A stretch of 64,000 nucleotides of DNA from Octopus vulgaris. Lineage: Eukaryota. Below are positions 1 to 64,000 of the stretch, piece by piece. The first letter of the stretch is position 1. Each line of letters starts with the position of its first letter. Both the position numbers and the translations under genes were made by a program. The stretch is from contig OX597827.1 in the NCBI GenBank assembly GCA_951406725.2, positions 49,786,001 to 49,850,000 of the forward strand, read 5' to 3'. The notes beneath the pieces were generated by a model that was given only the letters and a program-made list of their open reading frames with translations, was not told where the DNA came from and searched no databases.

Positions 1-378
1 GTATGTATGTATGTACGTATGTATGTATGTATGTACGTATGTATGTACGTATGTATGTATGTACGTATGTATGTATGTATGTATGTATGTATGTATGTAT
101 GTATGTATGAATGTATGTACGTACGTATGTATGTATGTATGTATGTATGTATGTATGTATGTATGTACATATGTATGAATGTATGTATGTATGAATGTCT
201 GTATGTATGTACGTGTGTATGTATGTATGTATGCATGTATGTACGCGTATGTACATATATATACTACTATATGTGTGTATACACACACACATATATACAT
301 ACATACATACATACATACATACATACATACATACATACATACACGCATGCATACATACATACATACATACATACATAC
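1..378. repeat. (ATGT)n microsatellite switching polarity to (ACAT)n
   Basis: Direct reading; source of the MYVC/HTYI pseudo-ORFs. Confidence 0.95.
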
Positions 379-759
379 CTATATTTGTATTTCGACACAG
401 CATGTCGCTGTGGGTGCAACTATTCGCATTTTTAGAGACATAGAACACACACACACACATGCCTACATAGCCACCCTCATTCTACCCTGCATAAAACTAG
501 GTTACCAGACACAGCCGAGTAGCGAGCCGGAATACAGAGCATTCTCTTCGCTGATGTAATATTAGCAGCAGCAGTAGCTGTAATGGTAAGGTCGTGGGGG
601 TTGTAGTGGTAGTAGCGATAGTGGTGTAGTTTAGTGCGAAGATTACGGCGGAATTCTTGATTACGGAGTGTGTGGGTGCGTTGTTGGACGTGGGCCCGCG
701 AGCTGTGACTAACAGTAGCAGTAGTGGCTGCTGCAGCAGCAACAGCAATAGTAGTACTT

Positions 760-830
<71 letters not shown>
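760..830. repeat. (TAG)n microsatellite
   Basis: Direct reading. Confidence 0.95.
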
Positions 831-835
<5 letters not shown>

Positions 836-1214
836 CAACAATGTAGGCTTGCAGTGGCAGCAATTTTGAGCCCTAGGCCAGCCAAGTCCGGGCAGTCCCT
901 TAATTTTAGAAGTATCGTGTCTAAGTTTGTGGGACATGATTTGAAGGAGACTTGGCTGCTATCTCAGGTGACTATATAGAGGCCATCGAAGTTAAATTAT
1001 CAAAAAAAAAATTATTATAATATTAGTCATTAAATTAATGTCTTTTCCTCACCACATGTGTTTTTTCTAATTATTTAATATTCATTATGTTGACACTTGG
1101 CGGCTAAACAGATTTTCGTCCAACAGTAAGGAAATTGCACTTATAGTGCTGAGAACTTCATGGCTACCATTTTATATCGACGCTTATGCTCCTTTCATAT
1201 CACTCTTCAGGACA

Positions 1215-2447
1215 GAGAGTACTCACGGCGAAGTGAGAAAAATATTGGCTTCAAAGCTGAATGCCAGAAACATAATTTCGGCAATAAACTCGCGCACCGT
1301 CGCAGTAGTTCATTTATGGCGCTGGAATCCTGAAGTGGACAGAGGAGGAGCTAAAGGAGATAGACAGGAAGTCAAGAAAGATCCTAACGATGCATAGAGC
1401 CCATCATCCACGCGAAGACACTGATTGCCTATACATGAAGAGAGCAAATGGAGGAAGGGGACTTATAAGTGTGGAAGACCGCGTGCATATTGAACTCGAG
1501 TGCTTAATGAGTTACCTAGCTCAAAGTAAGGAAACCTTGCTAGTGACAAAAAAAGGGAAAACGAAGGAAGAAGTACAAAAACGACATGAAGAAGAATTAC
1601 GCAAGATGGGACTACATAATCAATTCCATGTAGCCACAAAAGAAGTTGCTGGAAAAATAGGTGGGATTGGCTGATGAAAGGAACCCTAAAAAAAGAGACT
1701 GAAAGCACTATATTGGCAGCGCAGGATCAAGCTCTGGCCACGAACTGGAGGGCCAATCTGAGGAATGAGCAAGTGTTTTCGCTGTGCCCCATCTGCAATA
1801 CAGGGGATGAAACCATTGCCCACATCACGAACGAATGCCCTAGTCTTGTCCAAAACCACTACAGATTGTGGCGACACGACCAGGTAGCGAAAGTGCAACA
1901 TTGGAAACTGTACGAAAAGTGGGGGTCAGAGTGGCAAGACGTGGTATGAACACAAACCACAGACTAGCAAAATTCTCTGGGATTTCTCAATCCAAAATGA
2001 TCAAGTGTTAGAGCATAACAGACTGGTCCTAGTGGTGGTAGACGAAGAGTACGGCATGTGCTATATAGTTGATGTTGCAATCCCATTTGACCCGCGAATA
2101 GTCAAGAAGGAAAGCGAAACGATAGATAAATACAACCTTCTTAAGTACGGAATAGCCCGACTATGGAAAATGAAGAAGATGAAGATGGTGCCAATTGTTA
2201 GGTCTTTGGGAATAGTATCAGAAGGCATGAAGGAGAATGTAAAGGAAATTGGAATAGAATGCCCAGTAGAACTGTTACAAAAGGTTTGCTTCCTTGGCAC
2301 GGCCAGAATAATTAGGAAAGTATTAGATAGCTGAAAAAACGAATAGATACCGTAGGCTGTAGCTAGTAAGACCGCAACGCATGCAAGACTTCAGGTGTCA
2401 CAACAAAACCTGTAATAAAGAGAAAATAGTGATAATAATAATAATAA
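1215..2447 (+). mobile_element. 5'-truncated, frameshifted R4/Dong-type non-LTR retrotransposon (post-RT region, CCHC finger, RLE endonuclease) with (TAA)n end
   Basis: Motifs LYMKRANGGRGLISVED, KETESTILAAQDQAL, CPIC..ETIAHITNEC, RHDQVA, KILWDF, DVAIPFD..K..KY; ends in gataataataataataa. Confidence 0.88.
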
Positions 2448-3190
2448 AGATCAGCTATTGATCAATAAAGCCATAACTGAAGACAGCAATAGGAAAAAGA
2501 AGGGTTTAAGGATTGCTTGGTTTAATTACCGAAATACTTTTCATAGTATTTACCATACATAGATCCTACAAAACACTAGCCATGCACAAGGTAGCACCAA
2601 TAATCATAAAATATATAAAACATTTCATGAATAAGTAGCAAATAATGCTACAGCTCCAGACAAAAGAGGGACTCATAAAAACCAAAGGAATATTCTAAGA
2701 AGACACGCTGTCTCCACTTCTTTTCTGCTTGGCACTCACACTTTTATCTGACATGCTAAACAGAACTGGATGTGGATACAACTATTACGGCAAAACAATC
2801 GGCCACTTCTTATATATGGATGACCTAAAACTGTACGCTATAAATGATAAACAACTAGAAACATTACTACAAACAGTTCATGTATTTACCAAAGAAATAA
2901 ACATGAAATTTGGCTGAGAATAATATTTCAAAGCAACATTGAAAAGAGGAAAACTATTTAAGAGTAGCAACATCATTCTAGATAAAGCAAATGAAATAAG
3001 AAAATTAGACCAAAGCCAGTCATACAAATACTTAGGAATCAATGTACTAGATACGATACAACGCACAAATGAAAGAGAAAATAAAAAAAGAATACTATAG
3101 ACGAGTTAGAGTAATACTGAAAACAGAGCTCAATGCAAAAAACAAGATAATAGGTATTAACACGGTAGCTGTCCATAATAATAATAATAT
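2448..3190 (+). mobile_element. R4/Dong RT-domain fragment
   Basis: DQLLINKAI, HFLYMDDLKLY, YKYLGI, KEYYRRVRVILKTELNAKNKI; ends in (TAA)n. Confidence 0.85.
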
Positions 3191-3419
3191 TTTACTCAAC
3201 TATTTTTTATTTTTCCTTTTTCCCCTGTCTTCCCCTTTTCTCTATCAGACGACTCTGTAAATTAACAATCTGGTGTGCTTGTTTTAATGGTCTACCAATG
3301 TATACAGGACGTTTCTCTGCCCTAGCTGTCAGGAAGACACTCGGCAAGGAATGAAAACAGAATTTGAAAGAAGATGCTAATGAAAATGATAATAATAATA
3401 ATGACAACAACAACAGCAA

Positions 3420-4953
3420 GCGAAACTAAACGGACGGAATAATATTGAAGCTACCAATACCTGGGCGGTTTTACTCCTTGGATATGGAGAAGGGGTGATC
3501 ACATGATTCTGAGGAAAGCAAAAGCTGGGTAAGTATTCAAAAGCTGCCAACAAAAATTAAACCATTTGTTATTCATGGATGACCTCAAACTTTATGGTAA
3601 AGGTGAAGCCCAAGTCAGTTCCCTCGTTGATACGGTGTATACTCTCAGTGCTAATATCAGAATAGAGTTCGGACTGAGAAAGTGTGGTGTGTTAGTCTTG
3701 AAGAGAGGCAAAATCAAATGCATGGACGGGCTAACGGTACCGCCGGGGGAAGTTATGAAGCAGATAGAAGAGACGGGCTATAAGTACTTGGGGATCTTGG
3801 AAATGGATAAATTGATGGAGAAAGAGATGATTTAAGGTGGAGTACTTGCGTAAACTGAGACTGATCCTTAAGCCGAAATTAAACAGACGGAATAAGATCG
3901 AAGCTATCAACACCTGGGCGGTTTCGCTCCTTAGATATGGAGCAGGAGTAATCGCATGGACAGTAGACGAAATAAACAGCTTAGACAGAAAGACAAGGAA
4001 GTTGCTAACTAGATATGGGACACTCTACCCAAAAAGTGACACAGACAAACTGTATATACCAAGAAAAAGAGGGTAAGAGGATTTATTGGATGCGAACACA
4101 GCATTAGAGCAGAAGAAAACAATATAGCATGGTATGTAAAAAATTCCACAGCCTTCTGTAGGATGAAAGATGGCAAAAATAAAGCACTGTACAAGCAATT
4201 GAAAACGAATGAAACTGAGAATGGGTGGGTAAAGAAAAGAATGCATGGACAATTTCATAGGGATGTTGAAGACAGAGAAAAAAGATTGCTGTGGATGACT
4301 AAAAGTGATTTAAAACCGGAAACGGAGACTCTAATCTGTGCTGCATCAGAAAGTGATAAGTGCAGAATCTGTGGACAAAATGGTGAAACCGTGTGGTATA
4401 TTACCAGTCAATGTAGGTCACTAACCAAGAAGGAATATAAGAGACGTCGCGACAATGCAGCAAGGCTTGTCCATTTGACACTTTGCAACAAGTATGAACT
4501 TGACGGAGCAAAAACTTGGTACGACTACAAACCCGAAGGCGTCATAGAAAATGATAATGCAAAGACCCTGTGGGATTTTATGATTCAGTGCGACTATGAG
4601 ATAGAGAATAGGAAGCCAGACATAGTCTTAATTGATAAAGAAAGCAAGCTATGCTGGATCATAAATATAGCATGCCCAGCTGACAACAAGGCATGCGATA
4701 AGGAAGAAAGAAAAGTCGATAGATACGACAGGTTTGCTTGAGAGGTTAAGCAGTTGTTGAGAAGTACATGGAACAAATTGGGGCTGCAATAAGGGTGGAG
4801 TACTTGTAGAAAACAGTACTGCTGAAACCGATCGAATACTCCAGATGGTGCTCGAAAAAGACGAGGTGTTACCTTAGTTCATTGGTAGCGAACAGCTGAC
4901 ACTAGTACACCTCCAGCGTTAGAAGCTGTGCAAAGGTAATAATAATAATAATG

Positions 4954-5001
<48 letters not shown>

Positions 5002-5002
5002 T
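3420..5002 (+). mobile_element. Decayed R4/Dong element (RT C-terminus to RLE) with long (TAA)n tail
   Basis: LFMDDLKLYG, YKYLGILE, MHGQF, KPETETLICAA, CRICG, TLWDFMIQCD..RKPDIVLID; (TAA)n at about 4937-5000. Confidence 0.88.
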
Positions 5003-5447
5003 AACAGAGCATAGAATGTAAGAAATTCCACAGAACCACTATTATTGCAAGTAAGAACGATCAGTCTTGTGTAGGATGGGAGATTACAAAAATAAAGCTC
5101 TGTACAAGCACTTGAGAATGAATGGAAGTGAAAATTGGTGGATAAAGAAAAGAATGTATGGACAATTTCGTAGGGATGTTGAAGATAAGACAGACAGAGA
5201 AAAATGATGGCCATGGATTAGTAAAAGTGATTTAAAACCAGAAATGGACGCTCTAATCTGTGCTGCCCAAGAGCAAGCATTAAGAACCAATTACATCAAA
5301 TACAGAACAGCAACACATCAGAAAGTGCAGAGTTTGTGGATAAAATGAGGAAGCCGTATGGTATATTACCAGTCAGTGTACGCCACTAGCTCAGAAGGAA
5401 TATAAGAGACGTCACGACAATATGGCAAGTATTGTCCATTGGGCACT
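5003..5447 (+). mobile_element. Further R4/Dong fragment, a diverged sister of about 4100-4480
   Basis: Nucleotide similarity to the preceding copy (e.g. aaaagtgatttaaaacc, aaggaatataagagacgtc); ICAAQEQALRTN motif. Confidence 0.8.
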
Positions 5448-5454
5448 AAGGTTG

Positions 5455-6050
5455 GACATGTAGAGATTCCCATTTGGTGTACGCGGCAGAGTGCACGAAA
5501 CACAATTTGATTTATGTTAGTTGTACAACAGAACAATTAAACAAAAGGTTTAATGGGAACATATTCGACCTCAGGCACAATAGCAGTAGTTCGATGGAAC
5601 ATGCCGAACATTTCGTTTCAAACGGCTACAATTTTGAGAAAGACTTGAAAATGCATATTCTCAGAAAATATTCTGAATCTACTTCACTTTCACTTCTCAG
5701 AATGCATGAGGAGAAATTTGTTTGCGGGTTATTAATATCACGCCCTGGAGGAATGACAGGAGAATATCATCAAATATATACACAACTTTTTGAGTAAATA
5801 TTCTTCTATTTCTTTTTTTCTGTCTTTCTTCTGTCTTCATTTTATCGGTCTTTTTTTTTGGTCATTTTTTTCTTTGCGCCTGTTATAAGATTGAAACTTA
5901 ATGACTGATGATGTCATTCCATCAACGTGTGGATGCTGGTTGCTCTCGTTCATACTTTACATTTAAATTTCTGTAATTTTTAATTTTTATCACTTCTTAT
6001 TGACTAAGACAGACTTACTGTTGAAATATCGTTCAACCAATAAATTTTAA
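5455..6050 (+). mobile_element. Penelope-like element 3' end: GIY-YIG endonuclease remnant plus tail
   Basis: LVYAAECTKHNLIYVSCTTEQLNKRFNG matches the VY..C..C...Y(I/V)G.T...L..RF..H pattern in degenerate form; AATAAA near 6038. Confidence 0.7.
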
Positions 6051-6689
6051 CTGAGCCCCATGCGCTGTTTATCTTGATATGAGATCACCATGTTGCGCAC
6101 ATATGGTTGTGATGCATCTGCCTGGTGTACCCTTATCAGACTGGTAGTCATGATGGGTATACTGGGCTTCGTATTTTTTACCCCAGTGTCACTTTGATGG
6201 CATGCACTGCTCTCTGTCTCAATAATAACAACAACAACAATAATAACAACATGGATGTGCTGCTGCGGAATAACATGGATGTGCTACACCGGGCTTTTCC
6301 TTCAAAAACAAATCTAATCTAATAACATTGGTGGAATGGGATAAAGAAACCTGTAGAAGATTTGAAGGTAGCGGCATGTTAACGAAAATAATCATAAAAA
6401 CGAAATTTTACTGCCATACAAAGCACAGTTTCTCCTAAGCACGATATCTCAGTGAAAGATGAGCGAAACACACGTGAGAAATCAACATCCGAATGTTTAC
6501 AAATTATAAAATTTAAATGGAAGAAACAGTAAGTACATAAATTGATTAATTACGCATACACTTGAATGTAAATGACTATACATACACCTCAATGTTTACA
6601 CAACTACATGAAATTTACAGGACATACATAAACGGATATGAAAACACGTATCACAAACGAAGCAAAAAAACAAACAAAACAAAACAGGA

Positions 6690-8740
6690 ACTCAAGCAAA
6701 TGGAAGTCTTTAGGAAAGGATAACATTCCCAACTTCCTGTTGAATGCCTTCCCAGAGAGCCATGAACTACTAACAAAACTTTACAACAATGTTTTGCAAC
6801 AACCTAGTATGATTCCCTCTTGGCTAGTTAATGGTGTAACATTCCTACTTCCAAAAAATGAAGAAACAAATGAACCCAAAACTTACAGACCCATGACCTG
6901 CTTAACAACAAGGCATAACATCTGTGTTGACTGAATATATCTATAGTTTTAGAGTGTGGCCAACCACTAGAATACGTTAAACACTTCTCATAGCTTGGGA
7001 GTATTCTTTCGAAGAATCCCACGTGTGAAAAGGACTTGGAGAACCGGATTAGGGCAGCCCACTCCACCTTCGGTAGATTCAGCCAACGTGTATTCTTCAG
7101 TCACGCACTGACCATCCGGACAAAGATCATGGTCTTCCGTGCTATTGTCCTTTCAACTCTTCTCTACGCTTGTGAATCTTGGACGCTGTACCACCGTGAC
7201 TTCAAGCGTCTTGAAAGCTTCCAGCAATTCAAGCCACGACATATTCTCAATATTCGATGGGCAGATAATATTATCAACAATGAGGCTCTTCGGTGCTCCT
7301 TAATACCAAGCGTCGAAGCCACCATTCTTCGCCATCGTCTCCGCTGGGTAGGTCACGTCCAGCGTATGGAGCCCTCTCGTCTCACGAGGATCATGCTCTA
7401 CAGAGAACTTACAATCGGAATAAGACCCAGAGGAGGCCCGAAATTCCGTTTTAAAGACCATCTCAAAGGAAACCTAGCTCAAACTAACATCCAGCCATCC
7501 TCATGGGAACAGATTGCCATGGATAGGAGAGCCTGGAGGACTGCTATTCGCAATGGAGCCAGCTCCTTCGAACAGAACAGACAACAGAATGAGGAAGTAA
7601 AACGCAGGAGAAGAAAGGATCGTCTTCATCATCCTCGACCCGCACCGATCATCCTGTGCAAATTCTGCCCACGACTCTTTCACCGCCGACTTGGACTCCA
7701 AAGTCACATTCGGCACAAATATCTGCCGAGGAGACTGGATGGAGACTCACGAACCCAATGCTCCGATACGAGCTGGAGCCGACGTTAGTTTTTTTAATAT
7801 AAGGTGGCATATTCCCTAAAGAACAAAAAGGATTTAAACGTGGGTCATATGATTGTAAAGATCAGCGACTCATCACTGGAATGATCTTGGAAGATTGTCA
7901 CAAACGACACAGAAATTTGTCGATAGCCTGGATAGACTATATAAAAGCTTTTGATAGTCTACCACATAGCTGGATTAAGAAATATCTGGAAATGTATAAA
8001 ATCGCACCTATTCTGCGAAACTTCTTGTCTGTAAGTATGAGGTTATCAGAACCACACTGACTTTGCACAGTGACAATGAATCTCTCAATGTTGGAGATGT
8101 AAGAATTTCATGTGGCATTTTCCAGGGTGACTCTCTATCACTACTCCTCTTTTGTCTAACCTTAATGCCTCTCTCAAAATTGCTCGATAATGTACAATAT
8201 GGTTATAAAATGTTTGATAAAAATATAAATCATCTCATTTACATGGATGATTTAAAGCTTTTTAAAAAATATGATCAACAAATACAGGGCTTTCTAGCAA
8301 ATGTTAAACAGTTCAGTGATGACATCAGGATGCAAAAGCTACCTTTATCAAAAAGAAAATCACAGAAACATCCAACGTTAATCTTGACCAGCAGAATATC
8401 ATAAAGGAGTTACAGCCAGGGTAAAGTTACAAATACCTAGGAATATTTGAAGTGGATGGTATCAAACATTCAGTGATAAGAGAATGGTATCAAATGGTAT
8501 CAAACATTCAGAAGAGAATGTTATCGACGGGTAAGGGCAATACTCAAGACAGAGCTGAATGCAAAAAACAGGATCGAGGCGTTCAATACTTTATCCATAC
8601 CTGTCGTGACTTATAGTTTCAATATCATTAACTGGTCAATTACTGAAATAATATGAAAGTTTGGACTTGACAGAGCAAAACATTGGTACGACCATAAACT
8701 CGGTGTCATCGAAAATGATAATGCAAAGATCCTACGGGAT
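6690..8740 (+). mobile_element. R4/Dong RT region interrupted by an RTE insertion
   Basis: WKSLGKDNIPNF, TFLLPK..YRPMTCL; resumes with KEQKG, WIDYIKAFDSLPH, GIFQGDSLS, HLIYMDDLKL. Confidence 0.85.
6951..7785 (+). mobile_element. 5'-truncated RTE-clade LINE nested in the Dong element; TSD TAGTTTT
   Basis: 250-aa ORF 7036-7788 with LLYACESW, LRWVGHVQRM, RPRGGPKFRFKD, DRRAWR and a C2H2 tail; TAGTTTT at 6944-6950 and 7786-7792. Confidence 0.88.
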
Positions 8741-9183
8741 TTTATGTGTGTGTGTGTCTCGAACACCCCATCAAACACACACACACACACACACTCTCTC
8801 TCTCTCTCTCTCACATACACACGCACGCACATCAAATCTTCCGATCAAGGTCAAAAGATCAAAAGATCCCATTTTCCCCCAACCCCATATGTAAAGATAT
8901 ATATGTATACACATTATATATATATTTATATACACTCATATATATATAAACACAATATATCTGATTAATAATATCTGTTATGATTGTGCGATGGTGGTAG
9001 GCGATAATATGTCACCGTTTTAAAATACGGGAATATTTAAACTGTTGCTACTGTCACGCTCTCTCTGTATACATAGAGGTAGAAGTACAGTGAGAAAGGT
9101 GGTGGAGAAAGAGTGACAGAGAAACGGCGAAGCTGTGAAACGTCGTTATAGAGAGAAAGTTATAGAGAAAGTGAAGACAGACG

Positions 9184-9225
<42 letters not shown>

Positions 9226-9388
9226 GAAGTGAAGGAAAGAGTGGCAGCGCTGGCGAAGACGGCGAGGGAAAGATAGTGGAAACTTCAAACGTCGTTATAG
9301 AGAATGTGAAGGGAGGGGAGGAAAGAGAGAGATAGAAGAAGAAAGGGTGATAACCATTAGAGAGAAAAAACAAACACTTGTCAATTTT

Positions 9389-10109
9389 CACTCTCTTTGC
9401 CATAGCAACTACATCTTTATAGCTTGCAAATTTTAACCATCGCAGGTCGGATCATCACCACACATTTAGTACCCTTGCCAATTTTCAGCTCGATCCTAGT
9501 ACGTCTAGTGCCATTGAATCCTTACCAAAGCCAAAGTGTCAAGTTTTTTCCTCTTTTATATAGGTAGACAAGAGGAGAGACCACTCAGTGGTTCCCTTAT
9601 ATGCTAAAGATAATATTAATTTCTACTCTTATCCTTTATCATACTTTGCTACCTTTTATACTATCAGGTTTGGTGAAATTATTTTAAAAATTATTAATTG
9701 CTTTTTTTACTACTTTTTTGATTTCTTTATGTTCGATTGAATTAACAACCAACTCACACGCTCGTATGCACGCACATACACACACAAACACACACACATG
9801 CACACACGCATATACACACACTCACGCACACACGCACGTATGCGCACATATTATGCACATGCACATATTATTTCGCAACAGAGAAGTAATCTTGATATTT
9901 ATGTACAGTCGTTACTTGTAAATGTAATCGTTGAAACTGCTGAGTTGTTCCCCTTACAACGTATCTATTTCTGAGTGCTGAAATATTTTTTAAAAAATCA
10001 CTCTTTTTGCCATAGCAACCATATCTTTACAGTTTGCTAATTTTAACCATCACTGGTCTCATTTTCACTACGCATTTAGTATCCCTGCCAATTTTCAGCT
10101 CGATCCTAG
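9389..10109. repeat. Diverged direct repeat of about 110 bp (9389-9499 and 9999-10109), probably non-autonomous TE fragments
   Basis: cactct.tttgccatagcaac...gccaattttcagctcgatcctag occurs twice. Confidence 0.7.
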
Positions 10110-10172
10110 CCTCGATTTGGCGGCCATGAAACGTCAAATCAAAACGTGCATACAATTTTCGTCCAAAGACGG

Positions 10173-10234
<62 letters not shown>

Positions 10235-10249
<15 letters not shown>

Positions 10250-10380
10250 GATTTTGCAAGGACTAGAGAGTCAGAGATGATGTGGTCAATTGTCTCATTG
10301 TGCTGGTTGCACATTCTGTATTTGGTGTTAGGACCTGTTTTCATTACTTTGCTTTTTTAGTTGTTTGTGATCATGCATTG
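10235..10380 (-). mobile_element. R4/Dong CCHC-finger fragment
   Basis: KYRMCNQHNETIDHIISDSLVLAKSEY. Confidence 0.65.
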
Positions 10381-10449
10381 GTATTGTGCAGCGAGTTATT
10401 TCATTATTTTTTGTCGTTATTGTTGTGGTTGATATTGTTATTATTATTA

Positions 10450-11825
10450 TGCTTATTATATGTCTACTAAAATTAATAGTATTAGTATATATATATATAT
10501 TTGGTAATAGTTTTAGTAACGTTAAATAAATAATTTTGACTATGTAGTAAAAAATGTTTTCTTTATGTACTGTTTATTTATAATGATAATATGTACTTTA
10601 TTTATTCAATTAATGAGCGAAGTATTTAATCTAAATATAAATTACTTTACTTATATAATAAGTTTAATTTATTATTTTAGCATTTGTTATATATTTGTTA
10701 TAAATGACAATCTAGTTTATATATTAGTCAAAATGTATTTGTATCATATATTTCGAATTAGATTTATTTAGATGTTTATTTAATTAATTAATATAATTTA
10801 TTAATGAATATTCATTACATTACAGTTTTTAAATTAACTTAAGTTTATTAATTTGTAGTTATAATATAGTTATTGATTGAATTAGTATTGAGTTAATATA
10901 GAATGAGTCTAAAAGTTGTTTTGCCTAAATAAAGGTTTGGCTCCAACGTAACCATATTTATATATATGAAATAAATAAATTTGTATAAGATTATTAGAGA
11001 ATATACAGTAAATAGTAGTTAAATATATTATTTTAATTTATGGAGATTTTAGTATAATTTATCGTAGTTAAATCTAAATTTTAGTTTTATAGGGAAAGAT
11101 ATTATAGTGTATAGTGATTCTATACTCTATTAGTGACTTTATTCTCTTTGTCTATTAAAACTAAAATATATTCGTAGTTTTCATTGATAAAATGTATATT
11201 TCCATCTGTTTGTTCTATTTCTGTAAACAACGTAATTCCACGAGTTTTTATAAACGCTTAATAAGAAATTTTTTAGTTAATGATACGCTTTTTGAGAGAT
11301 AAGTAAACTTTGATAATTTAAGAAATATTATTGTACTCTATATAACTATTGATTGTTAAATATAAATTTATAATTTTTTTATCTGTTAATGATAATTTAG
11401 ATATGTACATTTATTTAATTATTTGTAGTTTATAATTATTATATCTGAACGTAAATTTTAAGATATTAGTCATATTGCAATCTAGATCTCTATTATACTT
11501 AACCTGAAGATTGACTATAATTTAAAATTGAATTCATTTCAATTAAATTTAAATTTAATTGTAATTCGAATTTAATTATAGCCATAAAACGTACGTAGTT
11601 TTTTTAACTTATATATTGATTATTCACTTTTATACTTTTTGTGATCTAGTTATATGTTTTATAAAACTATATTTTATTTATTATTTATGTTTTCGTTCAT
11701 GTCTCTCATTGTTTGAATTGCATAATAGTGGTTTTATCTCTAATTTATATTTTATATATTTATATTGTGAAATTTGATTTAATACTAAATTGAATTTTTC
11801 CCTGCAAGTTTGAAGTTATACTCCC

Positions 11826-11830
<5 letters not shown>
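10450..11830. other. Non-repetitive, extremely AT-rich island (visually above 80% AT) of unknown origin
   Basis: Abrupt compositional shift, bounded by (TA)n-type repeats, with no recognisable TE motifs. Confidence 0.75.
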
Positions 11831-11862
<32 letters not shown>

Positions 11863-11931
11863 AGAGAGAGAGAGAGAGAGAGAGATTGTGTGCGTGCGTG
11901 TGTGTGTGTGTGTGTATGTATGTGTGTGCGC

Positions 11932-11975
<44 letters not shown>

Positions 11976-12663
11976 ACACATATACACACATACTGAAAAT
12001 ATGTACGTATATGCATTTATGTACGCTTGTATATGAGTATATATGTGTTTATGTATGTATGCATGTATGCATGTATGCATGGATGTATGTATATATGTAG
12101 ATGTATGTATGAATGCATGTATATATGCATGTGCTTGTGTATGCATGTGTGTGCGTGCGTGCGTGAGCGACGTGTGTATTAATAAATGTGCATTTCTATG
12201 CCTGTGTCTTAATTCATGGGCTCATACCCCAGGGAATTTTTCCCTCACGACTTGCTCATATTTGTAAAATCAGAGTAACCACGTTACTGTTTCTGTACTA
12301 CTTTCGGCCAGCGAATCAAATTCGGATCACCCTCTAGACTAGAAAAAATGCGGACTAAATTTATGATAATGGAAGTAAAAGTACAGAGGGTAAATGAGCT
12401 GGATGTAAACTGGAGAATAATATTTAACCTATCCAGAAACAGGATGTCAAGCAGTGACATTAATAAACATATTTGAAATTCTTTTGTCTTTTATATATGT
12501 CTCGGCTGCAAAACATTCTTCATGTTTGTTTGGGATACAGTGGCACTGAACACCAATTTTTTTGTAAATCAGCTTCTTTTCATCTTGAAGAAATCTAGAG
12601 AGCTGTCAGTTTCTTTATGTCAAGTTCAGTATTATTCGTGTTGTTATTCCCTTATGTTCCAGC

Positions 12664-13090
12664 AGATCTTTTCGGTTTGAACGGCAGTTTTTTTCTAGCG
12701 GTGTCATATGAAATTGTCACCCATAGTTTTGACCCTAGTATCGATCTATTGCATTTCAATCTGTTTTAGGGTTAGGGTTAGTTAGGGTTAGGGGTGGAGG
12801 GAAGGGTATCTTTTTTTCTTCACAAATGTAAATAAACCCAATCTGTTTCTTAAACGAGGGACATATTCATACGGCACAGAATGCTTTTTAGCTCAATAGA
12901 CGTCACTGATTGGTTGAAATTGCAGAAATTGAAGAAAAAAACAACAAATATCTTGCAAACTATAAAATTTTCTCAATAAAGCCAAGAGAAAAAGATGTTT
13001 TATAAACACATTCTACCAGTATGCGAAGTTTAAAATTTTTCAGTTACCTAGAAATTATGTTAAAAACTGCCGTTCAAACCGAAAAGATCC
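12664..13090. mobile_element. MITE with about 28-bp TIRs, 8-bp TSD and internal TTAGGG repeats
   Basis: TIR (G/A)GATCTTTTCGGTTTGAACGGCAGTTTT at both ends; TSD GTTCCAGC at 12656-12663 and 13091-13098. Confidence 0.92.
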
Positions 13091-13099
13091 GTTCCAGCT

Positions 13100-13500
13100 A
13101 TTAAGTCAACAGAAGAATATTAGTGGAACATTCCAACTGAAATGCCTACCAAGTGCCAGCAATAACAAGGCTGATATAATTACTTGCGACAGAAAAGAAA
13201 AATCATGTATACTCATATAGGTTAGCTGCCCTGCAGGTGTAAATATCTCTTCTAAAATCAGCGACGAGAATCTTTATGGACAAGTGCTTCGAAATCTACA
13301 ACCTCTCTGCTTTGATTATGAATTCACATTTATGCCAATAACCATTGATGCACTTGTTAGTACATGTCTAAGGAACAATGTAGAAAAACTAGGATTTTCA
13401 AGCAAAGAAATCGGCTAACGCGCACTTTATAGATACAATCTACGAATGGAAAAGTAAAAAATAAAATTCAAAACTTCTCTAAATTCAATATGTAACAATT
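13100..13500 (+). mobile_element. Highly decayed RLE-type non-LTR element (endonuclease region)
   Basis: Residual WNIP, NKADII..D, VSCPAGVN motifs, similar to the region near 22150-22280. Confidence 0.55.
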
Positions 13501-14028
13501 GTCGTTGACCAAATTTCAGCTCCTTTCTTCTCGAAAAATTCTAATAGATAAAAAAGTGAAGAAATTTGCATCATCCATCCATCCATCCATCCATCCATCC
13601 ATCCATCCATCCATCCATCCATCCATCTGCACATGATTCTACCAGAGAATTAGCTTAAGGGTACAGATAGAAATAGTATGGCATTGTGTCTGAAAAGGAT
13701 TTTCCATTTGGAGTACAATCCATTTGATGGGATTCCATACAATTTCTTTTTACCCAGTTTCCCATTTCACTTACAGGTTCGAGATGATAGAAAATGACTC
13801 TTGCATAAGATGCTACGCCGTGTGAGGCAACCTTGGACATTATAGCCGCGAAGGGAACTTTTGTAACCATTTGGTTAATGCGCACACTCACACACTCATG
13901 CACACATACACACGCACAAGCACACTAACACATACACATACAGAGACAAGTATTTGCGCATGTCTCGATTCTTTCTCTCTCTCTCTCTATGTGTGTGTGC
14001 GTGTGTGCGTATGTGTGAGTGAATGAGT

Positions 14029-14068
<40 letters not shown>

Positions 14069-14083
14069 AAGAGATAGAGAGAA

Positions 14084-14151
<68 letters not shown>

Positions 14152-15421
14152 ACACGATCTTTTAATTCCGAACATAAGATTCATAATGGAGTGGGAATTA
14201 ACATCATCCATGTCATGAGACAAAAAGTTTTCTAAAACTAAAATTATACCTTTGCTAATGCAAATTATTTATAACTAATTCTTGTTTAAAATGCATGGGA
14301 AATTACTGCGAAAATTTAATTTAAAGTCTTGCCTTACTCTTGTATCAACCATTAACCATCAACCATCAGCTATTAGTTAATCATCAACTACCAACCGTCG
14401 TCCATCAACCAACAACCAGCAACTAGCATCTAGCAGGATAAATTTCGTTTTGAAAAACAATCCATCTGTTGGCAAAGTCACAAGACAGAAGCAAACATCG
14501 GTAAACAAAATATAACTCCTACTCCGTCTTGGTATTTGTCAGTATCATGAAAAGGAATATTTAGAAATAACTTTAACTTCATAAATATACGGAAATCTAT
14601 GTTAACCTCATTGCTATACAATAACTGAGGGAGAATGTTAAATTCCCCTTCCACGTGCAACGGGGTTCTCTCCAAAAACAGTGTTTATCTCTGCATTTAG
14701 TGGCATTAATCGGATGATGAGAGACAGTTATGTACGATATGTCCCGAAACAATGCCTGTCTACAGGTGGCAAACGCGCTCAAGATCTGAAGATCTGATAC
14801 CTGTTACTTCTGACAACTAGGCGCACGGAGAGTTTTAGTAATACTTCTTAAGTCTTCTCCCATTACACTGCATCGCCACTCTTAGCCAAAACTTTAGAAA
14901 ATAACATATGTAGCTGCTATTGAACTCGTAACCAAGAATAGTTGATAGTTAAATCTTTTCTTTTATTTCATAAATCAAGGGTGTACATACATCTGTATAC
15001 TAATGTACAAAGACACAATGGTGTTGTAGGAATGTAGTGTGGTGGGGTAGTGTAGCGTAGTGTGGGGTATAAATGAAGGTAGTGCCGGTGTAGTACAGAT
15101 AGTGTTGGTGAGAATGCGGGTGATGTGGAGTGGTTGTCTGGTAGAGTAATGTCACGTTTGTTGGTAGTTTAATGTGGTTTCGTGCTGGTATTGACCATGC
15201 CGAGAACACCAGGTCACGGGATTTCGACCTTCCCCTGTCTTGTCAATGATGGACACTCGACTGCTAGAGATAGCAGCACTTCACTTTTCAACCAACGGTA
15301 TATAGAATAATAGTGCCAGAACTGGCGCTGTTTTTGCGGTTAGACAGTGGCTAACTATATATATATATGATCTCATGTGATCTCTTAAGCACCACCAGCT
15401 CTGGGATCTTTCCTTCTCCTT

Positions 15422-15456
15422 GTTTCCGACGAAGAGCTCCGCTCGAAACGTTAAAC
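15422..15456 (+). ncRNA. Minimal type I hammerhead ribozyme motif (U4C core) in a Penelope-type tail
   Basis: GTTT-CCGACGA-A-GAGC/TCC/GCTC-GAAAC-GTT-AAAC; stems I and II pair. Confidence 0.7.
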
Positions 15457-15569
15457 CCTCCTTCCCTTCTTTTCTGAGCGTCAGTAATACTTTAATTGTT
15501 CCACTTCCTGCGTTGCTGTGTTTTTTCTCTTTTTTTCTCTTTTTTTTCTGTGTTTTCTTGTTTGGATTA

Positions 15570-15609
<40 letters not shown>

Positions 15610-15704
15610 ATCCAAACATGAAAGCACAAAAAAAGCACAACAACGCGAGGACGTGGAACAAATATAGTATTATTGGACACTCAGGAAAGAAGGAAAGAAG
15701 GAGG

Positions 15705-15739
15705 GTTTAACGTTTCGAGCGGAGCTCTTTGTCGGAAAC
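15705..15739 (-). ncRNA. Inverted sister hammerhead motif carrying G8A (probably inactive)
   Basis: Reverse complement GTTT-CCGACAA-A-GAGC/TCC/GCTC-GAAAC-GTT-AAAC. Confidence 0.6.
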
Positions 15740-15804
15740 ATAGGAGAAGGAAAGATCCAGAGAAACAGAGGAAAAAATCGACAACGATACACACGCGGTG
15801 TCGC

Positions 15805-15838
<34 letters not shown>

Positions 15839-16859
15839 ATTAGCGACAGGAGCAGTAATAACACCGAGATGTAATATTTATCCCCACTTAAGCATAGATG
15901 TTCTGTTAGAACAAGTTATACTGCGGCAGATACTATGAGAGAAATTCTCATATAGGCTTTTGATACAAAATGTATTCTTGTTTATATCGCTAGAGGGGGC
16001 GGAGACAAACTCCCTCCACCTCTAACGCCGAAACCACCGGATTTCGACAAAATCACGTAATTGATCTCTTCGTCAGCGACATAAACAAAAGTGCATTTTG
16101 CACCAAAAACCGTGGTATCTACCGCTGAATAATTTGCTCCAACAGAACATCCACGTTTAAGTGGTGATAAATGTCACCTCTCGGTATTCATACTTCTTCT
16201 ATTGCTAATATATACTTTTTTAAAGTATATATTTAGTGCTTTATTATTTAACACACTCACCGGTAAAATTTCCACTCATTTACTTAATTATTTTTCTAAA
16301 ATTTTCATTGCGTCTTGCAACCTTTTGAATAGTTATTGACTATTGATATGCGTTCTTTTTGTTTGTGCGCAAGTGTGTGGGTCAGTGTATCTGCGCATGT
16401 ATATATGTATGTATGTGTGTAAATTTGAATGTATGTATTCTGCATAGTCACGTGTTTGTGTGTTTGTGTGTTTTTATGTGTGTGTCTGTGTGCTTTCATG
16501 TGTGTGTGTACCTCTGTCTCCTTGTGTGTGCATGTCTGTGTGTGTGTATGGGTTTTTGTGACTATGTACTGTGTCTGTATGTATGGATGTATATCTCCAT
16601 ATCTCCATATGTGTGGACGTGTGTCTCCATATGTGTCCTAGTGTGAAGTGTGTGTGTGCATATGTTCATGTGTTTCAGTCTTTATTTGCGTACGTGTGTG
16701 TATGTGTGCTTGTCTGTTCATATTACCTATGTACCTATCCGTCAGTGTGTCTATCTGTTTACTTTCATATCCATTTGCCTACATAGATGTGCATACATAC
16801 ACACACACAAACACACACATCTACATAACAGCCCACTACCTATTCTACCAGTATATAAA

Positions 16860-17970
16860 TATAAACTGTAGGTGTGGGAGTATGATTATCTGCTGCGTAT
16901 ATTTCCTATTTAGTACTGGAGATGTTTCATTTATGAGGACGCACTCTTGTATTTGTCTGAGTGTTGGACCCTTCGGGTGCTTGGATAAAATGCAGATGTC
17001 AAGTTGTCCCAGGTTGCCTCCAAGCTGGTCCTTGGCATGTTGGTAGAGTATGGAGGACGGTTTTTTTGTCGTCATATTGTCTCAAATGTTCAATTAGTCT
17101 TTCCGCAATGCTCCTAGATGTCTCCCAAGCAACTTTTATGCATTTTAAGCTGTAGAGTACATTTCTAGTTCTACAGTTAATGCCAGGGCTAATCCTACAT
17201 ACCATGCAGTTATCATTGGTGCATATGGTATTCTCAAAGGGGTACATTCTACATAGTTGTGACCTGATGGAGTTCCCTAGCTTTTCAACATTCTTAATGT
17301 TGCGTTTAGTCTCCTTCAGAGTTTTCCTAAATCTACGGGCAAGTTCTTCATGGGCTGTAGCCTCTACAAACATCACTCCTTGATATTTGTTTGTTTTATA
17401 CTACGTGTTCACCCTGTTTGCTTTGTCACAAGCTCTTTGTATCCTATTCCAGTCTTTGCTTCTATATCTAGGCCAAGAAAAAAATTTTTCATTATATATA
17501 ATGTTATCTAACTTCTTTCTAGCACTTCTGTATACTCGAACCCTATCTTTCTGATCATATCCAGAGAATTGTATGCGGTGCATGAAGTCCTGTACATGTT
17601 TCTTCGTTTCATAAGCTTTACATAGTGGGAACACATTGCTCCTTATCCTAACTAAATCTGCTATCAGTATGTTAACTTTCATGTTGTGTGACAAAGCTGA
17701 GTTCTTGTGAACAACATATTTCGAAGCTATGGTTTTCATGTAATAGGAGTTGCACTCTTGTTGTTCACAGTCTCTAACCAAAGTTCAGTATCAAGGACGG
17801 GAGTCTATTGTTGGGGTGCCTAGTGGGGTAGTCTATTGTTACCGTGATACTTTGGTGGATGGAGTTAGCTACTTGCTGGATACTCTCCATTATGCTCCTC
17901 TCAGTTTCTACATTTCCGTTACTAGAGTTGGTTTTAACTATGATATTAATGTCATCTACATACCTACTGT
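16860..17970 (-). mobile_element. Decayed Penelope-like element (RT C-terminus to GIY-YIG)
   Basis: YSRYVDDI, YYMKTIASKYVVHKNSAL, FSGYD, NCMVC..INCRTRNVLYSLKC, ETSRSIAERLIEH. Confidence 0.85.
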
Positions 17971-17997
17971 ACACATACACACACACGTACACACACG

Positions 17998-18073
<76 letters not shown>

Positions 18074-18075
<2 letters not shown>

Positions 18076-18283
18076 ACTAGGGTGTTAGGAAACACTTCAT
18101 CAGTTAACCCCCCTCGGAAATTGCCAAAACTGACGTCAGTATTAAAAATTCTCGATCGCCACTTTTCGAACGATTATTGTCCCTGCTATTGTATATGTTT
18201 TTATTCATGTACGTTAACTACAGCATTAGAAGTATTTAGCTCTTATTTCTAGCAATGTAGGTGTTTCCTAAACACCCTAGTCA
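18074..18283. mobile_element. Small MITE-like element with about 22-bp terminal inverted repeats
   Basis: TGACTAGGGTGTT-AGGAAACAC versus the reverse complement of GTGTTTCCTAAACACCCTAGTCA. Confidence 0.65.
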
Positions 18284-18358
18284 CATTTAGTGACAATTAG
18301 AATTCTCCTTTTTGGTGAAACATTGTAAACTGCTGTTTATATTAATTTTATATACATA

Positions 18359-18421
<63 letters not shown>

Positions 18422-18469
18422 AAATAAGTATAAAAATGTGCATTGTCCGTTTAATATAAAAATTCTATA

Positions 18470-18557
18470 TGTGGCTGAAGATTGCTCGACATTTTAAAAC
18501 TGATGTAATACTTACAGTGTTTAATAAAATGAAGTACCATGAAACGATCGTACTACA
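18470..18557 (+). ncRNA. Type I hammerhead motif with long stem II region and palindromic stem III
   Basis: TGTGG-CTGAAGA...GAAAC-GATC-GTA-CTACA; stem I TGTGG/CTACA; stem II pairing uncertain. Confidence 0.55.
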
Positions 18558-18589
18558 CTACCTTGAATATCCTTGTTGCTTATTTTGAT

Positions 18590-18673
<84 letters not shown>

Positions 18674-18701
18674 TGTGTGTGTGTGTATGTGTGTGTGTGT
18701 G

Positions 18702-18977
18702 TGGACACGCGGTCGTAGGGTCGCGGTTTCGTTTCCCAGACAGGGCGTTGTGAGTATTTACTGAGCGAAAACACCTAAAAGCTCCACGAGGCTCCGGCAG
18801 GGGTGGTGGCGGTCCCTGCTGTACTCTTTCGCCACAACTTTCTCTCACTCATTCTTCTGCTAGCCTGCTCGCTTAGCCAGCAGGGTGGCGTCATTTGAAG
18901 GCTAAAACAATGCGAAGCGCATTGTGACCAGCGATGTGTAGCAACATCTGATAGCCTGGTCGGTCATGGTGATCACG

Positions 18978-18981
<4 letters not shown>
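18702..18981 (+). mobile_element. tRNA-derived SINE (family also at 43860-44004, minus strand)
   Basis: Shared gcggtttcg.ttcccagac..ggcgttgtg and gaggctccggcagggg; the 43.9-kb copy has a tRNA-like head. Confidence 0.75.
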
Positions 18982-19034
<53 letters not shown>

Positions 19035-19072
19035 GAAAGAAGGTTTGAAAATGCAATTTAAAAGATGTTTAT

Positions 19073-19117
19073 TTACTTTACCGGTTTCACTCTTTGGAAA
19101 AAGATTGTCAAAAGTAA
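19073..19117 (-). ncRNA. Type I hammerhead motif with compensated U3-A8 core
   Basis: TTACTT-TTGACAA-TCTTT/TTCC/AAAGA-GT-GAAAC-CG-GTA-AAGTAA. Confidence 0.6.
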
Positions 19118-19614
19118 CATGTGGAAGTTTGGTTGCGTTAATTATTGCTTGTTGCAAATTGCTACATTACATATATATATATACAGTCTTTGGTAACAGG
19201 GACATGTTAAGGACATAAAAATGTTCAACAAGTTCCTTAAAATATTGGGCAAAAAAGATTACATAAATAATCGTTCTCAAGGACATACTTAAGATAGTTT
19301 CCAGAAGGAATTGATATTGGTACTGTATCTGTATATTCAAACATGCACAGAATATTGGTTGACACAGAGTACTATAATCCATATAAATATACAGTCTTTG
19401 GTGACAATAGTATGTTGAGAATATAAAAAGTTTAACAAGCTCATTGAAAAAATGGGCAGAAAAGATTAAAACAAATATATTATACATCTCAGGGTAATTT
19501 CCAGGAGGAATTATTAAAAAAAGTTCAGTATACACATACAGAATATTATGAGTTCAAAAAGATTTATATTATTGTAGTGGTGAAGTTGTCACTAACCTGT
19601 CCGTTATGAATGGG

Positions 19615-19830
<216 letters not shown>

Positions 19831-20244
19831 CTGTATGTATGTGTACGTACACACGCACTAATTTGATCACTTTTATTGGTTTGTTTTCGTATCTGCGTGA
19901 TAGACTCTTGTAGTTCGTGTCCAAATAAGCTACAAGGGTCTGGAGTCTGGATACGTAGATCCCCAAAACAACACAAAACAAAACCTTAATGAAAATAGAA
20001 GAAAATAGAAAATAGTCGTGTTTTTAATATCATATTTGCGAGCATGCGCACACACATACTTGCATATACATATCCCACATTCACACCTACATATAAAACA
20101 AAATTCATGCTTTTCATTTCGACTGCCCCCCCTCTCCCAAAATTTCGGGCCTTGTGCCTAGAGTAGAAAAGGATATTATGAGTGAAACTCCTGAATTAGA
20201 GTGAAAGCATATAACTATTATTCTGTGGTACAACAGCTGAAGAC

Positions 20245-20430
20245 ATCATCATTATCACCGTTTAACGTCCGTTCTCCATGCTAGCATGGGTTGGACGGGT
20301 CGACCGGGATCTGGGAAGCCAGAAGGCTGCACCAGGCTCCAGTCTTATCTGGCAGTGTTTCTACGGCTGGATGCCCTTCCTAACGCCAACCACTCCGAGA
20401 GTGTAGTGGGTGCTTTTTACGTGCCACAGG
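20245..20430 (-). mobile_element. Retroposon/SINE 3' fragment with (ATG)n-like tail
   Basis: Minus strand GGTTGGCGTTAGGAAGGGCATCC...GGACGTTAAACG, an RTE-associated SINE-type motif recognised from memory. Confidence 0.55.
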
Positions 20431-21699
20431 CACATACATACATACATACATACATACATACATACATACATACATACATACTTACATGCATATGCACATA
20501 CATATATTTATATGTATATGCACACATACAGACGCGCGCACACAGACTTATGTGTATGTGTGCCTCTAGGATTATCAAGTCTTGCTGGCAGTGTTTGATC
20601 TTCGACTATAGCATCTCTATTATCTACTTTTAAGCCATTAAACATTTTTATCTCTTTTGCTGGAAGGTTACTGAAAACCGACTGAAATTTGTAATGAATG
20701 AAAGGGCGAGTGTTCATATGTATTGCATCAGAAATGTCTGCTATACATTAATGCTACAACTACAACAGGCTTGCAGCATAGTTGACTAAAAGGAACAACC
20801 TTTATACATTATCCAGGGACAATCTCGTTTCTAGGGCTCGTAGATGCTTTTCAGACGTGCATTTATGTCGATCAAACTTAAAGTAATGGAAATTTAAGTC
20901 ACCAACTATTACTATAATATTCTTCCTGTCTCACGCACAAACTTTCATACATTTATATAATGTTTCTTCCTGAAAAACATATATAACACAGCGATGCTAC
21001 GAATTGGATGCATGCGATTATAAGACTTCTTTTTCTGCATTGCTGATTGTCTATGTAGGCGAGACATATAAACAAACATATTGATAGAGGTTGATAATGT
21101 GACTTTGACTCATATCTTTGTTGGAATGGCGCGGTTACAGAAGAAAGGCACAGCAATTGTTGTTGTTAGCGATGATATCATTATAGTTGCTATTATTGAT
21201 CACCTGATCTACTACACCAAGAACTGCCACCCGATCAATCATACAATTGATATGTATGATTGATCTTTGTAACAGATGGAATAATAAAATGTAACCCACA
21301 AGTTGGAGAACTGTGTGGTTGTGGAATAATACCATCTGCACACTTTCAAGTTGTGGTTGCTACAATGGTGTGATGGTGAGGATAAGTCTGGGTGGTAGGC
21401 TCATTGTGAGGTGATGTTGTGTGGTGGTGTGGTGCAATGGTGAGGACATTTTCCTTGATTGTATGGGGTGATAGCGAAGTCATGTTGCGTACTGGTATAG
21501 TGTGACAGCGAGGTTATATGATGATGTGGTTGTGAGTATATGTTGTGTGATAGTGGTATAGTGAAGACATGATGTGTGGAGGGGTAACGTAGTAGTCAGA
21601 TAATAGTTTGTTGTGGAGTTTACCTCTGAGGATATATTGTGTAATGGTGGAATGTGGTAGTTTGAACATGCTGAGTGTATAGATGTTCCATGCAAACCT

Positions 21700-22450
21700 A
21701 AGCTCACTGGACGGACCTATCTGAACAGAGATTTGGAGGCGAACTACTCATTGTTCCAACAGAAGGTGATGCATGAGTGCATATCCCACAAGCAACATTG
21801 ACAAAAGTAATAGTCTTTCGTGGAGATGCGTCAAAGACACCACATCTCACATAGAAGGCTCTGCCTTTACTCTCTAGGAACAGGAGATTGCAGCTAGGTA
21901 CCCAATGAACAAGAGAATAGAAATGCCTCTAGACCTCCATGCTGTGATAGAAAACGTCGATTATGCTATACCAGTGTGAAGGATATCGCCCAAATTATTA
22001 GAAGTATAAAAAAATATCTGTAAGATATTACCTTCTCATGAGACATGATATTATCGCAAAGACAATGCTGTATGGAAGGACTGCTCTGACGGTCATAACA
22101 AAGGCATAACAGAATTGGAATGCATTTACACTTATATAAAGAAGAATAGTCATGGAACATCCCAATAAGAACAGCAATCTGGTGTATTCGCAATGGGCCA
22201 GATATTGTTTTACAGGACAGAAAGCATATGATATGCTCTGTAGTTGAGTTTAGTTGCCAAGTTGATCTGAATGTTATATCAAGAACTTTAGGAAAAGAAA
22301 ACGTTTATGGAGAAGTAATAAGAAGCTTACAGAACTTATACCTAGACATTCTCATTCTTACACATTATCATAGGCGTTCTGGGCTATATAACGGATTTGC
22401 ATCAACATTTTGTAAAACTGGGGCTCTCCAAAAATAAAAAAAAAGAACAA
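21700..22450 (+). mobile_element. Highly decayed RLE non-LTR element
   Basis: RHDIIAK, SWNIPIRT, NGPDIVL.D, VVEFSCQVDLNV. Confidence 0.6.
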
Positions 22451-22967
22451 GCCAAATTAGTCTGTTCTCCAAATCCGATCAATCTGGTAGAGTTAAAATT
22501 TACAAAACGTTCCAGCGATTCGTCATGTGAATTTTCCATGCTAAACAAATGGAAAATATGTGAAACGCTTCTGGGACTCCAAGTGAATTTCCTGGGCCAG
22601 ACATACGCACATATCCTCACATACATATGAAATGTATGATCCACACATATAAGAATGAAACAAAAATACTTGTATGCTAAAGTCTAAAAAGTGTATAGCA
22701 GAGAGATTTGTATACTGAAGTGAAACACATGTCTACCACACATATTCACCCATGAGCACAAACATGCATATATACATGTATCAACCGATTCAAACAACTA
22801 CAAACATCCAGCATCCGCCTTACTTGAAAGAAAAGCCAGCTTGAATTCTCCATATAGAAAAAAAAATGAAATAAATTCTAAAGAACATATACATACATAT
22901 ACATACATACATACAAATATACATACATACATACATACATACATACATACATACATACATACATACA

Positions 22968-23001
<34 letters not shown>

Positions 23002-23276
23002 CATACATGGTGGCTGCCCCCTCGTTACCGAGTATGGCCATTGCACGAAGCTTGATCAATGTTGTTATCGTGCAATGCCTGTGCAAGAAGATTTTTTTAA
23101 AAGTGAGGAAAGGCTGTGCACTGAGTCAATCCCACTCACTAAGCAACAGCAGCCATAATCCGAAAAGAAGAACAAGTCAATATCATCGGTAACCACTGAG
23201 CCGCAAGTTTTATGTCGGAGTTAAAACATACATACATACATACATACATACATACATACATACATACATACATACA

Positions 23277-23310
<34 letters not shown>

Positions 23311-23559
23311 CATACATACAGCGAGACAGACAGAAAGATATATTATCTGAAGTAAGAAAATATTGTAGAAAACGTCTGACTGTGTAGCTTTATTATACAA
23401 AAAAAAAAAGAAAGAGCACTTGACGCTACTACCTACTTATGGCCACTGAAGTTCGTGCACTTGGTAAAAGTATCTGCTATCTTAGCTGCTGCCAACGAGA
23501 GGCCCACAAAGACCTGGGCAACAATCCTCATTCTTATAACTGAGAGCGGAGCGATCGTC

Positions 23560-23841
23560 TGTGATGTTATAAATATTTCGAAGGAAATAGTCTTTCAGTA
23601 AATCTGTTTATTTTGGCATTAACTCCATTATCATTTATGCTATAAAAATCAAATGGTGGCTGCTAGAGTCTGCAACTACTAATGATGCCAAGGTAACCAA
23701 AAAATTCTGTGCAGATGACATGAAGATCTATGCTGATAGTCTGGGCGTTATCACAAGAAGGGGCTGCCTTATCGAATAGTTCCTTAAGTGAGGAGAGATT
23801 AGATACCCTATTGCTGATATTTCTAATAAGGTTTTTAAACA

Positions 23842-23921
<80 letters not shown>

Positions 23922-24850
23922 GTGCGTGCGAACGCAAGTGTAACAAATCTGTTTGTGTATATACGTGAGATTTTCAGTAGATTCCTAGTAGGGCTTGTAA
24001 GAGAACAAGTTTAGGTCCTAGGAAGCATTTAAGAAATCGATTTTCAGTAATTTTGAAGCCTAATTGGCTAAAAGCAGAAATGAGATTTTTTTCCTAAATT
24101 TATCAAGTGCATGCCAATTGCAGCAGTGAGATATGTCTGATCCATCGTCATGGTATAGAACAATGTCATGAGTTGGGAACTTAGGTCTTAGTATAACTAA
24201 TATAAAGAGACCTACTATGTCTCAAATATCAACACTGTCATATGATCCCATCGATACACCAAACAAATCATCTGGTTCAGATGTTGTGACCCACGCTGAA
24301 CGCCTACTGAAAAGGAGAGTTTTTTTGTGCATGAATGATAAAGTCAGGGTCTGTATGGTCCATAACGACATATTTTTTGAGAACTAAATTATCTTATCCT
24401 CAATATCAAATTGTGTAAATCTACAACAGCTCGGTGCTTATCTTTTATATTCCCAAACCAGTCAATGCTATTTGCCCATTGTTGTAGGTTAGTAGTCTTC
24501 CTAATGTGACTATTAATATTTCTTAGTATTCTGTGGCTACTAAACCCATTTCAGTCCTCACTGGCTTTATAAGTTTACAGGTGGGCTTATAACTAAAATT
24601 AGGTTTGTGATCTTTTAAATTTATGAAAGCTTCCTTTTTAGACAAGCATTCTAATCTATCATCAATTTTATTTCGTTTAGCAAGCAACTTAGCCTTATCA
24701 TTAATGTGTAGATGACATGAAGATCTATGCTGATAGTCTAGTCTGGGCGTTATCACAAGAAGGGGCTGCCTTATCGAATATTTCCGTAAGTGAGGAGAGA
24801 TTAGATACCCTATTGCTGATATTTGTAATAAGATTTTTAAACACTGTGTG
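23560..24850 (-). mobile_element. Penelope-like element remnants with a direct repeat of about 130 bp (near 23712-23845 and 24709-24850)
   Basis: KEAFINLKDHKPNFSYKPTCKLIKP; duplicated agatgacatgaagatctatgctgatagtc...aacact(GT)n. Confidence 0.75.
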
Positions 24851-25719
24851 TGTGTGTATGTGTTTTGTTAGCCTATACTTGTGTCATATCTATCTTTGCT
24901 AACATAATTAGAAATACACTACTATGTGGTAGAAGATACAATCTAGTGGCGTTAAAATATTGGCGGCCTATAGGGTTTTGGAATTGGTTGACGTTAGACT
25001 GGTCAGGTGCTGACCGAGGCAACCGGTGTGGAGATGACAGATTCCATTCGGTGTGCGTGTCATACGTAACTGTGTGGTGTAATTTCAACTGGATACTGAA
25101 AGGCCACAAAACGGTTACATCGAAAGGAAGTAATCTCACTGTGGGAGATCAGTTTAATCTGCAATTGTTTGGATCTGCTAGAGTTAAGATTGTTTTTCTA
25201 GGATATCACCAGCTAATCTTTTGAAACTCACTGATAGGGTGTATATTTTGGTGACAACATCAGGATTGGTAAGTTTTCCTGATAATGGATACTGCAGGCT
25301 GCATTTTCTGTTGGAGGAAGAGTTAGAACTTCAGGTAAGTAAGGAGAGGCCATGGTAATGATGCTCCATGTTATATTGAGGAAGCCGTTTCTTTAATTTC
25401 GAAGTTTCTGGATGAAGCAGGACAGAGAGGTAGAGTTTTGTTAGCTTATACAAACAAAAGAGGGCACATGATACATATATCACATCTTTTGAAAAGTAGC
25501 ATCTTCTTCATTTATTGTTGGCGGATTTCGGTACTTCCATTTAACATATCAATGTGTGTGTGTATGTATGTGTGCGTGTGTGTGTTTGCACGCGCGTATG
25601 TGTGTGTCATATTATATAACGCGTGTTAAAGAGTTCTTTTCACTGGCGGTGCTCCAGCATGGCCACAGCCTAAGGACTGAAACGTGTAAAAGAAAAATAG
25701 TAGTTTTTGCCGTGGAGAT

Positions 25720-25930
25720 GGTTCTGCTTTTGGGGATCAGGTTTGTCTCTGCCAGAGCTAACCAGTGTGGCATGCTATTATTCCAGAGCGTGTAGGTACA
25801 GGTTGATAAGATATGGTCGGTTGAAAGTTAACTTTTTGTGCCAGTGTCCAACAATCAAGTCTCTTCTAGGTGCTTTTCCATCCTGAAGTTTCTGGATTAC
25901 AATCACAAGGATATCACCATTAATGCTGTA
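25720..25930 (-). mobile_element. R4/Dong RT fragment, inverted relative to 27300-27500
   Basis: IQKLQDGKAPRRDLIVGHWHKKLTFNRPYLINLY. Confidence 0.75.
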
Positions 25931-26169
25931 TATATTGACTATGATGCAGGGACAATAACTACCGATAATGACTACCGTTACTCTGGACCACCCAGCTCCC
26001 AGGAACAGCTGTTGGACACGTAAAACTCTACCCATCTAAATCCTGATATCAATTATATTCTGCAAGTCGCACTAACTTAGATCTATACGCATGTACATTT
26101 TTTCTATTAAATTTATTGAATATTCTGTGTAAATCGATTTGCCTAAATTGCTTGTCATTACATTTACTC

Positions 26170-26204
<35 letters not shown>

Positions 26205-26603
26205 TGTGTGCGTATTTGTGTGTGTGTGTATATATATAATCTACATATATCAGTACACATATCAGTACATAAACATACGCTCACATGTACATACACATAT
26301 ACACACACGCAGACACCTCTACACACTTACATACCTAAATACTCTCATACGTACATACATACATACATACATACATACATACATACATACATGCGTATAG
26401 GCGTATACGCATGCATATGCATATACACATATACACACTACTTACAGGCACACATACACATACATACAAACATACATACACACATACATGCATACACACG
26501 CATACATATATACATACATTCGTATCTGCGTACATATATTACATACATACACACGCACATACATACATACATACATACATACATACATACATACATACAT
26601 ACA

Positions 26604-26635
<32 letters not shown>

Positions 26636-26689
26636 AAAAATAACTTTGGCTTTGAAGGACTCACTCGAGGAGAGCGTATTCTCAATTAA

Positions 26690-27630
26690 AGTAAGTAAAA
26701 AAAAGAATCACCAGATACGGTATTAAAAGCTGTTAACGAAATTGGTGATGAGTAATTACAAGAGTGTGATGAACTCACAGATTAACGCCTGTCTATATGC
26801 TCTGGCAACTACTATAAAACAGTACATGAATAATATTCAAAAAGTAAACAAAACCGAAATAACAAAGTACTATCGTGGGTTTTGAAGACAGAGAAAAAAA
26901 TAACTAGTTTACGGAAGACCATCAGTCATGTAATGATGCTTATTGCATGCAAACAAGCAAATCATTATACGTCCCAGCAACAGAAAGTAAAGAAGAAGAT
27001 AGAAATGATGTTTGGAGACAGCAAAAGGAGAACATTCACTTGCAAACTGGTTACCCTCAAGAGAATAACCGAAAAAAAAAACAATAAACAAAATAATATT
27101 TAACTGCAACCAGACAGCAGTATACAGAGACATGAGAGGAGGAACAGTAAACATCACTGAAGCTCCTTCACAAGAAGACATAGACTCCTTTTGGAGGAAA
27201 ATCTGGAATAAAGAGAAGGAATTTAACCAAGATGTTCTGTGGCTTGAAGAAATCAAAAAGTTGCTCCTGCATTACATCCAAGACATACAACAATCATGGG
27301 GAAACTCTTGCAACTGTGATTCAGAAACTCCAGAATGGAAAAGCACCTGGAAGAGACTTGATTGTTGGTTATTGGTACAAGAAGCTAACATTCTACCGAC
27401 CATATCTTATTAATCTGTACCAGCAAGCTTTTACTGGGAACAGTAGCATATCACACTGGTTAGCTCTGGCAGAGACAAAATTGATCCCCAAATACAGAAC
27501 CACCCACATGGCAAAAAACTACCGGTCAATTGCATGCCAGAACTTAATGTATAAAATATGTACAGCATGTTTAAACCTCTTCCTCTAGGACCTCTGTGAA
27601 ACCAATAACATTATCACAGCAGAACAATAA
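26690..27630 (+). mobile_element. R4/Dong N-terminal and RT-start fragment
   Basis: APSQEDIDSFWRKIW, GKAPGRDLIVGYWYKK, TKLIPK..NYRSIACQNLMYK. Confidence 0.8.
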
Positions 27631-27709
27631 CCACCGGCTTAAGCTCAGACCTCATGAGTACTTCGAAGTGTCTGCTATATAGAGAACACCTGTTTGAATA
27701 ACATTTGTC

Positions 27710-28860
27710 AATGTTATGATTTTTTCCTTTTGACATTTGATAGCCGTTACTTTTAGCTTAATATAGAAGCTAATTGCGCGTAATTTTGTTTACAGCTTTT
27801 AGTTCAATGTCAATTTTAACACGGAGTGCAAAAACAAACATTTTCGCCATATTTTACTTTTTTATTTCCATAAAGGCAAGAAAGCCGCTGAAGCTCACAA
27901 AGAGATATGTGAAGTTTATGGTGTTGATTGCTTAACAAAAAGCACATATCAGAAATGGTTTAAAAAATTCCGTTCTGGAGATTTTTCACTCAAAGATGGC
28001 CAATATTCTGACCGACCTACGGAAGTTTATGATGACTCAATCAAAGCCATAATTGAATCTGATTGTCATATAAGTGTGCGAGAGACTGCCGAGAGGTTAA
28101 ATGTATCACACACAATAACTGAAAACCACTTAAAATGTCTTGGACTCATTAAGAAGCTAGATATTTGGGTTCCACAAATTGAAAGAAATTCACTTAACAC
28201 AGCGAACCAATATTTGTGATATGCATCTCAAACGCAATGAAATGGACACGTCTTTGAAATGAATCACAACTGGTGATGAAAAATGGATTGTCTACAATAA
28301 CATCAATCGAAAACGATTATGGTCGAAGCGTAATGAACCAGCACAGACCACATCGAAAGCTGAATTGCATAAAAAGGTCATATCAATTTAGTGGGATTAA
28401 AAAGGTGTTGTGTATTTTAAGCTACTTCCAAGGAACCAAACGATCAATTCAGATGTTTACTGTAATAACTAATGAAACTAGAGAAAGCATTCAAAGACAA
28501 ACGGCCATATTTGGTAAATCGTAAAGGAATCGTGTTCCACCATGACAACGCTAGTCCACACACGTCTTTGCTAACTTGTAAAAAATTACTGAAGCTTGGT
28601 TGGGAAGTGATGTCACATCCACCATATAGCCTTAACCTTGCACCACCAGATTACCATTTATTTCGAAGTTTGCACAATACTTTGAATGGTAAAACTTTCA
28701 ATAATGATGATGACCTGAAATCGCACGTGCTTCAGTTTTTGGCTGATAATGACCAGAAGTTCTATAAACGCAGAATCATGAAGTTGCCAGAAAGATGGCA
28801 AAAGGTCATCGACCAAAATGGAAAATATATATAATTGATTTAAGTTCATTATTTGTATCT
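27710..28860 (+). mobile_element. Decayed mariner (D,D34D) transposase; TIRs not recognisable
   Basis: HFRHILLFYF.KGK.A.EA.KEICEVYG, WVP, TGDEKW, FHHDNASPH, HPPYSLNLAPPDYHLFRSL, KLPERWQKV. Confidence 0.92.
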
Positions 28861-29439
28861 TATGGGGATATCCTTGATCAATTCTCTAAAGTGAGCGCAA
28901 TTTTTCACATACGATGTTGACTTACCTGCTAATGGACTAATAATATTCACAAGGAAGCGGTTCAGTGGATAACATGTCCGAACCTCTATAGCTCACGATA
29001 GGTCATAATGGGATACCATCCTTATGAATCTTAGGAAGACCGTACATGTGCGGCAGCTTACTGTAGTGTTGGGTCAATTGTCTGTACTTCATTGGTATGA
29101 AGCGATCCTCGTTCTTGATTAAGATCTGTGACAACTACCTCAGTTTTCAAAGTTGGGTCTTTCTTTATTTTGCTGCAGTTACCATCACTTATGAGGCTTT
29201 TACAGAATATTCAGACTTGTGACTTTATATTCTTTTGCTATTCTAATCCACCTTTTCAGGGCGAACCACCATTTATTGTTGATGATTGCCCCCGTCAACT
29301 CTCACTTATGTAGTTCACTAACCCAGCCTCTGAAATCTTTGCGCGCCAGCAACGCCGCTTCAGCTTCCAGTAACTGGATTCCTGTCTTTAGAGCCTATTT
29401 AATTCGATTGTAAAGATCACGAATTTGTGGTCTGCATAG

Positions 29440-30530
29440 TCGACTACATTAAGTTGTGGACAACTTATGCTATTCTTATGGGTATCTCTACAGAATACCC
29501 TGTCTAGATACGATCTGGATGACCCGATGCAGTTTGATCAGCTCCACACTGGCACATCAGGAAAAATCCAGTCAATATTGTCAGACAGTTGAAATAGTTT
29601 GAGCAGATTTGTGAAGCTTTTGCACCCTCTTCTCCAGTCTGCTAAACCCACACACTCCCACAGTACATCTAAGACTCCATTCTGATCTCTCCCTAACGTT
29701 AAAGAGTGGGACGTTCCCAGAAAAGTTTCCAGATGCCTGAAGAAATCTGGTCGTCCTGACCCTGTCGGGGCATAGAAGGCAACTAGCCGGAAAGTAAGTC
29801 CTTCGCTGCCAGTCACGTCCAGTACCACCAACTTACTTTCCAGATCCTGGAAGATCATTCGGATTGCTAGATCCACATTTTTCCGAACCATCATGACAAC
29901 CCCGCCTCCTGCATCCAGATTACTTGGAGATGCATACATTTCAGTCGCCGAAAATAGATTGGAAGTACGGTGAGTCGGAAATTCTGGTTTCACTAATGGC
30001 TACCACATCGATGTTCAGTGACCTGAAGTCGTTGAGCAGGTGACCCCCCTTCCAAGGTGACCCAGGCAACGTGCATTCACGCTGCCTATTCTGAGTACGA
30101 TCATGTTGGGAAAAGAATAAGAAAGAAAAAGAAAAATGAGTTTTGTTTGGAGGGGCAGTTTGTCCGTCCCTCCAGTTGGATTAGTGATGTTACCTCGGAA
30201 ATTCCGATCTCTTTTGGGAATTTGGTTTTTTGGCGTGTCATGTGTCTTGAGTTGTTTGAATTATTGCTATGCATGTAGGTAGGGACGCCCAAGGCTTCCT
30301 CATGAGCGTCGCACTTTCCCGTCACTAATCATCTATTGAACGCTAAAGCGGACTTTCCATCTATCGTAGTGTCCGACTGACTGAGGGTTGTAAGCTCTTG
30401 TAGAAATTCCACTTTCCAAATGCCTTCTCTCGGTTTCTGTTTGACATCGGGATGCAGCTCCGTTAAGAAGCCCATCTTTGAAAACACGTGTCTGGCGAAC
30501 GGCGACCACACCTGTTCACCGTCAAGGAAG
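29440..30530 (-). mobile_element. L1/Tx1-clade LINE remnants (APE endonuclease and later ORF2 pieces)
   Basis: DVVAISET, GGGVVMMVRK, FRLVAFYAP, WSPFARHVF; homologous to the pieces at 37.9-39.2 kb and 58.4-60.1 kb. Confidence 0.75.
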
Positions 30531-30539
30531 CGCTGGAGT

Positions 30540-30880
30540 TGCCATAACCTTAGTTGAGTTAGGCTTATTTATGTTTCTAAAAGTGTGTAAATGTGTGGAT
30601 TTCACTTTCAGTGGCCCCTATATAAATATATTTATTGTATTGCGTTGTGATCGAGCATTGGTAGATTGTACTTTTTCTTTTACATGTATTTTCAAGAGCA
30701 CAATTATTTTTATTTCTGAAGTCACACATGTTGTACATGTTATTGTGTGGGGTAGAGTTATTTATTTACTAGAGAAATGGTTATTATTAGTAGTACTGTT
30801 ATAGTTTACAGAGTTATTAGAGTTGTTATTACTTGTATTATGTTTGGGTAGTTAGAGTAATTATAATAATAATAATAATA

Positions 30881-30919
<39 letters not shown>

Positions 30920-32530
30920 TAAGTAAAATATATCTAGTTTTTTTTAATTATTTGATGAGGCTATGATGTTAGCTACGTTATGGGTTAAACTATCTTAATT
31001 GTTTTACAGTTAATAATTTCAAAATATCTATTTTTTGTATTAAAATGCTTATTAATAATCCTGAATACAGATTTGACTAGGTTTGTTTTAAGTTGTACAG
31101 CATAAGGGATTATAAGCCAATTATGATCGTTGGTTCTTTCAATGTTGTTATAATACGTCACGGGCGTGTTGCTGTGCGCATGATAAATGTTGTGTTTGTG
31201 TTCTTTACTAATTTCCATTTTTTTATCTCTATAATAGGTAATTATTGGTGATTCAGTGATCTTTCAGTTTACAATAATCACTGCTATTGATATAGCGATT
31301 TATGTTATTAATATTATTATTTGTACATTGTTTATTTATGTTCCTTTCGTTAACATTGTTATTTGTTTTATTATTTTTATATTCATGTTAGTGTTGGGGA
31401 CCATGGGTTTCTGCATTTTTTGTTTAATTTAGATTTATGTGTGTTATTACTATTATTACCATTCCTATTATTACCATTACTAATCCCGTTATCGTTGTAC
31501 GGTCTATAGTATTTTATTTTACTTTTATATCCCACGTTTTTTAAGGTAATGTTGTATTGGTCCTTGTGTTTATTAAATATGTCGTCATTAGAAGAAAGAT
31601 AAGTTAATCTCTTACTAATATTTTTTATAAGAGCCTCTTTGATTGATCTAGGGTGATCACTTTGAGAATGTATGTATTTTAGGTTGGAGTTAGGTTTCAT
31701 GAAAGGTTCATGTAGCCCAGTAGCTTAGTTACAGTTGACGTCAAGATAGTTAATCGGGTTATTTTCATTCTCTAATTATAGAAAGGCCAAATGTTTTTAA
31801 GAATTTATTCAGGTGTTTCTTGAATAATTCTAGGCGTCGGTAAGAGGTATTTCTTTCTATATAAAGAGTGTCATCCATGTATAGTCTCCACCCACAAATT
31901 CCAGGAATTCATTATTTAGGTTATCATGTTGATTCCTACAAGGTCGGTCACCTGTGCGGAGTCTTGCGTGTCCATTGTTATATCAGAATAATTAGGAGTA
32001 TCCTTTCTAGCCCGCAATTTATTATCAAATTCAAGAATAGATTTACGAGTGGTGAGGATTACGTTAATTTCCTTCATGCTAACCTTTGTATGGTTCCTAG
32101 CAAAAATAAGGGCACTATTTCAAATCGTAGGATTAATGGAGGACTAATAATTTTCAATGTGTATCTGTAAGAATTTGTGTTTGTCTTTCTGTTGTATTTT
32201 ACAGAACCAGTTTATTGTGTTTTGTGTATTAGGCCATAATTCTAGCTTAATCTGGTTTCTAAGGGTAGGTATATACTTATCTAAAATTACTTTACTAAGT
32301 TTGCCTAAATCTGATTTACTGGGACAAATTAATTTAACCTTAGTGTTAGTTAGAAAATTCTCTTTATGGTCTTTAATAGTAATATGTGATCTAATGGGTG
32401 TGAAAGGTTCTGTTTTATCATCAATGTAGTAATCAGCCATTAATTTTTTAGCGTTTAAGTTAATTAGTCTGAGAGTGCTTCTGTATATAGCCACTATTGA
32501 ATTAATTAATTCAATAGTGGCTATATACAC
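30540..32530 (-). mobile_element. Decayed Penelope-like element (RT through GIY-YIG)
   Basis: HITIKDHKENF..KVKLICPSKSDLGK, LYMDDT, INYLDV, MKPNSNLKYIHSQSDHP, YQCSIT..IYIGATE. Confidence 0.85.
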
Positions 32531-33199
32531 TCTTAGCCGCTAGTGTAATGCATGAACATTTAAATTACTTGATAATCAATATTTACTCCCCCACCTATAC
32601 CTTTATCACTCTTAACTTTTTAATTCAAGGTTGATGCTTCTAAAATTCACCGACATAAGCAACTTTTAGGGCCCCTTCAATCATCTACACATTGTTTACA
32701 TTCTTACTTCAGTAAGTAACGGTTTCCTTATGACCTGCCTTTTGTTTTTGAAAATTAACTGACCAATTGTATCCCCCTACTGTCCGGTCCAGACCAGGAG
32801 TTGTTTCAGGTATACAACCTACTTATAATAATTAGTATAATGCATATGAAATCAATTATAGTAAATTATAGTCAACTGTTATTGTTTATTTCTTTAACTA
32901 CCGGTATTTCTAAGTATTTTTCTTACTTTTTCACTTTATTTTTCGACTTTACTAAATTGCTCATTTTATATATCTATCTCACGCCTTCCCCACCCCCGTA
33001 TATTGGAATGTACCATTTAATATTACAACTACCCCTTATTCTATTTCTAATTTCCGGTCGGTCGAAAGTTTCAAAGTGGGTCAGCATGTAGCACCAATAG
33101 ATTATAACCGTTCTCACTTCCTCTTTCTTTTTCTTTTTACCTATATTTTATTTATTTTTCCGCTCTGATGAAGTTTCGTGATTCAATTTGGTATAAATA

Positions 33200-34458
33200 T
33201 TGGGTTGTCAGGAAAATTCGTGTCGATTTATAGTAGCTTACCTTTTGATTTATTTTAGAACAGGGTTGAGTTCATAAAATAGGATTTGACTACACCTCCA
33301 TTTAGAGCACAGTTTAAGCTATCTTTTCGTAGAAGAAGGTTTATGTTCCTATAACCTGTGTTAATTCTGTAACCCTTTAAAATGGAAGATTAGAAAGTTC
33401 ATTTTCGGCACTTGATGCTTTTCTTTTTCCGTAAAGGGGAAAATGCCTCACAGGCAACCAAAGAAATATGCGCAGTTTATGGTGATGTTTCTTTATCCGA
33501 AAGAACTGTACGGAAGTGGTTCGCAAGGTTCTGAGCGGGAGATTGTAGCCTTATTGATAAAGAGCGATCAGGCAGACCGTCAACTACAGATGATGACCAA
33601 CTCAAGTCATTAACTGAGAATAGCCAACATTGTACAACCCGAGAATTGGCAGAAAGTCTCAACCTATCAAAATCCGTCGTTCATGAGCACCTGGTAAAGA
33701 TTGGGTACACTAATCGCTACGATGCTTGGGTACCACATGAATCGCATTTCCATCTTTTGAATCGCATTTCCATCTATAAACGGAATGAAAACGCGCCTTT
33801 TTTAAAGCAAATAGTGACAGGTGATGAGAAACGGATTATCAACCAAAATGTTCAGAGAAAGTGATCCTGGAGTAAGCGACATGAGCCACCCCCAACGCGG
33901 GTCTTCACCCTAAAAAAGTCTTGCTTTGTGTCTGGTGTGATTGGAAAGGAATTATGTACTGTGATCTTCTCCTAAGTAACCAGACAATTAATTCTGAGAA
34001 ATACTGCATACAACTGGACGAGTTAAAAGCATCAATTCAAGAGAAACGTCCAGAATTGGCCAACAGTAAGGGTGTTGTTTTCCAACATGATGATGCAAGA
34101 CCGCACGTTTCTTTGGGAACCGGACAAAAATTGCTGCAGCTCATCTGGGATGTGTTACGCCACCCTCCATATTCACCAGATATTCCTCCTTCGGATTTCC
34201 ACGTATTCAGGTCTCTGCAGAACAGTCTTAATGGTAAAAATTTCAATTCCTTGGATGGCATAAAAAGATACCTTGAGGAATTATTTGCTATGAAACCACC
34301 TCAGTTCTGGGAAGAGGGTATTTTCAAGTTAAAGGAAAGATGGAGACGCATTGTGCAGCAAAATGGTTCATATTTGGCTGATTAAAAATGTAATGGCAAG
34401 TATTTATTGACCCTTTTCTTTCCTTTAAAAATCGGCACGAACTTTCCGGACAACCCAA
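33200..34458 (+). mobile_element. Full-length (about 1.26 kb) mariner with TIRs and TA TSD; transposase is a pseudogene
   Basis: TIRs TTGGGTTGTC(A/C)GGAAA(A/G)TTCGTG(T/C)CGATTT; TA at 33198-33199 and 34459-34460; ATG at 33382; WVPHE, VTGDEKR, QHDDARPH, HPPYSPDIPPSDFH; internal stops. Confidence 0.95.
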
Positions 34459-34572
34459 TAATTACCTACAATGATAACTATCATTACTATTATTGTGGCA
34501 GCTAGAACTGAGAATCATGTTAACTGAAGCAGCTGTAAGTCGAGATTATGTCTTTTTAAAAACTAATTAATG

Positions 34573-36130
34573 CTATTTTTCTGTTTTGAGGAATTTTGAT
34601 CTGGGATCTGTGCAGAGCCATCGTTTGACGTAGACTATTTTTGTTTGGCCTATGTATTGCTCTTGACACCCAGTGCAGGTTAGTGCGTATATCAGGTTCT
34701 CCGAAGCACATGTGAAGCTGCTTTTCACTGTGAAACGTTGTCCCTGTTTGAAGGAGAACTCTGATCCTTCAATTAAATTGACGCATATCCCAGTTGGGTC
34801 TTCCGCATTTGTTACTAACGGCTTCTGTGTTGTTGTTGAGCGTATTCGGGCTTGTGTTAGGAGACTTTTCATAGATTTGAGCTGTCTCTTGCTTTTTATG
34901 ATGGTGTGTGTTTGGAGGATTAAGTTCATTTTGTGGTCCTTTTTTTAGCAGGGGAATGTTTTGAAGGTTGGTGTCGAAGGCTTCATTGTTAAGAGGGATG
35001 TGTGTGATGTATAGTAGGGCTTTTGGTTGTAAATCTTTTATTTGGAATGTCTGAGTTCGTGGATGTTGAGTTGTAGGGCACATTGAAAGCATATGTCAAT
35101 TAGTGAAGGTGGGTAGTTCTTTGTGATGAGTGTATCCCTTAGTTCATGTACTCGTGTGTCTCTGGTGCTTGCATTAGAAATTATAGTACATACCCTTTTT
35201 TCTAGGTTGAAGGGAATATTCATTCTTATTTCTTTATTGCTCACAAGGAGCTAAACATAGAGGGGACAAACAAGGACAGACAAACGGATTAAGTTGATTA
35301 TATCGACCCCAGTGCGTAACTGCTACTTAATTTATCGACCCCGAAAGGATGAAAGGAAAAGTCGACCTCGGCGGAATTTGAACTCAGAACGTAACGGCAG
35401 ATGAAATTTCGTAAAGCATTTCGCCCGGCGTGCTAACGTTTCTGCCAGCTCACCGCCAGAATATTCATTCTGATGTGTCTGGGGTGGCATGAGTTGAACG
35501 GTAGATATTGCTTGGAGTCCGTAGGCTTATAGTTTATATCTGCTTCTATTACGTTGTTAGATCTCTTAATGAGGATGTCGAGGAAAGGAAGTTGTTGATG
35601 GCTATATTCCATCGTGAATTGAATGTTTACGTCAAGTTCATTTGTTAGTGCTTGGAATTCTTTAAGTCTCTCTATACTTTCATGCCAAAGAATGAAACAG
35701 TCATCCAGGTATCTCTCCCAGTTATTTTCTATGTAGAGGGAGAATGGACTGCCGTATTTTTCTAGAACCTTACGATAAAGACTAATCTCTAGATATCCCA
35801 TGGCTAGGTTAGCAAAGGCTAGAGAATTACGCCAACGAACTCCCACATCGCATCAAAAAAGAATTCGTGATAGAAGGGCTAAAGTTCATCTTGGAGAATA
35901 ACTACTTCGTCTTCAAAGACAACTTCTGTCGACAAAAATCGGGCACTGCGATGGCTACGAGAATGCCCCACCTCCTTTGTTAACCTAGTCATAGGATATC
36001 TAGAAATTAGTCTTTATCGTAAGGTTCTAGAAAAATACGGTAGCCCATTCTCCCTCTACATAGAAAATAGCTGGAAGAGATACCTGGATGACTGTTTCAT
36101 TCTTTGGCATGAAAGTATAGAGAGACTTAA
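34573..36130 (-). mobile_element. Penelope-like element (RT plus GIY-YIG) with an inverted duplicate segment at about 35860-36130 and a SINE insertion
   Basis: ANLAMGYLE, WERYLDDCF, LPFLDILI, YKPTDSKQYL..SCHP, NLIYALTCTGCQEQYIGQT. Confidence 0.9.
35225..35458 (-). mobile_element. tRNA-derived SINE with a Nin/Deu-like central domain
   Basis: Minus strand GGCGGTGAGCTGGCAGAAACGTTAGC...GAGTTCAAATTCC...CCTTTCATCCTTTCGGGGTCGATAAATTAAG. Confidence 0.85.
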
Positions 36131-36686
36131 CTGACTGAAACAAGTAAATAAATAAGTGATAAAAGATATGTCTATTGCTGTCTTTGAGGGGTTTTCCCTT
36201 TGTCTTAATCAACTCTATTTGAGTAATAATTCTTTGGTATCAAACTTGTCAATGAAACACCTGAACATGACATATTGATCTACTGTAGACTTTTCATGCA
36301 TCAACATCATAATACACTGTGTGAGGACCAGTAAGTCAAAAAATAGATCCAACATTTCCTTTGTGGGTTGTAAGCGGTGGCAAAAACAGGCTGAGGTAAG
36401 ATTTGCACTTCGGACCTCATAAAACCCTCACCAACAACGACTACTCAAACAGACTTATGGGCTGGAGGGTTGTCACCTGAGTGATGCAAATATATTAACT
36501 GCCAGGAGTGGGGACTCACCAACAAATGGTGGATGCAGCAACATGCTGTTAAAGTGCATGCCTCCATACCACAATTGCTAGTCTCATATGAGACTATGTT
36601 ACAGAATCTTTTAGGCTTTGTATGTAAGGTGTAATATATCAGCGCAAATGTCCTGGACTTAAACAGCAATAATTTCCCCAGCCAAG

Positions 36687-36746
<60 letters not shown>

Positions 36747-36779
36747 ATGTATCTATCGATTTATCTATCTATATATTGA

Positions 36780-39460
36780 GGGAAAAACAAGGAGAAAAAT
36801 GGAGAATAAATGGATGTGACTACTGATTCATTTGCATGTTGTAGAAAGATGATGTTTTTAATAAAAAAAATCACTACAAATAAATTGGAAGTTGAAAGCT
36901 CAACACAGTTAAGAAAAAAAACGTAAGAAGAACCTACATATATGTTTCTGCCAAACCAATAAGTAGTTGAGAATTTCCAAAGGGAAGAAGTCCAAGGCGC
37001 TTTAAGTGTGGGCAAAAGGCCCATGTAAAAGCCACGTGCCCACAGGTCCTACAACTTGAAGCACCGTCGCCATCTATCATCTCACCACAGTCTGGCGACC
37101 CGAAAAAAAGCAAAGGGGAACCACCGTGATTAAACAACCCATCAACCCACCTCAAACTGATGACCCAAAAGAAGACAGATGGAAGTCACTCAGCACCACA
37201 ATGGAACAACCCATCAACCCACCACAGACTAACAACCCGAAAGAAAAAAGAAGTTGACCAGCATCACGATGAAACAACCTATTAACCCATCACAAAGTGA
37301 CAACCCGAAAGAAAAAAAGAAGTCGACCAACACCACCAAAAGGTAGCCCACATCAAATGTTCCACAGAGGGAATCGGGGAACCCCAAGACGGGCACCTCA
37401 AAGGAACTACCAACAACCTTGTTCGAGGAGAGCGACGATGGATGGACGATGGTCAAAAAGAGACGAAAAATGAAAGGCATCCCCCTCGCACATCAAAAAA
37501 AAAAATACCACCAAAGAACACCAAAAACCCGCATCAACAACATACACACACAAACCACAAGCATCCTACTCAATTACCTCACACAAAGAACTCATCAAAA
37601 ACAAAGACAACCAAAAACCCGCATTCACACCATACACACACAAAACACAAACATCCTATTCATTTTCCCACCAAACCACATATAATCTATTCACATAAGA
37701 TATATCACCGCCAGCAACACCGGAAAAACCCACCTTAGATAAACATGCATACAGAAATTCACGTGTTACCCCATATTTAGCCCCACCACACCCGAACACT
37801 AGCGAACTCAAAAGACAATGCAAAGTTCTTTTTCATCAATTCGTACACGTTATTTAATCCTATGTTAATTCAACCCATTTTGTCTGGTGGAGGGGGGTCG
37901 TAGTGCTTCTTAGAAAGAATCCAAAGAAGGGGGACTACATGGATAATTTCTGGTCCATCACTATGCTCAACGCAGAGCTGGAGACTTTGGCTAAAGTGCT
38001 GGCGAAGAGGTTGGCGCGTGTCGTGGATAAACTGGTTGGGATGGCGCACACATGCGCCATTCCAAACAGAACAATACACGACAATCACCACCTCATGCAC
38101 TTCACTATAGAGAGAGTGGCTAGAATTCCTGGCACAGAAGGGGCTCTGGTCTATTTAGAAAGACTAAGGCGTTCTATAGAGCTGAAAATCGGTATCTGGC
38201 GGCGGTTCTCGAGGCAGCTGAGTTTGGCCCGGACATTAGCGGCTGGGTCACCGCCTTTTACAGTAACATTCAATCAGTTGTTCGGCTGAACGAATTTCGA
38301 TCAGAGCCATTCTGCACTGAGCGCTCGGTTCGCAAGGGTGCCTTCTCTCCTACCTCCTGTACGCTCTGGCCCTTAAGCCATTACTGCAGAAAATGGAGTC
38401 GCTGAGAGGAATCCCGCGTGATCTGGGATGCGGGAGGACAGTGACAGCGTACGCAGACGACATCACCGTCATGGTATCCAGTGAAAACCACCTGCAACAA
38501 TTAGGATTCTATCTAGATAGTGAGCCGGTGTGGTCGCCGTTAGTTAAACTAGTTTAGTGAGCTGAACCCGTGGATCAGGCGAAGATATAGGTTGGGTGCT
38601 TGGCAAGCGAAGTGCCGTCAGACCCTCTCGCTTCTCTCCCAGACGGGAAATGTCAGCGGCGGCGATTTCACCTCATCCTTCTATAGAGGATTAGTAGCGG
38701 GCAAGTGTAATGACGTCCTAGGGGAGACCCTGGGTTTCGATGACAGTCAACTTGTCGGTCTATTCCGAAGGACTTTCGGAGGACTATGGATAACTACCAA
38801 AAACCCTAGCCTGACAATGCTGCAAAAAGGCGTTACCCGTTTGAAATAAACTTTTTACACATGGTAGTTCAACTACGCCAACATGTCCGAGATGCGAGCG
38901 GAGCAGTGAAACTGTTCTGCACGCAATCGTGCAGTGCCCGCGGATATCAGAACTCTGGGTTTATGTCGAACGCCTGCTGTCACGCATAGGAGTAGCACAG
39001 CTGTCAACCGAGTCCATTATCAAGATTGTTCCACCACCTTTCCGCGACAAAAGAAGACAGGCAACTTTTCTCTGCCTAATGGCTATCGCGAAAGAGGTCG
39101 TATTGCTGACACGTGTGAAAGGAATCGTAACATGCTTCTTTTTCTCTAGCCTTGGGTTAACAAATTATTTCAAATTTCAGCTAAAGAGAAAAATAAAGAT
39201 AGAGACAAAATCCGTGCCTTCGCGTAAATTTGCAGCTAGATAGATGACAATGGCGCGCTTGATAAATATGAATGAGTGTGAACACCTACGATTTCAAAAA
39301 GATCAGTGATGGAACGTGGCTTGTCTCCGTGTCCCTAACTTCATTTTTTTTTTTTTTATTATTCATTCATCTTTCACCTTTTTACCCTCATATTGTTTAT
39401 TTAACACGCATGTTTGTCTGCCCTGTATTCTCCCCTCTTTGTATATGACGAATTAAAAAT
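36780..39460 (+). mobile_element. L1/Tx1-clade LINE: ORF1 zinc-knuckle remnant and decayed ORF2 RT
   Basis: RFKCGQKAHVKATCP; LLRKNPKKGD..NFWSITMLNAELETLAKVLAKRL; AYADDIT; CPRC..ETVLHAIVQCP. Confidence 0.8.
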
Positions 39461-39906
39461 AAGTGTCTTATTACTTAACACACTCACCGGTTCGTTGAAA
39501 TCTTGACACAATACAACGAAAATTTTTAGGTAAAAATAGATAAGCAAATGAGTGGAAATCGAACCGGTGTGTGTATTAAGTAATAAGGCACTAAAAGAGA
39601 ATGACTCTCCCCAGACACATTTAAATATCCTTCAACACATGAATTCACATAAAGAAACATGCAGACCAAATACAAAAACCAAATATACATATATATATAA
39701 ATACACACACACACACACGATATACGCGACATCTTTCAGTTTCTGTCTACCAAATTCATTCATAAGGTTTTGGTCGGCTGAAGCTACAGTGGAAGACACC
39801 CAAGATGCCACGCAGTGGGACTGAACCACCTGGAACCATGTGTGTGTATATATGCACACACACACACACACACACACCACACACGCGCGGCGCACACATG
39901 TATATG

Positions 39907-39950
<44 letters not shown>

Positions 39951-40046
39951 TGTATGCATAATTTCTTCCACAGTTAAAATTATTACAACATGAAAGAGGC
40001 TGTAAAACGGCCTATGGATGCTATATATATATATATATATATATAT

Positions 40047-40168
40047 GCAACAAGAATCTCTTCGGTAATTTGGTACGATCGTTTCACGCTACATCATTTT
40101 ATTAAACATTTAATAGAATGAAGTAGCGTGAAACGATCGTACCAAATTACCGAAGATTTTCTTGTTGC
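40047..40168. repeat. Near-perfect 122-bp foldback built from the same tail family as 18530-18590
   Basis: Arms gcaacaagaa...tttattaaa and tttaataga...ttcttgttgc, 2-nt loop. Confidence 0.9.
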
Positions 40169-40272
40169 TTATTTTGATTATAATCACCCCATGGATTTAT
40201 ATGGATAACACCATACAAAAGTCTGGTGCATCTAACTTAAGTACCATATTCATTTGAATCTAAATTTTGCTG

Positions 40273-40309
<37 letters not shown>

Positions 40310-40391
40310 AAGGGTGAAAAGGAACACACGAGTTGATATATATGAAAAAACAAGTAAAAAATAGAAAATGCTAAAATAATTTTATAGTGAA

Positions 40392-40439
40392 CATTTCAGT
40401 ACCGGTTTCGGTCATTTTGAGACCTTTTCAACTGTAACG
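40392..40439 (-). ncRNA. Type I hammerhead with compensated U3-A8 core
   Basis: CGTTACAG-TTGAAAA-GGTC/TCAAAAT/GACC-GAAAC-CG-GTA-CTGAAATG. Confidence 0.7.
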
Positions 40440-40784
40440 ATTAAATAATTAAATTTAGAAAAATTAGAAGAAAAGTTTTTTTAAAAGAATATTTCTATAG
40501 TAGTGTTCAGATTTAAGTGGCATTCTGCCTTTCTCTGACTCCCTTGTTTGCACTTGTGTGTTCGAGGTAGTTGTGAGTTCTTGGTAGGGTAGTAGAGGGA
40601 AGGCTGGTGAGGAAAGGGGGTGGGAGAATCTGGGAGTGCCCTGATGGTCGTATTTTGAATGGTCAGTGGCGGCTGGCAGTCTCAGTTCAATTCAGGAGAA
40701 TATTTATATTGACAGGCTTGTTTATAGAATTAGGTAGGTGTTATACTAAAAAACATTAGTGACAAACTTAAGGGGTAGGGGGTG

Positions 40785-41000
40785 GAGAAGAAGAAGAAGA
40801 AGAAGAAGAAGGAGAAGGAGAAGGAGAAGATGATGGTGATGGTGGTGATGATTATGACGATGATGATGATAACGATGATGATGAAGAAGAAGAAGGAGGA
40901 GAAGGAGAAGATGGTGGTGATGATGGTGGCGATGATGATGACGCCGATGATGATGATAACGATGATGATGAAGAAGAAGAGGAAGAAGAAGAAGAAGAAA
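40785..41000. repeat. (GAA)/(GAT)/(GGT) trinucleotide low-complexity tract
   Basis: Direct reading. Confidence 0.9.
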
Positions 41001-41129
41001 AAAACAGAGGAGGGAGAATATGAATGGGTGTAAATATAGCTATGAAGGGGCTGATTAGTAATGGATTCTATGGAGTGTAGTATTTGTGTGTGTATATATA
41101 TTTTTTTCTTTTATTCTAAAGTTGAGGTA

Positions 41130-41425
41130 TATTAATTGTTTGTCGTAGACCCGTTAAGAAGTGGCTTGTATTTTGTAATAAAGAGATTTTCTTTACTTAT
41201 TCTTTGTCTCGAGGTTGTATCGTCCCTAAATTGGTAGAGGGGGAAAATTCTGAAGTTTGGTGTTTTTTTGTTGGCGCAAGTATCTATGTGTTGGCTAAAA
41301 GCTATTTTTCTGTTTTGGGGAATTTTTATCTGGGATCTGTGCAGGGCCATTCGTTTACGCAAACCATTTTTTGTTTGGCCTATGTACTGCTCTTGACACC
41401 CGGAGCAGGTTAGTGAGTATATACT
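41130..41425 (-). mobile_element. Penelope GIY-YIG fragment (family of 34573-34930)
   Basis: IYSLTCSGCQEQYIGQTKNGLRKRMALHRSQI. Confidence 0.85.
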
Positions 41426-41496
41426 CACTCACTGGAACTATAACTTATGACGTGCGAACTACTTCTGGTTCGACAAATAGAAAGACAGCAAATATA

Positions 41497-41890
41497 TACG
41501 CTCGACCTTTATTCTCTCGAAAAACGACGACGCCGTGGTGATCCCATTCTCGCTCACAACATCATAAGCGGAAAGTGTAACCTCTCGAAAGAGCTGTTCT
41601 TCACTCCTGCTCCAGAGCGTGGGCTGCGGGGTCACTCCGAAAAGCTCTATCTACGACGATTTCATCTCAATCGAAGGAGAGGGGCTTTCTCCGTCCGGGT
41701 TGCGGGTCCGTGGAATAAACTGCCGGGCGAGATGGTGAAGATGTCGACGACCACTCGGTTCAAAGTCTCTCTTGACCAGAAATGGCCTGAACTCTTTGTA
41801 TGACCACCCTCCCTGTACATAACTCCCTGTCCCCCTACATGGCCTTGCTTTTGCTTTTTGAGCCAATGAAAATTGAATTGAAAAAAAAAA
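41497..41890 (+). mobile_element. CR1-clade LINE 3' end
   Basis: LDLYSLEKRRRRGD..RGHSEKL..FSVRVAGPWNKLP..FKVSLD, followed by an A-rich tail. Confidence 0.88.
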
Positions 41891-42079
41891 TACATCAAAA
41901 TGGAAATACCAATCAGAATAAAAATACCTGCTGCGGCTACATCGTGATAGTAGCATTAATAGAGATATAGCCTAGACGGTAACAGCGTCGAAAAATGAAG
42001 TCAGCACTGTCATAAATACAACTAAATCTAATAAAGGCTCACGCAGAGGAAAAAACCCAATGACGAATCTCTGTATGAG

Positions 42080-43000
42080 TATGAATGTTGTTTATAAAGA
42101 CCGTACGTTTACATTGGGGCAACTGCCGAGTCATTCAAGAATCGTTATCGCAACCATGTTGCCAGATTCAAGAACACCAACAAGAGGCATTCTCCATGTA
42201 TGGCATTAGATTCCTTGGAAGAAAGCACCGAATGTATGTATATATATATATATATATATATGTATTCCCACATACACACACATCTATATACATACGTATA
42301 ACTACAGTATACGTACTGGTATTTAAATGCACTCGCCCACTTCTAAAATGCATACTAACAAAGACACATGCATATCCACTTCAGACACCGCACTTATACT
42401 ATCTCACACAGGTACTTAATGATATCCTTATACATACACACATCCAACCACAAACGCATACTTACCAGAATTCATATACACGTATATAGCATACATATAG
42501 TCCTTTATATAAATGTATACAAGCATGCATAAAATGTGTATATATCAACATGTGTATGTACGCATACAACATGCTTACACGCACACACACACAAGTTAAG
42601 TTTAAAATTAAAAATTTAGGTTAAAAATATGTGAGTGTGTTTCTGTGTGTGTCGGTGTAAAGCAGCCATCAGGTCTAAAGACGGGAATCACAATCCCACG
42701 AATTTGTCGACCACGCCTTCACGCTTGACTGCCATAGCCTTTCAATCCAATGTAGTAAACACCCCACCATTTACATTAGATTCTTTGTATTTAAGAAATT
42801 TTTTATCAAACATTTCCTGACCGCAAGTATCCTCACGTCACCAATGTGTGTGAACTACTAGCAACACACCATAATACAAACAGCATCTAACTTGGAGCGA
42901 AATGGCTATCTTATAACTTTTGAAGCATCTTACGTCACCTGATGATGCTTTGGGCACTGTGTAGAAGGCAGCCGAAACGATTGTTGTGCTAAATAAAGCA
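42080..43000 (+). mobile_element. Penelope-like 3' remnant (GIY-YIG piece and tail) interrupted by simple repeats
   Basis: VVYK...YIGATAESFKNRYRNH at about 42090-42160; hammerhead and AATAAA at the end. Confidence 0.6.
42936..42988 (+). ncRNA. Type I hammerhead motif
   Basis: CAC-CTGATGA-TGCTTT/.../AAGGCA-GCC-GAAAC-GATT-GTT-GTG. Confidence 0.6.
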
Positions 43001-43051
43001 GCTAGTTACACTCCGTCTTCTGCACTAAATATTTTAATCATTATATATATA

Positions 43052-43123
<72 letters not shown>

Positions 43124-43813
43124 ACGGAACAAGACCGTAACGGATGACAATGAAAACATACGGACAGATGGACGATATAGAGACGGACAGGAAAACCAGG
43201 ACGGAACATTCGTGGCTTTCTATTCATCAGTCAAGCTTCCAATCATCATTGCAGTTTCGGCCTGTTACAGTTGAGACTGTTCAAAATTGCTAGGCCCCAA
43301 ATATCTAAGCTAAGGACATTAAATCTTTGGAAGAAAGCGAGCGAATATGTGCGACAACACGTGCAAACAGAGAAAATGTCACACGATTACAAATACAAGC
43401 AACAAGAATTACAACAGGTGTTAAGTGGAAGCCTTGCAGGAGACAGGAAAATTAAGGTGTTGTGCGAGCAGCGGTCAGAAAGACAGATCATACTTGGCTG
43501 AGCACCGATCACGTGGGAGGAACAGAGAGAGGTAGGGAGCAAAGGGATTGCAGAATTAAGGAAGGAACAAGACAGAGAGAGAGAGAGAGAGAGAGAGGCG
43601 GAGCAAAAGGAAAGGTACAAGTAACATAACAGAGATTAAAGAAAGAGAATGCCAAGAAAGTGGGAGATGGGGAGTGAGAAAAGAAAAGAGGAAAGAAAGA
43701 AGAAAATCGTACAGAATTTAGATATATGCTTACAAGCTGAGCCTATATATATATGTGTGGTTGGTAAGCAAACTACCCTTCACACAGACACTCCTGCGTC
43801 TATGATACATATA

Positions 43814-43861
<48 letters not shown>

Positions 43862-44153
43862 GCGCCACCACCCCCTGCCGGAGCCTCTTGGGGCTTTAGG
43901 TGTCTTCGCTCAATAAACACACACAACGCCTGGTCTGGGAATCGAAACCGCGATCCTCCGACCACGAGTCCGCTGCCCTAACCATTGGGTCATTGCGCCT
44001 CCACTAGATCAGCTGATAGAACATCTTGGTTATTCATCATTGATATCGAATGTCAGCGATGCTGGTTGTTTTTCTGTTAGAAACCAGCTCCCTCTTTCTA
44101 AGAAAAATTCTAATAGAAGGTAAAAATAGTAAAAGTATACATACATACATACA

Positions 44154-44187
<34 letters not shown>

Positions 44188-44361
44188 CATACATATATAC
44201 ATACATACATGATGTTGGCTGGTTCTCGCAGACTCCAGATACAGAGATATTGAAGGGATCCAGCGTACTGAGCATGGGACTGATAGTGCTCAAGTGTTTA
44301 AGTGGAATGGACAACCTTATTCGGATGAATGATCGGAAGATCCCTAAACAGTTGCTATACT

Positions 44362-44783
44362 CTTTACTCTTTTACTATTTTACTTGTTTCAGTGATTTGA
44401 CTGCGGCCATGCTGGAGCACCGCCTTTAATCGAGCAACTCGACCCCGGGACTTATTCTTTTGTAAGCCCAGTACTTATTCTATCGGTCTCTTTTGCCGAA
44501 CCGCTAAGTAACGGGGACATAAACACACTAGCATCGGTTGTCAAGCAATGCTAGGGGGACAAACACAAATACACAAGCACACACACGCATATATATATAT
44601 ATATATATATATACATACATATATACGACGGGCTTCTTTCAGTTTCTGTCTACCAAATGCACTCACAAGGCTTTGGTCGGCCCGAGTCTGTAGAAGACAC
44701 TTGCCCAAGGTGCCACGCAGTGGGACTGAACCCGGAACCATGTGGTTGGTAAGCAAGCTACTTACCACACAGCCACTCCTGCG
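44362..44783 (-). mobile_element. Abundant tRNA-derived SINE of about 400 bp with internal (TA)/(TG) tract and (GTAAAAGA)n tail. Other copies: 39718-39840(-), 51118-51546(+), 54112-54487(-), 57477-57888(+), 62066-62460(+, broken), 62819-63223(+), 63420-63742(-)
   Basis: Repeated GGCGCAGGAGTGGCTGTGTGGTAAG...GGTTCAGTCCC...GCGGTGCTCCAGCATGGCCGCAGTC...TGAAACAAGTAAAAGAG. Confidence 0.92.
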
Positions 44784-44887
44784 CTTACTGTGAACATATT
44801 TATAGAAAGCGCCTCGAACAGAAACCAAGACTACAAGTTAAGGATTGTGTAAAGTCCTCGTTGAAAGCATGTGAGAGATATGGAAGA

Positions 44888-44916
44888 TCAGGTCGGAAAG
44901 CTATGTTTGTCATCGC
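44888..44916 (-). CDS. Candidate last coding exon of an unidentified host gene: (G)DDKHSFPT-stop
   Basis: Strong acceptor ttgtttgctctattgcag; phase-1 join to the upstream exon; TGA at 44888-44890. Confidence 0.55.
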
Positions 44917-45019
44917 CTGCAATAGAGCAAACAAGTAATGGAAGGACTGGGTGTTTTCGAAAGAAAATCTCAAAGCAACAGTAGCACAGAAACGCACGTA
45001 TTTTTAATCGAAAACGCAC

Positions 45020-45221
45020 CGAATGGGAGATGTTTGGCCTGCAGTATCTGCAGACGTGTATGTGTATCAGGCCGAAGCGAGATGTCTGGTAAACCAGTGT
45101 TAACCGTAGGTTTTACATCAGTGTCCCTTTCCTTGAAGGATACTGGGACAACAGCTGGAGATCCCTTACAGATTTTTGTCGGTGTTGAAGATGAAGATGA
45201 GTGTTCCATTTGTTCGATTAC
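45020..45221 (-). CDS. Candidate penultimate exon (202 nt): VIEQMEHSSSSSTPTKICKGSPAVVPVSFKERDTDVKPTVNTGLPDISLRPDTHTRLQILQAKHLPF
   Basis: Acceptor gtttag, open frame, donor G/GTGCGT, 103-nt intron; non-repetitive sequence. Confidence 0.55.
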
Positions 45222-45327
45222 CTAAACTGCATGTTTATTAACTTATAGTGTGACTGAGTATTCAACTGACGTGTACTTTATTTACATTATTTACATTTGA
45301 CGGATATTTGTCCTCATCTTTGTTGTT

Positions 45328-45373
45328 AATACAACATTTCGGCTGATATACCCTCCAGCCTTCATCAGGTGTC
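45328..45373 (-). ncRNA. Minimal type I hammerhead motif, slightly decayed
   Basis: GACAC-CTGATGA-A-GGCTG/GAGGGTATAT/CAGCC-GAAAT-GTT-GTATT. Confidence 0.65.
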
Positions 45374-45507
45374 TTGGGGGGAAATTTCAAACTTGGGTTC
45401 TCATTCCTAAGGTATATTTCGATGTTGTTGTTGATGTTGTTGTTAAATCCTTTAAAATGTTTTAGCCCGAAGGCCGCGGCCATGCTGGGGCACCGCCGCT
45501 GGAATAT

Positions 45508-45558
45508 AAAAAATATGGAAGGCTTCACGAATTTGCGTATCATCCTTGCGCAGGGACC

Positions 45559-45598
<40 letters not shown>

Positions 45599-45604
45599 AT
45601 TGCC
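45508..45604 (-). pseudogene. U6: U6 snRNA retrocopy lacking about the first 11 nt
   Basis: GGCAATACATATACTAAAATTGGAACGATACAGAGAAGATTAGCATGGTCCCTGCGCAAGGATGATACGCAAATTCGTGAAGCCTTCCATATTTTTT; ACAGAGA box and AGC triad intact. Confidence 0.97.
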
Positions 45605-45664
45605 TCAGGTCCCTGCCTAGAATCGAACTCGGGTTAGTAGTCCGCGCTCTTAACCACTACTCTA
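45605..45664 (-). promoter_or_regulatory. tRNA-like SINE head with Pol III A and B boxes, fused directly to the U6 copy
   Basis: TAGAGTAGTGGTTAAGAGCGCGGACTACTAACCCGAGTTCGATTCTAGGCAGGGACCTGA; B box GTTCGATTC. Confidence 0.75.
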
Positions 45665-46099
45665 TATCCGTCAAATGTAAATAATGTACATAATTCCTCA
45701 TCTCTTAAATATAGAACTGTACTTTTAACGCATTCTTCAGGTGGAATAAGTATAAGTATGACAAGATTGTATCTTTGTATTACAAGCACAATCCATCTGA
45801 CAGATTTCAATTTTGTCTCTGTCTACTCAATTTCCCTCACAAGGTTTGGGCAAACCCGAGTCTGTGGTGACACGTGCGCACGTTGCTCTGCAATGCGATC
45901 GAATCCAGGACGTGTATAATTGCAAACGCGTACATAAATACATACGCACATACATACTAGCATGCATATACGCACACATATACACACACACATAAACGCA
46001 TAGTAGTACATGCATATATAAATTCATAAATACACACATATGCATACATACGTGCATGCATACATACATACATACATACATGCATGTATACATACATAT

Positions 46100-46500
46100 A
46101 TTACTTACTACTTGTACTTGTGGCGACATTCACCCTGGACGGGTTGAGTCGGCTTCTTCTACTACCCTCGAGGCATCTCGAACCATGGCAGCCCACGCAC
46201 GACGGTCCTGCGCCAGTTCACAGGAGATAGCGAGCCAGTCGCGGTTCCATCGGCGCAGGCCGACCACCTGCGGTGCCGTGAGCACGGAGAGGTCCTCCTT
46301 GATCGTCGTAACCCAGGTCTTCAGCTGCCCGCCCGCGCGTTTCCACCAGTTGGAAAGTGGAGTTGGGAGAAGGACATCACGGCTCAGTTCACCCACCGGA
46401 CGCCTACATGCATGGCCAAACCACCGCAAGCGCCGTTGCAAAAGGACAGATGAAAGGGGCCGCAGAGACAGGCGAAGTCGGAGATTGGCAGTGAGAACAT
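46100..46500 (-). mobile_element. RTE-clade LINE 3' end with (ACAAGT)-type tail
   Basis: RRLRWFGHACRR..WKRAGGQLKTW..DL..LAQDRRAWAAMV. Confidence 0.85.
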
Positions 46501-46811
46501 ACATTGGCCGATATATATTAATAAAATGATCAATATAAGTAAAAGATTAAACATTTGTTTCGAATTAATGAGAAATCTGCATATATTGCCCTGAGAATAC
46601 AGCTTTAGATTTATAGCAGCAATTAATGGATACCTGGGTTTGTAACTGTGTCATCACCAATATTGAGAAAACTAGGAAAGATGCAATTAAATAAGAGATT
46701 ACAATTACAAACCATTATTGGAATCCCGAAAATAGGGAAAATTTCCGACAAGTTTAGAATATAAGTGCATATACACATATGTAACCGCATAAACATGTGA
46801 AAATAAATATA

Positions 46812-47668
46812 CCTATTTCTTTACTACCCACAAGGGGCTAAACACAGAAAAGACAAACAAGGACAGACAAATGGATTAAGTAGATTACATCGACTCCAGT
46901 GCACTACTGGTACTAATTTAATCGACCCCGAAAGGATGAAAGGCAATGTCGACCTTGGCGGAATTTGAACTCAGAACGTAGCAGCAGACAAAATACCTAT
47001 TTCTTTATTACCCACAAGGGGCTAAACACAGAGCGGACAAACAAGGACAGACATAGGTATTAAGTCGATTACATCGACCCCAGTGCGTAACTGGTACTTA
47101 ATTTATCGACCCCGAAAGGATGAAAGGCAAAGTCGACCTCGGCGTAATTTGAACTCACAACGTAACGCAGACGAAATACCTATTTCTTTATTACCCACAA
47201 GGGGCTAAACACAGAGGGGACAAACAAGGACAGACATAGGTATTAAGTCGGTTACATCGACCCCAGTGCGTAACTGGTATTTAATTTATCGACCCCAAAA
47301 GGATGAAAGGTAAAGTCGACCTCGGCGGGATTTGAACTCAGAACGTAGCGGCAGGTGAATACCGCTAAGCATTTCGCCCGGCACGCTAACGTTTCTGCCA
47401 GCTCGCTACGTTGCATAAACATATGAAATAAATATACCTATTTCTTTACTACCCACAAGGAGCTAAATACAGAGAGGACAAACAAGAACAGACAAACGGA
47501 TTAAGTCGATAATATCGACCCCAGTGCGTAACTGGTACTTAATTTATCGACCCCGAAAGGATGAAAGGCAAAGTCGACCTCGGCGGAATTTGAACTCAGA
47601 ACGTAGCGGCAGACGAAATACCGCTAAGCATTTCGCCCGGCGCGCTAACGTTTCTGCCAGCTCGCCAC
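46812..47668 (-). mobile_element. Array of four Nin/Deu-type SINE units (three in tandem plus one adjacent)
   Basis: Unit of about 185 bp, cctatttcttta...gaactca.aacgta, repeated; full heads only at about 47405 and 47668. Confidence 0.9.
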
Positions 47669-48051
47669 CTTGCATAAAGATATGAAATAAATATACCGCT
47701 ACACAGTCACACAGACGTGCACGCACGTGCATGTGCATGCAGTTGTTTATGAGTGTGTGTTTTTATAAGATAGTACCACGTTCTATTGCGTCAGCAGTGC
47801 TTCTTACATTATTTTGTTAAGGTTATGTCTACAGATATCCTATAGAACTTATAGGCAGCACGGTATGAAAAGTTGTAGCAAAGATCAGTGCTGGGTGTAA
47901 GTTCTCTTGAATATCTGCAGAATTAACATTTACAAAATGAAGCATAAATATATGTATGCATGTGTAGGTGTGCGTGCGCGCGCGTGTATTCAACAACGAC
48001 AATGATTGTACAGGTATCAAACGTTATATCGGACTGTGAAAGGAAAATCTT

Positions 48052-48492
48052 CTCTTTTCGGTTTGACCGGCAGTTTTTTTCTAGCGGTATCATATGAAAT
48101 TGTCACCCATAATTATGACCCTAGTATCGATTTATTGCATTTCAATCTGTTTTAGGGTTAGGGTTAGGGTTAGAGTTAGGGTTAGCGTGGGTGAAGGGTA
48201 TCTTTTTTTCTTCAGAAATGTAAATAAACCCAATCTGTTTCTTAAACGAGGGACATAATCATGCGGCACAGAATGTTTTCACCTCGATAGACGTCATTGA
48301 TTGGTTGAAATTGCAGAAATTGAAGAAAAAACAACAACTTACAAACTATAGAATTACAAACTATAGAATTTTCTCAATAAAGCCAAGAGAAAAAGATATT
48401 TTATAAACACATTCTACCAGTATACGAAGTTTAAAAGTGTTTAGTTACATGGAAATTATTTTTAAAAACTGCCGGTCAAACCGAAAAGATCC
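48052..48492. mobile_element. Second copy of the TTAGGG-containing MITE
   Basis: Same TIR (with GACCGG variant at both ends) and interior as 12664-13090; about five TTAGGG-like units at 48151-48185. Confidence 0.92.
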
Positions 48493-48947
48493 AAAATATG
48501 TTCAGTATGTTCTCTTAAATTAAAAAAAAAACAAAACTAGAGAAACTCCAACGGATGCATAAATTCGAGGAACGAGATTTTTCTGTATATCTGTATTTCA
48601 AGAAATACATTTTGTCGGAATTTAAAACTAGGCCACCGGACACTTACAAAACCATTCACACCTTGTTTACGCCTGCTTGACATTGTATTATTGTAACGTT
48701 GGTTATCTCCCAGGTGTTTTTTTTTCTTCTATTATCTACCGGCGTATCTTGTTTAAATGTTAACAGCTCAAAAGAACAATGACAAACGGCCGACTTGATA
48801 AACGGCGAAATAAATTATCATTTCGACCAGGAAACGCTGGGTAGCTGTATTTACAAGATTTGCGTTTTTTTATTAAAAGAGTATACATACATACATACAT
48901 ACATACACACATACATATACATACATACATACATACATACACACACA

Positions 48948-49010
<63 letters not shown>

Positions 49011-49044
49011 GTAATATAATATGTGACAATTATTCGGTTGCCAT

Positions 49045-49106
49045 AATATGACTCCGAGTTTCGAATGTCGGGGTGAAAACCTGCCTCCGGCATCTCGTCA
49101 GTTATC
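49045..49106 (-). ncRNA. Type I hammerhead motif; partial inverted copy at about 50192-50250
   Basis: GATAA-CTGACGA-GATGCCGG...CCGACATTC-GAAAC-TCGGA-GTC-ATATT (TTATT in the sister copy). Confidence 0.65.
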
Positions 49107-49607
49107 GAGGCAATTAAAAAATGCTATGAAAATGACCGTTAAACAAAGGGAACTTACTATGTAATTGACCGTTATTGAGACAAAAGTGCTATTAGAATAA
49201 GGGGGAAAACCGAAGGGGAAAAAGTAAACAAGTAAGGAAGTAAAAATGCTCATAGAAATCGCGTAAGCGCGCATGTACATACATACATACATACATACAC
49301 ACACCTGCACGCACGCACATCCACGTACATGTGCCTATATGCATATGCTCACTCACAGTCGCGTGAAACACTCGCATGTATACCCACATATATATGCAAC
49401 CACACACATGTACATATACACGTACATATATATATACCCCACACACACATGTGTATATACCCATACGCGCACAAAAAAGTTCATATACATATCTATATAC
49501 GCACATGCTGAAGATAAATGCAGGGTGAAAGGTAAAATACAGAAGAAAATGTGTAAAAATATATAAAGCGATAAAAATAAAAAAATATATATATATGTAT
49601 ATATATA

Positions 49608-50120
49608 TCTATATATATAAAACTGTAGTTGTGTGAGTGTCTGTCTCCTACGATTTAGATTCCTAACTACTCCCACATTTTGCGGTGCAGTTTAACCAAA
49701 TTCGGGTATCTTATAGTCGTGATTCATATCGAGCCCGTCTGAGTATTAGCGCGCGTCTACGATGAGTCTACGATTTTTAAAATAATTTAACATCATTTTT
49801 TATTCCATTTTAATGCATAATTTTTCGTGTGTCGATGGCGGCGGAGTTGGCGTCCATGGTCACACCTGCACCTGTTTGCTTCTCCTCCTTCTTCCCTCCC
49901 TCGTGAAGCTGTGGGGAAGGGAGTGTAAGGAAATCAACGTCGTAAAGCGTTGTCAAGGAGACCAGCGTTCTTTTAGAACAACGACTTCATGGCTTGAAGA
50001 CACCAAAACAGAAATGGCTAAGAAAGCCCGAATTGGCATCTATAAGGGAAGTAACTCTCTAAAAATGCTTATATAGTTATTTCCCTTACAAACCCGAGCA
50101 ACGCCGGGCGATACTGCTAG
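49608..50120 (+). mobile_element. Non-autonomous Helitron
   Basis: A|TC start, subterminal hairpin CCCGAGCAACGCCGGG, CTAG|T end, no TSD. Confidence 0.88.
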
Positions 50121-50342
50121 TATATATATATATTATGTAAAAATGTATATATATAATATAGAGAGATGTACGTGGACACAATATAAAAGATCCGAAACTC
50201 GGAGTCTTATTATGGCAACTGAATAATTGTCACATATTATATTACAGATAAATTCCTCTATTTACATAATATCGAGGTCTCATTCATTGTTTTGTTGTCT
50301 TACCATTACTATTAATATATATATATAAACATTGCAACACAC

Positions 50343-50412
<70 letters not shown>

Positions 50413-51064
50413 CATGTGTGCACGCGCGTGTTTGTGTGAGAAAAACATATTTACTAACAGAAAAGCATGGTATTCACACTGTCGTCCTAATGAAACTACA
50501 CACGCACTGACAAACACGCACAAAGTCAGTGTGAACGATATACTATTATAGAATGAGAAAGTTTGCCATGAGAAAATGAAAGAGATAGATGAATGAGCGA
50601 GATCTTTTCTGGTCGTTGTCACAAGATTTTGAAATTTTAAAATTAAGTGAAAATTTTCAAATTTGGTATATTGATGTAATTTTTCACGATGAATTCGAGT
50701 TTGTGATTCATTTATTCCAGGAAAAATTTTAGAAAAAATGTTACAGAGGTTTAACGGTTGATCATTCTTACCCAATCAGAAAACAAGATTTTTGTATGTG
50801 ATAGCTGTGATAAAATGAAAGTAAAAGTTCGAAGGTGAGGCGTTAAACAAAATGAAAGCAATATGTGAGATTTAATACATATACAAAGAGAGTATGGTAA
50901 ATATATAGAGATAGTTTGATGGAGGATAAATATATATATATTATGTACACGCAACACGCACATACACACAACTCAAGTTATTTTGTTACACGTAAGGAAT
51001 ACCCCCAGATACATACATACGTGCATGCATGGGGTGTATGTATGTATGAACGTATGTGCGTACG

Positions 51065-51121
<57 letters not shown>

Positions 51122-51828
51122 GTAGGAGTGGCTGTGTGGTAAGTAGCTTGTTTACTAATCACATGGTTCCGGGTTCAGTCCCACAGCGTGGCACCTTGGG
51201 CAAGTATCCTCTACAATAGTCTAGGGTCGACCAAAGCCTTGTGAGTGGATTTGGTAGATGGAAACTGAAAGAAGCCCGTCGTATATATGTATATATATAT
51301 ATATATGTGTGTGTGTGTATATATGTTTGTGTGTCTGTGCTTGTCCCCCCAACATCGCTTGACAACCGATGCTGGTGTGTTTACGTCACCGTAACTTAGC
51401 GGCTCGGCAAAATCGACCGATAGAATAAGTACTAGGCTTACAAAGAATAAGTCCTGGGGTTGATTTGCTCGACTAAAGGCGGTGCTTCAGCATGGCCACA
51501 GTTAAAATGACTGAAACAAGTAAAAGAGTAAAAAGAGTAAAAGAGTATAGCTATATTACTGTGTATGTATGCGTGTGTATGTGATTGTGAATATTCTCCA
51601 TACATTGGTACAGTTATTTACGCATATGTATATCATAGCAGCTGAAACTTCCCTTATTTCAACTTTCACTTTTTAAAAAAAAAAGTTATATTTTGTTTCA
51701 GTTTACAACAGTTCCTCCCGTCTGTATGCACTCAACCGTCATTCTTTCTCCCTGTATCTTATTCTCTCTCACACATATACACACTCAAGCATATGCATTA
51801 CTTGCATACACAACATATGTATACACAT

Positions 51829-51887
<59 letters not shown>

Positions 51888-51984
51888 ATCCAAACAAGAA
51901 AACAAAAACAAAAACAAAAACAACGCAAGGACGTGGAACAAATAAAGTATTATTGGACGCTCAGGAAAGATGGGAAGAAGGAGG

Positions 51985-52019
51985 GTTTGACGTTTCGAGC
52001 AGAGCTCTTCGTCAGAAAC
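51985..52019 (-). ncRNA. Canonical minimal type I hammerhead ribozyme (GUC site)
   Basis: GTTT-CTGACGA-A-GAGC/TCT/GCTC-GAAAC-GTC-AAAC; palindromic ACGT stem III. Confidence 0.85.
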
Positions 52020-52087
52020 ATAGGAGAAGGAAAGATCCCGAGGAGGGAAGACAGGGGAAAAAAATCGCTAGTGATACAGACGAGGTC

Positions 52088-52280
52088 GGAGAGTCATTCT
52101 CTTTTAGTGCCTTATTATATAACACACTCACCGGTAAAATTTCCACTTATTTCTTAATTTTATTTTCTAAAATTTTCGTGGCGAAAATTTTAGAAAATAA
52201 AAATAAGAGATAAGAGATAAGTGGAAATTTTACTGGTGAGTGTGTTAAATAATAAGGCACTAAAAGAGAATGACTCTCCC
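52088..52280. repeat. Imperfect foldback of about 190 bp; same family at about 16240-16360 and 39460-39700
   Basis: ggagagtcattc...aaattttcg / tgg / cgaaaattt...gaatgactctcc. Confidence 0.85.
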
Positions 52281-52399
52281 CAGACACAACAGAATATGCT
52301 TCAACACACGAACTCATATAAAGAATCTTGCAAAAACGAAATATATATATACATACTTACATATAAGAGAACAAGATATACGTACGCCGCAATAATATA

Positions 52400-52799
52400 T
52401 CTTTATATATAAAAGTAAGGTTGTGTGTCTGTCTCCTACGATTTAGATTTCTAACTACTGCCACATTTTGCGGTGCAGTTTAACCAAAACCGGGTATCTT
52501 ATAGTCGTGATTCATATCGAGCCCTTCTGGGTATTAGCGCGCGTCTACGATGAGTCTACGATTTAAAAAAAGAATTTACCATCATTTTTTTCCATTTTAA
52601 TGCATTTTTTCCGCTATTATATAAGGAAGTAACTCTCTAAAAATGTCTACGATGAGTCAACGATTTAAAAAAAAATTTACCAAAAAATTTTATTTCCATT
52701 TTTAATGCATTTTTTGCTATTTTTTGGCTATAACTCTCTAAAAATGCTTATATAGTTACTTCCCTTACAAACCCGAGCAACGCCGGGCGATACTGCTAG
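52400..52799 (+). mobile_element. Second non-autonomous Helitron of the same family
   Basis: TC start, identical hairpin and CTAG end; internal tandem duplication. Confidence 0.88.
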
Positions 52800-52810
52800 T
52801 ATATATATAA

Positions 52811-53020
52811 ATATAAAATGGGACAAGAACGCAAAACATTCAAATAGACGATACAAAAAAACACGGACGGGTCATTCGAAGCCTCTAATCTTCAGTCAAG
52901 AACCAGATCATCAGCCGAAATTTCGGCTGATGATCTGGTTCTTGACTGAAGATTAGAGGCTTCGAATGACCCGTCCGTGTTTTTTTGTATCGTCTATTTG
53001 AATGTTTTGCGTTCTTGTCC

Positions 53021-53030
<10 letters not shown>
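52811..53030. repeat. Perfect, spacerless 220-bp palindrome
   Basis: All eleven 10-mer blocks of each arm checked; centre CCGAAA|TTTCGG. Confidence 0.97.
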
Positions 53031-53094
<64 letters not shown>

Positions 53095-53140
53095 CATTTA
53101 CAACCCCTATCTCAATTTGTATATATATATATATATATAT

Positions 53141-53294
53141 AACAAAAACTGTCTGATGAACGGCAACGAGAAACTCAGAGTAACAGATTTTGTTGAATTT
53201 TCTGCTGCTTTAAATAAAGTATATATATATATATATATATAACAAAAACTGTCTGATGAACGGCAACGAGAAACTCAGAGTAACAGATTTTGTT
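53141..53294 (+). ncRNA. Two identical hammerhead motifs in a 100-bp tandem repeat (53141-53194 and 53241-53294)
   Basis: AACAAAAACTGT-CTGATGA-ACG/GCAA/CGA-GAAAC-TCAGA-GTA-ACAGATTTTGTT; units separated by (TA)n. Confidence 0.7.
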
Positions 53295-53319
53295 GAATTT
53301 TCTGCTGCTTTAAATAAAG

Positions 53320-56910
<3,591 letters not shown>

Positions 56911-57889
56911 GCCCAAAGAGGCACAACCACTGCCTTCATAGTTGCCGAAATGAGAGGGTCAATCTACATTCCAAATCTTGGAATTTTTTTCTATGAACAA
57001 AATTTTATATTTTTGATTCACCCGAATTATACATCAACAAAACGCGTCTGAAACAGCTGTAGCGAACCTTTGACCCATTCGTGCTCTTGTTTTACATAAA
57101 CATCATTCCTGGAACCTTCCCTATGTTGCATCTGGAATTTACATTGGCTCGTGAAACTGCATGCCGGTGTGCATGGGTATATAATTTCATGTGCATGTAT
57201 ATTTATATCTATGTGTATAATTGTGTGTGCATGTACATGTATATGTATGTGTAAGTGTGGGAGTATGTCTGTAGATGCATGGACATGTACGGGTATATTT
57301 GTATGTGGTATGTACACGGATGTGCGGAATCAGCTCATGCACGATGTCCTTGAAATTCAAATATCTTGATTCAAATGAATCCTACAAATAGTTAATAATT
57401 AATAATAATGATAGTCCTTTCTGCTATAGTAACAAAGCAAGAAATTTTGGGAGAGTGAACTAGTCGCAGAGTGAATAGGCGCAGGAGTGGCTGTGTGGTA
57501 AGTAGCTTGCTTACCAGCCACATGGTTCCGGGTTCAGCCCCACTGCGTAACACCTTGGGCAAGTGTCTTCTACTATAGCCTCGGGCTGACCAAAGTCTTG
57601 TGAGTGGATTTGGTAGACGGAAACTGAAAGAAGCCCGACGTATATATATATATATGTATGTATGTGTGTGTATATGTTTGTGTGTCTGTGTTTGTCCCCC
57701 TAGTATTGCTTGACAACCGATGCTGGTGTGTTTATGTCCCCGTCACTTAGCGGTTCGGCAAAAGAGACCGATAGAATAAGTACTGGGCTTACAAAGAATA
57801 AGTCCCGGGGTCGAGTTGCTCGATTAAAGGTGGTGCTCCAGCATGGCCGCAGTCAAATGACTGAAACAGGTAAAAGAGTAAAAGAGTAG

Positions 57890-58257
57890 TCCATCATATC
57901 GTCCCAGTGTTTCACTGGTACTTAATTTATTGACAACTCGGCAGAATTGAACTCAGAATGTAAGGTTGGGCGAATTGCCGCTGTCCATTGTGCCTGGCGT
58001 GCTAACGATTCTGCCAGCTCACCGCCTTATTAATAATAATAATAATGATTTCAAATTTTGCCACAAGAGCAGAAGTTTTGGGGAGGGGATGAGTCGATTA
58101 TATCGACCCCAGTTTTGAACTGGAACTTATTTTATCAACCCCGAAAGGATGAAAGGCAAAGTCAATCACGGCGAAACTTGAACTCAGAACGGAGCGACGG
58201 GCGAAATACCGCTAAGCATTTCGTCCAGCGCGCTAACGGTTCTGCCAGCTCGTCGCC

Positions 58258-58260
<3 letters not shown>
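57890..58260 (-). mobile_element. Two diverged Nin/Deu-type SINEs; related copies at 54545-54750(-), 60150-60315(+) and 60960-61130(-)
   Basis: ccccgaaaggatgaaaggcaaagtc and ctgccagctc heads. Confidence 0.8.
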
Positions 58261-58308
<48 letters not shown>

Positions 58309-58309
58309 T

Positions 58310-58346
<37 letters not shown>

Positions 58347-58359
58347 AATAATAACAATC

Positions 58360-60150
58360 CTTTCTTTATTGACCAGAAGGTTCGAACACAAAGACAATTA
58401 AGGACAATACAAAACAAGGGATAAGTGGGGTTTAAGATAGAAAACTTGTAAACAATAAAAAAAGCTAAAAAGTTAACAAAAGATTAAACAACAAAATTCC
58501 CCAATGGGGGTTCCACCCCGGGCCCACCAGGGTACCCCACACATCCTGGTCACGCCGAATGCCAATGGCACACCAGGGAGGTACGCCTCCTCCGCTCAAC
58601 TGCTCTGGCTTACAGACGAATATTCAAAGTAGGCTCATTCACACGATTCATTTTCGCAACATTCACCCACCTTTCAACAAACTTACTGGTGGGGGAGGGG
58701 GCAATTCTTCCCTCTCTACTTTCCTATTAAAGCGGAACTTGAAAAGGTTGATGAGGGGCTCGGCCGAAGATGAAAATGTCTGTCTTCTATCCTTTCAACC
58801 TCGTCCACCACACTACCTCTTTCGCGGTAGCCACCAGGCAGAGGAAAACTGCCTTTCCCTCCCGGCCAAAAGAAAGCAGCGGGGAGATCTTCACAATGGA
58901 CTCGGCTGAAAACCGGATCCGTCCTGCACGTGACAACAGCTGTTCGACAAAGCTCCACATGTCAGTATTGCGTGGACACTGGACGAGTGCATGCAGGACA
59001 GTTTCATCGCCCTGTGCACACCTCGGACTGGTCCGTCTGACAGCATTCTCATGCCTGTAGAGCTTGCCTTGAACCGGCAGAGCTTCCCGGTAGTACTACC
59101 AGGCCAGGGATTTCTGGAAGTTATCTATAGGCCCTGGCCCGAAAGTCCTCCGGTAAAGACCAGTTAGTTGATACCTCTCGATGCCCAGAGTTTCCTCGAG
59201 TACGTCGTCGCTCTTTCTCTACATTAATCCTCTATAGAACTCCACTGACCGCGTTGCCCGACTGGCAGAAGGCCTTGAGCGCTTGCCACCACTCCAGGTG
59301 CTAAGCGTTCTTTCTTGATCTGCGCTTGACCAAGGACTGTAGGTAGCTCCATCAATGAGCCAAGCTGCAGATGGTCCCTTTTGACGAACGGTGACCACAC
59401 CTGCTCATAGCTTTCTGTGAACGAGTAACGTTCTGCTTGTAAGGCGCTCCATCTGTTGTCAACAGTCACTGAATGGAGGTCTGGGCAATATATATGGTTG
59501 CTGATGCGCAGACATGCCCTTACGTTGCGGCATCTCCAGTGTTTCCTGGACGGTGAGCAGGTGTTGTGGTCGTTTGTCAGACTCGCTCTTCTACAACTCG
59601 TCTCTGTGACTGAGCTGCGATTCTGAATTAGGCGTAGACCGAGGAAGGGCGCTTGGCACCTCGAGTGTCGTCAAGTGCTCACAGCTCTCTGCTAGGCGGG
59701 CAATGCGATCGGTAGTAGTTCCACTCTAGCGTTCTATAGAGGGTTAGTGGGAGAAAAGTGCGACGACGTTCCCGGGAAACTTTAGGCGTCGACGAGGTTC
59801 AACTTCCAAAAATCCCTTGGCTGGTTGTGCTACCGAGGGGCGTTGCCTGTTCGGGATTAACTTTACAGGCACCGAGGCGCACTTAGAGCGACGAAACCGT
59901 TCTGCACGCCTTCGTTCAGTGGCCGAGCATTTCTGACCTGTGGGTTTATGTCGAACACCTGCTGTTGCATGTAAGACGGATCCGGCTATCAGCTGATTTC
60001 ATTGTGAAGATTGCCCCGCCGGCCTCCTTTAACCAGGAGGGGCAGGTAATTGTTATTTGTCTAATGGCTGTAGCAAAAGAGGTAGTATGGTGGACGCGTT
60101 TGAAAGGGCTAAAGACAGACACTTTCCTCTTTGGCCAATACCTCATCAAG
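58360..60150. mobile_element. Two L1/Tx1 ORF2 3' remnants in opposite orientation (about 58360-59400 minus; 59500-60150 plus)
   Basis: Homologous to 38520-39240: DETVLHA, LWVYVEHLL, CLMAVAKEVVWWTRLKG. Confidence 0.75.
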
Positions 60151-60336
60151 TTTTTTTGGTTAGCAGCATTTCACCAGTCGCTACGTTCTGAGTTCAAATT
60201 TCGCCGAGGTCAACTTTCAGAGTCAATAAATTAAGTACGAGTGAAAAATGGGGTCGATGTAATTGATTTACCCCCTCACCCAAAATGGCTACCCTTGTGG
60301 CAAAATTTGAAACCATTATTATTGTTGTTGTTGTGT

Positions 60337-60469
<133 letters not shown>

Positions 60470-60479
60470 TATTATTATA

Positions 60480-60517
<38 letters not shown>

Positions 60518-61139
60518 CAATAATAATATGACCGTCATACTGTGAAGTCACGGAAATTTGGTGCCCGTAAGTTAAAAAAGGGTTTGTAATCTTTTCGGCC
60601 TCCTAAGGCCCCGTGTTTTCATTGTTATTGTTACCATTACATTTCTGATGTAATGCATTTTTATGTAGAAAAACCCCCTGTTTTGCAGGGAGTGCGCGTC
60701 AATAATTTTTTAAATTTTACATTCGGTTAAAGCAAATACTTTGCAATTTTCTGTAATTATTTAAAGATGGCTAATAAGGAAGCGCGCTCGTTGTCGGTAA
60801 AATTGAGAACTAGGAAAGAATTGAGAATATGAATATCGAATGGCTAAACTTAATGACGTCTCTAAGCAACGTTAAAACTTTCGATGCCGACAACGAGAAC
60901 AACAACAACAACAGCAGCAGTGACAGCAGCAACAACAACAGCAACAACAATAATAATAATATTTCTTTACTGCCCACAAAGGGCTAAACATAGAGGGGAC
61001 AAACAAGGACAGACACAGGGACCAAGTCGATTTCATCGACCTCAGTCCGAAACTGGTACTTTATTTATCGACCCCGAAAGGATGAAAGGCAAAGTCAACC
61101 TCGGCGGAATTTGAACTCAGAACGTAACGGGTAAAAATC

Positions 61140-61810
61140 GACAATATCCAACTGCGTAAATTTGCAGTTATTCTTATGGCTAATGCCTTTGAACCAGTCT
61201 ATCACTGACTTGCAATTTTTCCAAATCCGTAAATTTAATTTCAGTTTTAGCGGGATTAATTAGTCTACATTTAGGATTTCTATCGAAATTAGCTTTGTGG
61301 TCTTTTAGGGTAATAAAGAATTGGCGTGGGGAAAGTATTGTATCCTATCACTAACTTTAAAGTTGTTAGCCATTCTTCTTGCCTCCAAATTCACCTCTTT
61401 ATATAAATTTGCGTTATCTTTTTTGTAGGTGTCTGTAATGCTGTTCGAAAGTAGACGTTTATAAACATCTTTGTCATCCGAGTATAAAATTTTTGTCTTT
61501 TACGAAAATCTTATCGAAATTCTTTGTCTCTAAGTTTTTCCTTCATATCTCTCTGGAGTTGGTCGTTGAATTTGCGGAATTGAATTTTTCTAATAAGCCC
61601 GTAAAGGTCTTTTTTCAAAGGCTTCCAATTCCGAAATAGGTGGTGGATTTTTGAAAGATTTAAGTCCGTAGTTGTTTCCGTTAGATTTCTGCTTTCTATC
61701 AAAGAAGAAAGCTTTCCATCTCATTCTTCGAATAAACTCCTCTGTTTTTTCTATAAGACTCTTGATGTATTGCTTCAGTGCCGGGAAGGGATATTTTTTA
61801 GAGAAAAATC
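61140..61810 (-). mobile_element. Penelope-like element N-terminal/RT-start remnant
   Basis: KNIPFP..KSLIEKTEEFIRRMRWKAF; FITLKDHKANFDRNPKCRLINPAKTE. Confidence 0.85.
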
Positions 61811-62664
61811 AAATGGATAAAGTTCTATAAATAATTGTATAAATAATTAGCTGTAAAATATTAATAAAAAAATAAATCCCAAACTCGAGTTTGGGATTAA
61901 CTAATTAATTTTTTTGTTCGTTCTAGTGTTATAACGGCGTATTTTATACACTCTTATATCGTTAAAAATATGTCTTATGACTTTTATTTATACATGTTAA
62001 CCATGGTAATAAATTATTTTAATTTATTACCCTCATATTTACGATACACACACACGCATATATATAGGCGCAGGCGTGGCTGTGTGGTAAGAAGCTTGCT
62101 TCCCAACCACATAGTGGCCCACCAAAGCCTTGTCAGTGGATTTGGAAGGCGGAAACTGAAAGAAGCCCGTCGTATATATGATTGATTGATTGATTCTAGT
62201 TTCAGCTCATGAGCTGTGGCCATGCTGGGGCACCGCCATATATATATATATATGTATATATATATATGTGGCCATGCTGGGGCACCGCCATATATATATA
62301 TGTATATATATATATACATGAGTATGTATATATGTGTGTGTCCGTGTTCCCCCGTCATCTCTTGACAACCGATGCGGTGCGTTTATGGCTCCGTAATCTT
62401 GCGGTTCAGAAAAAGAGAACGATAGAATAAGTCTAGGGGTCTCTTTTTTCGACTAAAACCCTTCAATTACTTTACGCTTGATAGCGGTTATATACTCTGC
62501 TATTGTGAGGGCCAACAAGGTCTAAGGTAGTATTTCCGGGTTTTCAGTAGCCAATAACTTGAAAATCATCAGTAGGGCTGCTGGTTTGTGTGCAGTTACC
62601 GAGTGCATATACACACCCAGGAGCACATATTCCACAAAAATATGTGTATGCATATATATATGTG

Positions 62665-62701
<37 letters not shown>

Positions 62702-63481
62702 ATATGCATACATATATTCATATATATACATACACATGCATACACACACGCACACACACACTCATATTTACATACATATACATATACATAAATTTATTCA
62801 GGAGTGGCTGTGTGGCATAGGCGTAGGAGTGGCTGTGTGGTAAGTAGCTTGTTTACCAACCACATGGTTCAGGGTTCAGTCCCACTGCGTGACACATTGG
62901 GCAAGTGTCTTCTACTATAGCCTCGGGCCGACCAAAGCCTTGTGAGTGGATTTGGTAGACGGAAACTGAAAGAAGCCCGTCGTATATATGTATATATCCA
63001 TGCTTGTGTGTGTTTGTGTGTCTGAGTTTGTCCCCCTAGCATTGCTTGACAACCGATGCTGGTGTGTTTATGTCCCCGTTACTTAGCGGTTCGGCAAAAG
63101 AGACCGATAGAATAAGTACTGGGCTTACAAAAGAATATGTCCCGGGGTCGAGTTGCTCGATTAAAGGCGGTGCTCCAGCATGGCCGCAGTCAAATGACTG
63201 AAACAAGTAAAAGAGTAAAAGAGAAAAATAATAATATATGTGTGTACTTGTATGTGTGAATGTGTGTATGCGCGTGTGTGTATGTGTGTGTATGTGTGTG
63301 TGTGTTCATATTTGAGATATTTGGTGACATTGATATTTTAAATACACCACTGTGTGTGATATTAAAGCAAGTATTCTAATAACAATAACGCAGTCTCATA
63401 CAAACATGTAAAAACAAACATAAACACACCAGCATCGGTTGTCAAGCAATGCTAGGGGGACAAACACAGACACACAAACAT

Positions 63482-63566
<85 letters not shown>

Positions 63567-64000
63567 CATACATATATACGACGGGCTTCTTTCAGTTTCC
63601 GTCTAACAAATCCACTCACAAGGCTTTGGTCGGCCCGAGGCTATAGTAGAAGACACCTGCCCAAGGTGCCACGCAGTGGGACTGAACCCGGAACCATGTG
63701 GTTGGTAAACAAGCTACTTACCACACAGCCACTCCTGCGCCTATATTTCTCTTACATGTAGCAACATTATTTATAGGACACAGACAGACGCACACTGACA
63801 TACATAGATGTATGTATAATATATGTGCTCGAATGTGAATGTATGTATAGTATATGTGCTCATGTGCATATATATATATATATATACATATCGATAGATA
63901 CTTACATACATATGTACACACAAATGCACACGCGTAGAGACACATACATGTATAAGTGTATGTATATGTATTATATGTATATGCTTGTGTGTGTGTGTGT

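Follow-up and report, generated by a model that had tools for sequence, protein, structure and literature searches.

The genome of Octopus vulgaris contains a U6 snRNA sequence placed directly behind a tRNA-like head with A and B boxes, which raises the question of whether the ensemble is a new, transcribed mobile element or the accidental product of nested insertions. The locus lies within a window of 64,000 nt, i.e., the whole stretch of DNA that was analysed (contig OX597827.1 of assembly GCA_951406725.2, positions 49,786,001 to 49,850,000). The window contains no N, and the genome assembly comprises 2.8 Gb in 227 contigs. We consider it highly probable that the locus is a U6/LINE-tail chimera inside the microsatellite of a Penelope-like element, with two single-copy joins, and that it represents a silent nested insertion generated in two events. 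It is likely an ordinary nested pseudogene and not a new mobile element.

Read on the minus strand, the locus presents an inverted fragment, an A/B-box head, the U6 copy, a linker, a LINE tail, (AAC)n and a hammerhead-bearing tail that extends to ~45278. The original prediction had described a head, U6, a retroposon tail and a hammerhead tail in series on one strand, and these four parts do read on the minus strand; that description did not include an inverted piece at 45719-45664, which derives from the 3' end of the host element. The head (45605..45667, minus strand) has its A box starting at 45664 and its B box at 45628 and carries a 9-nt internal deletion. Motif parsing recovered both boxes as predicted, but neither ARAGORN nor Rfam called a tRNA in the window or in a clean copy of the head. 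The U6 copy (45508..45604, minus strand) is followed by a 6-nt linker (45502..45507, minus strand), which has no exact match to the flank of a U6 gene or to the LINE and is likely non-templated. The 3' end of an autonomous LINE, with stem-loops and a terminal repeat, occupies 45445..45501 (minus strand). Within it, the tail motif at 45497-45476 was matched nine times in the window and 0 times in 100 shuffles; the original prediction assigned this motif to the commonest SINE of the window, and SINEs do share it. The spacer behind U6, previously given as 9 nt, is in fact 10 nt long (45507-45498), its last 4 nt belonging to the LINE tail. Next comes a remnant of the host (AAT)n(AAC)n microsatellite (45424..45444, minus strand), which constitutes the insertion site, and then the 3' part of the host pseudo-LTR (45278..45423, minus strand) with a minimal type I hammerhead motif (45373-45328).

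The identity of the U6 copy is firmly established. Rfam model RF00026 matched positions 45612-45509 with 97.8 bits (cut-off 44, E 4e-24), the sole gathering-level Rfam match within the window. Together with the comparison of copies, this confirms the predicted U6 copy at 45604-45508 ending in T6. The copy runs from the eleventh base to the T6, and the alignment reaches the end of the model. It differs from the majority of 26 copies at three of 91 positions (45556, 45539 and 45521), and its 5' variant is common to L132, L233 and other loci. The ACAGAGA box and the AGC triad are unchanged in the Rfam alignment, as had been claimed. The predicted absence of the U6 5' stem-loop was also borne out: the first 10 nt of the source variant are missing and no substitute folds in their place (z +1.35), in contrast to the strong folds of intact U6 5' ends (z -3.6 and -5.4). 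No external U6 promoter is present upstream of the copy, where the pseudo-LTR head is found instead. We rejected a functional U6 gene because of the missing 5' stem-loop, the lack of a TATA motif and the three private substitutions. Three variants of the U6 5' stem-loop with compensating changes occur in the genome (L136:1482, L233 and L100/L102), with gene candidates for two of them. Indeed, L136 and L233 look like true U6 genes, with a TATA-like motif ~30 nt upstream.

The sequences on both sides of the U6/LINE piece belong together. A 26-mer from the end of the head yielded 1,839 exact genome matches against 0 for the control, and in most head loci (AAT)n(AAC)n leads on to the same hammerhead tail, with U6 absent. 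Among the first 30 head copies, 24 presented the hammerhead tail within 1.5 kb and six lacked it. All 24 two-part copies retain at least 10 nt of microsatellite; in 18 of them, head and tail are separated by 10-116 nt of pure microsatellite, and in the other six by 258-1,077 nt including other inserted sequence. The 3' part is 90-93% identical to many dispersed copies. Some heads are preceded by a reading frame, and the head follows the end of the ORF in 11 of 15 ORF loci. The longest ORF copy (L228, 569 aa) matched RVT_1 with E 2.7e-6 and 27.7 bits, just below the curated cut-off of 29.6. Relatives of this ORF at E <1e-20 number 2,923; among the 120 listed, three (P0069, P0073 and P0096) carry PF01541, which we take to be the GIY-YIG domain; Pfam gave no direct match to the endonuclease (GIY-YIG-like) pieces of the host ORF themselves. 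These results indicate that a single high-copy Penelope-like element supplies the head, the (AAT/AAC)n and the hammerhead motif, which together make up its pseudo-LTR. The predicted four-part composite is therefore not supported as a unit, since its head and hammerhead tail are one pre-existing pseudo-LTR and both of its composite junctions are single-copy.

The inverted fragment (45664..45719, plus strand) is a 5'-truncated copy of the 3' end of the same host element and includes a ~30-nt tail extension that is absent from the direct copy. Its 30-bp inverted match (45719-45664 against 45307-45278) could be mistaken for the terminal repeat of a MITE or DNA transposon, a candidate that we rejected because the repeat is the inverted pseudo-LTR end of the Penelope-like element. 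The inverted piece was found upstream of 15 of 30 other host copies, and at the locus it shows 0/52 differences from the column majority of 21 copies. A candidate target-site duplication of the host consists of 8 nt at 45725-45718 and 45279-45272, although the 3' member of this pair can also be read as host sequence that differs at one position.

The hammerhead is a putative self-cleaving motif, predicted from motif parsing. Its core and stems parsed in the window and in 28 of 42 copies, which supports the minimal motif of the predicted hammerhead tail, but Rfam called no hammerhead. Four copies satisfied all three criteria of intactness, a low number that is due in part to the parser misreading a shorter variant. 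The motif at the locus is damaged twice, a single change breaking its palindrome and a single mismatch affecting stem I. The monomer fold of the region is unremarkable (z 0.33), as expected for a dimer-type motif. In addition, we observed a retrozyme-like tandem array of at least seven units of ~215 nt of the hammerhead-bearing pseudo-LTR tail (L018/L019/L028, G000:C2:2734380-2736113).

The donor of the tail is likewise abundant. A 31-mer of the tail yielded 1,536 exact genome matches; 17 of 30 copies had the LINE body upstream of the tail, with an upstream ORF matching RVT_1 (E 3e-30). On the basis of its C-terminal motifs, we provisionally label this LINE CR1-like. The remaining 13 of 30 were short tails without U6; in 12 of these the break lies 10-17 nt upstream of the anchor, which places it at the base of the 3' stem-loop. 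Because short tails without U6 break at the same spot, the fixed breakpoint is a property of the LINE itself. The tail folds at -23.7 kcal/mol (z -1.85). The family looks young and has RT frames open over as much as 490 aa (L154 and L179 among L152-L181). It also includes numerous solo 3' ends of ~60 nt whose break lies at the stem-loop base.

We then consider how unusual the U6/tail join is. At the locus, U6 is directly followed on the same strand by a LINE 3' terminus, which are the features of a U6/LINE chimeric retropseudogene. A query of U6 plus tail yielded 40 further matches (40 scored of 1,371 candidates). The exact pattern of a U6 end joined to the tail was found 51 times in the genome, a count that leaves out the window locus because of its private substitution. 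The U6 5' core had 73 matches; the first 30 of these, inspected by eye, comprised 18 U6 copies joined to the short tail (five of them from one local duplication), six attached to a full-length tRNA-type SINE at its 5' start, two joined to other repeat-like sequence and four joined to nothing recognisable. Among 90 fetched loci, a sample biased towards tails in which four rows stem from local duplication and L049 is counted twice, we identified 63 distinct U6 3' ends, 52 of them with tails, and these 52 presented 44 different junctions. Three U6 5' variants were combined with three or more tail types across these loci (in the table, L104 and L109 are labelled B instead of C, and L113 is a fourth type). 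The diversity of junctions and the mixing of variants and tails indicate that the chimeras arose independently and do not form a U6-headed SINE family. Such a SINEU-like family, which would share a common head-tail junction, the test by which PMC4494074 recognises SINEU as a family, is also contradicted by the abundance of the LINE with the same 3' end and by the frequent presence of its body. One chimera is repeated every ~20 kb by local segmental duplication (L094-L098 and L123, G000:C1:132.42-132.53 Mb), and in L130 (about 1390-1590) two U6 copies directly abut each other in head-to-tail orientation.

In contrast to the chimeras, the composite junctions of the locus are unique. The genome-wide search for the head-U6 junction (gap 0-25, two U6 variants) returned one match, this locus, and so did the search for the junction between tail and pseudo-LTR (gap 0-30); these patterns were exact and therefore miss diverged copies. 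The head was found upstream of U6 only at the window locus among the 63 distinct U6 3' ends of the fetched loci, and a query with the whole 451 nt (115 matches; 40 scored of 5,097 candidates) identified no other locus covering all of it. The original prediction had held that single-copy junctions combined with a lack of junction-spanning transcripts would reduce the locus to an inert nested pseudogene, and the first half of this is what we found. What stands of that prediction is an invertebrate chimera of U6 and a retroposon tail directly behind an A/B-box head, with a T6 terminator after it. Insertion at this position is unexceptional: 25 of the 51 chimeras are flanked by a microsatellite on at least one side, compared with 16% of positions drawn at random from the window. 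Since chimeras favour microsatellites and 6 of 24 host copies carry an insert there, one such event needs no special cause.

The preferred two-event history can be outlined from this anatomy. A Penelope-like element would first have inserted a solo pseudo-LTR with an inverted fragment on its 5' side. Subsequently, the LINE reverse transcriptase would have primed on its own 3' repeat within the host microsatellite and copied ~57 nt of the LINE up to the base of the 3' stem-loop. There it would have arrested, as it frequently does in the short tails without U6. After adding a few bases, it would have switched to U6 snRNA as a template, starting from the 3' end of that RNA and leaving 10 nt uncopied. 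The 5' part of the microsatellite would have been lost then or later, and the fusion of head and U6 would be a by-product of the insertion. We saw no target-site duplication around the U6 insert and no (AAT)n left between head and U6, so that an extra deletion must be assumed. The host shows 12/261 differences and a deletion, and the insert 5/146; these ages do not separate the two events.

A possible alternative to the jump is that RtcB ligated U6 to the LINE RNA before insertion. However, linkers vary between chimeras and some U6 copies are joined to the starts of SINEs, and template jumping fits these variable linker bases and joins better than ligation. Joins of U6 3' ends to the 5' starts of two full-length tRNA-type SINE families were observed at L132, L134, L138, L139, L149 and L151 (about position 1590), and such joins are what end-to-end template jumping would give.

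Could the head nevertheless drive transcription? One reading accepts the same origin but holds that the head still drives RNA polymerase III, yielding a head-U6 RNA of ~160-170 nt that ends at the T6 and may act as a decoy for U4 or U6 proteins. Several features speak for this: the B box core is intact, A and B boxes are in place, no stretch of four T precedes the T6, and the ACAGAGA box and AGC triad are unchanged. At the family level, 17 of 30 copies have an A-to-B spacing of 45 nt, which is the tRNA value, and solo copies mostly start at the head. At the locus itself, however, the spacing is 36 nt and not tRNA-like. With the 9-nt deletion, the two boxes are 25 nt apart, while ~30-40 nt is described as typical of tRNA-type promoters in the part of the source available (PMC12498455). 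The use of A and B boxes by yeast U6, as described in the portion of PMC9136082 consulted, is a precedent for an internal promoter. Against such activity, the head carries 5/63 further differences, one in the A box and two adjoining the B box, its native leader has been replaced by the inverted piece, and the lost 5' stem-loop has no replacement. We therefore regard this RNA as improbable. The decay of the promoter, the hammerhead and U6 suggests that the locus is under no selection. As for transcripts, none of the 24 sequencing runs listed contained half of the sampled words (best 0.33), and RNA-like runs ranged from 0.00 to 0.19. Four runs (DNA included) gave contigs over 45605-45900 that represent other repeat copies, leaving 45605-45624 and most of the unique flank uncovered.

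The promoter of the family is a separate matter. The 5' ends of solo host copies lie within 20 nt upstream of the A box in 19 of 30 cases, downstream in four and further upstream in seven, a clustering that departs from even truncation (p 1e-6). This cluster could reflect the mobilisation of a Pol III transcript by Penelope; alternatively, a short hairpin located there could have caused fold-back. Since solo copies start at the head and the B box and T6 are intact, the family promoter may be real. It is possible, if somewhat doubtful, that solo pseudo-LTR copies derive from an RNA starting at the head. The fuller proposal, that the pseudo-LTR is a Pol III-transcribed, tRNA-headed unit, a SINE mobilised by Penelope, and that it drives the captured U6 as a stable hybrid RNA, appears unlikely; if true, the head-U6 hybrid would be a snapshot of the birth of a U6-bearing SINE in an animal. 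Two of the 30 solo pseudo-LTR copies L182-L211 reach the ORF.

Another scenario is that the U6/LINE piece was joined into Penelope RNA or cDNA and that the whole unit was inserted at once, which could found a composite family. All parts are co-oriented, the inner piece has no target-site duplication and inner and outer divergences are alike, as such a capture would predict. Yet both junctions are single-copy, and the inner piece, which terminates with the LINE's own repeat, occupies a site used by other inserts. Moreover, the host sequence is continuous across the insert, so that a one-step capture would need two exact jumps. We judge it very unlikely. An assembly artefact among repeats is more remote still, although no public run contained half of the sampled words and no contig bridged the locus, given that the joins follow the rules of other loci (the 3' end of U6 meets the stem-loop base, and a microsatellite serves as the insertion site), that every part carries private substitutions and that the window has no N.

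The nesting of two common processes can be compared with known systems, whose sources were available in part. U6 chimeras with L1, L2, RTE and SINE partners are known in vertebrates (PMC4476161). Those of platypus (U6-L2 and U6-Mon-1) and lizard (U6-L2/RTE/SINE) resemble ours in their 5'-truncated U6 ending in a T run, short non-L1 LINE 3' ends, SINE partners, short or absent target-site duplications and independent origins. In platypus, 72.5% of chimeras have a target-site duplication of 1-9 bp and the rest none (PMC4476161). In contrast, the host here is an invertebrate (the portion of that survey available covers vertebrates and does not contain the word 'invertebrate'), the break on the LINE side is confined to nearly one position, some chimeras link U6 to the 5' starts of full-length tRNA-type SINEs and an A/B-box head precedes the nested copy at the locus. 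Human U6/L1 chimeras formed through RtcB ligation (PMC6789731) similarly fuse U6 with a variable T run to retrotransposed LINE RNA, but the L1 part is variably truncated there, whereas the tails here start at the stem-loop base, often with extra linker bases. The accessible part of a further study, PMC11838501, deals solely with mammalian L1. Crocodilian SINEU (PMC4494074) likewise places an snRNA-derived 5' part on a LINE-derived tail; these are true U1/U2 families with no matching LINE in the part of the source available, whereas the chimeras described here have an abundant parent LINE and junctions that vary between copies.

On the host side, Penelope-like pseudo-LTRs (PMC4209133 and PMC8557442, both in part) share an RT followed by a GIY-YIG-like ORF and a minimal type I hammerhead, and the elements of PMC8557442 also share an inverted 5'-truncated copy and a tail of 30-40 nt confined to one end. 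The pseudo-LTR here differs in beginning with a tRNA-type A/B-box head. Nearest to this arrangement are the Schistosoma Sm-alpha and Sj-alpha elements (PMC2770079, in part), which combine a tRNA-related head and a hammerhead in one high-copy repeat; those are SINE-like, whereas ours is the terminal repeat of an ORF-bearing Penelope-like element. Our literature search, which covered openly available papers outside repeat databases, returned no paper on invertebrate or cephalopod U6 chimeras and no description of a tRNA-headed Penelope pseudo-LTR. The repeat annotation of Octopus vulgaris lists the automatic classes SINE U and U-L1 with one family each in the part consulted (PMC13282606), and these may correspond to the U6 chimeras described here.

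As one nested insertion, the locus itself carries little weight, and it is outweighed by two side results: invertebrate U6/LINE chimeras with a fixed breakpoint, and a Penelope pseudo-LTR with solo copies starting from a tRNA-type head. Dozens of U6 chimeras with a fixed LINE break, linkers and joins to SINE starts offer a test of template jumping versus RtcB ligation outside vertebrates. The Penelope terminal repeat, whose solo copies start at its tRNA-type head, may for its part represent a SINE-like unit that is mobilised by the Penelope enzyme. Finally, the surroundings of the locus are themselves rich in retroelements: a tRNA-type SINE copy flanks it at 44600-44785 (minus strand), and the 3' end of a LINE with a short terminal repeat, which we take to be RTE-like from its motifs, lies nearby at 46110-46400 (minus strand).

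Follow-up and report, generated by a model that had tools for sequence, protein, structure and literature searches.

The window is the whole stretch of Octopus vulgaris DNA that was analysed, 64,000 nucleotides long. At 45272-45729 it holds a composite repeat with a tRNA-like head, a microsatellite and a hammerhead-bearing tail. The parts named by the sequence-only reading were all present when the sequence was read again, on the minus strand and about where that reading had placed them. We distinguished the following features.

45691..45720, possibly reaching 45729, plus strand: one-sided extension (a 'tail' in the usage of the literature on Penelope-like elements, PLEs) of the inverted piece (loose-end consensus, P0002, P0012)
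45664..45690, plus strand: inverted, 5'-truncated copy of the element's 3' end (29/30 identity, shuffles)
45605..45664, minus strand: tRNA-derived head with A box 45654-45664 and B box 45620-45630 (A and B box pair, tRNA alignment)
45508..45604, minus strand: U6 snRNA retrocopy with a T6 end, a secondary insert (Rfam RF00026)
45445..45507, minus strand: 9-base spacer and 54-base 3' end of another LINE or SINE behind the U6, also secondary insert (recurring motif)
45421..45444, minus strand: microsatellite of two (AAC)3ATC units, with the insert at its start (sequence)
45374..45420, minus strand: body, from microsatellite to hammerhead (high read-contig depth from about 45412 downward)
45328..45373, minus strand: minimal type I hammerhead, broken in the window copy (motif match, family majority letters)
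45272..45327, minus strand: 3' end of the direct copy, two 9-base units, ending where the extension would begin (loose ends)

Position 45664 is common to the inverted piece and the start of the A box. Self-comparison of the 64-kb window found no second copy of the head or the tail, and poly(A) is absent from the element's 3' end. No stop-free frame of at least 120 codons overlaps 45272-45729, and the unit lacks the RT plus GIY-YIG reading frame of an autonomous PLE.

The U6 retrocopy was the only gathering-level Rfam match in the window (RF00026, 45509-45612, 97.8 bits, E = 4 × 10−24). It apparently lacks about the first ten bases of U6, and its alignment is weak over the first model positions. 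The sequence-only reading had claimed that removal of the U6 leaves a tRNA-like head, an (AAC)n run and the tail. These parts are indeed there. However, the U6 did not come alone, because the 9-base spacer and the 54-base foreign 3' end (45445-45507) came along with it, and the (AAC)n run has to be corrected to the two (AAC)3ATC units at 45421-45444. A motif of 20-48 bases from the foreign 3' end was found at 8 other sites in the window, five of which are the 3' ends of a different repeat of about 430 bases. The five copies of this repeat are 85-93% alike (44354-44787, 51116-51589, 54102-54488, 57475-57888 and 62817-63278), and its 3' motif also occurs in short copies inside (TA)n at 62218-62289.

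No target-site duplication of at least 4 bases was found for the U6 insert. Template switching is known to produce a 5'-truncated U6 that is followed by a short LINE or SINE end and has at most a small duplication (PMC4476161). The U6/LINE chimeric retrocopies of Doucet (2015, same source) resemble our insert in this combination of truncated U6 and short LINE/SINE 3' end, as with platypus L2 and opossum RTE. However, those chimeras were reported from vertebrates, whereas here the repeat context is of octopus type and the chimera is only a secondary insert.

The A and B boxes at 45664-45620 are the only such pair in the window on either strand. The expectation was 0.255 pairs per shuffled window, or 2 × 10−4 per given 100 bases, for a pattern that was taken from the textbook consensus and written after the sequence was seen. 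ARAGORN and Rfam made no tRNA call for the head, which lies below their thresholds, and plain folding recovered no cloverleaf for it. Among 50,697 phage records, the single BLAST match to the head was a tRNA-Arg (21/22, E = 2). The head is colinear with this BLAST-picked tRNA-Arg, starting at tRNA position 8; the alignment has a single gap of 8 bases, by which the head is shorter in the anticodon/variable arm. We infer that this gap is probably why ARAGORN and Rfam missed the head. For tRNAs that had not been picked by BLAST, the alignment gave p = 0.0085 (tRNA-Lys) and p = 0.11 (tRNA-Leu).

The sole box pair and the colinearity with tRNA-Arg agree with the tRNA-like head of the sequence-only reading, and the derivation of the head from a tRNA is supported at the level of such comparisons. 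The head is enclosed by the tail and the inverted tail copy, faces the tail and has both promoter boxes intact. Sense-strand T-runs of at least four between 45272 and 45664 occur in the insert only, and the element proper is free of T4. Where the extension ends, at 45723-45726, there is a T4 run that is backed by one other copy and could be a candidate Pol III terminator.

The tail carries a motif of the minimal type I hammerhead. Stem I is formed by 45369-45373 with 45328-45332, the core lies at 45362-45368, an extra A at 45361, stem II at 45341-45360 and GAAA at 45337-45340, and the predicted cut falls between 45333 and 45332. A hammerhead core with a stem II of at least 5 pairs was found once in the window, against 0.07 expected from 100 shuffles. 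The window copy has the CUGANGA core, the extra base, G10.1-C11.1, stem II and GAAA but lacks the palindromic stem III and the stem I of 3-5 pairs; it is broken at 45336, where the stem III palindrome is lost, and at 45330, where stem I has a mismatch. In other copies, different letters are in the majority at both positions (72-86% of depth at 45336 and 92-96% at 45330), and these letters give a palindromic 4-mer stem III and a 5-pair stem I. The loose-end consensus at 45327, with 106-216 contigs per run, carries the two majority letters jointly.

The family majority has the core CUGAUGA, the extra A, the G-C closing pair (G10.1-C11.1), stem II and GAAA. The majority motif fits each field of the >80% consensus of metazoan PLE hammerheads (Fig. 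S3, PMC4209133). The hammerhead/Penelope-type tail that had been proposed is well supported for the family, of which the window copy is a decayed member. Rfam gave no hammerhead match here even at E = 10, and the hammerhead region of the window folds no better than shuffles (z = −0.17), plain folding missing the hammerhead. Eight of the 46 hammerhead positions vary at 5% or more. Two are the changes of the window copy, three are CpG decay, and the remaining three lie in loop II or at a free core position, a placement with a post hoc p of about 0.011. Most minimal hammerheads are single, scattered motifs left by truncated PLEs, and as monomers they did not cleave in vitro (PMC4209133). In one PLE, cutting required protein and was dispensable for insertion (PMC11167929).

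Some further motifs were seen during this analysis. In other copies, a second B-box-like motif lies upstream of the hammerhead (45386-45394, minus strand; loose-end consensus at 45379, 126-272 contigs per run), and it is decayed in the window copy. A different repeat family at 51993-52015 (minus strand) has an intact minimal hammerhead with a palindromic stem III and a 4-pair stem I, and two decayed copies of it are inverted around (TA)n at 15403-15799. This repeat is likely another pLTR family. A metagenome scan found 19 loci that share the core and stem II of our element, but only short pieces aligned to the family (best E = 1 × 10−5). Two of them (L006 and L015) lie in bacterial-looking coding DNA, which indicates that the bare motif can arise by chance, and most of the remaining loci failed a strict stem I check. 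None of the 19 was taken as support for the family. In six of them (L001, L003, L007, L010, L011 and L016), which are low-GC metagenome contigs, the core and stem II lie within inverted-repeat structures, and these are probably PLE ends from animal host DNA.

We then consider how the element ends. The sequence-only reading had noted an inverted copy of the distal tail that abuts the head from about 45664. This was confirmed by a match of 29/30 bases between 45278-45307 and 45664-45693 (E = 4 × 10−8), whose exact run of 25 bases was reached in 0 of 2000 shuffles, and the inverted piece proved longer than stated, since 45691-45720 has to be added. It consists of 27 bases of the 3' end and an extension of 30-39 bases that is conserved in the family. 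All 30 letters of 45691-45720 equal the loose-end consensus beside 45272 (94 contigs in run X7, 83 in run X6), and the protein match P0002 reads from the direct tail straight into the extension (18/19 residues). From this equality and read-through we take the extension to be family sequence. Another protein match, P0012, follows the frame out to 45729 (8/10 residues). It is a second copy with the inverted 5' layout, in which the inversion is longer, the junction is another one and the direct copy is truncated.

In the window copy, the extension is found at the inverted side only, and the direct copy stops where the extension starts. Elsewhere in the family, loose ends accumulate at 45272, 45274 and 45278; at the common 3' ends 45274 and 45278 the flanks are AT-rich and unlike each other (agreement 0.41-0.43). 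PLEs have been reported to carry an inverted, 5'-truncated copy at their 5' end and an extension of 30-40 bp, often at one end only (PMC8557442), and the extension has been tied to two start sites of reverse transcription and an AT-rich target (PMC11167929). The insertion layout reads as this PLE signature of an inverted copy plus a one-sided tail.

Two features of the ends resemble those of LINE products. The 9-base unit occurs in 1-3 copies at the 3' end, like a LINE-type tandem tail, and an 8-base direct repeat (45718-45725 and 45272-45279) flanks the whole unit and could be a target-site duplication. LINEs are also abundant in the window. The element might then be a classical tRNA SINE that is moved by a LINE through its short tandem 3' end, with the hammerhead as a passively captured piece of a PLE and the inversion as an accident of twin priming. 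However, a LINE tail leaves the conserved extension beyond the 9-base units, present at one end only, unexplained, and twin priming would not account for the same 3' end recurring upstream. The flanking repeat agrees with the family's own end at 7 of its 8 bases, and P0012 suggests that its left copy is also family sequence. The tail has no match to the LINE remnants of the window. We consider this account improbable. As a separate observation, the segments 45683-45690 and 45718-45725 (plus strand) form a 7/8 inverted repeat that brackets the extension, the same letters making up the candidate 8-base flanking repeat. A stem-loop could therefore form between the two presumed start sites of reverse transcription.

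Copies of the tail are very numerous. Part of the tail was contained in 23 of the 24 listed sequencing runs, which bear six organism labels and one metagenome label, and 10,045-19,370 contigs per run matched in four runs labelled as four organisms. The comparison with read contigs covered 44850-45505 less 45413-45505, so that the head lay outside the compared stretch. Summed depth over the tail reached 1-8 million, against about 50 for single contigs (about 5 in X6); the ratio of 1.2-2.1 × 10^5 is a rough guide and no copy number, and it suggests tail copies of the order of 10^5. These copies are dispersed, with unlike flanks (the same agreement of 0.41-0.43). Exact-pattern scans of viral contigs and prokaryote genomes found no copy.

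Word-based protein searches with the frames of the tail found nothing. An exhaustive protein search with its open frame gave 37 matches, which we read as spurious ORFs over other copies. Among the 20 records looked up, two protein records of the tail were labelled Octopus bimaculoides. By a motif that we chose ourselves, 7 of the 37 belong to the family of the window element. A sister unit of 38-44 codons (about 114-132 bases) accounts for another 14, where it forms head-to-tail repeats (P0001, P0003-P0007, P0010, P0013, P0014, P0020, P0021, P0025, P0026 and P0029), an arrangement as in pLTRs and retrozymes. This tandem sister hammerhead family is a candidate non-LTR retrozyme. Several other protein matches share a common 5' leader. 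The match P0015 (XP_052825882.1) is a predicted dystrobrevin beta isoform of Octopus bimaculoides whose first 23 residues come from the hammerhead region (21/23 identical), possibly by exonisation or as an artefact of the gene model.

The tandem sister family raises the question of whether the element itself spreads like a retrozyme or like SMalpha. Tandem arrays would be transcribed, the hammerheads would cut as dimers, and the monomeric or circular RNAs would be reverse-transcribed. SMalpha works in this way (PMC6765202), and the majority hammerhead of our family is intact and, with its palindromic stem III, could dimerise. However, none of the 7 family matches is among the 14 tandem ones. 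Among the loose ends listed, the top ones at the family's 3' end lead into unlike flanks or into the extension, never into a next unit, and copies end beyond the predicted cut, by 55-60 and by about 90 bases, rather than at it. We regard such a mode of spread as very improbable. The sequence-only reading had proposed a SINE/retrozyme hybrid on PLE machinery. Its PLE-type tail and tRNA head are supported, but the retrozyme half finds no support in this family: the window copy is single, copy ends have unlike flanks and the hammerhead of the window copy is decayed.

The association between head and tail was also investigated. The link is seen in the window copy alone. The head frame (5-of-7 match) was found in 0 of the 37 protein matches, a weak test in that most of them start at a methionine downstream of the microsatellite. 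Only two of the 7 family matches reach the end of the microsatellite: P0012 is truncated at the inversion, and P0019 starts in the microsatellite with residues that are not those of the head. Presumably this tail is often joined in octopus sequences to a trinucleotide run and a head of tRNA type, which we take only as a lead.

A search of the 64-kb window for an autonomous PLE with the same tail found none, and four motifs had 0 matches in the supplement of PMC8557442. The window does contain a PLE-like RT remnant at 35436-35852, with an atlas score of 0.96 to HTH_animal clusters. ORF remnants on the minus strand at 34576-35852, 32147-32539 and 17002-17784 resemble pieces of PLE RT or GIY-YIG in their motifs, and of these only 35436-35852 has the backing of a tool. 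Pfam gave nothing significant for these PLE-like remnants, and none of them adjoins the tail. PLEs make up 6.83% of O. vulgaris (PMC13282606 supplement).

Since the head is missing from the protein matches, the tail could be a headless, pLTR-derived remnant of a PLE, either a solo pLTR or a retrozyme monomer. The head would then have arrived at the junction of inverted and direct copies as the first part of a chimera that also comprised U6 and a LINE tail. Three-part chimeras reportedly exist (PMC2104539), retrozyme monomers derived from PLEs are widespread (bioRxiv 10.64898/2026.07.22.740005), and the dispersed single motifs of truncated PLEs (PMC4209133) are of the kind expected. However, it needs a double template switch and an insertion exactly at the inversion junction, whereas the reading that we prefer needs one ordinary U6 chimera. 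For head, U6 and tail together, there is no convincing target-site duplication but a 4-base match only. The head also faces the tail and retains both promoter boxes. We therefore regard the headless remnant as unlikely, though as the strongest of the alternatives.

We conclude that the element is probably a Pol III-driven, non-autonomous element mobilised by a PLE, as judged from the sequence. The PLE reading of the tail is well supported by the majority hammerhead, the 5' inversion with its one-sided extension, the unlike AT-rich flanks, the lack of poly(A) and the tandem sister family. Given a PLE-type tail and a tRNA promoter, the element is likely copied by PLEs rather than by the usual LINEs. 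We lean slightly towards a bolder version, in which the family ranks among the most abundant octopus repeats, its copies numbering on the order of 100,000, and is a genuine SINE that is transcribed by Pol III and has a PLE as its autonomous partner, the minimal hammerhead being kept under selection as a signal for the PLE enzyme.

The process may be explained as follows. Transcription by Pol III would begin at the head with its A and B boxes and extend over about 300 bases, the element proper being free of T4. A PLE protein would bind the pLTR-like 3' domain and nick AT-rich DNA, and reverse transcription would start at either of two sites, 30-39 bases apart. The nearer start would yield the direct copy ending at 45272, and the farther one, for which the opposite strand would serve as primer, would yield the short inverted copy with the extension. 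Because a lone cut would remove the priming region, the hammerhead likely serves as a recognition structure that has been inherited, or its cutting depends on dimer formation or on the help of protein. The microsatellite would later have received a chimera of U6 and retroelement tail, and as Pol III would be stopped by the T6 of this chimera, the window copy is likely dead.

SINEs have been described as dependent on non-LTR retrotransposons, whose tails they mimic (PMC10886601). Non-autonomous elements derived from PLEs are known (PMC8557442, PMC7761336, bioRxiv 10.64898/2026.07.22.740005). Our search of the openly accessible literature found no report of a PLE-mobilised tRNA SINE. Such an element is likewise undescribed in the accessible parts of the O. 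vulgaris repeat annotation (PMC13282606) and of PMC8967140, PMC4758252, PMC4824008, PMC3531059 and PMC6962438. The element also matters for the annotation of octopus repeats, which contains 1279 SINE families, 250 Mb, that are unclassified (PMC13282606 supplement). With a tRNA-headed element that bears the insertion marks of PLEs, the SINE rule would come to include the telomerase-related enzymes of PLEs. As a natural template of about 300 bases with very many dated insertions, it could reveal the smallest RNA for a PLE protein and the start site of reverse transcription. It could also show whether the minimal hammerhead serves for cutting or as a signal for binding. All three questions are raised in PMC11167929 and PMC7761336.

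The closest known systems are the PLE pLTRs with minimal type I hammerheads (Cervera and de la Pena 2014, PMC4209133; Craig 2021, PMC8557442; Frangieh 2024, PMC11167929). They share with our element the hammerhead fields, the inverted 5' copy, the one-sided extension of 30-40 bases and the AT-rich sites. However, the octopus unit has no RT or GIY-YIG ORF, and its hammerhead is preceded by a Pol III head of tRNA type and a microsatellite. Schistosome SMalpha and Sjalpha, whose original papers reportedly date from 1998 and 2000, are also short non-coding repeats in which a Pol III promoter is followed by a type I hammerhead. As far as the accessible texts describe it, SMalpha is often tandem, is freed by its own cleavage and has the canonical schistosome hammerhead, whereas the octopus unit is single and has a PLE-type minimal hammerhead with PLE insertion marks, which are not described there for SMalpha (PMC6765202, PMC8490949). 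Thus SMalpha is a precedent for the combination of promoter and hammerhead. A tandem hammerhead family of Drosophila willistoni has been labelled 'SINEs' (Fig. S5, PMC4209133).

Animal non-LTR retrozymes (PMC7761336; bioRxiv 10.64898/2026.07.22.740005) are non-coding, carry type I hammerheads, have a proposed PLE origin and mobilisation, and occur also as monomers. However, they are defined by tandem units and circular RNA, and a tRNA head is undescribed in the accessible parts of these sources, whereas the octopus family shows a single copy in the window and 0 of 7 matches in tandem. Non-autonomous Chlamys elements such as MRC1 also form pLTRs, and they share their 3' ends with autonomous PLEs (PMC8557442). 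The Chlamys clade is without canonical hammerheads, and a tRNA head is unmentioned in the accessible text of that paper.

The tRNA-derived SINEs (SINE2), which include octopus OR1 and OR2, resemble our element in the A/B-box tRNA head, the short length and the very high abundance. However, the octopus tail looks like a pLTR rather than a LINE 3' end. Octopus SINEs were reportedly treated by Ohshima and Okada in 1994, and we take OK to be the name of one of them, alongside OR1 and OR2. It may be that our family has been catalogued before, under OK, OR1 or OR2 or in Repbase, Dfam or the Zenodo library of PMC13282606, with its tail unrecognised. OR1 and OR2 have been described as CORE-SINEs (PMC4824008, PMC4758252).

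Kojima (2024, PMC10886601) described the TRIMp3 elements Cassandra, Helenus and Ajax, which are non-autonomous, have a captured small-RNA promoter and do without LINE machinery. However, TRIMp3 elements use the machinery of LTR retrotransposons, and the octopus element would be their PLE counterpart. If this is true, PLEs would provide a third route for tRNA-headed parasites, beside the LINE-driven SINEs and the LTR-driven TRIMp3s.
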